A stretch of 45,069 nt of DNA from Syntrophales bacterium (GTDB taxonomy: Bacteria > Desulfobacterota > Syntrophia > Syntrophales > UBA2251), in contig JALNWL010000002.1 of the NCBI GenBank assembly GCA_023230905.1, positions 1 to 45,069 of the forward strand, in the 5' to 3' direction. Under the pieces are notes generated by a model. That model was not told the DNA's origin. It did not search any database and saw only the letters and a list, made by a program, of their open reading frames with translations. Numbering within the stretch: the stretch's first letter is position 1; the number at the start of each line of letters is the position of its first letter. Below are positions 1 to 45,069 of the stretch, one piece after another. Position numbers and translations under genes: made by a program.

Positions 1-18
1 AGGGCGAATGGAATGCGA

Positions 19-387
19 TCAGGCGGGGGGAAGACCGCCGCGGAACATGAAGTAGGCGGCGCCGACCAGGCAAAGCCCCGCCCACAGGTAGTCCCATTTG
101 AGCGGCTGCTTCATGACGAGAAAGACGAATCCGGCAAAGACCGTCATGGTGATGATCTCCTGGATCACCTTCAGCTGACCGAGGTTGTAATAGTGGAACC
201 CGATGCGATTGGCGGGGACCTGGAGGGTGTACTCGAACAGGGCGATGCCCCAGCTCAGCAGGATGACGACCAGGAGCGGCCGGCCGTTCATGTACTTGAG
301 ATGGCCGTACCAGGCGAACGTCATGAAGAGGTTCGAGAAAAACAACAGCACGACGGTTTTGTACACCGGAAACGGACCCCTGCGCAA
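19..387 (-). CDS. small DMT-superfamily (DUF486-like) membrane protein
   Basis: 122-aa ORF made almost entirely of hydrophobic helices (FAWYGHLKY, LKVIQEIITM motifs). The overlapping + ORFs are Arg/Gly/Asp-rich shadows. Confidence 0.65.
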   Translation of the reverse strand: MRRGPFPVYKTVVLLFFSNLFMTFAWYGHLKYMNGRPLLVVILLSWGIALFEYTLQVPANRIGFHYYNLGQLKVIQEIITMTVFAGFVFLVMKQPLKWDYLWAGLCLVGAAYFMFRGGLPPA

Positions 388-700
388 GGTTTTCGTCCGC
401 TCGCGTGACCCCGGCCGCGTCCTTCCGGCGGCGTACGTGCACGGCGCGTTGAGGTATAGACAAGAAGCCTCGGGAAATCAAGGAAAAATACGCCCGGCCC
501 CGGCTCGACGCCGGACGGTCCGTCTTCGGATCCCCGATGGTAATGTCGGGAGTTTTGAGTCAGAGTCAAGCGGAGGTCTTGACAACGGCACCGGGATGCG
601 TCTATTTAAAGCAAGTGGGTCCGTCGGAGCGATCAAGATTCCGGGATCCTGACCATGAGCCGCGTTGCCCGGACGTTCGCGAACCGGGAAGGGAGGCAGC

Positions 701-1525
701 ATGTCCTTCAGACCCGCATGGTGGCTGGCTGTTCTGGCCAGGATCTGGCCCTTGACCTGGATCAGTGCGCGCATGACGCGATGGCCCGTCGTCGGCCGGG
801 TGGTCGCCTGGGGCAGCCTGCCCCTTTTTGCCGGGAAAAACCTCAATATTACCTACCTCCCCGTCAACGAAGAGGTCGGAGGCACCGCAAACACGCTCCT
901 GCCCCGCCAGGTCGTGGAGGCGCTCATCCGCCGTTCCGCCCATCGGGTCATCATCAACCGCTGCACCTGCCGGGACGCGAAATCGTGCCGCCGCCATCCC
1001 GTCACGATGGGCTGCACCCTCCTGGGGGAGGGGACGAAGGAGATCGATCCCCGGATCGCCCGCCACGCCACCGTGGAGGAGGCCCTGGCGCATCTGGATG
1101 ACGCCCTTCGGGAAGGCCTCATCCCCATGACCGGACGCGTCCGGATCGACAACTTCATCTGGGGGGTGAAGGACCGAGGGAAACTGCTGACGATCTGTTA
1201 CTGCTGCCGGTGCTGCTGCACGATCATGAATTCCGGCCGTTATCTGCCGGCTGAGGCCCAGGCGGCCATTCATCCGCTGGCCGGGCTTACGATCAGCGTC
1301 GATCCGGACCTGTGTGTGCGGTGCGGCGCCTGTGTGGAGGAGTGCTTCATGGGGGCGATCCGCCTGGAGGACGGGGAGATCGTTCACGACGCGGTCCTGT
1401 GCAAGGGCTGCGGCCGCTGCGCCGCCGTCTGCCCGCAGGCCGCCATTCGCGTGGTGGTGGCGGACGTGAACCGTGCCGTGGCGGAACTGATGGGGCGGAT
1501 CGACAGCCTCGTCCGCTATGAGTGA
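701..1525 (+). CDS. 4Fe-4S dicluster domain protein with a Cys-rich N-terminal domain
   Basis: Two ferredoxin motifs, CVRCGACVEEC and CKGCGRCAAVCP, at the C-terminus. Start moved to ATG 701, which follows GGGAGG; the ORF-track start is 665. Confidence 0.7.
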   Translation: MSFRPAWWLAVLARIWPLTWISARMTRWPVVGRVVAWGSLPLFAGKNLNITYLPVNEEVGGTANTLLPRQVVEALIRRSAHRVIINRCTCRDAKSCRRHPVTMGCTLLGEGTKEIDPRIARHATVEEALAHLDDALREGLIPMTGRVRIDNFIWGVKDRGKLLTICYCCRCCCTIMNSGRYLPAEAQAAIHPLAGLTISVDPDLCVRCGACVEECFMGAIRLEDGEIVHDAVLCKGCGRCAAVCPQAAIRVVVADVNRAVAELMGRIDSLVRYE

Positions 1526-1605
1526 GGTGCAGCGGTCACCCTCCCCGTGATGTCGAAGGCGCCTCCCGTTCTCCGGAGCCCCGCACCCGCGCTCCCCGCG
1601 CTCTC

Positions 1606-1634
1606 TTGACACGGCTGCATCCAAGACTTAATAT
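1606..1634 (+). promoter_or_regulatory. sigma-70-type promoter candidate (TTGACA-17 bp-TAATAT)
   Basis: Consensus -35 at 1606-1611, exact 17-bp spacer, TAATAT at 1629-1634. Lies about 80 bp upstream of ATG 1713. Confidence 0.4.
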
Positions 1635-1712
1635 AGAGCCACGCCTCAGCGAGTGACGCGTCCACCGGTTTACATCCTGTCAATGGCTACGGAAGAGATG
1701 AAGGAGGGGGTC

Positions 1713-2159
1713 ATGAGAGCATTCGCGGACAAGTTGATCGACATCCTGGAACGCCACACCGAAGAAGTTGCGCGACAATGGAGCAAGGCCGTACGCTCCA
1801 ACCCCCGAACCCCTTTCTATCACGCGCTGTCGGAAGAAGACTACGTCCAGTGGGGGATCAGCTTCTACGAGAACCTGCGGAAGCTGTACTTCTCCGCACG
1901 CCCCTACCCGGAGGTGGATGAGTTCTTCTCCCGTCTCGGGCGGGAGATGTTCAACAAGGGCATCCCCCTGGAGGAGGCCGTTTACACCCTCATCCTGCTT
2001 CGCCGCCACATCTGGCTTTTCGCCGATTTCAACGTGGTCTTCGTGACCACCTTGGATATGCATCAGGCGGTGGAAAGCATCAACCGGACCATCCAGATGT
2101 TCGACCAGGGGATCTTCGTCGTGACCCGGAAGTACGGAGAACTGACGAAGTCCCGCTGA
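1713..2159 (+). CDS. hypothetical protein resembling an RsbR-N-type helical sensor domain
   Basis: Coding-like composition. ATG 1713 has AGGAGG 6 nt upstream; the track start at 1653 (GTG) lies too close to the promoter. Family assignment is only a resemblance. Confidence 0.5.
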   Translation: MRAFADKLIDILERHTEEVARQWSKAVRSNPRTPFYHALSEEDYVQWGISFYENLRKLYFSARPYPEVDEFFSRLGREMFNKGIPLEEAVYTLILLRRHIWLFADFNVVFVTTLDMHQAVESINRTIQMFDQGIFVVTRKYGELTKSR

Positions 2160-2284
2160 ACGTCCGGGGCCATCCGATGCCCGCGCGCGGAGGGCCTTTC
2201 GCTTTTGCCGAGTGACCTCTGGCATAGAGTAAACCCGGTGCCCGCGCGCCCGTGACCATCCTGACGTTTGTCGTTCCGGTGCCG

Positions 2285-4372
2285 TTATCCCCGCGCCAGA
2301 AGGTCGTAGAGGCGGATCAGTTCCCCCACGCTCCAGGCCTGGTCGATGCACCCGTCGGGACGGTGAGGGGCTTCTCCGCTGAAGATTTCGGAGATACCGC
2401 CCACGCCCGCCTCGGGCAGGTGCGCCTGCAGAAATGAACGCAAATGGCGGAGGAGAACCGTCCGGGCGGCGTGCCGGTTTTCGGCCACCCGCAGGGTCGC
2501 CTCTCCGAAATGGCCGAGGAGCCAGGGCCAGACCGTTCCCTGGTGGTACGCCCCATCCCGTGCGGCCGGATCGCCGCCGTAAACGCCCCGGTACGCGGGA
2601 TCCTCCGGCGAAAGGGTGCGCAGGCCGCACGGCGTGAGCAGATGGTCGGTCACCGTGTGCACCACGGCCTTCCATTTGAACGGGTCCAGGGGAGAAAAGG
2701 GGAGGGAAACGGCCAGGATCTGGTTGGGACGGATGGCGCGATCGAGCCGGTTCCCGGCGTAGACGTCGCCCAGGTAGTGTTCCGACTCGAGCCAGAAGGT
2801 ATCCTGAAACGACTGGCGGATCTTGCGGAGCATGCCCTCGAGATCGATGTCCTGCTTCCCGAATCGGTGGGACAACTGTTCGGAGAAGGCGAGGGCGTTG
2901 TACCACAGGGCATTGATCTCCACGGCGCAGCCGTCCCGGGGCGTGACCGGTCGGCCTCCGACCTGGGCGTCCATCCACGTGAGGGCGTCCCTCCCGTCGC
3001 CGGCGTGCAGCAACCCCCGGTCGTCCATGCCGATGTTCAGGCGCGTGCCGTCCAGGAAGTGCGTCAGGATCCGCGTCATGACGGGCCAGAACCTCAGGCG
3101 GACGCGTTCCGGGTCCCCCCCGTAAAGGAGGTACTGCTGAACCGCCCAGAAAAACCACAGCGAGGCGTCCACCGTGTTGTAGGGAGGATCGCTTCCGTCT
3201 TCGGTGAAATAATTGGGCAGGAGGCCGTCCCGTTCGTGGTCCCCCAGGGTGTCCAGGATTGCGGCACCTTCCTCCATCTGGCCGCGGCAGAAAGCGATCC
3301 CCGGCAGGGCGATGAGGGTGTCACGACCCCAGTCTCCGAACCAGGGATAGCCGGCGATCACGGCCGGCCGGCCGGCCGGGGTCGTCACGAGGAATCGCCG
3401 GGCGGCCCTGAAAAGCCGCTCCCGGCAGGAACAATCTTCGGCCGCCAGGCCGCCGGCGGACGAATCCTCCGGTCCGGGTGGGGGGGCGATCCTTCCCGGC
3501 TCTGAAACCTTCCCTTCCGTCGTCGCCGTCCGCCGCCCGTCCGCTTCCCGCTGCCAGAGGCGGTGCAGCGCCGTGTTGCCCGGCGTCGTCGCCGCGCGTA
3601 CGAGAATGGCCTGGCCGGTGCGAATCGGCACTTCGAGGATACCGGGCGTGAACAGATCCTCATGCCCGTCATAGCCCCGTTCCTGCTCCCGGACGTATTC
3701 AAAGTTTTCATACCAGGCGGGGGCCTCGATGAAGCGGCCCTTCCGGTTGGTCTGGAGATACAGGGGGGGCATGCCCTGATAGGGGTTCATGAAAAATCCA
3801 TTGGGTGCCGGCTGTACCTCGGCCCGCAGGAAGGGGTTCCGGCGGCTCAGTTCGTGACGGCCCCGGTAGGCGAGGAAGGGTCTCAGGCGCAGCACGGCGC
3901 CGGCCGGAGCGGCCTCCAGGTTGTAATGGACGAGGACGGCATCCTCCCCGGCGATCATCAGGACGGATTTGCGCAGGCGGATCGTTCCGCCGGCCGGGGT
4001 GTCCCCCTTGATTCCCGCGGTCGTCCCCGGGCCGGGGAGGGACGCCGTGTAAAGAAACGAGGGATAACCGTCCAGGATAAATTCCCGGAGCAGGACCTCG
4101 TCGGGGAAAAGGGTTCCCGGGTACTGATGGCAGGACAGATAGATCTCCCGATCCCGCAGCCGCAAGGAGTCCTCGAATTTGGACAGCAGGACATACCGGC
4201 CCGGGGGAGACGCGAGGTTCGCGACGAGCAGCCCGTGATATTTACGGGTATGGCAGTTAAGCAGGGTGCTGGAGGCGTACCCCCCCCGTCCGTTGGTCTC
4301 GAGCCATTCCCGTTTGAGGAACGATTCGTTCGCGCCGGGTTCGGTCCAGGGAGGGAGTGCGATGTTCATCAT
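2285..4372 (-). CDS. glycogen debranching enzyme / amylo-alpha-1,6-glucosidase family protein
   Basis: 695 aa. The N-terminus (REWLETNGRGGYASSTLLNCHTRKYHGLL) and C-terminal catalytic region (GYPWFGDWGRDT, WMDA, CIDQAWSVGE) are typical of the bacterial GDE_N/GDE_C family. Confidence 0.85.
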   Translation of the reverse strand: MMNIALPPWTEPGANESFLKREWLETNGRGGYASSTLLNCHTRKYHGLLVANLASPPGRYVLLSKFEDSLRLRDREIYLSCHQYPGTLFPDEVLLREFILDGYPSFLYTASLPGPGTTAGIKGDTPAGGTIRLRKSVLMIAGEDAVLVHYNLEAAPAGAVLRLRPFLAYRGRHELSRRNPFLRAEVQPAPNGFFMNPYQGMPPLYLQTNRKGRFIEAPAWYENFEYVREQERGYDGHEDLFTPGILEVPIRTGQAILVRAATTPGNTALHRLWQREADGRRTATTEGKVSEPGRIAPPPGPEDSSAGGLAAEDCSCRERLFRAARRFLVTTPAGRPAVIAGYPWFGDWGRDTLIALPGIAFCRGQMEEGAAILDTLGDHERDGLLPNYFTEDGSDPPYNTVDASLWFFWAVQQYLLYGGDPERVRLRFWPVMTRILTHFLDGTRLNIGMDDRGLLHAGDGRDALTWMDAQVGGRPVTPRDGCAVEINALWYNALAFSEQLSHRFGKQDIDLEGMLRKIRQSFQDTFWLESEHYLGDVYAGNRLDRAIRPNQILAVSLPFSPLDPFKWKAVVHTVTDHLLTPCGLRTLSPEDPAYRGVYGGDPAARDGAYHQGTVWPWLLGHFGEATLRVAENRHAARTVLLRHLRSFLQAHLPEAGVGGISEIFSGEAPHRPDGCIDQAWSVGELIRLYDLLARG

Positions 4373-4411
4373 GACGGGATGTCCTTCTGAAGCCGGCCGA
4401 TCCGGGAGGCG

Positions 4412-5101
4412 TTACGGCAAGGGAAGCACATCGACGCCCGGCGGCGGTTCGAAGCGGAACAACCGATCGGGGAGGCGCCGGTCGGTCTGGACCTGGGTCA
4501 GCGAAAGACGGGTGACGTTTCCGTAGGCGTCCAGAAAGCGGCAGCGGATGACCAGGTGACGCTCCGGATCGACCGTTACGACGATATCCGACGCCCCCGT
4601 GTCCCGGCCTTTCGGGGTCAGGAGGAGCAGATAGTTCCCTTCCCGGTCCTTCCCGGATGGCTGGGCGAAACGGATCTCGAAGTCTTCCTGCAGCCGCGAA
4701 AATCCGGAAAAAAGCCGAACGGCCGTCTGGGATTTCAGCAGCGCCCCCGTCTTCTGCGTATAGGCGGCCTGGTCCTCGGGGATATACAGCCAGGTCTGCC
4801 GCTGATTGATGATCAGCTTCTTGACCCGGGGTTTGTGATAATGCCAGAGCATCCGCTGGGGCTTTTTCCAGTAGAGAGTTCCCTCCTCACGGTCCGTCCG
4901 CTGCATCGCGCTGAGCGTGATTTCCTGCGCAAAGCGCGCCCGAAGATCGGTCATGCCGTCGTATTGCCGCTGAATGCCGGCGATGACCTCCGACAGGGGC
5001 GGGAGGTCCGCCCCGGCGGGGCTGGCCCCGATCAGTGACAGCACCGTCATCGAGATCACCAGCAGGGCCCGTTGAAGGGTTCTTGTCCCCCGAGCGTTCA
5101 C
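4412..5101 (-). CDS. lolA: outer-membrane lipoprotein carrier protein LolA
   Basis: 229 aa with a signal peptide and a LolA-like core (FxQ..., EGTLYWKKPQRMLWHY). GTG start. Confidence 0.8.
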   Translation of the reverse strand: MNARGTRTLQRALLVISMTVLSLIGASPAGADLPPLSEVIAGIQRQYDGMTDLRARFAQEITLSAMQRTDREEGTLYWKKPQRMLWHYHKPRVKKLIINQRQTWLYIPEDQAAYTQKTGALLKSQTAVRLFSGFSRLQEDFEIRFAQPSGKDREGNYLLLLTPKGRDTGASDIVVTVDPERHLVIRCRFLDAYGNVTRLSLTQVQTDRRLPDRLFRFEPPPGVDVLPLP

Positions 5102-5155
5102 GTCCTGGTCCTTTCATTTTCGGGCCGTCAAATATCGTGCCTGCGTCTTCGAAAA

Positions 5156-5179
5156 ACGGCCCTTTCAGGCCACTTTTTT
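5156..5179 (-). terminator. weak hairpin plus U-run, read on the minus strand
   Basis: Minus-strand RNA GUGGCC-UGAAAG-GGCCGU followed by UUUUU. Lies between ilvE and lolA. Short stem with two G-U pairs. Confidence 0.3.
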
Positions 5180-5341
5180 AATTAAAGTTAATATCCCATG
5201 CCCGAAAGAGGCGATAAATGAAGGAATTTCAGGATATATAATCTAACTCATCGATAATATTGGAAATTGTTGTTGCCCAAACCTTATGCAATGTGGTAGA
5301 AAAGTGTCGCAATTGCAGACTTAGGGCAGTTATAAACATCG

Positions 5342-5375
5342 TTATCCACAACCTTCTCCACAGGATTGTGGATTT
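5342..5375. promoter_or_regulatory. cluster of DnaA-box-like 9-mers
   Basis: TTATCCACA (5342-5350, perfect consensus), TTCTCCACA (5354-5362, 8/9), and inverted AAATCCACA (reverse complement of 5367-5375, 7/9). Sits at the edge of an AT-rich island. Confidence 0.35.
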
Positions 5376-5449
5376 CTTGCCAAGTCCCTGTATCAACGGC
5401 CGTATCGACCCCGGTATGAGGAGCGCACTGGGGGTCGGTCTGTCATTCC

Positions 5450-6523
5450 CTAAGCGATCTGGATCCGCCAGCCGAAGGGATCGTCCTTCTCGCCATATTG
5501 AATCTGAAGGATCTCGTTGTAGAGCCGCTCCGTCAGGGCGCCGGTCTTGCCGCCATTGATCACGTGCTCCTTGCCCTGGTAGTAGATCTGGCCGATGGGG
5601 GAAACGATCGCCGCCGTTCCGGAGGCAAAGGCCTCCTTCAGGACGCCGCTGCCGGCGGCCTCGATCACTTCCGCGATGGCCACGGGTCGCTCCACCACAC
5701 GGCAGCCCCAGTGGCGGGCGATCTGGAGGATGGAGTTGCGCGTGACGCCGGGGAGGATCGATCCGGCGAGCGGGGGGGTGACCAACTCGTCCCCGATGAC
5801 GAAGAAGATGTTGCTTGTTCCCACTTCCTCTGCGTATTTCCGTTCGATGGCGTCCAGCCACAGGACCTGGGTGTAACCCATGTCCGATGCGATTCGGCTG
5901 GCGTAGAGGCTGGCCGCGTAGTTCCCGGCGGCCTTGCAATTCCCCATGCCCCCCCGCACGGCGCGCACGTAGTCCTCGCTGACGAAGATCTTGGTCGGCG
6001 CGAAGCCTTCCGCATAGTAAGCGCCCACGGGACCGACCACGATGAAGAGAAGGTATGCCCCGGCCGGATGCACGCCGAGCGCGGGCTCCGTGGCGATCAT
6101 CGTGGGGCGGATGTACAGGGAGGCGCCCCGGCTGTGAGGGATCCAGTCCTTCTCCACGCGGACCAGCTCCTTCAGCGCGTCGAGAAACAGGGCGGGGTCG
6201 ACGGGGGGCATGCAGAGCCGCTCGGCGGAGGCGTTCATCCGACGGATGTTTTCCTCCGGACGGAAGAGGTAAATGGCGCCGCCCTGACCGCGATAGGCCT
6301 TCAGCCCTTCGAAGATCTCCTGCCCGTAGTGCAGGCACATGGCCGTCGGGTCCAGGGAGAGGGGCTGGTAAGGTCCGATCAGTGCATCGTGCCAGCCGAG
6401 CGCGGTGTCGTATTTCAGGGTGAACATATGATCGGTGAAGAACTTTCCGAATCCCAGCTTGGATTCGTCGGCCGGCTTCGCTTTTCTTTTTTCGGGGGGA
6501 AGCTCCCTGATCGTGATTTCCAT
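5450..6523 (-). CDS. ilvE: branched-chain amino acid aminotransferase
   Basis: Class IV aminotransferase hallmarks (GFGKFFTDHMF, EGLKAYR, NYAASL, GTAAIVSPIG). Start set at the second ATG (6523), 6 nt after AGAGGA. Confidence 0.9.
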   Translation of the reverse strand: MEITIRELPPEKRKAKPADESKLGFGKFFTDHMFTLKYDTALGWHDALIGPYQPLSLDPTAMCLHYGQEIFEGLKAYRGQGGAIYLFRPEENIRRMNASAERLCMPPVDPALFLDALKELVRVEKDWIPHSRGASLYIRPTMIATEPALGVHPAGAYLLFIVVGPVGAYYAEGFAPTKIFVSEDYVRAVRGGMGNCKAAGNYAASLYASRIASDMGYTQVLWLDAIERKYAEEVGTSNIFFVIGDELVTPPLAGSILPGVTRNSILQIARHWGCRVVERPVAIAEVIEAAGSGVLKEAFASGTAAIVSPIGQIYYQGKEHVINGGKTGALTERLYNEILQIQYGEKDDPFGWRIQIA

Positions 6524-6587
6524 ACACATTCCTCTTTTCTTCGAGATCTCCCTGGCTGTGTGAAGCTACACGGTTCCCTGCATACCA

Positions 6588-8117
6588 CTAAATCAGCGCG
6601 CGATCAAGGGTCCGATAGTGGATGGCCTCGGCGACGTGGGGTGACCGGATGTCCGCTTCGCTCTCGAGGTCGGCGATGGTCCGGGCGACCTTGAGGATGC
6701 GCGTGTAGGCCCGGGCGGAGAGCCCCAGGCGGTCGACGGCCATCTCCAGGAGGCGCTGCGACTCGGTGTCGAGGGCGCAGAATGCCTTCAGTTGCGGGTC
6801 GGTCAGGCGGGTGTTCGTGAAGAGGGGATGATCGGGGAGGCGCTCCCGCTGGCACCGGCGGGCCGCCTCGATCCGCGCCTTGATGGCGGCGGAGGGCTCG
6901 GCCGTTTGGCGGGCCGCCAGCTCCCGGTACCGGACGGCGGGGACGTCGATGTGGATATCGATCCGGTCGAGCAGGGGCCCGGAGATCCGCCCCTGGTACT
7001 GGCGGATCTGCCGCGGGCTGCACCGGCACGCCCGTCGGGGATCCCCGTAGAATCCGCAGGCGCAGGGGTTCATGGCTGCGATCAGCATGAAGCGGGCGGG
7101 ATAGGTCGTCCGCATCAGAGAACGGCTGATCGTGACCGTCCCGTCTTCCAGGGGCTGGCGCAGCGACTCGAGGGTGTTCTTCCGAAACTCCGGAAGCTCG
7201 TCGAGAAAAAGCACCCCTTGGTGGGCGAGGCTGATCTCCCCCGGGTGGGGAACGTGCCCGCCGCCGACCATCCCGGCATCGGAGATGCTGTGGTGCGGGG
7301 CGCGAAACGGCCGGGTCGCCAGAAAGGCCTGCTTCCGGTCCAGAAGGCCCGCGACGGAATAGATCTTCGTGGTTTCAACGGCCTCGGGGAACGTCAGGTC
7401 GGGGAGAATGGTCGGCAGCCGCTGGGCGAGCATCGTCTTTCCGGCCCCCGGTGGACCGATCATCAACACGTTATGCGAGCCCGCCGCCGCCACTTCCAAG
7501 GCACGCTTGGCCTGCTCCTGACCTCTGATATCCTTGAAGTCGAAGGGGTATCGGTGGCTCTGGCTGAAGACGGCCGCCGCGTCGACGACCACCGGTTCGA
7601 TCGCCCTGCGGCCGGAGAGAAACTCGACCACCTCGGCCAGATTCCCCACGGGCATGACCCCGACATCCTGAACCATGGCGGCTTCACGGGCGTTTTCAAC
7701 GGGGACGATGATGCCTTTTTTCCCCGAGGCCCGCGCCTGGAAGGCGGCGGAGAGAACACCGGGCACGCCCTTGACCGATCCGTCCAGGGACAGTTCTCCC
7801 AGTAGGAGATAGTCCTGCGCCGGTTGAGGCCCTAGGGTCCCATCGGCGGCCAGAATGCCCACGGCCATCGGCAGGTCGAATCCCGTCCCCTCCTTCTTGA
7901 TGTCGGCCGGGGCCAGGTTGACCGTCACGTGGGTCTTCGGGAACGGGTAGCCCGAATTCTTGATGGCCGCCTTGATGCGGTCCTTGCTTTCCCGGACCGC
8001 CACGTCGGGCAGGCCTACGGTGGAGAACTGGGGCAGGCCGGGAGAAATGTCCACCTCGACGGCCACGGGGTAAGCGTCCACGCCGATGATGGCGCTGCTG
8101 AAGACCTTGACGATCAA
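6588..8117 (-). CDS. comM: YifB/ComM family Mg-chelatase-like AAA+ ATPase
   Basis: N-terminal Lon-protease-like domain, Walker A GPPGAGKT, and a ChlI-like C-terminus. TTG start at 8117 is preceded by AGGAGG with a 7-nt spacer; the longest ORF reaches 8156. Confidence 0.9.
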   Translation of the reverse strand: MIVKVFSSAIIGVDAYPVAVEVDISPGLPQFSTVGLPDVAVRESKDRIKAAIKNSGYPFPKTHVTVNLAPADIKKEGTGFDLPMAVGILAADGTLGPQPAQDYLLLGELSLDGSVKGVPGVLSAAFQARASGKKGIIVPVENAREAAMVQDVGVMPVGNLAEVVEFLSGRRAIEPVVVDAAAVFSQSHRYPFDFKDIRGQEQAKRALEVAAAGSHNVLMIGPPGAGKTMLAQRLPTILPDLTFPEAVETTKIYSVAGLLDRKQAFLATRPFRAPHHSISDAGMVGGGHVPHPGEISLAHQGVLFLDELPEFRKNTLESLRQPLEDGTVTISRSLMRTTYPARFMLIAAMNPCACGFYGDPRRACRCSPRQIRQYQGRISGPLLDRIDIHIDVPAVRYRELAARQTAEPSAAIKARIEAARRCQRERLPDHPLFTNTRLTDPQLKAFCALDTESQRLLEMAVDRLGLSARAYTRILKVARTIADLESEADIRSPHVAEAIHYRTLDRALI

Positions 8118-8234
8118 GGGGGTTCCTCCTGCATCGCGATGAGGACGGAAGACCAAGGATGATGCAGGTACCTATAGAAGATGATTTGTGTTTTGGCAAG
8201 AAATATATTGGGGAAAATCTTTTTCCCATCCACC

Positions 8235-8263
8235 TTGACGACGCCGGGGGGCTGTGCTAAGTT
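8235..8263 (+). promoter_or_regulatory. sigma-70-type promoter candidate (TTGACG-17 bp-TAAGTT)
   Basis: Good -35, 17-bp spacer, weak -10. Would give a leader of about 140 nt before moaC. Confidence 0.3.
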
Positions 8264-8270
8264 TCGCCCC

Positions 8271-8412
8271 ACACGTACGCGGACCCCTTCTTTACCCTTC
8301 GACGCAGCCCCGTTCCCGGTAGGCAGGGGGAGGGGCGGTTCGGCAAATCTCCGCCTCCGCGGCGACGGGACGCAGGTGCCTGTCCCGGCGGGGGGAAAAC
8401 GGAAAGGCCATC
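8271..8412 (+). ncRNA. structured 5' leader of moaC, possible Moco-type riboswitch
   Basis: Hairpins GGAGGGGCGG...CCGCCTCC and CGGGAC-N10-GTCCCG are followed by GGAAAGG overlapping the RBS. Position upstream of a molybdopterin gene fits, but I cannot verify the consensus from memory. Confidence 0.3.
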
Positions 8413-8916
8413 ATGCCAACGTTATCTCATCTGGATGAACAGGGTCGGGCGCGGATGGTCGATGTAAGCGTCAAGGCGCCCACCTTGAGGCAGGCGACGG
8501 CCGGGGCGTCGATCCGGATGCGGCGCGAGACGGCCGCCCTGATCGTGGCGGGTCAGATGCCCAAGGGCGATGTCTTTCAGGTGGCCCGGATCGCCGGCAT
8601 CATGGCGGCGAAAAGAACGGGGGACCTGATCCCCCTGTGCCATTCCCTGGAGCTGACGGACGTGGATCTGAGCTTTGCCGTGGACGCCCGTGAAGGGACG
8701 GTGAGCGTCGAGGCTACGGCGAAGACGATCGGAAGGACGGGGGTGGAGATGGAAGCCCTGACGGCCGTCAGCGTAGCGGTCCTGACGATTTACGACATGT
8801 GCAAGGCCGTGGACCGGGGGATGGTCATCGGGGAGGTCATGCTGTTGCACAAACGCGGCGGGAAGAGCGGAGAATACCGGCGGGGCGGCGCCGGAAAAGG
8901 ATCGGACCGGGAATGA
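8413..8916 (+). CDS. moaC: cyclic pyranopterin monophosphate synthase MoaC
   Basis: 167 aa with MVDVS.K, LIPLCH and GVEMEALTA motifs typical of MoaC. Confidence 0.9.
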
Positions 8917-9428
8917 ACGGGGACACGCACAGAATCAGGCGGTCGTTCGTGATTCCCCTGACGGCGGTCCTGATCCTGATCATCGGCCTGCTGGCGCTTT
9001 CTTTTTTTGCCGGGACGCCGACCGAGCGGATCTTTCTCGCGCTGGTCCTGATTCCCCTGGCCCTGGTGTGGAGCGAATCCCTCTCCCGGCGGGTGTCGAT
9101 CGGGGCGGATGGAATCACCCTCCGAAAATTCCTGAGGCCCAAGACGCTGCGCTGGGAAGACATCTCGCATGTTGGCTGCCTCGTGCTGCGTAAGAAGGTG
9201 TACCTCCTGCTGACCACCGGTCGCGGGTTTCACATCCTCTCCAACGAGTACGAGCGATTCGCCGATCTCGCCCGGGGGATCGCGACGCATCTCGACCGGG
9301 AGAAAATCGAAGCGGAGGTCCTTCAGCAGGCGGAAAATCCGACGCGGAACCCCGCCAACATTGCGGCTGCCTGGGTGGCCGCGGCGGTACTGGCGGTCCT
9401 CGTCTATCTCAAATTGTTTCCGGCATAG
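8913..9428 (+). CDS. membrane protein with a PH-like central domain
   Basis: ATG 8913 overlaps the moaC stop (ATGA). Two N-terminal TM helices, a soluble segment resembling bacterial PH domains, and one C-terminal TM helix. Confidence 0.55.
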
Positions 9429-9465
9429 GGCTGGCCGGGCGGATCCCATTCGGAAAGGCGCCGCT

Positions 9466-9762
9466 ATGAAAATGAACACATTACGAGTCGCGAAGTCGTC
9501 TGAGGCGGCGAAGCTTCCCTCCCGGGTGGAGAACCTGCTGGAGAAGAAGATGCAGGACATGACGCTGCTCCTGTGCGACGAGGGGAACGGCCGCAGCAAG
9601 CTCTACGAAGAGGTGATGGCCATGGTGGAGCGAAGCCTGTTCAAGATCGCCTTGGAGCGATCGAATCACGTCAAAAGCGCCGCCGCCACCTATCTGGGCA
9701 TGAACCGCAACACCTTCCAGAACAGAATGAACAAACTGGGGATGAACGGACAGCCGGATTAA
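9466..9762 (+). CDS. fis: Fis-family nucleoid-associated DNA-binding protein
   Basis: 98 aa. The C-terminal half (LYEEVMAMVERSLFKIALERSNHVKSAAATYLGMNRNTFQNRMNKLGMN) matches E. coli Fis in length and HTH pattern. Confidence 0.75.
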   Translation: MKMNTLRVAKSSEAAKLPSRVENLLEKKMQDMTLLLCDEGNGRSKLYEEVMAMVERSLFKIALERSNHVKSAAATYLGMNRNTFQNRMNKLGMNGQPD

Positions 9763-9801
9763 GGGAACGGCCGGCTTTGCGCGTGACGCGATGACGTCGG
9801 G

Positions 9802-11061
9802 ATGAACTGCATGCAGGAGCAGAACCGTTTTTCCCCCCAGGTCGAGAGACTGCTCGCCCGGGGCGTGCGCATACCCCTCCCCCAGACGGTGGAGATCGGT
9901 GATGAGGTCGATCCCGGGCGTATTTCGGGCGATGGTGTCGTGCTCCATGCCGGAACGCGGATCTCCGGCGCCCGGACCCTGATCGCCGCCGGATGTCGCC
10001 TGGGCCAGGAAGCCCCCGTCAGTCTCAACGATTGCCTGCTTGGGCCCGGGGTGGAGCTCAAGGGGGGATTTTTCAATTCGTCCGTGTTCCTGGAAAAGGC
10101 CAACCTGGCGAGCGGCGCCCAGGTGCGAGAGGGGTGCCTCCTGGAGGAGGAGGCGAACGGCAGCCACACCGTCGGCCTCAAGCAGACCCTTCTGTTTCCC
10201 TTCGTCACCCTGGGGAGCCTGATCAACTTCTGTGACTGCCTCATGGCGGGAGGGACCAGCCGAAAGAACCACAGCGAGGTGGGCAGCTCCTATATCCACT
10301 TCAACTACACGCCGCAGCAGGACAAGGCGACCGCGTCCCTCTTGGGGGACGTCCCCCGGGGCGTCATGCTGAAGGCCCCCCCGATCTTTCTGGGAGGGCA
10401 GGGCGGGCTCGTGGGACCGGCGCGCATCGGCTACGGGACCGTCATCGCCGCCGGGACGGTCTGGCGGGGCGATTGTCCGGAGGGCGGCGCGCTCCTGTCG
10501 GCGACCGGCCGCAATGTCCGCCGGCCCTTTACGCCCGGCCTGTACGGCGACGTCCGCCGCCGCGTTCTCAACAATCTTCATTATATCGCCAATCTCCTTG
10601 CGCTCCGCCAGTGGTACCTCCACGTCCGCAAGCCCTTTTTCCGGGGACAGGACCTGGGGGCGGCGCTCTTCGACGGGGCGATGCAGGTTTTGGAGTTGGC
10701 CCTGGTCGAGCGCATCGCCCGCTTCGAGGCCCTGGCCGAAAAGATGGAGACATCGATCCGGTGTCTGGAGTCCCGGGTGGATGAGACGGCATGTGCGGAC
10801 ATCGTCCGGCCACAGCGCGCCCTCCTGGGTGGCTGGCCCCGGCTCAAGGCGTTCCTGACGTCGGGCGAAGAGGCATCGACGGCGCCGGAGAGGCGCGAGG
10901 CGTTCGTGAAACGCATCGCCGAGGCGGCTGGAACATCCGGATATCTCGCCGTCGTGCAGTCCCTGGAAGCGGCGACAGCGGCGGCCGGAACGGCCTGGCT
11001 GCAGGACATCGTCGACACGGTCGTGGACCGGTCTCTTGCGATCCTTCCGGAGTGCCGCTGA
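9802..11061 (+). CDS. left-handed beta-helix (hexapeptide-repeat) protein resembling the GlmU C-terminal domain, with a helical C-terminal domain
   Basis: Residues 1-250 show hexapeptide-like periodicity (GVRIP..., IGDEV, LGQEAPV, GPGVELKG, IGYGTVIAAGTV). The C-terminal 170 aa are Ala/Leu/Arg-rich and helical. Confidence 0.6.
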   Translation: MNCMQEQNRFSPQVERLLARGVRIPLPQTVEIGDEVDPGRISGDGVVLHAGTRISGARTLIAAGCRLGQEAPVSLNDCLLGPGVELKGGFFNSSVFLEKANLASGAQVREGCLLEEEANGSHTVGLKQTLLFPFVTLGSLINFCDCLMAGGTSRKNHSEVGSSYIHFNYTPQQDKATASLLGDVPRGVMLKAPPIFLGGQGGLVGPARIGYGTVIAAGTVWRGDCPEGGALLSATGRNVRRPFTPGLYGDVRRRVLNNLHYIANLLALRQWYLHVRKPFFRGQDLGAALFDGAMQVLELALVERIARFEALAEKMETSIRCLESRVDETACADIVRPQRALLGGWPRLKAFLTSGEEASTAPERREAFVKRIAEAAGTSGYLAVVQSLEAATAAAGTAWLQDIVDTVVDRSLAILPECR

Positions 11062-11232
11062 AGGAGGGATACATTTTTGTTGTGCCCGTCCCTGGAGGGA
11101 CAATTTCGTTTCGGGCACACCCCGCCTCCGGCCTTGATTTCCCGCGTTCAAGACAGGGCCCCGCAACGGTGGCCGCAAGGGGTGCTCCACCTCCGGTCGC
11201 GCCGCCCGTCACGGCGGGTTCGCGGCTGCGAG

Positions 11233-11248
11233 TGGTACGTGTCTTGCT
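11233..11248 (+). promoter_or_regulatory. sigma-54 (RpoN) promoter TGGTACGTGTCTTGCT
   Basis: Matches TGGYACG-N4-TTGCW with GG and GC at the canonical spacing. Lies 52 nt upstream of ATG 11300. Confidence 0.55.
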
Positions 11249-11299
11249 TTGCTGGATCCAAAGATTCGCTGACGGCCATGTTCCGCAAAGCGGCCGGAA

Positions 11300-16749
<5,450 letters not shown>

Positions 16750-16797
16750 TCCGTCGACCCACCGCCGCAACGGGCGCGGACGGAGCGCATCGGCCTG

Positions 16798-16814
16798 TCC
16801 CGCCCGGGCGGGGA
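16798..16814. terminator. GC hairpin between convergent pyrG and rnk
   Basis: TCCCGCCCGGGCGGGGA contains the perfect palindrome CCGCCCGGGCGG. No clear U-run. Confidence 0.3.
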
Positions 16815-16833
16815 GACCATCGGGATCCATCGG

Positions 16834-17250
16834 CTATACGTCGTAGTGGCCGGAGGCCTCCGGCTGGTAAAGAGTTTCGGTGATCCGGAAGGTCTTCGTC
16901 CCCGACGGGACCTCCCATTCGATGATGTCGCCCACCCGATAGCCCAACAGCGCCGTGCCGATCGGGGCGAGCACGGAAACCCGGTTCTTCTCCAGGTTGG
17001 CATCCGCGGGAAAGACCAGCGACAGGACCATTTCTTCCCCGGAGGTTTCGTCCCGCAGGCGCAGTTTGGTATTCATCGTGACCACGTCGGCCGGGATATC
17101 CTTCGGATCGACGATCACGGCCCGGTCGAGTTCCTTCTCCAGCCGGTCAATCTGCGCTTTCCGCTTCGGCGACGACGAACGGTGGGTCTGAATGAGGCTC
17201 TCGAGCCGCTCCATATCGAAGCTGGTCATATACACGGGGCGTTCGGCCAT
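16834..17250 (-). CDS. rnk: GreA/GreB-family protein Rnk (regulator of nucleoside diphosphate kinase)
   Basis: 138 aa, collinear with E. coli Rnk (VVTMN, VSVLAPIGTALLGYRVGD, YQPEA.G.Y). Confidence 0.85.
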   Translation of the reverse strand: MAERPVYMTSFDMERLESLIQTHRSSSPKRKAQIDRLEKELDRAVIVDPKDIPADVVTMNTKLRLRDETSGEEMVLSLVFPADANLEKNRVSVLAPIGTALLGYRVGDIIEWEVPSGTKTFRITETLYQPEASGHYDV

Positions 17251-17307
17251 GGATCTTCCCTCCTGGGGTCTTCGGTTTCGTTTGGGGGCGCGGCGCGGCG
17301 TGCCGGC

Positions 17308-18153
17308 CTACAAGCGTTGACGTTTGATGAACGAGACGGCGTTCCGGAACAGGGCGAGTCCCATCCCCGTTTCCGGCAGATCTTCCCGGGTCCAGCGGGG
17401 GTGGTTCGTACGATGGAGGTAGGCCTCGGGGTGGGGCATCATACCGAAGATGCGGCCCGAGGCGCTGCAGATGCCGGCGACGGCGTCGACCGAACCGTTG
17501 GGGTTGGCGGGGTAGTCGAGCGTGGCGGTGGCGGTATCGGCCGTACTGTACTGCAGCGCAATGCAGTGCTCCCGGTGAAGCCTCGCCAGAACTTCCGCGC
17601 TTCCGGGGATGAACTTCCCTTCCCCGTGGCGGACGGGGAGGTAAAGGCCGGTCAGGCCTTCCGTATAGACGCAGGGGGAGGCGGGATCGACCTTGAGATG
17701 GACCCATCGATCCTCGAAACGACCCGAATCGTTGTACGTCAGCGTGACGGTCTGGGCCCGCTCCGCCGCGTCGAAGGCGGGGAGCACCCCGAGCTTGACG
17801 AGGAGCTGAAAGCCGTTGCAGACCCCCAGGATTAACTTTCCGTCCTCGATGAAGCGGGAAAACTGGTCGTAGAGTCGCGTCTCGGCGTTCGTCGCTCCCG
17901 CGCGGCCGCGGATTTTTGCATGCAGGATCCGGTTGGCCCCGGCCTTGGCCGAACCGAGGTCGTCCCCGTCCAGGAATCCCCCCGGCAGATTCAGGAAATG
18001 ATAGTCCTCCAGGCGCTTCTCCCCGCAGAGGAGTTCGCTCAGGTGGACGATCTCCACGACCTCGGCGCCGGCGAGACGGCAGGCGTGGGCCATCTCCATC
18101 TCGCAGTTGGTGCCGTTGCCGGTAAGGACGATGCATTTGACCGTTGGGGCCAT
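17308..18153 (-). CDS. purQ: phosphoribosylformylglycinamidine synthase subunit PurQ (glutaminase)
   Basis: GATase-1 pattern (LTGNGTNCE, GVCNGFQLL, MPHPE), located directly downstream of purL. Confidence 0.9.
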   Translation of the reverse strand: MAPTVKCIVLTGNGTNCEMEMAHACRLAGAEVVEIVHLSELLCGEKRLEDYHFLNLPGGFLDGDDLGSAKAGANRILHAKIRGRAGATNAETRLYDQFSRFIEDGKLILGVCNGFQLLVKLGVLPAFDAAERAQTVTLTYNDSGRFEDRWVHLKVDPASPCVYTEGLTGLYLPVRHGEGKFIPGSAEVLARLHREHCIALQYSTADTATATLDYPANPNGSVDAVAGICSASGRIFGMMPHPEAYLHRTNHPRWTREDLPETGMGLALFRNAVSFIKRQRL

Positions 18154-18247
18154 ATCGTTTGCTTCTCCACCCTTTGAGACCCTTGAGAATCGCGCTCCCT
18201 TCGCGCGCCAGACCTCTTTCGACCCTGTCCCGCCGCGGGGCGCCCCT

Positions 18248-21226
18248 TCAGAAATTCAACGGGCGCTGCCAGGCGGCCTTGAGGGCGCCGATCTCCTCGC
18301 TCAGGAGGGCCTCCCCCCGCAATCCCCACAGGCGGAGACGCCCGTCCGTCGTGACCGTGCCGATCCGGGCGGCGGTCTGCCCCCGAAACTGTTCTATGAA
18401 GGCCGACTCCCGGTCCGGGGAGACCGTCACGAGGAACCGGCTCGGCGTTTCCGAGAAGATCAGGACGTCGTTCCGCCCGACGGCCTCCGCCGGGACTTTT
18501 GCGAGATCGACGTCCATTCCCATCCCCCCGGCAAACGCCGTCTCGGCCAGGGCGACGCCCAGGCCGCCGTCCGCGCAGTCGTGGCACGAGGCGACGAGAC
18601 CCAGTCGGATAGCCCGGGCCAGCACGTCGTAGCGGGCCTTGGCCGTTTCCGGACGGACCCGGGGGACGGTGTTTCCGACAAAACCGTTCAGGGCATACCA
18701 CTCCGATCCGCCGAGTTCATTGTAGGTCATTCCCAGGATATAAACAAGGTCGCCCGGTTTCTTGGCGTCCATCGTCACCGCCCGGCGGACATCGTCGATC
18801 CGCCCGAAGACGGAGAACAGCAGGGTCGGCGGGATCGAGATCTTCGTGTTGCCGATGGCGTAGTCGTTTTTCATGCTGTCCTTGCCGGAGATGCACGGCA
18901 CGCCGTAGCAGGTCGTCACGTCGTAAAGGGCCTCGTTCGCCCGGACGAGCTGGGCGAGCTTGTAGGCGCCGTCCGGCGTCTTTTCGGATTCCACCGGGTC
19001 GCACCAGCAGAAGTTGTCCAGACCCGCCAGGTGGTCCAGCGTTCCTCCCACGGCAACGGCGTTGCGGACCGCCTCATCGATGGCCGCCGCCGCCATTTGG
19101 TAGGCATCGAGATCGCTATAGCGGGGGCAGATCCCGTTGGCCACGACCACACCCGCGAAGCTGTCGAGGAAGGGCCGGATCACGGCGGCGTCCGATGGAC
19201 CATCGTTCGCGGCGCCGACCAGGGGCTTGACGACACTCCCCCCCTGGACCTCGTGGTCGTACTGGCGGACGACGGACTCCTTGCTGCAGATGTTGAGCCG
19301 CGCGAGCATCGCCTTCAGGGCCGTCCCCAGGTCCGCTGGCTCCGGGAAGTCCGGCTCCGCGTGGACCGGCGGCGTCCAGCAGGCCGAGAGCTTGAGCTGG
19401 GGGACGCCGTCGTGGAGGAAGTCCATGTCGAGGAATGCCACGGTTTTGTCGCCGTACCGGATGTGAAAGCGGCCCGAGTCGGTGTAGCACCCCAGGTCGG
19501 TGGCCTCCACGTCCATCTTCGCGGCGAGCGCCAGGAAGGCGCCGATCTTCTCCGGAGGCACCGCGACGGTCATCCGCTCCTGGGATTCGGAGATGAGGAT
19601 CTCCCAGGGGTCGAGGCCGGCGTACTTCAGGGGCGCCTTCGCGAGGTCCAGGTCGCAGCCGCCGGCGAGTTGGGCCGTCTCGCCCACGGAGGAGGAGAGC
19701 CCGCCCGCGCCGTTGTCCGTGAGACAGCGGTAGAGGTTGCGGTCCCGGGCGACGAGAAGGAAATCCGTCATCTTCTTTTGGGTGATCGGGTCGCCGATCT
19801 GGAAGGCCGTGACGGGGGAGCTCTCGTGAAGCTCCCCGGAGGAAAAGGTTGCCCCGTGGATGCCGTCCTTTCCGATCCGGCCGCCCGTCATGACGATCCG
19901 GTCGCCGGGGAGGATCTCCTTGACATGGGTCGGCTGTCCGTCGAGCCGGGCGGGCATGACCGCGCCGGTGCCGCAGTAGACCAGGGGCTTGCCGAGATAG
20001 CGGTCATCGAAGACGAGGCAGCCGTTCACCGTGGGGATGCCGCTCTTGTTGCCGCCGTGCTCCACGCCCTCGCGGACGCCCTCGTAGATGCGCCGCGGGT
20101 GCATGATCCGGGGCGGCAGGGGTTGCGCGTAATCCGGGGGCGCGAAGCAGAAGACGTCCGTGTTGAAGATCAGTTTTGCCCCGCGGCCCGTGCCGAACGG
20201 ATCGCGGTTGACGCCGACGATGCCGGTGAGCGCCCCGCCATAGGGGTCCAGCGCGGACGGGGAGTTGTGGGTCTCCACCTTGAAGACGAGGTTCCAGTGT
20301 TCGTCGAACCGGATGACGCCGGCGTTGTCGACGAAGACCGACAGGCACCAGTCGCTTTCGCCCATCCGCGCCCGGACGGCGCGGGTCGCCCCCTTGACGT
20401 ACGTGTCGAAGAGGGAATCGATGACGCGGACGCGGCCCGTCCCGTCGTCGTAGCTGATCCGGGCGTTGAAGATCTTGTGCTTGCAGTGTTCCGACCAGGT
20501 CTGCGCGAGGCACTCCAGCTCCGCGTCGGTCATTCGGGCGCCCAGCCCGACGCGTGCCCGTTCTCGAAGGACGTCCGGATCTTTCAGGTGGTCGCGGAGC
20601 TTGCGCATTTCTTCCAGGTTCAGGGCGAGCACGCGGGCGCTGCTGATCTCGAGAAGCGCCGCATCGTCGACGTCGAGGTCGATTTCCTCCAGCCGGGGTC
20701 GGTCTTCGCCCGCGACCTTCGGTGCGCAGGGGGCGACGCCACGGGCGGGATCCCAGGTCTTTCCGTCGAAGATGTGCGTCCGGTCGATGAGGTCGTTGGC
20801 GAGAAGGTCCGCGGCGATCCTTTCGGCCTCCGCCCGACCGAGCGGGCCGTTCAGGATGTACTGCCGCGAGGTGTAGACCCGCACGAAAACGGCGTCTGCG
20901 CGGCCGAGGAGGAGACGGATGGCCTCGCCCGCCGTCTTGCCGACGTTGTCCGTGACGCCGGGGCGGAAGCCCACCTCGACGAGCCAGTCGAACCGATCGG
21001 CGAGGGCGCGATTGACGCTCCAGGTCTGGATGATCGGATCGGAGAGCGGCCCCGCGGCCGCCGCCTCCAGTTCCGCCGTCGTCAGATCGCCCTCGATGGT
21101 GTAAACGTCCACCGTCCGGACCCGATCCACGGCCAGACCCAAGTGTTCGACGATCCGTCTCCGGATCTTTTCACCCAGGGCGTCCCGGATCCCTTCCCGA
21201 AACCCGATTTCGATGCGGTTGAGCAT
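18248..21226 (-). CDS. purL: phosphoribosylformylglycinamidine synthase, long PurL form with a PurS-like N-terminus
   Basis: AIR-synthase-like repeats (ETHNSPSALDPYGGA, GIPTVNG, SGKDSMKN). Start set at ATG 21226 (MLNRIEIGF); the longer ORF to 21460 adds an Arg/Pro-rich non-coding-like extension. Confidence 0.9.
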   Translation of the reverse strand: MLNRIEIGFREGIRDALGEKIRRRIVEHLGLAVDRVRTVDVYTIEGDLTTAELEAAAAGPLSDPIIQTWSVNRALADRFDWLVEVGFRPGVTDNVGKTAGEAIRLLLGRADAVFVRVYTSRQYILNGPLGRAEAERIAADLLANDLIDRTHIFDGKTWDPARGVAPCAPKVAGEDRPRLEEIDLDVDDAALLEISSARVLALNLEEMRKLRDHLKDPDVLRERARVGLGARMTDAELECLAQTWSEHCKHKIFNARISYDDGTGRVRVIDSLFDTYVKGATRAVRARMGESDWCLSVFVDNAGVIRFDEHWNLVFKVETHNSPSALDPYGGALTGIVGVNRDPFGTGRGAKLIFNTDVFCFAPPDYAQPLPPRIMHPRRIYEGVREGVEHGGNKSGIPTVNGCLVFDDRYLGKPLVYCGTGAVMPARLDGQPTHVKEILPGDRIVMTGGRIGKDGIHGATFSSGELHESSPVTAFQIGDPITQKKMTDFLLVARDRNLYRCLTDNGAGGLSSSVGETAQLAGGCDLDLAKAPLKYAGLDPWEILISESQERMTVAVPPEKIGAFLALAAKMDVEATDLGCYTDSGRFHIRYGDKTVAFLDMDFLHDGVPQLKLSACWTPPVHAEPDFPEPADLGTALKAMLARLNICSKESVVRQYDHEVQGGSVVKPLVGAANDGPSDAAVIRPFLDSFAGVVVANGICPRYSDLDAYQMAAAAIDEAVRNAVAVGGTLDHLAGLDNFCWCDPVESEKTPDGAYKLAQLVRANEALYDVTTCYGVPCISGKDSMKNDYAIGNTKISIPPTLLFSVFGRIDDVRRAVTMDAKKPGDLVYILGMTYNELGGSEWYALNGFVGNTVPRVRPETAKARYDVLARAIRLGLVASCHDCADGGLGVALAETAFAGGMGMDVDLAKVPAEAVGRNDVLIFSETPSRFLVTVSPDRESAFIEQFRGQTAARIGTVTTDGRLRLWGLRGEALLSEEIGALKAAWQRPLNF

Positions 21227-21352
21227 GGCTGTTCCCGTCTCACGTAATGCGGGCTTTTTATCAGAAAGCCCAGCGTAAAGCAACGTCGGAATCTGCCGAT
21301 ATTGCTCGGCAGAAGCCTTCTCAAAGTCTTTTGTTGATGAGATCCGGGAAAT

Positions 21353-21973
21353 ATGCAAGATGGGGGCCGCGGCTGGCCGCCGTGCCCGGGCGCCGCCGCG
21401 GAACGGTTCCGTAAGGGGGGAATCCCGGGGTCTGTCGGGAGTTCTGCTTCCCCGGGTCAACGCTCACACACAGGTCAGGGGGGTCGCTTGCGAACAACAT
21501 TGATCAAGATTGACGGGGAATTCAGGCGATACTGGAAGCATTACGTGCTACAGAGCCTTTTGGCGACGTTGTCCGTGTTTGCTGTCCTTTATTTTCTGAG
21601 CCTCCAGCATGCGGTCATCATCGCCTCCATCGGCGCTTCGGCGTTCATCGTGTTCGCGATGCCTGACTATGTAACCGCCCAGGCGAGAAATGTCATCGGG
21701 GGGCAAGTGGTCGGCCTGTTCTGCGGATTCTTGTTTTCCCTGATCCCCCACCCGGTCATGTTCTCGTCCATCCTGATCTACTCTCTTGCCGTCGGGGCTT
21801 CCATCTTTGTGATGGTCGTCACGGATACGGAGCATCCCCCGGCCGCCGGAACCGCCCTCGGTGTGGCGATGACCGGTATTTCCCTCCATGTGCTCATTGC
21901 CGTTGTCCTGAGCATCGGCCTCCTCTCGTTGATCCGCTGGCTGTTCAAGCCATACCTGAGAGACTTGACCTGA
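21353..21973 (+). CDS. HPP family membrane protein
   Basis: TM helices and the TDTEHPPAAGTALG motif. The true start is probably TTG at 21488 or 21500, because the first 45 aa of the longest ORF look non-coding. Confidence 0.7.
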   Translation: MQDGGRGWPPCPGAAAERFRKGGIPGSVGSSASPGQRSHTGQGGRLRTTLIKIDGEFRRYWKHYVLQSLLATLSVFAVLYFLSLQHAVIIASIGASAFIVFAMPDYVTAQARNVIGGQVVGLFCGFLFSLIPHPVMFSSILIYSLAVGASIFVMVVTDTEHPPAAGTALGVAMTGISLHVLIAVVLSIGLLSLIRWLFKPYLRDLT

Positions 21974-22042
21974 AGGCGGATTTCGACCCGGGGGCGCGAG
22001 CGTCCATCGCTCCTCGCCGACAAAGACCCCGGGTGAAGCGCG

Positions 22043-22900
22043 TCAGGTCCGCGTGGCGCTGTCCGGTTCGTCCGCCGGAGGCGCCACCACCCCCTCCCCC
22101 TCTGGAGGAGTTGTCGGGAGTGCCGTCTCGGTTTCGGTGGCGACGGTTTCCGGTGTCATCCCCGGGGTCGCTTCCGGAGGAACAGGTGGGGGCGCAGGCG
22201 GTTCCTCCTCCGCTTCCGGCGGGGCAGGCGGCGGTTCCAGCGTTGCTATCCAGAGGGGATGGCGGCGCCGGGCGTAGTCCAGACGCACGGTTCCCGTGAA
22301 GATCCCCCGGATCATCGGCCAGTTCGGACGCAGCAGCAGCGCCCCGATGTGTGCGACGAAGGCCAGGATGAACAGGACGAAGAAGGCGTTGTGCAGCCAC
22401 GTTGCCCAGAGGACGAGCGTATAGTCGAGGTCGGGCGCGAAGACGTTCTTGTAGGTCTTGACCAGGCCGGAGAGGATCAGAACGGCGATGATCACGGCCA
22501 TCCCGAGGTAGGCGAGGCGCTGTTCGGGGAGGTATTTCCCGAAGGGCGGCTCCTCCCCCTTGCCGAAGAAGGTTTTGATCACGGCGATGGAGGCGCGCAA
22601 ATCACCTTTTTTCGGCATAAGCCCGGCCTCGCCCCGGAGGGCGTGGTAGGCCAGGTGAAAGCACGCGGCGGCGATGAAGATCACCGAGGCGGTGTAGTGG
22701 ACGTAGATCGAGGTGATGAAATCCCCCGACCAGGCGAGGCCGGGAAGGGTGGTGATCCGGTAGCGCGCGGCCATCGGGAGTTCGAACATCCCCGACAAAA
22801 GGAGGACGAGCCCGGAGAGTGCGATCGCCCAGTGCTCGGCCATTTCGAGTCCGGAGTGCCGGACCACGCGGTTTTCCGCTTCACGGATATCCTGGGACAT
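22043..22900 (-). CDS. cytochrome b subunit (FdnI / Ni-hydrogenase cytochrome b family) with a Pro-rich C-terminal tail
   Basis: Four TM helices with conserved His residues (HWAIALS, YVHYT, FHLAYH, WLHNAFF...FVAHIG), followed by a 70-aa Pro/Glu/Thr-rich tail. Confidence 0.75.
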   Translation of the reverse strand: MSQDIREAENRVVRHSGLEMAEHWAIALSGLVLLLSGMFELPMAARYRITTLPGLAWSGDFITSIYVHYTASVIFIAAACFHLAYHALRGEAGLMPKKGDLRASIAVIKTFFGKGEEPPFGKYLPEQRLAYLGMAVIIAVLILSGLVKTYKNVFAPDLDYTLVLWATWLHNAFFVLFILAFVAHIGALLLRPNWPMIRGIFTGTVRLDYARRRHPLWIATLEPPPAPPEAEEEPPAPPPVPPEATPGMTPETVATETETALPTTPPEGEGVVAPPADEPDSATRT

Positions 22901-22903
22901 GGC

Positions 22904-23899
22904 CTATTCCTCCTTTCCCGATCGGTCTTTGCGTCTGGAGATCGCGGCGAAGACCCCGACGATACCCGCCGCCACGCCCAAGGCCGGGGCCGCGAGGACG
23001 ACCTTGCCCAGGCCGTCCGAGCCCGCCATGCGCCGTGCAACCGGCTGAAGGTGGGGTCGGCCGGGACCGGTCTGAACGGCGGCGTTCAGGTCGGCGAAGG
23101 GCACGGGGGAAATGTAGAGGGTCGAGGTGCCGCCGTTTTCCTCCTTGCCGTAAAGGTGGCCCCCGATCCGTTTCGCCAGCGCCTCCGCCCGGGCGAAAAT
23201 CTCCTCCCGCGGCCCGATGGCCATGGCCTGCCTTGGACAGGCCGCGATGCAGGCCGGTGTCTTCCCCGCTTCGATAAGGTCATTGCAGAGATCGCATTTG
23301 TACATAACCCCGTTTCCCATCAGCGTCGGCAGGACCTTGAGATAGATCCCGATCCCGGATTGTCGCTGCGGGATCTCCCAGGGGCAGACCGTCTTGCACT
23401 TGGCGCCGCCGAAGCAGGTATCCTGGTCGATGACGACCGCTCCGTTTTCGAACTTGTGGTTGGAGGAAAAGGGGCAAAGCGTGGCACAGGCCGGGTTGTC
23501 GCAGTGCATGCACCGCCGCGGGATGAACACCGTCGTCTTCCGTCCGCCCGTATCCACTTCCGCCTTCTGGATGTAAATGAGGTTGTACGGCGTGAGACGG
23601 TCCGACACCGCCTGTCGCTTGGACCAGTCCTCGACCTTGCGCGTCGGAAAGGGAACGGGGATCGGATCCACGGGCGGCGGGACAACGCCGGCCTTGGCCG
23701 TCTTGCAGGCGGAAACGCAGGCCGCGACGTCCCGCCCGTCGCAGCCGTTGCAACGGGTCAGGTCGATAAGCGTCGCGAGCCTTCCCCGGCCGGCCATCGC
23801 CTCGCGGGGCGTTCCCAGCGCGCTCGCCGCGCCGATCAGGGCCGCTCCACCCGTGGCCGTGAGAAAGCCCCGCCGGTTGAGTTTCAAGGATGCCTTCAT
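22904..23899 (-). CDS. Tat-exported 4x[4Fe-4S] protein (FdnH/HybA-like) with a C-terminal membrane anchor
   Basis: Twin-arginine signal (NRRGFLTATGGAALIGAASALG), four Cys clusters (CNGC...C, CMHCDNPAC..CP, CFGGAKC..CP, CDLC...C..CP), and a C-terminal TM helix. Confidence 0.8.
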   Translation of the reverse strand: MKASLKLNRRGFLTATGGAALIGAASALGTPREAMAGRGRLATLIDLTRCNGCDGRDVAACVSACKTAKAGVVPPPVDPIPVPFPTRKVEDWSKRQAVSDRLTPYNLIYIQKAEVDTGGRKTTVFIPRRCMHCDNPACATLCPFSSNHKFENGAVVIDQDTCFGGAKCKTVCPWEIPQRQSGIGIYLKVLPTLMGNGVMYKCDLCNDLIEAGKTPACIAACPRQAMAIGPREEIFARAEALAKRIGGHLYGKEENGGTSTLYISPVPFADLNAAVQTGPGRPHLQPVARRMAGSDGLGKVVLAAPALGVAAGIVGVFAAISRRKDRSGKEE

Positions 23900-24157
23900 G
23901 CTGCCCTCCTTTTCCCGAGTGAAGCGGCGGCGGATCAGAACCGCGCCGCCGACGACGGATGAGGTCCGTTCGGCGTCGAACTCCCATCATCCCCTATTGA
24001 GGAGTTTATACGCATCGGGAGGGGGATTGTCAAACGGGATCGATGGCCGTCGCACCGAGGCACGTACTTTTCACTTGAAAAATGTACCGGAACAGGGATA
24101 GGGGAGGGGACAGCAAACATCGGAATGCCCAAACAGGACATGCAGGGGGGTGACGTC

Positions 24158-24697
24158 ATGAGATCCTACGTCGTTTTTTCATCCATGGGGCCCGACCGCC
24201 CGGGTCTGGCCAAGGAGTTTGCGGAATTCTTCACGGCGCGCGGCATCAACATCGAGCGCGCGCGCGGCTGCGTCCTGGGGGGTGAGTTCGGCATGATCAT
24301 CCTCACGTCGGGGAAAACGGACGACATCGAACGTCTGATCGGCGATCTGGACACGCTCCGAAAGAAAACGGGGCTGGACGTCTACGTGCGGAAGACCAAG
24401 GCGCCCAGTCACCGGGAGGTCCTGCCGTCGATCCCCTACAAGCTCATCGCGACGGCCATCGACCGCCCGGGCATCATCCACCAGATCAGCAAGACGTTCC
24501 AGCAGCGCGGGATCAGCATCGACGACATCGCAACCAACGTGGACAACAATCCGGTGACGGGCGCCAACGTGTTCCAGATGATCTGCTACTTTTCCCTGCC
24601 GCCCGCGGTGAAGATCCTCGAACTGAAAAACGACCTCAACCGCATCAGCGACGAGTACAACATCGACATCCGGTTCGACGCGGTGATCAACAAATAA
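24158..24697 (+). CDS. tandem ACT-domain protein (GcvR-like)
   Basis: Two ACT-like repeats (VVFSSMGPDRPGLA..., LIATAIDRPGIIHQIS...). The stop lies 2 nt before the fhs start. Start chosen at ATG 24158; the track start is 24125. Confidence 0.7.
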   Translation: MRSYVVFSSMGPDRPGLAKEFAEFFTARGINIERARGCVLGGEFGMIILTSGKTDDIERLIGDLDTLRKKTGLDVYVRKTKAPSHREVLPSIPYKLIATAIDRPGIIHQISKTFQQRGISIDDIATNVDNNPVTGANVFQMICYFSLPPAVKILELKNDLNRISDEYNIDIRFDAVINK

Positions 24698-24699
24698 CC

Positions 24700-26370
24700 A
24701 TGGGAACTTCGGAAAAACCATCCGTCCCCGAGCGGCTCCGGCCGATCCGGGACATCGCGTCCACCATCGGTCTTCGGGAAGAGGATCTGGAATATTACGG
24801 CCGCTACAAGGCGAAGGTCCGCCTCGAGGCGATCCGGCGCTTTCCTCGCCGGGACGATTCGAACCTGATCCTCGTCTCGGCCATGACGCCCACACCCGCG
24901 GGCGAAGGCAAGACAACGGTGTCGATCGGCCTCGCGCAGGCTTTGGCCCGGTTGGGGAAGTCCACGATCGCGGCGCTCCGGGAGCCGTCGCTGGGGCCGG
25001 TGTTCGGCATCAAGGGGGGGGCGACCGGCGGCGGCCTGTCCCGCGTCCTGCCCGTGGACGACATCAACCTCCACTTCACCAACGACTTCCCGGCGGTGGA
25101 AAGCGCGCACAACCTCCTGTCGGCCCTCGTGGACAACGCCGTCTTCCACGGCAATCCCTTAAACATAGACCCCCGAAAGATCACCTGGCGCCGCGTGGTC
25201 GACATGAACGACCGGTCGCTCAGGGACATCGTGATCGGCCTCGGGGGATCGACGAACGGCGTTCCCCGCGAGACGGGGTTCGACATCGTCCCGTCGAGCG
25301 AAATCATGGCCATCCTCTGCCTGTCGAGGTCCTATGCGGAATTGAAGGACAAGATCCGCAAGATTCTGGTGGGCTTCACCTATGACGACAAGCCCGTCAT
25401 CGCGGGCGACCTCAAGGTCGAAGGCGCGGTCACGGCCCTACTGAAGTACGCCCTGCTTCCCAACCTGGTGCAGACGACGGAAGGGGTGCCGGCCATCATT
25501 CATGGCGGGCCCTTCGCCAACATCGCCCAGGGGACCAACAGCGTCATGGGCACCGATCTCGCGCTCCGCCTGGCGGATTACGTGGTGACGGAAGCGGGCT
25601 TCGGCTTCGACTTGGGCGCGGAGAAGTTCTTCGACATCGTGGCGCCCTACGGCGAACTCAACCCCCGGATCGTCGTCCTGGTGGCCACGGTGCGCGCCCT
25701 CAAGTACCACGCCGGCGTGGCCCGCGAGGACCTGAACGCACCGAATGCCCGGGCGGCGGTCCTGGGCATGGCGAATTTGAGGAAGCATTACGGAAATATC
25801 GACAAATTCAACGTCCCCTGCATCATCGCCCTGAACCGGTTTCCGTCCGACACGGACGAGGAGGTCCGGGCGGTGGTGGACGCCGCGGAGCGCGAGGGGA
25901 TGAATATCGCGCCGGCGGACATCTTCCGGCTGGGCGGCGAGGGCGGCCTGGATCTCGCGGAAAAGACGGTCCGGCTCATCGCAGGCGCGACCGGGACGTT
26001 CCGCACCCTGTATGACTGGGAGCAGCCGGTGGAGGACAAGATCTTCACGATTGCCAGTGAGATCTACGGCGCGGTGTCCATCGACTACCGGCCGCTGGCC
26101 AAGCGTAACCTGGACCTCATCCGCAGGTTCGGCTTTGACAAACTGCCCGTCTGCATCGCCAAGACCCAGCAGTCCCTGTCGGACAATCCGAGTCTCCTCG
26201 GCATGCCGCGGGACTTCATTGTCACCGTGCGGGAAATCAAGATCGCCTCCGGGGCGGGGTTCCTGATCCCCATCACCGGTGAGATCCTGCGCATGCCGGG
26301 CCTGTCGAAATCGCCGGCCGCGTACCACATCGATATTGACGACGCCGGAACTATTTCGGGGATCGTCTAG
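24700..26370 (+). CDS. fhs: formate--tetrahydrofolate ligase
   Basis: 556 aa with [20 protein letters not shown] and ICVAKTQ-like ([12 protein letters not shown]) motifs. Confidence 0.95.
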
Positions 26371-26423
26371 GCATTCCCCCAGCCCCGCCGGGCTTATCGT
26401 CGGCGGACCACAGGAGGCGGACG

Positions 26424-26891
26424 ATGGCGAAGCTCAACGTCGGTGACGCGGCCCCGGCCTTTTCCCTTAGGGATGCGGCGGACATCGTGGTGAAACGGTC
26501 GGACTTCAAGGGACGGAAGCTTCTCGTCTATTTCTATCCCAAAGCCGGGACCTCCGGGTGAACGAAGCAGGCCGAGGCCGTGCGGGACGCACGGGCCGAA
26601 CTCGACGCCCTGGGAGCCGGCGCCGTGGGGATCAGTCCCGATTCCGTCGCGGCGCAGAAGACGTTCAGCGACAGGCTGAAGCTGAGTTTTCCCCTCCTGT
26701 CCGACCCGGACCACGCCGTGGCGGAGGACTATGGCGTCTGGCAGGAGAAATCCCTTTACGGCAAGACGTATTTCGGAATCGTCCGCTCGGCCTTTTTGAT
26801 CGATGCCGACGGGAAGATCCTCGCGGTTTGGTACAAGATCAGCCCGGCCGATACGGTCCCGAAGGTCCTGGCGGCCTTGAGGTCGGGATGA
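26424..26891 (+). CDS. bcp: peroxiredoxin Bcp with in-frame UGA (predicted selenocysteine) at the peroxidatic position
   Basis: AGGAGG lies 6 nt before ATG 26424. The translation is collinear with E. coli Bcp: [13 protein letters not shown]-[TGA 26559-26561]-TKQAEAVRD against [23 protein letters not shown]. The frame continues into track ORF 26580..26891. Confidence 0.8.
26576..26597 (+). other. candidate bacterial SECIS hairpin
   Basis: GGCCGTGCG-GGA-CGCACGGGCC: a 9-bp stem with one bulged G and a G-starting apical loop. The loop lies 23 nt after the UGA. Confidence 0.5.
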
Positions 26892-26941
26892 GCGGTTCGA
26901 AGGGCTGATCCCCGAACTGAACGAAAAATGAATGAAAATTG

Positions 26942-26970
26942 TTGACAAGAAAAAGGATTTTATTTAGCGT
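26942..26970 (+). promoter_or_regulatory. sigma-70-type promoter candidate (TTGACA-17 bp-TAGCGT) with an AT-rich upstream tract
   Basis: Perfect -35 in a locally AT-rich patch; weak -10. Confidence 0.3.
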
Positions 26971-27139
26971 GACAGCCATCGGACGTCGGAGGGAGCACTT
27001 CCGGTCGCCGTCCGGTCGGGCGGCGCGTTTCCAAGCCATGGATGGCGGAGCCGCCGGGGGGGGCGAGAGAGGGAGGAGGCACCCGCCTGCACGGTTCCCG
27101 GGTTCAGAGGCTATTGACTGAAAACCAGGTAAAAACGTG

Positions 27140-29617
27140 ATGAAAAAAACGAAGGTCTTTCGGACCGATGTGTTTATCGGTGTCATTCTCACCCTGTTGA
27201 TCCTCGGTGTGTATGCCCTCCGCTGGTCGCCGGTCGAGTTTCTGGAATACAAATTCTACGATCTGGGGATCAACCTCCGGGAGGGGCCGACCGCCTCGCC
27301 GGTCGTCGTCGTTGCCATCGACGACAGCAGCATCAACGCCCTGGGTCGCTGGCCGTGGCCGCGGAGCCATATCGCCCGGATGATTGACCTTCTCCAAGGA
27401 TACGGCGCCAAGGTCATCGGCCTCAATATCCTGTATTCCGAACGGGACACAAACCGGGGATTGCAGGCCATCCGGGATGTCACTGCCTCCATCGAGGCGA
27501 AGCCGGGGCTGCAGAGCAGTGCATCGGTCGCGGAAATCTACGCCACGCTGAAGACGGCCGAGAAAAACCTGGACCATGACGCGGCGCTGAGCACGGCGAT
27601 CGCGGCTTCCCAGCGGGTCGTTCTGCCCTTTTTCTTCGTTCTCGGCGGTCCCGTCCTGATGGACAGCGCCGGCATGGCCGAGGCGCTCGCGCGCAACTCC
27701 GTTTCTTTTGCCAGTCCGCCCGACTTGGTGACGGCCCGGGAACTCATCCCGCCCGTTCCCGAATTTTCAGACCCGGCACTGGCCCTGGGACACATCAACC
27801 TCGCCGCTGACAGCGACGGCGCCGTGCGAAACGATTGCCTCCTGATCGACTACGGCGGCCGGGTCTTCCCTTCTCTGAGCCTCCAGCTGTCCCTCGAGTA
27901 CCTCGGGTATGATCTGAAAGATATGGTGATCGGCGAAGCGCTCACGTTTCGGAGGATCCGCATCCCGATCCACGAACAGGGTCGGATGCTCATCAGCTAC
28001 AGCGGCAGTTATGAGGCCTATCCCTTCGTCGAGGTCCTCAACAACCGCGTGGCGCCCGAATCGTTCCGCAACAAGATCGTCATCATCGCCCCGACGGCGA
28101 CGGGTCTGGGGACGATGCAGGTGACGCCCATCGGTACGACCATGCCCTCCGTGCTCATCACCGCGAACGCCATCAGCAACATCCTGAACAACGACCATAT
28201 CGTCCGTCCCGGTTGGGCGACGCTGCTGGAGATCGGCATTCTGATCCTGTTCGGTTTGTTCCTGGCCTTGGGGATCCCCCATCTGAAGGCGGGAATCAGC
28301 GCCCTCATCTCGTCCGTCCTGCTCGTGGCCTGGCTGGTGACGGCGGCCTATTTCATGCTGGCGGAGGGGATTTGGCTCAAGGTCTTCTATCCGACGCTGC
28401 TTCTGCTCGTGGGATACACGATCGTCGTTTCACGGGGATACCTCTTCACGGAGAAATCGAAGGAGCGGATCGAGGCGGACAGCGTGGAGACGAACAAGAT
28501 GCTCGGACTCTCCTTCCAAGGGCAGGGCATGCTGGACATGGCTTTTGAAAAGTTCCGCAAATGTCCCGTGGAGGATGAGGCCGTCAAGGAACTGCTCTAC
28601 AACCTCGGTCTGGATTTCGAGCGGAAACGGATGTTCAACAAGGCGGTAGCCGTGTACGAACACGTGGTAACGGCCGGGAGCTTCAAGGACATCGAGGAGC
28701 GGATCAAGAAACTCAAGGCCGTGGGCGATACGGTGATCTTCGGCGCGGGCGGTGCCCGGAAGGATACCACGGTCATCGTGGAAAACGCCCAGACCCGTCC
28801 GACCCTGGGCCGTTACGAGATCATGAAGGAACTCGGCCGCGGGGCCATGGGGACCGTGTATCTCGGAAAGGATCCCAAGATCAACCGGGAAGTGGCCATC
28901 AAGACCCTGCGCTACGAGGAGTTCGACGAGGAACAGCTCGCCGACATCAAGTCGCGGTTTTTCCGGGAGGCGGAGGCCGCCGGCAAGCTGGCCCACCCGA
29001 ACATCGTCACCATCTACGACGTGGGCGAGGATTACGAGATCGCCTACATGGCCATGGAGCTGCTGGACGGCGCGGATCTGGCCAAGAACTGCCAGAAGGA
29101 TCAACTCCTGCCCCGGGCTGAAGTCGTCCGCATCATCTCCTCCGTGGCCGGCGCGCTCGATTACGCCCATGCCAGCGGAATCGTGCATCGGGATATCAAA
29201 CCGGCGAACATCATGATCCTGAACAACGGGGAAATCAAGGTGGCGGATTTCGGTATTGCGCGGGTCATGGCGAGTTCCAAGACGCAAACCGGCGTCATCA
29301 TGGGGACGCCAAGCTACATGTCGCCGGAGCAGATCGCGGGCCAGAAGGTGGACGGCGCCTCCGACCTCTTTTCCCTGGGGGTTGTGTTTTTTGAGCTTCT
29401 CACGGGCGAGAAACCGTTTGCCGGCGACAGCATCGCCACCCTCATCTTCAACATCACGACGACGCCGCCGCCGTCGGTGCGAGAGATGGCTCCGGATTTG
29501 CCGGAGCAGTTCGAAACGATCATCGGCAAGCTCCTCGCAAAGGACAAGTCGCAGCGTTATCAGCACGGGAAGGAGTTGGTCGATGATCTTCAGGAACTGA
29601 TGAAGGTCGTCTCATGA
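27140..29617 (+). CDS. CHASE2-sensor transmembrane Ser/Thr protein kinase
   Basis: N-terminal TM helix, a periplasmic CHASE2-like domain (GRWPWPRS), a TM block, a TPR-like linker, then a Hanks kinase domain (GRGAMGTVY, AIK, HRDIKPANI, DFG, SPEQ). Confidence 0.85.
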   Translation: MKKTKVFRTDVFIGVILTLLILGVYALRWSPVEFLEYKFYDLGINLREGPTASPVVVVAIDDSSINALGRWPWPRSHIARMIDLLQGYGAKVIGLNILYSERDTNRGLQAIRDVTASIEAKPGLQSSASVAEIYATLKTAEKNLDHDAALSTAIAASQRVVLPFFFVLGGPVLMDSAGMAEALARNSVSFASPPDLVTARELIPPVPEFSDPALALGHINLAADSDGAVRNDCLLIDYGGRVFPSLSLQLSLEYLGYDLKDMVIGEALTFRRIRIPIHEQGRMLISYSGSYEAYPFVEVLNNRVAPESFRNKIVIIAPTATGLGTMQVTPIGTTMPSVLITANAISNILNNDHIVRPGWATLLEIGILILFGLFLALGIPHLKAGISALISSVLLVAWLVTAAYFMLAEGIWLKVFYPTLLLLVGYTIVVSRGYLFTEKSKERIEADSVETNKMLGLSFQGQGMLDMAFEKFRKCPVEDEAVKELLYNLGLDFERKRMFNKAVAVYEHVVTAGSFKDIEERIKKLKAVGDTVIFGAGGARKDTTVIVENAQTRPTLGRYEIMKELGRGAMGTVYLGKDPKINREVAIKTLRYEEFDEEQLADIKSRFFREAEAAGKLAHPNIVTIYDVGEDYEIAYMAMELLDGADLAKNCQKDQLLPRAEVVRIISSVAGALDYAHASGIVHRDIKPANIMILNNGEIKVADFGIARVMASSKTQTGVIMGTPSYMSPEQIAGQKVDGASDLFSLGVVFFELLTGEKPFAGDSIATLIFNITTTPPPSVREMAPDLPEQFETIIGKLLAKDKSQRYQHGKELVDDLQELMKVVS

Positions 29618-30429
29618 AGGTATTTGAGCTGCGCGCCGCCGGGCAAACGGATGTCGGGCGGGTTCGGGCGAACAACGAGGACGCCTTTTGCCTCCTGCCG
29701 GAACAGGGGCTGCTGGCGGTGGCGGACGGCATGGGCGGGCACGCCTCGGGCGAGGTGGCGAGCAAGATGTCCATGGATCTGATCCGGGGCTATTTCGCCG
29801 ACGCGGGTACGGGGCCGTCCCCCCAGGTCGGGGACTACGACGAGGATCGTTCCGAGTTGACCAACCGGCTCGGTTCGGCGGTTCGTCTGGCCAATATGGC
29901 CGTCTACGAAGCCTCCGAGAGCAATGCCCAGTGGCAGGGCATGGGAACGACCGTCGTGGCCGCGCTGATCCGGAAAAACAAGCTCAGCATTGCCCATGTC
30001 GGAGACAGCCGGCTGTATCTCATCCGGTACGGGAACATTGAGCAGCTGACCGACGATCACTCCGTGGTGGCCGAACAGGTCAAGCGGGACCTGATCACCC
30101 GCGAGGAAGCGGATCGATCGGAAATCAAGAATATCCTGACCCGGGCCCTCGGGACCGAAGCCGATGTCGAGGTGGATCTGGAGGAGATGACCCTCCTGGC
30201 CGACGATGTCCTGGTCCTTTGTTCCGACGGCCTGAGCAACATGGTTTCGGATGACGACATTTTGACGATTGTCCTTTCCACCCGCGATCCGGCACTTGCC
30301 TGCCAGACGTTGGTGAAGATCGCCAATGAGAACGGCGGCAGGGACAATATCACCGTTGTCGTGGCTTATCTGGCCAACACCGGTTGGCTTGCATCATTCA
30401 TCAATTTCTTCAGGGGGCGCAGGAGGTGA
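29614..30429 (+). CDS. PP2C-family Ser/Thr phosphatase (Stp-like)
   Basis: GRVRANNEDAF, VADGMGGH, CSDGL and GRDNITVV motifs. ATGA overlap with the kinase gene. Confidence 0.9.
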   Translation: MKVFELRAAGQTDVGRVRANNEDAFCLLPEQGLLAVADGMGGHASGEVASKMSMDLIRGYFADAGTGPSPQVGDYDEDRSELTNRLGSAVRLANMAVYEASESNAQWQGMGTTVVAALIRKNKLSIAHVGDSRLYLIRYGNIEQLTDDHSVVAEQVKRDLITREEADRSEIKNILTRALGTEADVEVDLEEMTLLADDVLVLCSDGLSNMVSDDDILTIVLSTRDPALACQTLVKIANENGGRDNITVVVAYLANTGWLASFINFFRGRRR

Positions 30430-30432
30430 AGC

Positions 30433-31131
30433 ATGGCGAAGATCCAGGTCAAGTTTAAGGATGCCGTCATCAAGGAGGTGCCATTGACGCAGGACATCCT
30501 GACCATCGGCAGGAAAGAAGGAAATGACCTCGTGATCGACAATCAGGCCGTTTCCGGATCCCATGCCCGGATCGTGAAAGAGGAACAGGATTTCAGCGTC
30601 GAGGATCTCAACAGCCTCAACGGGACCTTCATCAACGGGAAAAAGGTGTCCAAATATATCCTGAACAACGGGGATGTCATCCTGATCGGTAACCACACGC
30701 TGGAGTACTTTTCCGAAAAGCCGGGAGAGGACCAGGTCAAGAAACCGGCGCTCCGGGGCCATTCGATGGACGAAACGATGGTGCTGTCGCCCACCGAGCA
30801 GAAGAAGATCCTGGTGTCGACGGAAAAGCTCGACGTGCTGGGGGGCTTTCTCATCGTGCAGGGGGTGACGGAGAAGAAGGATTATCTCCTGAAGGACCGG
30901 ATCACCACGATCGGCAAGGACGACGGGGCCCTGATCAAGCTCAAGGGGTTTTTCGCCCCGAAGGTGGCCGCCCTCGTGAACCGTCGAAAGGACGGGTATT
31001 TCATCAATCCTTCGGGCGGCAAGGACCTGAAGGTGAACGGCAAGAAGGTCGAGCAGCGCTGTGATCTCAAGGATGGAGACATGGTGGAGGTCGGCGATCT
31101 CAAGATGCAGTTCTATCTTAAGGAGTCGTGA
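30433..31131 (+). CDS. protein with two FHA domains
   Basis: First FHA: ILTIGR...VSGSHARI...NSLNGTFINGKKV. Second, more divergent FHA: TTIGKDD...VNGKKV. The RBS AGGAGG lies inside the PP2C gene end. Confidence 0.85.
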   Translation: MAKIQVKFKDAVIKEVPLTQDILTIGRKEGNDLVIDNQAVSGSHARIVKEEQDFSVEDLNSLNGTFINGKKVSKYILNNGDVILIGNHTLEYFSEKPGEDQVKKPALRGHSMDETMVLSPTEQKKILVSTEKLDVLGGFLIVQGVTEKKDYLLKDRITTIGKDDGALIKLKGFFAPKVAALVNRRKDGYFINPSGGKDLKVNGKKVEQRCDLKDGDMVEVGDLKMQFYLKES

Positions 31132-31310
31132 GGTTCACGCGGGCCCATGCCGTTGAGAGATGAGCCTTGTCAGGGCCAGTGCGGTTTCGACGACGGGTGC
31201 GCGGCATGCCGGGAGGAACAGCGCAAGGCCTCTTTGGAACGACGCCGGCGGACGACCGCGGAGCGTGACCCCGAGCCGCGGGAGCGGCCGGGTTCGCAAT
31301 AGGGACGCCT

Positions 31311-32261
31311 TTGGAAAAGATCCGGGTCGGTATCAGCACCTGTCTTCTGGGGAAGCATGTCCGGTATGACGGCGGTCACCAAGAGGATCGCTACCTGACG
31401 CACACCCTGTCCCGCTATTTCGACTGGGTGCCGGTCTGCCCGGAGGTCGAGTACGGCCTCGGCGTCCCCCGCGAGGCCATGCGCCTCGTCGGCGATCCGG
31501 AGCGGCCCCGCCTGGTCACGATCCGCACCGCCGTGGACCACACGGACGGCATGAAACGCTGGGCCCGGGAACGGCTCTCCGCCCTGGAGCGCGAGGGTCT
31601 CGGCGGCTTCGTTTTCAAGAGCAAATCTCCGAGTTCCGGCATGGCGGCCGTGAAGGTCTATCCGGACACCGGGGGCTCGCCGGTCAAGAAGGGCGTGGGC
31701 ATTTTCGCCGCGGCACTGATGGAGCGGTTTCCGCTACTGCCGGTGGAGGAAGACGGCCGCCTGCATGACCCGTCCCTCCGGGAGACCTTCCTGGAGCGGA
31801 TCTTCGTCTACCACCGCTGGCGGGAACTCTGGCGGGACGGGGGCCGGATGGCGGACCTAGTCCGGTTTCACGCCGAACACAAGCTCCTGCTTCTCTCCCA
31901 CAGCCCGAAACACGTCACCCTGCTGGGCCGTCTGGTCGCCAATCCGGAGCGCCGTCCGCTGCGGGCGCTCCGCGAGGCCTATCTGCGGGGCATGATGGAG
32001 GGGCTGAAACTGCCGGCGACGACGCGCAAGAACACGAACGTCCTCGATCATATGGCGGGATACTTCAAGAAGCGATTGACGGCGGACGAAAAGGAGGAAC
32101 TCCGAAACGTCATCGACCGGTATCATCGGGGACTCGTGCCCCTCGTCGTTCCCCTGACGCTCCTGGGTCACTACGTTCGGCGGTATGACGAGCCCTATCT
32201 GAAAAGACAGGTTTACCTGAACCCCCATCCGCTGGAGCTCATGCTACGAAACCACGTCTGA
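31311..32261 (+). CDS. DUF523 (TudS-like) plus DUF1722 (YbgA-like) fusion protein
   Basis: TTG start. IRVGISTCLLG...VRYDGG...VCPE is typical of DUF523, and the C-terminal half is YbgA-like (HKLLLLSHSP, YHRGLVPLVVP). Confidence 0.75.
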   Translation: MEKIRVGISTCLLGKHVRYDGGHQEDRYLTHTLSRYFDWVPVCPEVEYGLGVPREAMRLVGDPERPRLVTIRTAVDHTDGMKRWARERLSALEREGLGGFVFKSKSPSSGMAAVKVYPDTGGSPVKKGVGIFAAALMERFPLLPVEEDGRLHDPSLRETFLERIFVYHRWRELWRDGGRMADLVRFHAEHKLLLLSHSPKHVTLLGRLVANPERRPLRALREAYLRGMMEGLKLPATTRKNTNVLDHMAGYFKKRLTADEKEELRNVIDRYHRGLVPLVVPLTLLGHYVRRYDEPYLKRQVYLNPHPLELMLRNHV

Positions 32262-32264
32262 GCG

Positions 32265-33293
32265 TCAGCCCATCTGCCCCATCTCCGGATCGCGGGCAAA
32301 CGTCAATTCCCGCACCCGGACCTTCGCGCCGTCCGCGCTGATATCTTCGAGCCGGATCCCCCGCTCCCGGAGGCGCTCCGGCTGCTCCAGGATCCGGGCG
32401 GCGGCGGCGCGGTCCAGGACGTAAATCAGGTCTCCCCCCCGACGGGCGTAGATCTGCCCGTAGGAGATGGGGACGAGCGGCGTCGGGTCGTTCAGGAGAG
32501 AGTCAGCGACGGGCGCCGTCTTGCGCGTTCCGTTGGCGAGGAGGAGAACGGTGCCGGCGCGGTAGACGAGCTCCGCGCCCATGGAGACGGCGTAGCAGGG
32601 GCTTTCCTTCCGGGAGCGGAAGTGCCCGTCGGCAACGGCGTTGGCCACGGTGTTGTCGTCCAGACGGACGAGGAGCATGGTGTTATCCTCGAAGGGGATG
32701 CCGGACTCGTGAAAGGCGACGTGGCCTCGACCGCCCACGCCGATGACGTGCAGATCGATGCCGCCGTCCGCCTCGATTTTTTCGCGGTAGGCGTCGAGAA
32801 TCTCGCGGCGGATCCACTTCAGGTAGTCCGAGCGCGCATCGGCGCGGATAACGATGGCCCGGCCCCGGTCTTCGCCCTGTTCCGACCAGTCTTCGGGGTG
32901 GTCCGCCAGCTCCGCCGCCAGCCGTTCCTGATCCACCAGGGTGCCCCAGGGGACATATGTCGCGCCAAACTTTCTTTGCAGAAGCCCGAAGAGTTCCTGG
33001 ATCATGAAAAAGCTGTAGCCCTCCGGATGGAGGGCCCTCTGCTGCGCGTTTTCCCCCGGAAGACCGATATACTCGTCGAGGTTGAACGTGCGGATCCGGG
33101 CGGCGTCGATGTTCCCGGAGTTGACGGCCTTGGCCAGATGCTTGTAAAGCCCGGTCGGGCTGTTTCCCGTGGCGAGGCCCAGGATGCAGGAGGCCTTCTC
33201 CTGTAGCCGCTCCTGGATCCGCTGAATGACGATCTCGGCGGCCACTTCACTCATCTGGTCAAAGTCACGGGTGATGATGACCGTAAACGGCAT
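32265..33293 (-). CDS. glucosamine-6-phosphate deaminase family protein, long form
   Basis: GLATGNSPTGLY, FNLDEYIGL and HVIGVGGRGHVAFHE motifs of the NagB/SugarP_isomerase family. 342 aa. ATG 33293 follows a G-rich RBS. Confidence 0.8.
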   Translation of the reverse strand: MPFTVIITRDFDQMSEVAAEIVIQRIQERLQEKASCILGLATGNSPTGLYKHLAKAVNSGNIDAARIRTFNLDEYIGLPGENAQQRALHPEGYSFFMIQELFGLLQRKFGATYVPWGTLVDQERLAAELADHPEDWSEQGEDRGRAIVIRADARSDYLKWIRREILDAYREKIEADGGIDLHVIGVGGRGHVAFHESGIPFEDNTMLLVRLDDNTVANAVADGHFRSRKESPCYAVSMGAELVYRAGTVLLLANGTRKTAPVADSLLNDPTPLVPISYGQIYARRGGDLIYVLDRAAAARILEQPERLRERGIRLEDISADGAKVRVRELTFARDPEMGQMG

Positions 33294-33402
33294 GATAAAG
33301 TACCCCCCCTCGGTTCGTGCGGATGTCACCCCTCCCCGCCCGGTGCGCCCCGGACGATGGCTGAGAACGTCCGGACGGTGCCCGGGCCCCGTTCCGGATC
33401 GG

Positions 33403-34752
33403 CTATCCGATGGCGGCCTTTACGGCGTCGGCGATCTGCCGGCAGGCCCGGTCCGTCTCTTCCGGCGTCGGCCCCTCCACCATAACCCGGCACATGTTTT
33501 GGGTGCCGGAATATCGGACGAGCACGCGCCCCTGGCTTCCCAGGCCCGCCTCCACCTCCCGGATGACAGTCATGATTTGCGGAACCGTCGCGATCTCCGG
33601 ACGAGACTTCGTATCCACGTTGATCAGGGACTGCGGAAAGACGGTCATGACCCGGGCCAGTTCGGAAAGGGGTTTGCTCTCCTTTTTCATTGCGGCGACG
33701 ACCTGCAGCGCGGTCAGAATGCCGTCCCCGGTAGTGTGCTCCCTGAGATAGATGATGTGTCCGGAATCCTCGCCGCCGATGGCGGATCCGCGGGCCTGCA
33801 TCTCTTCCAGGACGTAACGGTCCCCCACCCTGGTCATGATCGAGTCGATGCCGAGCTTTTCGAAAGCCACGGTCAGCCCGATGTTGCTCATGACGGTCCG
33901 CACGACAAGGTTGTTCGTCAGGGTCCCTTCCTTTTTCATGACGTATGCGCACAGGGCGATGATCTGGTCGCCGGTCAGGACCGTGCCCGTCTCGTCCACC
34001 GCGATGCAGCGGTCGCCGTCGCCGTCGAAGGCGAACCCCACGTCGGCCTTTTGTCGCAGGATCTCCTGGGCCAAACCTTCCGGGTGCTGCGAGCCGCAGG
34101 TCGCGTTGATGTTCCTCCCGTTGGGCTGATCGAACAGGGTGACGACCTCCGCCCCCAGTTCCAGGAAGGTTTCCGGGGCAACGCGATAGGCGGCCCCGTT
34201 GGCGCAGTCGAGGACGATCTTCATGCCTTCCAGGGTGTACTCCTTCGGAAAGGTGTGCTTGAGAAAGACGATGTAGCGGCCTCGGGCATCGTCCATCCGG
34301 TACGCTTTGCCCAGTTCGGTCGGAGACGGATGGAGTTTGTCCAGGTTGTTCGCAAAGATCATGTCTTCGATGGCCGCTTCCTTTTCGTCGGGGAGCTTGA
34401 AGCCCTCGCCGGAGAAGATCTTGATGCCGTTGTCCTGGAAGGGGTTGTGGGAGGCGGAGATGACGATGCCGGCGTCGACGCGCATGCTGTTGGTCAGGTA
34501 GGCGATGCCCGGTGTAGGGAGCACCCCGACCAGGATGGCATCCACCCCCATGGAACAAATCCCGGATACGAGTGCATTCTCAAGCATGTAACCGGAAACC
34601 CGGGTGTCCTTGCCGATAATGATTTTCGGGGCATGCCCTGCCCGCTTGAACTGCAGGGCTGTGGCCCGGCCGATGTTCAGGGCCATTTCCGCGGTCATGG
34701 GGTATTGATTGGCGACCCCCCGCACGCCGTCCGTTCCGAACAGTTTTCCCAT
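33403..34752 (-). CDS. glmM: phosphoglucosamine mutase
   Basis: MGKLFGTDGVRG start, phospho-Ser loop SASHNP, DGDGDR, GGEDSGH. AGGAGG precedes ATG 34752. Confidence 0.95.
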   Translation of the reverse strand: MGKLFGTDGVRGVANQYPMTAEMALNIGRATALQFKRAGHAPKIIIGKDTRVSGYMLENALVSGICSMGVDAILVGVLPTPGIAYLTNSMRVDAGIVISASHNPFQDNGIKIFSGEGFKLPDEKEAAIEDMIFANNLDKLHPSPTELGKAYRMDDARGRYIVFLKHTFPKEYTLEGMKIVLDCANGAAYRVAPETFLELGAEVVTLFDQPNGRNINATCGSQHPEGLAQEILRQKADVGFAFDGDGDRCIAVDETGTVLTGDQIIALCAYVMKKEGTLTNNLVVRTVMSNIGLTVAFEKLGIDSIMTRVGDRYVLEEMQARGSAIGGEDSGHIIYLREHTTGDGILTALQVVAAMKKESKPLSELARVMTVFPQSLINVDTKSRPEIATVPQIMTVIREVEAGLGSQGRVLVRYSGTQNMCRVMVEGPTPEETDRACRQIADAVKAAIG

Positions 34753-35021
34753 ACCCCTCCTCCTTGGTGGGCCTTTTTGCGCCGCTGGGATCGGGCCGCC
34801 GCACGGTGGCGTGCTCCTCAACGCATTACGGTTCTTGCCCCGCCGGAATCATTCAGAAAAGCGTCACTGTCTACCCCTTCCCGGGCGGAATTGCAACCGG
34901 AAAATGAAGGGGGCGCCGCCCGTCGGATTTCGGGTTTCCGCCCTCGGCGGAAGGGGTCCAACCTTTTCACGGGCGTCCGCGTTTCATGTCATCCAGTCTC
35001 TTGAGTTCGGCGACGAATTGA

Positions 35022-36047
<1,026 letters not shown>

Positions 36048-36102
36048 CGGGCAAGGGGGAAAACGTTTGATTCTCCCGTGATCCCGGGTTCTTGAAAATA
36101 TA

Positions 36103-36117
36103 TCCGCCCCGGGCGGA
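36103..36117 (+). terminator. short hairpin after mdh
   Basis: TCCGCC-CCG-GGCGGA followed by ATTTATT. Confidence 0.35.
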
Positions 36118-36126
36118 ATTTATTGC

Positions 36127-36155
36127 TTGACAGGCGTTGGTTTTATCACTATGAG
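36127..36155 (+). promoter_or_regulatory. sigma-70-type promoter (TTGACA-17 bp-TATGAG) of the tetR operon
   Basis: Perfect -35 at 36127-36132, 17-bp spacer, and a 4/6 -10 at 36150-36155. Confidence 0.45.
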
Positions 36156-36164
36156 TGTGTCGAT

Positions 36165-36178
36165 TGACTGATCAGTCA
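36165..36178. promoter_or_regulatory. perfect 14-bp palindrome TGACTGATCAGTCA, candidate TetR operator
   Basis: Located just downstream of the -10 element and 24 nt upstream of the tetR start. Confidence 0.5.
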
Positions 36179-36201
36179 CTTCATGGACGGGGGACCCGCT
36201 T

Positions 36202-36819
36202 ATGGATGAAGCAACCACCCAGAAGAAGGACATCATCCTGAACGCCGCCATCAAGGTCTTTGCCGAGAAGGGGTACTACTCCAGCCGGACCCTGGATATT
36301 TCGAACGAGGCCGGGGTGGCGTACGGCTCTCTGTACCACTACTTCCGAAGCAAGGACGACATCCTCATGTCCATTTTTCAGGAACGTTGGAATCTCCTGA
36401 TCGCCAAGGTAAGGCAGGTGCGAGAACAGGGGTCCGGCCCGGAGGAACAACTGGGGATGGTGATCGACTTCATCTTCCGCAGTTACCGGCAAAACCCCGA
36501 TCTCCTCAAGGTCATGATCATGGATGTTCCCCGACTGGACAAATTCTACAACCCGGAAAACTGGAAGCTCTACAACCTGTTCTTCCGCGGCCTGATGGAG
36601 ATTTTTCACGAGGGGCAGGAGCAGGGTGTCTTCGCCGCGGATGTCTCGCCGATCCTGGCCACCATCATCATGCACGGGGCGGTGGATGCCACGATCCGCC
36701 AGTACGTCTACAATCCGGAATTCAACAAGGAGGAATTCCCCGTCGAGGAAGCGCGGGGTCAGATCATGATGGTCCTGCGGCGAGGGTTTTCCAAGAAGGT
36801 GGAGGGCGAAAAATCTTAA
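36202..36819 (+). CDS. TetR/AcrR family transcriptional regulator
   Basis: N-terminal HTH: ILNAAIKVFAEKGYYSSRTLDISNEAGVAYGSLYHYFRSKDDIL. Confidence 0.9.
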   Translation: MDEATTQKKDIILNAAIKVFAEKGYYSSRTLDISNEAGVAYGSLYHYFRSKDDILMSIFQERWNLLIAKVRQVREQGSGPEEQLGMVIDFIFRSYRQNPDLLKVMIMDVPRLDKFYNPENWKLYNLFFRGLMEIFHEGQEQGVFAADVSPILATIIMHGAVDATIRQYVYNPEFNKEEFPVEEARGQIMMVLRRGFSKKVEGEKS

Positions 36820-36948
36820 GAGAACGATCGGCCGGGCCGGGGTTTCCGGCGGAGAGCCGATTCGCGTGCAGGATCGGAACGTGCGAGGGCCGGGGTTCCT
36901 GAAGCCCGATGTCCGGTACCCGGGGCCAAATTTTTGAGGGAGGTTTTC

Positions 36949-38751
36949 ATGGGGCAGAATTTTTACAAGCGCGACGACCGGGACGTCAAGTTCGTCCTGA
37001 AGGAACATCTGGGAATTAAGCGTCTGCTCGAATTCGAGCCGTATTCGGCCTTTACGATGGAGGATTTCGACATGATCCTCGACCAGGCCCAGAAGATCGC
37101 GGCCAATGATATCGCGCCGACCTTTCAGGACGGAGATCGCGAGGGATGCCATTTTGACCAGGGCAAGGTTACCGTTCCCCGGTCGTTTCACGATTGCTGG
37201 AATGTCTTCAAGGAGGGTAGCTGGTTTGCCCTGCCGCTCAAGCCCGATTACGGCGGACAGGGTATCCCCCTGATCATCGCCGAAGCCGCCCAGGAATTCT
37301 TCATGAGCGCCAACTTCGCCTTCGGCTGTTTCTCCGGGATGGGCCCCGGGAACGGCGCCATGATCGAAAACTACGGGTCTCAGGCGATCAAGGACCTGTT
37401 CTGCGCCAAGATGTACGACGGGACCTGGGGCGGGGGCATGTGCCTGACGGAACCGGCGGTGGGTTCAGACGCCCACATGGTCTCGACGAAGGCGATTCCC
37501 GACGGGTCGAACTACAAGATCCAGGGGACCAAGATCTTCATCACCTCCGGGGAGCACGACCTGACGGAGAATATCGTCCACCTGGTCATTGCCCGGATCG
37601 AGGGGGCGCCGGCCGGCGCCAAGGGGGTTTCCCTGTTCGCCGTGCCGAAGATCTGGGTGAACGAGGATGGGAGCCTGGGGGAACCCAACGACGTGGCCTG
37701 TATCGGGATCGAGCACAAGATGGGCCTCAACGGCTCGGCGACCTGCGTCATGAATTTCGGCGAGAACGGCCGGTGCCGCGGCCATCTGGTGGGGGAGGCG
37801 GGCATGGGACTTGCCTACATGTTCCAGATGGTCAACGTCGCCCGCATGGCCGTGGGACTGGAATCGGTGGCCTTCGGGGCGAACATCTACGCGAACGTCC
37901 TGGCGTACGCCAAGGAGCGGGTCCAGGGGACGCCGTTCGGCAAGGGTGGCGCCAGGGTGCGGATCGTGGAGCACGCGGATGTCCGTCGGATGCTCATGAA
38001 TTTGAAGTCCCTGACCGAGGGGATGCGGGCCCTGGTCTACAAGACGTACTTCATGGAGGATCTGGCCAAGAACAGCCTCGACGAGGCCGAGCGGAAGCGG
38101 GCGAAGGGTCGCCTCGAACTCTTCACGCCGCTCGTCAAGGCGTACTGTTCGGACCGGATCTTCGAGATGGGCCGGGAGGGGATCCAGATCCTGGGCGGGT
38201 ACGGCTTCACGAAGGAGTACCCGGTGGAGCAGTACACCCGGGATTGCAAGATCTTCTCTATCTGGGATGGGACGAACTTCATCCAGTCGGCGGACCTGGT
38301 CGGCCGCAAGCTCAGCATGGGCGGCGGCGCGGTCTTTAAGGGCTGGATCGATGAAGTCACGGCCTTCATCGGGACCCACAAGTCAGAGACGGCCTTCTCC
38401 GGGGAGTTGGAAATTCTGGAGGAGGCCCTTCAGACCGTGGCGGGGCTCGCCCTAGACTACGCGAAGTATCTCAGCGAGGGCAAGCTCGATCTGGTGCCGT
38501 TGACGTCGACCCGTTTCCTGGACTGCGCGGCGGAGGTGGCCATTGCCCATCTCTTGCTGGAACAGGGAATGATCGCCCTCGGGACGCTTGAGCAGGGTCA
38601 ATGCGGGGGGGCCGACCAGGCGTTTTACAGGGGAAAGGTGGAGACGGTGCGTTACTACTGCCGCAATTTCCTGCCCCAGGTTTTTGGGCGCGCGCGGATC
38701 ATCCGGATGGAAGATACGACGGCTGTTGAGATTCCGGAGGATTACCTCTAG
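36949..38751 (+). CDS. long (600-aa) acyl-CoA dehydrogenase
   Basis: ACAD core (CLTEPAVGSD, YKIQGTKIFITSG, ILGGYGFTKEYPVEQYTRDCKIFSIWDGTN) with N- and C-terminal extensions. ATG 36949 follows GAGGGAGG. Confidence 0.9.
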   Translation: MGQNFYKRDDRDVKFVLKEHLGIKRLLEFEPYSAFTMEDFDMILDQAQKIAANDIAPTFQDGDREGCHFDQGKVTVPRSFHDCWNVFKEGSWFALPLKPDYGGQGIPLIIAEAAQEFFMSANFAFGCFSGMGPGNGAMIENYGSQAIKDLFCAKMYDGTWGGGMCLTEPAVGSDAHMVSTKAIPDGSNYKIQGTKIFITSGEHDLTENIVHLVIARIEGAPAGAKGVSLFAVPKIWVNEDGSLGEPNDVACIGIEHKMGLNGSATCVMNFGENGRCRGHLVGEAGMGLAYMFQMVNVARMAVGLESVAFGANIYANVLAYAKERVQGTPFGKGGARVRIVEHADVRRMLMNLKSLTEGMRALVYKTYFMEDLAKNSLDEAERKRAKGRLELFTPLVKAYCSDRIFEMGREGIQILGGYGFTKEYPVEQYTRDCKIFSIWDGTNFIQSADLVGRKLSMGGGAVFKGWIDEVTAFIGTHKSETAFSGELEILEEALQTVAGLALDYAKYLSEGKLDLVPLTSTRFLDCAAEVAIAHLLLEQGMIALGTLEQGQCGGADQAFYRGKVETVRYYCRNFLPQVFGRARIIRMEDTTAVEIPEDYL

Positions 38752-38787
38752 GCATAAACCGATAGGGATTGAAGGAGGCAACACAGG

Positions 38788-39240
38788 ATGGAGAAATCGT
38801 ATTTTGAGGATTACACCGTAGGCGAAAAGTTTATCTCTCCGGCGCGCACGATCACCGAGACCGACATCACGTTGTTCGCCGCCTTCACGGGGGACTGGCA
38901 TCCGCTCCACACGGACGTGGAATTCGCGAAAAAGACCTTCTTCGGCGAGCGCATCGCCCACGGGATGCTGAGCCTGTGCGTCGGCAGCGCCCTGATTTTC
39001 CGACTGGGACCCTATGTGGCCCTGCCCAAGTCGTTCATCGCCTTCTACGGGATGGATTCCGTCCGCTTCGTCGGAGCGGTCAAGATCGGGGACACCATCC
39101 ATTGCGAAGGGGAGATCATGGATCTCCAGGCCAAGGACGACAAGCGGGGCGTCATCGTTTCCAAGAATTCGATCAAGAACCAGCGGGGAGAAGACGTCGT
39201 GATCTATACGACCCGGGCCCTCGTCGGGCGCAAACCCTGA
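38788..39240 (+). CDS. MaoC-family (R)-specific enoyl-CoA hydratase/dehydratase
   Basis: Hot-dog fold motifs: FAAFTGDWHPLHTD, AHGML. Confidence 0.85.
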   Translation: MEKSYFEDYTVGEKFISPARTITETDITLFAAFTGDWHPLHTDVEFAKKTFFGERIAHGMLSLCVGSALIFRLGPYVALPKSFIAFYGMDSVRFVGAVKIGDTIHCEGEIMDLQAKDDKRGVIVSKNSIKNQRGEDVVIYTTRALVGRKP

Positions 39241-39303
39241 AAGGTAAAGTCTTCAGCGCAAACGGAAAGATCGGGATCTTCGAAGATCTCGCGGAGTGAG
39301 AGG

Positions 39304-40170
39304 ATGGCGGGGAAGGGATCGATATTCCTCAATCAGGGGCGCCGGGCCGTGCGGTGTGGCGGATTCCTGGGTGCGCGGTTGCGTTCCGGGTCCGGACGGC
39401 CGGACTACCTGATGGGGGTCGGGGACTGCATGCTCCTGGACTTCCGCAAGGGATTCTTCGCCGTCGCCGACAGTTCGGAGCGTAATTCCTCGTCCTCGCG
39501 GGCCTTCATGCTCCGGTTTGCCGGCCTGCTGGAGGGATTGGACGGCATCGGCGCCCCACGATCCTTCGACGATGCGCAGCAGGCGGCGCTCAGAGAGGAG
39601 GTGGAACGTCAATCCGAGAAGATTCTGGGGGAGATGTCCTTTACGGACAGTTGCACCTTCACCGGCGTTCTGATCCTGAAGTCGGCGACGGGATGCCGGG
39701 GCCTGCTTCTTCACACCGGCGACAGCCTCCTTCTGCATTATGACCTGGGCGCCGCGACGGCTCTCCAGGTCACCCGGAGCAATTTCTGGATGGTGGGTCG
39801 GACCCCTCGGTTTTTCCAGGTGGAGTACCTATCCTTTTCGGATGAATCCCGGTTGCTTCTTTCCACGGACGGCTTTACCTATCTCAGAACGCCGCCGCCG
39901 GAACGCCGGGAGGATTTTATCCGCGGGCTTTTCGAAGAACATCCGGTGGAGGATATTCCGGATATTCTGATCGACGGTTACGACGCCGGGGACATCGCCA
40001 AGGATGACCTGGCCCTGATCAGCCTGCGACCCGCGGGGCTCTGTTTCCACGATCAACGCATCATTCTCGGGGGGACCACGAGCCACGTCGAGCGGAGCTT
40101 CCGGGAAGGACAGACGGATGGCCGTTACGAGGATCTTTATACGCCCGTGCTACAGGCCGGGGCGGCATGA
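39304..40170 (+). CDS. hypothetical protein with a degenerate PP2C/SpoIIE-like fold
   Basis: FFAVADSSERNSSSS aligns with the PP2C AVADGMGGH motif, LLLSTDGF with CSDGL, and KDDLALISL with DNITVVV. Coding-like composition and operon position. Confidence 0.45.
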   Translation: MAGKGSIFLNQGRRAVRCGGFLGARLRSGSGRPDYLMGVGDCMLLDFRKGFFAVADSSERNSSSSRAFMLRFAGLLEGLDGIGAPRSFDDAQQAALREEVERQSEKILGEMSFTDSCTFTGVLILKSATGCRGLLLHTGDSLLLHYDLGAATALQVTRSNFWMVGRTPRFFQVEYLSFSDESRLLLSTDGFTYLRTPPPERREDFIRGLFEEHPVEDIPDILIDGYDAGDIAKDDLALISLRPAGLCFHDQRIILGGTTSHVERSFREGQTDGRYEDLYTPVLQAGAA

Positions 40171-40201
40171 AACGAACGAACGAGAAGGGAGAGATCAGGG
40201 C

Positions 40202-41341
40202 GTGTACGTAAACTATTTTGGAGAGTCGCACGAGATGCTGCGGGCCAGCATCCGCAAATTCGTGGAGCGGGAAATCAAGCCCCATATCGAGCATTGGGAG
40301 GAGGAAGGAACGTTCCCCCTCGAACTCTACAAAAAGGCCGGCGACGCGGGCTTCCTCGGCCTGGGATCGCCGGAGGAATATGGCGGAACGCCCGCGGACA
40401 TCTTCCATCAGGTGGCCTACACGGAGGAGATCCTCCGCTGCGGGTCCGTGGGACTCGTCTCCAGCCTGGGTTCCAGCGCCATTGCGGTTCCCCCGATCCT
40501 GGCCCTGGGGACGGAGGCGCAGAAACGAAAATACGTTCCCCCCGTCCTGGCCGGCGACCAGGTGGCCGTCCTCGGCGTGACCGAACCCAGCGGCGGCTCC
40601 GATGTGGCCAACCTGCTGACCCGGGCCGTCCGCAAGGGCGACACGTTCATCGTCAACGGGTCGAAGACCTTCATCACGAGCGGCACCCGGGCGGACTATG
40701 TCACCACGGCCGTCCGCACCGGCGGCTCGGGGCACAGCGGCATCAGCCTGCTCGTCATCGAGCGGGGAACCCCCGGATTCACGGTTTCCAAGAAGCTGGA
40801 GAAGATGGGCTGGTGGGCCTCCGATACGGCGGAGCTCTCCTTCGACGACTGTGTCGTTCCGGCGGAGAATCTGCTCGGTGAGGAGAACAAGGGCTTCTAC
40901 GGGATCATGCTCAACTTCCAGAAGGAGCGCCTCTATCTGGCGGTCGAGGCCCACGCGGTGGCGGAAATGGCCCTGGAGGAATCCATCCGCTATGCCAAGG
41001 AGCGCACGGCCTTCGGCAAGCCCCTGACGGGGTTCCAGGTGACGCGCCACAAACTCGCCGAAATGGCGACGCTGCTGGAGGCCTCCAAGCAGTTCAACTA
41101 CCGCGTGGCGGCCATGATCGGCGAGGGGATGAACGCCTACCGGGATGTCTGCATGGCCAAGAATTTCGCCACGAAGGTCTGCGACCGGATCGTCTACGAC
41201 GCCGTGCAGATCCACGGCGGTTACGGCTATTGCCGGGAGTATCTGGTGGAGCGGCTCTACCGCGATTCGCGGCTCTTCTCCATCGGCGGCGGCACGTACG
41301 AGATCATGAACGAAGTCATCAGCAAGCAGATGGGATTCTAA
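40202..41341 (+). CDS. acyl-CoA dehydrogenase (380-aa class)
   Basis: LGVTEPSGGSD, GSKTFITSG, IHGGYGY.REY.VERLYRD.R...IGGGT.EIM. GTG 40202 follows GAAGGGAG. Confidence 0.9.
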   Translation: MYVNYFGESHEMLRASIRKFVEREIKPHIEHWEEEGTFPLELYKKAGDAGFLGLGSPEEYGGTPADIFHQVAYTEEILRCGSVGLVSSLGSSAIAVPPILALGTEAQKRKYVPPVLAGDQVAVLGVTEPSGGSDVANLLTRAVRKGDTFIVNGSKTFITSGTRADYVTTAVRTGGSGHSGISLLVIERGTPGFTVSKKLEKMGWWASDTAELSFDDCVVPAENLLGEENKGFYGIMLNFQKERLYLAVEAHAVAEMALEESIRYAKERTAFGKPLTGFQVTRHKLAEMATLLEASKQFNYRVAAMIGEGMNAYRDVCMAKNFATKVCDRIVYDAVQIHGGYGYCREYLVERLYRDSRLFSIGGGTYEIMNEVISKQMGF

Positions 41342-41348
41342 GCCGTCG

Positions 41349-42068
41349 ATGGACATCGATCTCCACATTCACACGAACCGGTACTCCGGCTGCAGCAATA
41401 TCGATCCGGCGAAACTCCTGAAGAAGGCACGGGCCGTGGGTCTGGACGGGATTGCCCTGACGGAGCACGGCATCCGCTGGAGCGACGACCAGATCGAACA
41501 GCTTCGCCGCGCGAGCGGCGTCCGGGATCTTTTGATCATTCCCGGTCAGGAGGTGGCCTGCTACTGGCGTCACGGCCGCTTCCAGGGGGAGTTTCTCGTG
41601 TTCGGCTATCCGAAGAGCCTCGGCTCCAGCCGGTCGGCGGAGGAGGTGATCGAACTCGTCCACGCGGAGGGTGGCGTGGTCGTCGCCGCCCACCCCTTCA
41701 AGAAGTTTCGCCACGGCGACGAGGGGTATTACGGTGCGGGGAAACAGGTCTACGATTTCCACGTGGACGGCCTGGAGGTGGAGCACCCGGATTACGACGA
41801 CGAGGCTCGAACCCAGGCGGCGGAGGCCATGGCGTCCATGGGCATTGCCGGGACCGGCGCCAGCGATTCCCATGCCCTGCACACCGTGGGGATCTGCCGG
41901 ACCGTCTTTGAACGGCCGGTGAACGGGGTGGCCGAGCTGTGTGAAGAGATCCGCTCGGGACGCCTGAAGGCGTTGAATTTGGTGAACGGACGGGGCGTTC
42001 AGGCCCGGCCTTCGGGTCCGGACGCGCCCTCCTGCGAAACGCGGGCGGCCACCCCATCGCTGTTGTAG
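41349..42068 (+). CDS. PHP-domain metal-dependent phosphoesterase
   Basis: MDIDLHIHTNRYSGCS, GIALTEHG, AAHPF, GTGASDSH. Confidence 0.8.
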   Translation: MDIDLHIHTNRYSGCSNIDPAKLLKKARAVGLDGIALTEHGIRWSDDQIEQLRRASGVRDLLIIPGQEVACYWRHGRFQGEFLVFGYPKSLGSSRSAEEVIELVHAEGGVVVAAHPFKKFRHGDEGYYGAGKQVYDFHVDGLEVEHPDYDDEARTQAAEAMASMGIAGTGASDSHALHTVGICRTVFERPVNGVAELCEEIRSGRLKALNLVNGRGVQARPSGPDAPSCETRAATPSLL

Positions 42069-42233
42069 GAAACGCGCCCGCCAGGCGGTGCGCCATCGCG
42101 CTGACTGAAAAGGGTCGGCATCGTTTTGTTATCGGGGACCCTCCCGTTCCGATGTGCTTACTCCTCCCCGATCCGTGTCCGGTTTTGCGAATCCCCGGAA
42201 GTGGTATCCGGGTCATTTTTCGTCAGGAGTGTG

Positions 42234-42247
42234 ATTGATCAGTCAAT
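42234..42247. promoter_or_regulatory. operator-like site ATTGATCAGTCAAT related to the tetR palindrome
   Basis: Shares GAGTGTG-(0-2 nt)-GATTGA...TCAGTCA with the 36155-36178 region. Lies 28 nt upstream of ATG 42275. Confidence 0.35.
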
Positions 42248-42274
42248 CTCAAATTCATTATAAGGAGGAATCAG

Positions 42275-43741
42275 ATGTCGCGTAAGCCGTTCAAAGTCCC
42301 GAGAAACAAAGAAGAGATCATGACCTGGATTAACAGCATCCCGATGTATCGGGAGGATCAGCCGCTGGACCTGTCCTTCAAGAGCCAGGAAGAGATCCGC
42401 GGCGTCCAGGACGCGGCGCTCGTCAAGCAGATGGAGCGCCTGGGAAAGTTCAGCCCGTACTATCGGGAGAAGTTCAAGGAGTGGGGCCTCGATTACCCGT
42501 CCATCAAGACCCTCGACGACCTGGAGAAGGTGCCGCTGACGAGCAAGGCCGACTTCATGAAGGACCGGGGCGAGTCCTTCAAGCTCGACATGGATTTCGA
42601 GCACATCATGGAATATATCCTCTACGAGATCACCTACACCACCGGCACGACAACGGGGATGCCCTCCCGGTTTTACAACACGACCTACGACATGTTCATG
42701 CAGTCCTGGATGTTCCGGATCGGTTGCAAGCTCTGCTATCTCGAGCCGGACGACATCCTGATGAACCTCTTCCCCTATCACTTCATTCCCCATATCGGGT
42801 ACTACAAGACCGTCCATTTCGCCTCCGCCGTGGGCATGTCGATGTGCTGGGGCTTTACCGGCGCGCCGCTGCCAGGCTTCCCCTACAACATCCACCGCTC
42901 CATGCAACAGGCGATCGAGGACATCGAGAAGAAGAAGGTCAATGCCCTCTCCGGAATCGCCTCCTACATCCGCCGCTTGATCATGGTGGCCGAGGAGCAG
43001 GGGCGTGACCTCTCCCGGATCAACAAGATCCAGGCCCTGGGCGAGGCTGTTCCCAAGGGGATGCGGGACGATATCCGCCGGCGCCTTCAGGGGATGGGCG
43101 CGGGCGATGTGTATATCAGCAACGCGTTCGGATTTACCGAGGCGCAGACCGCCTTCCAGGAATGTCAGGAACTGGGGGGTGCCCATTCCGGAACCCCGCA
43201 GCTCGCCTATTTCGAGGCCGTCGATGAGAACGGGAAACGCAAGCCGGACGGCGAGCCGGGCCTGCTGTGCATTACGCACCTGGATCGCCGGGGAACCTGT
43301 CTGCTGCGCTATCTGGTGGGGGACATCGTTGCCGTCACCAACAAGCCCTGTCCGCACTGCGGCCGGAACGACCAGCGGATCGTGACCGCCGTGGGGAGCA
43401 CCTACGGAACGAGGACCAAGGAGTTGATGAAGGTGAAGGGGACCCTGATCAACCCCGAAACGATGCGGGATGCCGTGGCCAATACCCCCGGCGTGGTCGA
43501 GTACCAGTTCGTCGTTACGAAGGAGAAGGCGGATGATCCCTATTCGATGGATATGCTGAAACTTCGGGTTGGCGCCGATAAAGGGGCCGATCTGGCCTCG
43601 CTGGAGAAGGTCCTGAAGGAGAAGGTGAAGAAGGCCGTCGAATTGACGCCGAAGGTGGAGTTCGTGCCGCTCTCCGAGATCTTCAACCCCGGCGCTACAC
43701 TGAAGGCGACGCGCATCGTGGATGAGCGTCCGCAGGAGTAG
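42275..43741 (+). CDS. PaaK / coenzyme F390 synthetase-family adenylate-forming ligase
   Basis: ITYTTGTTTGMPSRF P-loop-like motif and an FGFTE hinge. Strong RBS (AAGGAGG). Confidence 0.8.
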   Translation: MSRKPFKVPRNKEEIMTWINSIPMYREDQPLDLSFKSQEEIRGVQDAALVKQMERLGKFSPYYREKFKEWGLDYPSIKTLDDLEKVPLTSKADFMKDRGESFKLDMDFEHIMEYILYEITYTTGTTTGMPSRFYNTTYDMFMQSWMFRIGCKLCYLEPDDILMNLFPYHFIPHIGYYKTVHFASAVGMSMCWGFTGAPLPGFPYNIHRSMQQAIEDIEKKKVNALSGIASYIRRLIMVAEEQGRDLSRINKIQALGEAVPKGMRDDIRRRLQGMGAGDVYISNAFGFTEAQTAFQECQELGGAHSGTPQLAYFEAVDENGKRKPDGEPGLLCITHLDRRGTCLLRYLVGDIVAVTNKPCPHCGRNDQRIVTAVGSTYGTRTKELMKVKGTLINPETMRDAVANTPGVVEYQFVVTKEKADDPYSMDMLKLRVGADKGADLASLEKVLKEKVKKAVELTPKVEFVPLSEIFNPGATLKATRIVDERPQE

Positions 43742-43782
43742 TTCGCCGCCGGACGTTTCGTCCGTGGCTTAGGGAAGAAGGC

Positions 43783-43820
43783 CCCCGCGGCGGCAGGCGT
43801 TTCGCGCCTGCCGCGCGGGG
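43783..43820 (+). terminator. strong GC hairpin downstream of the PaaK-like gene
   Basis: CCCCGCGGCGGCAGGCG-loop-CGCCTGCCGCGCGGGG has at least 10 contiguous bp. Only a weak T-tract follows. Confidence 0.45.
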
Positions 43821-44048
43821 CCGGTCCCGCGTTCTTTGAAAACAGGATTCGATGCTGTTCGCAGGACCTGTCCCCGGCGATGCCCGGTTTCGAAACCGGC
43901 GGCGCGAGGGGAGCCGCAGGTCGGCACAGGCGTGGAAGGCTTTCGGCTCGGCCTCCGGAACGTTGACCCGGACGTTCCGGGGGCGCCGGTCGGGAGGAGA
44001 GATGTCAACGATACATCGTCCGCAGGGCATAAAAAAAGGAGGTCTGTC

Positions 44049-45069
44049 ATGGCGCGAGTGATGGATGATTTCTTCAGGCAGCACGCAGCGGAACAGCCCG
44101 ACCAGGAGGCGCTCGTCTACAAGGACCGGCGCTTCACGTACCGGCAGTACGACGAGATCACCGACCGGGTCGCCATGGGGCTTCTCGGCATCGGCGTCAA
44201 GCGGGGGGACCGCGTCGGGATCTACGTCCCCAACTGGCCGGAATTTATCTTCGCCTATCTGGGCGCGGCCAAGATCGGCGCCGTGGCCGTCCCGGTCAGC
44301 TGGCGCTTCACGGCCCAGGAGATCAAGTTCGTCCTGGACGACGCCGGAATCTCCGCCCTGGTGATGGCGGCCGGCTTCATGGGGATGGACTTCGTCCAGA
44401 ACCTCAAGGCGGCGCGGAAGGAACTGCCGCTGCTGAAGAAGGTGGTGATCCTCGAAGAGGACAAGGCCGAGGCGGGGATGATCCCGTGGGCGAGATTTCT
44501 GGCCGAACCGGGCCCGGCCCTGGAGCAGGCCCAGGCGGCCGTCGAGCCGGATGACCCCATGCTGTTTCTCTACACGTCGGGCACCACCGGGATTCCCAAG
44601 GCGGCCATGCTGACCCATAAAAACCTGATCTCCTATACGAACGGCCAGAATGCGGCCTCCGATTACGGGAAGGGGCACACGCTGCTGTTGAACATTCCGC
44701 TGAACCACGTGGGCGGCGCCGTCATGGCGGTCATCGCCACGCTCAACTCGGGGAACAAGCTCGTCATCATGGACATGTTCGTCCCGGAGGAGACCCTGCA
44801 GATCATCGAAAAGGAACGCGTGACCATCATCGGGCAGGTGCCGGCCCAATACGCCCTGGAGCTGCTCAACCCCAACGTGGAGAAGTACGATCTGAGCACG
44901 ATTCAGACGGCCATCGTCTCCAGCCAGCCCTGTCCCTCGGAGCTGATTCTGGCGATCAAGCAGCGGATGGGGGTCATGCCGCAGAACGCCTACGGCCTGA
45001 CGGAGGTCAGCGGCGCCATCACCTTCACGCACCCCAGTCATGGCGAGGAAAAGCTCAAGCACAGCGTCG
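44049..45069 (+). CDS. AMP-dependent acyl-CoA synthetase, 5' partial (runs off the window end)
   Basis: Absent from the ORF track because there is no stop. AAAGGAGG lies 7 nt before ATG 44049. Translation gives FLYTSGTTGIPKAAMLTHKN and YGLTE. Confidence 0.85.
   Translation, partial: MARVMDDFFRQHAAEQPDQEALVYKDRRFTYRQYDEITDRVAMGLLGIGVKRGDRVGIYVPNWPEFIFAYLGAAKIGAVAVPVSWRFTAQEIKFVLDDAGISALVMAAGFMGMDFVQNLKAARKELPLLKKVVILEEDKAEAGMIPWARFLAEPGPALEQAQAAVEPDDPMLFLYTSGTTGIPKAAMLTHKNLISYTNGQNAASDYGKGHTLLLNIPLNHVGGAVMAVIATLNSGNKLVIMDMFVPEETLQIIEKERVTIIGQVPAQYALELLNPNVEKYDLSTIQTAIVSSQPCPSELILAIKQRMGVMPQNAYGLTEVSGAITFTHPSHGEEKLKHSV

Follow-up and report, generated by a model that had tools for sequence, protein, structure and literature searches.

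Peroxiredoxins (Prx) that use selenocysteine (Sec) as the peroxidatic residue make up an established family of selenoproteins. A Prx family with a TxxU motif ranked second in abundance among the selenoprotein families of the Sargasso Sea set, with 43 sequences falling in COG1225 (PMC1088965). A bacterial survey of 2006 reported twelve Sec-Prx genes, including those of Syntrophus, Syntrophobacter, Geobacter and Anaeromyxobacter, counted five Cys-to-Sec events and no Sec-to-Cys event in the Prx family, and credited Syntrophus aciditrophicus with SelD and 19 selenoproteins, one of them a peroxiredoxin (PMC1794560). A review of 2026 lists Sec-Prx as a verified family with the domain PF00578, and gives PxxxTxxU as its motif (PMC13188914). 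The Bcp proteins of Escherichia coli and Xanthomonas campestris (PrxQ subfamily; PDB 3gkk, 5iiz and others) are atypical 2-Cys enzymes, with a peroxidatic Cys and a resolving Cys at position +5 from it. We take COG1225 to be the Bcp-type COG. PrxU of Eubacterium (Peptoclostridium) acidaminophilum is reportedly an experimentally verified, thioredoxin-dependent Sec-peroxiredoxin. As to the decoding signal, the archetypal bacterial SECIS element, that of E. coli fdhF, lies inside the ORF just past the UGA and has a small apical loop starting with G (GGUC) and a bulged stem nucleotide. The published bSECIS model specifies a loop of 3-9 nt with a G within its first two positions, an upper stem of 4-16 bp, a UGA-loop spacing of 16-37 nt and a minimum free energy (MFE) of -7.5 kcal/mol or lower (PMC13188914).

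The locus studied here lies on the forward strand of a 45,069-nt stretch of DNA, which we call the window and which has a GC content of about 63%. A Shine-Dalgarno sequence AGGAGG (26412-26417), read directly from the sequence, is followed after a 6-nt spacer by an ATG at 26424, from which a reading frame runs for 45 codons to a TGA at 26559-26561; another 109 codons follow in frame before the TGA stop at 26889-26891. The full coding sequence (CDS), 26424-26891, thus has 155 sense codons including the internal UGA, the putative codon for Sec46, and its GC content at the three codon positions (0.62/0.46/0.81) is typical for the genes of the window. The upstream neighbor on the same strand is fhs, encoding formate-tetrahydrofolate ligase (24700-26370, Pfam FTHFS in public gene calls), which ends 53 nt ahead of the bcp start codon. 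The closest homolog of the encoded protein, P0001 (81% identity), is a Cys form that is likewise found directly after fhs, and it has a TGT at the UGA column.

We scored the joined protein with Cys written for the internal TGA in the profile searches. It matches Pfam AhpC-TSA (PF00578) with an E-value of 1.7e-33 and 115.6 bits against a cut-off of 26, and the Bcp/thiol-peroxidase equivalog model NF006960 with 162.9 bits against a cut-off of 140, with residues 1-153 aligned to positions 1-153 of the 156 model positions. Solved Bcp structures match at up to 8.5e-28, with the catalytic residues Pro39, Thr43 and Arg121 aligned. The active-site motif P39-K-A-G-T43-S-G-U46 (26538-26561) corresponds to the PxxxTxxC of the Cys homologs and of the solved Bcp structures, U46 standing in place of the Cys, and the codon of the conserved catalytic Arg121 (26784-26786, in GIVRSAF) aligns with the Arg of GIERSTF in 5enu and 5iph. 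Moreover, Cys sits at the UGA column in all full-length homologs, in the context GTSGCT or GTPGCT. The residue at +5 from the UGA is Glu51 and the translated 155-residue protein is without any Cys, so that it lacks the resolving Cys, a feature that defines the atypical 2-Cys subtype and not the family; the closest Syntrophus-type Cys homologs have Glu at +5 too. In our reading, 26424-26891 is very probably a single gene for a Bcp/PrxQ-type peroxiredoxin whose peroxidatic residue is Sec, specified by the UGA at 26559-26561.

Most of what the original prediction had said about this gene stands. The AGGAGG-N6-ATG start, the 45 codons before the TGA and the 109-codon continuation agree with our re-reading at each coordinate, and translation confirms Glu at the resolving-Cys position. 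Collinearity with E. coli Bcp is borne out by the full-length match to NF006960, and the alignment with Cys-containing Bcp homologs, proposed there as a check, places the TGA on the peroxidatic Cys. On the other hand, PrxU of E. acidaminophilum, cited there as an example, turns out to be an unsuitable precedent: although its peroxidatic residue is also Sec, its Prx subfamily is another one, the window protein scoring 50.7 bits against a cut-off of 270 with the PrxU model NF040737, a profile of 233 positions to be compared with a protein of 155 residues. The relevant precedent is the COG1225/TxxU Prx family.

To see how widely this arrangement occurs, we scanned the GTDB species representatives with the degenerate pattern [FY][FY]PK[AD]xTxG-TGA-T. 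A TGA at the peroxidatic codon was found in at least 120 GTDB species, whereas about 4 are expected by an estimate from the information content of the pattern. The matches listed come from Acidobacteriota, Planctomycetota, Poribacteria, Chloroflexota, Acidimicrobiia, deltaproteobacterial lineages and others, and nearly all of them have about 100-113 open codons past the TGA; the species of the window itself is absent among the matches listed. Several Candidatus Poribacteria loci, namely, L037 (TGA at 383 and 836), L071 (pattern matches at 6867 and 7320), L042 and L050, contain two Bcp domains in one frame with a TGA at each peroxidatic codon, 453 nt apart, and thus look like tandem double-Sec peroxiredoxins. 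A Sec-Bcp homolog in a Planctomycetota MAG (L028) has 362 open codons past the UGA, and so would extend far past the peroxiredoxin domain at its C-terminus.

Just past the internal UGA of the window gene, folding yields a hairpin at 26576-26597, as the original prediction had it, with a loop starting with G 23 nt past the UGA. It consists of a lower stem of 4 bp (26576-26579 with 26594-26597), a one-nt bulge (26593), an upper stem of 5 bp (26580-26584 with 26588-26592) and the loop GGA (26585-26587), and its free energy is -14.7 kcal/mol. These values agree with every one of the published bSECIS criteria (PMC13188914). Taken alone, the stability of the hairpin in the window sequence is not significant (fold z-scores +1.1 and -1.3), and 14% of the synonymous-codon shuffles of the gene yield a model-compliant hairpin that is equally or more stable. 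At 63% GC such stability in a single sequence is unremarkable, and part of the hairpin follows from coding A-V-R-D-A-R-A in a GC-rich genome; therefore, our argument rests on comparative data. A search of Rfam, at gathering thresholds as well as in permissive mode, returned no SECIS or other match to the hairpin.

Among 20 distinct TGA-bearing relatives, 97.8% of hairpin cells pair. At the eight inner pairs every change keeps pairing, three of these pairs varying only to wobble, while at the outermost pair three double changes from G:C to A:U occur and 4 of the 20 relatives lack pairing. We also computed the mean pairwise diversity at the four-fold degenerate sites of the gene in the TGA-bearing clade; it is 0.17 inside the hairpin and 0.57 at the 26 other such sites (Mann-Whitney p=0.001), and the pattern used to collect orthologs (see below) had left the four-fold sites of the hairpin free. 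As judged from these patterns of substitution, the hairpin in the predicted Sec forms is constrained at the RNA level. We compared it with four distinct Cys-form sequences as well. Two of them, P0009 (S. gentianae) and P0002, use other synonymous codons for A-V-R-D-A and have no hairpin; in P0001 (L002, 8136-8200) the hairpin is identical in nucleotide sequence, with 9 of 9 pairs, and P0003 (L157) keeps 8 of the 9. Hence, the hairpin is not confined to Sec forms; where a Cys form has it, it is either a relic or a pre-adaptation.

A similar signal is seen across the 115 Sec-Bcp genes (loci L013-L132) for which we collected structure statistics. Within the gene, structure is strongest in the 42-nt segment following the UGA, which has a mean z of -0.96 relative to synonymous-codon shuffles, compared with -0.1 to -0.4 for five control segments, and model-compliant hairpins (-7.5 kcal/mol or lower) are found in 61% of the genes versus 22% of the shuffles. 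The hairpins include two classes: one with a GUU triloop 17 nt past the UGA (41 of the 115 genes, e.g. GCGUGCGG-GUU-CCGCGACGC), and one with loops on Arg-Asp codons 21-23 nt past the UGA (31 of the 115, including the window gene). A minority of the genes have no model-compliant hairpin. Aligning 11 hairpins in the same register displays many compensatory pairs, an illustration only, since these sequences were chosen for having a hairpin.

The most likely reading, and one in which we have high confidence, is that Sec46 is inserted as the peroxidatic residue under the direction of SelB and a SECIS element. SelB with Sec-tRNA(Sec) would be recruited by the hairpin at 26576-26597 during translation, and Sec would be inserted at the UGA in place of termination, while the second TGA at 26889, without such a hairpin, would terminate. 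The Sec46 selenolate, activated by Thr43 and Arg121, would then reduce the hydroperoxide and be converted to selenenic acid. Since the protein has no Cys and has Glu at +5, recycling would presumably follow the intermolecular route of 1-Cys PrxQ enzymes, with thioredoxin, glutaredoxin or a small thiol as the partner in a selenenyl-sulfide. The earlier proposal that the UGA is read as Sec finds support in the Cys column of the homologs, the retention of the TGA, the constraint on the downstream frame (see below), the fit to the bSECIS model and the constraint at the RNA level.

The UGA might instead be read through with another outcome, i.e., with Trp or Cys inserted by a near-cognate or suppressor tRNA, or with Cys inserted by the Sec machinery under selenium limitation, in which case the enzyme would be Cys-bearing or inactive. 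The inserted residue cannot be told from sequence alone, and our search for selA, selB, selD and tRNA-Sec within the 45-kb window found none of them. In addition, the public homologs P0012 and P0014 have Trp where Sec is expected, reading GTSGWTKQTEAVRDA and GTSGWAKQTEAVRDA. However, these calls are most likely, and most simply, explained by a gene caller switching to translation table 4 or 25 and translating TGA as Trp, so that some Sec-Bcp genes are hidden as 'W' proteins in the catalogues. Of the 34 genes of the window, 18 end in TGA, which makes it the commonest ordinary stop there; thus, the code is the standard one and has not been reassigned. Furthermore, an enzyme with Trp as its peroxidatic residue would be catalytically dead, which does not fit the purifying selection seen on the protein, and SelB recruitment is the sole known explanation for a conserved, model-compliant hairpin at SECIS distance with suppressed synonymous change. 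We therefore consider such non-Sec read-through very unlikely.

The Sec reading also presupposes that the TGA is real and the frame behind it functional, whereas a recently inactivated pseudogene, in which a TGT or TGC turned into a TGA that truncates Bcp at 45 residues, would have a decaying downstream frame. A single substitution would indeed turn the TGT of the nearest Cys ortholog into the TGA, and a further nonsense codon, private to the window, lies in mdh (malate/lactate dehydrogenase, about 35108-36046, + strand): an in-frame TAG at 35661-35663, where L007, L008 and L012, three other assemblies of the same population, have TAT (Tyr). Either the strain has a nonsense mutation of its own in mdh, or the TAG is an error of assembly or sequence; with at least one private nonsense codon, the window assembly is not flawless. 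The TGA of bcp, in contrast, is present in at least 24 independent assemblies from different digester metagenomes. The exact 103-aa fragment encoded behind it is on record in 40 index blocks, and all of the 24 contigs that we read show the same 45+103 split. The six loci compared with the window show 99.6-99.98% identity to it, and in a variant with 8 differences over 404 bases (L001) the TGA is still present. The recurrence of the split in these assemblies, together with this variant, argues that the TGA is not a sequencing error. L001, the only close variant, has four changes on each side of the TGA; none of those upstream and three of those downstream are non-synonymous, as might be expected of a decaying frame, but all three replacements (R, T, D) go towards the family consensus.

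We further scanned the JGI metagenomes with a subfamily-specific degenerate pattern containing the TGA. The 22 contigs returned gave 17 distinct full-length orthologs that keep the TGA at 62-87% amino acid identity, and 109 open codons follow the TGA in all 18 contigs that are not ended early by the contig end. For the 17 orthologs, mean pN downstream of the TGA is 0.156 and mean pS 0.619, which is near saturation, and the median dN/dS is 0.165 downstream, indistinguishable from the 0.151 upstream, which indicates purifying selection on the 109 downstream codons. Truncated orthologs lacking a conserved downstream frame, which the original prediction had raised as an observation that would count against it, were not seen among these 18 contigs. 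As both the stop and the constrained frame behind it have been kept across such wide divergence, and as at least 120 species share this arrangement, the pseudogene explanation is largely refuted, and we regard it as highly improbable.

In every public assembly examined, the gene has been called as two fragments of 45 and 103 aa, so that ORF splitting hides it, as the original prediction had proposed. Taken at face value, this output of the automatic callers would mean two products, a 45-aa peptide ending at the UGA and a 103-aa protein starting from the GTG at 26580, which is a possible start codon. Neither fragment, however, amounts to a full thioredoxin fold, and the longer one lacks the entire PxxxTxxC active site. 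There is no Shine-Dalgarno sequence ahead of 26580, the six codons from the TGA to the GTG are conserved as protein, and the GTG itself is the codon of the conserved Val53 and lies inside the hairpin; two separate products are thus extremely improbable. The 184-aa antisense ORF (26394-26948, - strand) does exist as noted earlier and is the longest uninterrupted ORF at the locus, but public callers report the two sense fragments and not this ORF, which the original prediction had expected from a naive caller, and with no Pfam match, a codon-position GC content (0.76/0.48/0.60) unlike that of the window genes, sense-strand Bcp matches from 1e-33 to 1e-48, and shadow ORFs being common in DNA of 63% GC, we judge it a non-gene, the chance that it is the real gene and the Bcp similarity irrelevant being negligible.

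Returning to the Sec reading of bcp, the CTP synthase of the window is essentially identical to one recorded for a 'Syntrophales bacterium' (HPB69838.1), followed by Syntrophus spp. at 84%, so that the organism is a Syntrophales bacterium, and the SelD and 19 selenoproteins reported for S. aciditrophicus (PMC1794560) would be indirect support for a Sec machinery in its genome. The source samples of the matching assemblies are anaerobic digesters, and the window contains housekeeping and beta-oxidation genes, with no tRNA of any kind and no other evident selenoprotein within it. A GC3-based scan of the window for further in-frame TGAs, a crude procedure, gave antisense shadow frames only and was dropped. 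Directly downstream of bcp on the + strand lies a signalling cluster (27137-31131) encoding a CHASE2-domain Ser/Thr protein kinase (826 aa), a PP2C phosphatase and an FHA-domain protein, with an AT-rich stretch (26920-26965) between the bcp stop and the kinase start. Elsewhere, at 22043-23899 on the - strand, genes for a 4Fe-4S (Fer4_11) subunit and a cytochrome b (Ni_hydr_CYTB) membrane subunit stand side by side, with no room adjacent for a catalytic molybdopterin or hydrogenase subunit, and this arrangement is kept in the related genome L002.

In a crude neighbor-joining tree without support values, Sec and Cys forms are interleaved in the Cys-free subclade with Glu at +5. The nearest Sec form among the GTDB matches listed has 56% identity to the window protein, while Cys forms reach 81%. 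Together with the hairpins kept in P0001 and P0003, these observations suggest that repeated and recent switching between Sec and Cys may have taken place in the subclade. A more specific scenario, which we put forward tentatively and consider somewhat less than an even bet, is that the subclade is a wholly Cys-free '1-Sec' lineage with repeated recent Sec/Cys switches, in which the hairpins of P0001 and P0003 would point to Sec-to-Cys reversion. If true, this would be the direction for which the 2006 survey had no record in the Prx family (PMC1794560), and such pairs would be naturally matched Sec and Cys enzymes for testing the benefit of selenium to a peroxiredoxin in strict anaerobes. Sec/Cys exchange can conveniently be studied, irrespective of its direction, in the close natural pairs of Sec and Cys orthologs that have a common hairpin.

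The main value of these results is practical, namely the correction of annotations, and general knowledge of selenoproteins is left unchanged. Sec-Bcp selenoproteins are an abundant family that is systematically lost or garbled in metagenome protein catalogues. With the corrected gene, situated right behind fhs, the Syntrophales of anaerobic digesters would gain a selenium-dependent peroxide defence.

In comparison with known systems, the window protein is collinear with the Bcp of E. coli and X. campestris over 153 residues and shares their catalytic Pro, Thr and Arg, but has Sec (predicted) and Glu where these enzymes have the peroxidatic and the resolving Cys, and no other Cys. Its hairpin resembles the fdhF SECIS in lying inside the ORF just past the UGA, in its small loop starting with G and in its bulged stem nucleotide, while the loop (GGA rather than GGUC), the sequence and the stem differ; it is a predicted SECIS. 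With the Sec-Prx family described by Zhang, Gladyshev and co-workers (PMC1088965, PMC1794560, PMC13188914) it has in common the domain PF00578, the motif PxxxTxxU, a peroxidatic Sec (here predicted) and a SECIS (here putative) within the CDS just past the UGA; that family likewise has widespread Cys homologs, and occurs in Deltaproteobacteria including S. aciditrophicus and Syntrophobacter fumaroxidans. Within the Sec-Bcp, the subclade of the window gene is Cys-free and has Glu at +5, a position at which many Sec-Bcp keep a Cys, and the hairpin of the gene is centred on Arg-Asp codons at 23 nt, whereas the commoner type has a GUU loop at 17 nt. Nothing essential separates the window gene from the known Sec-Prx family, and it is an unannotated addition to a selenoprotein family catalogued in 2005-2006.
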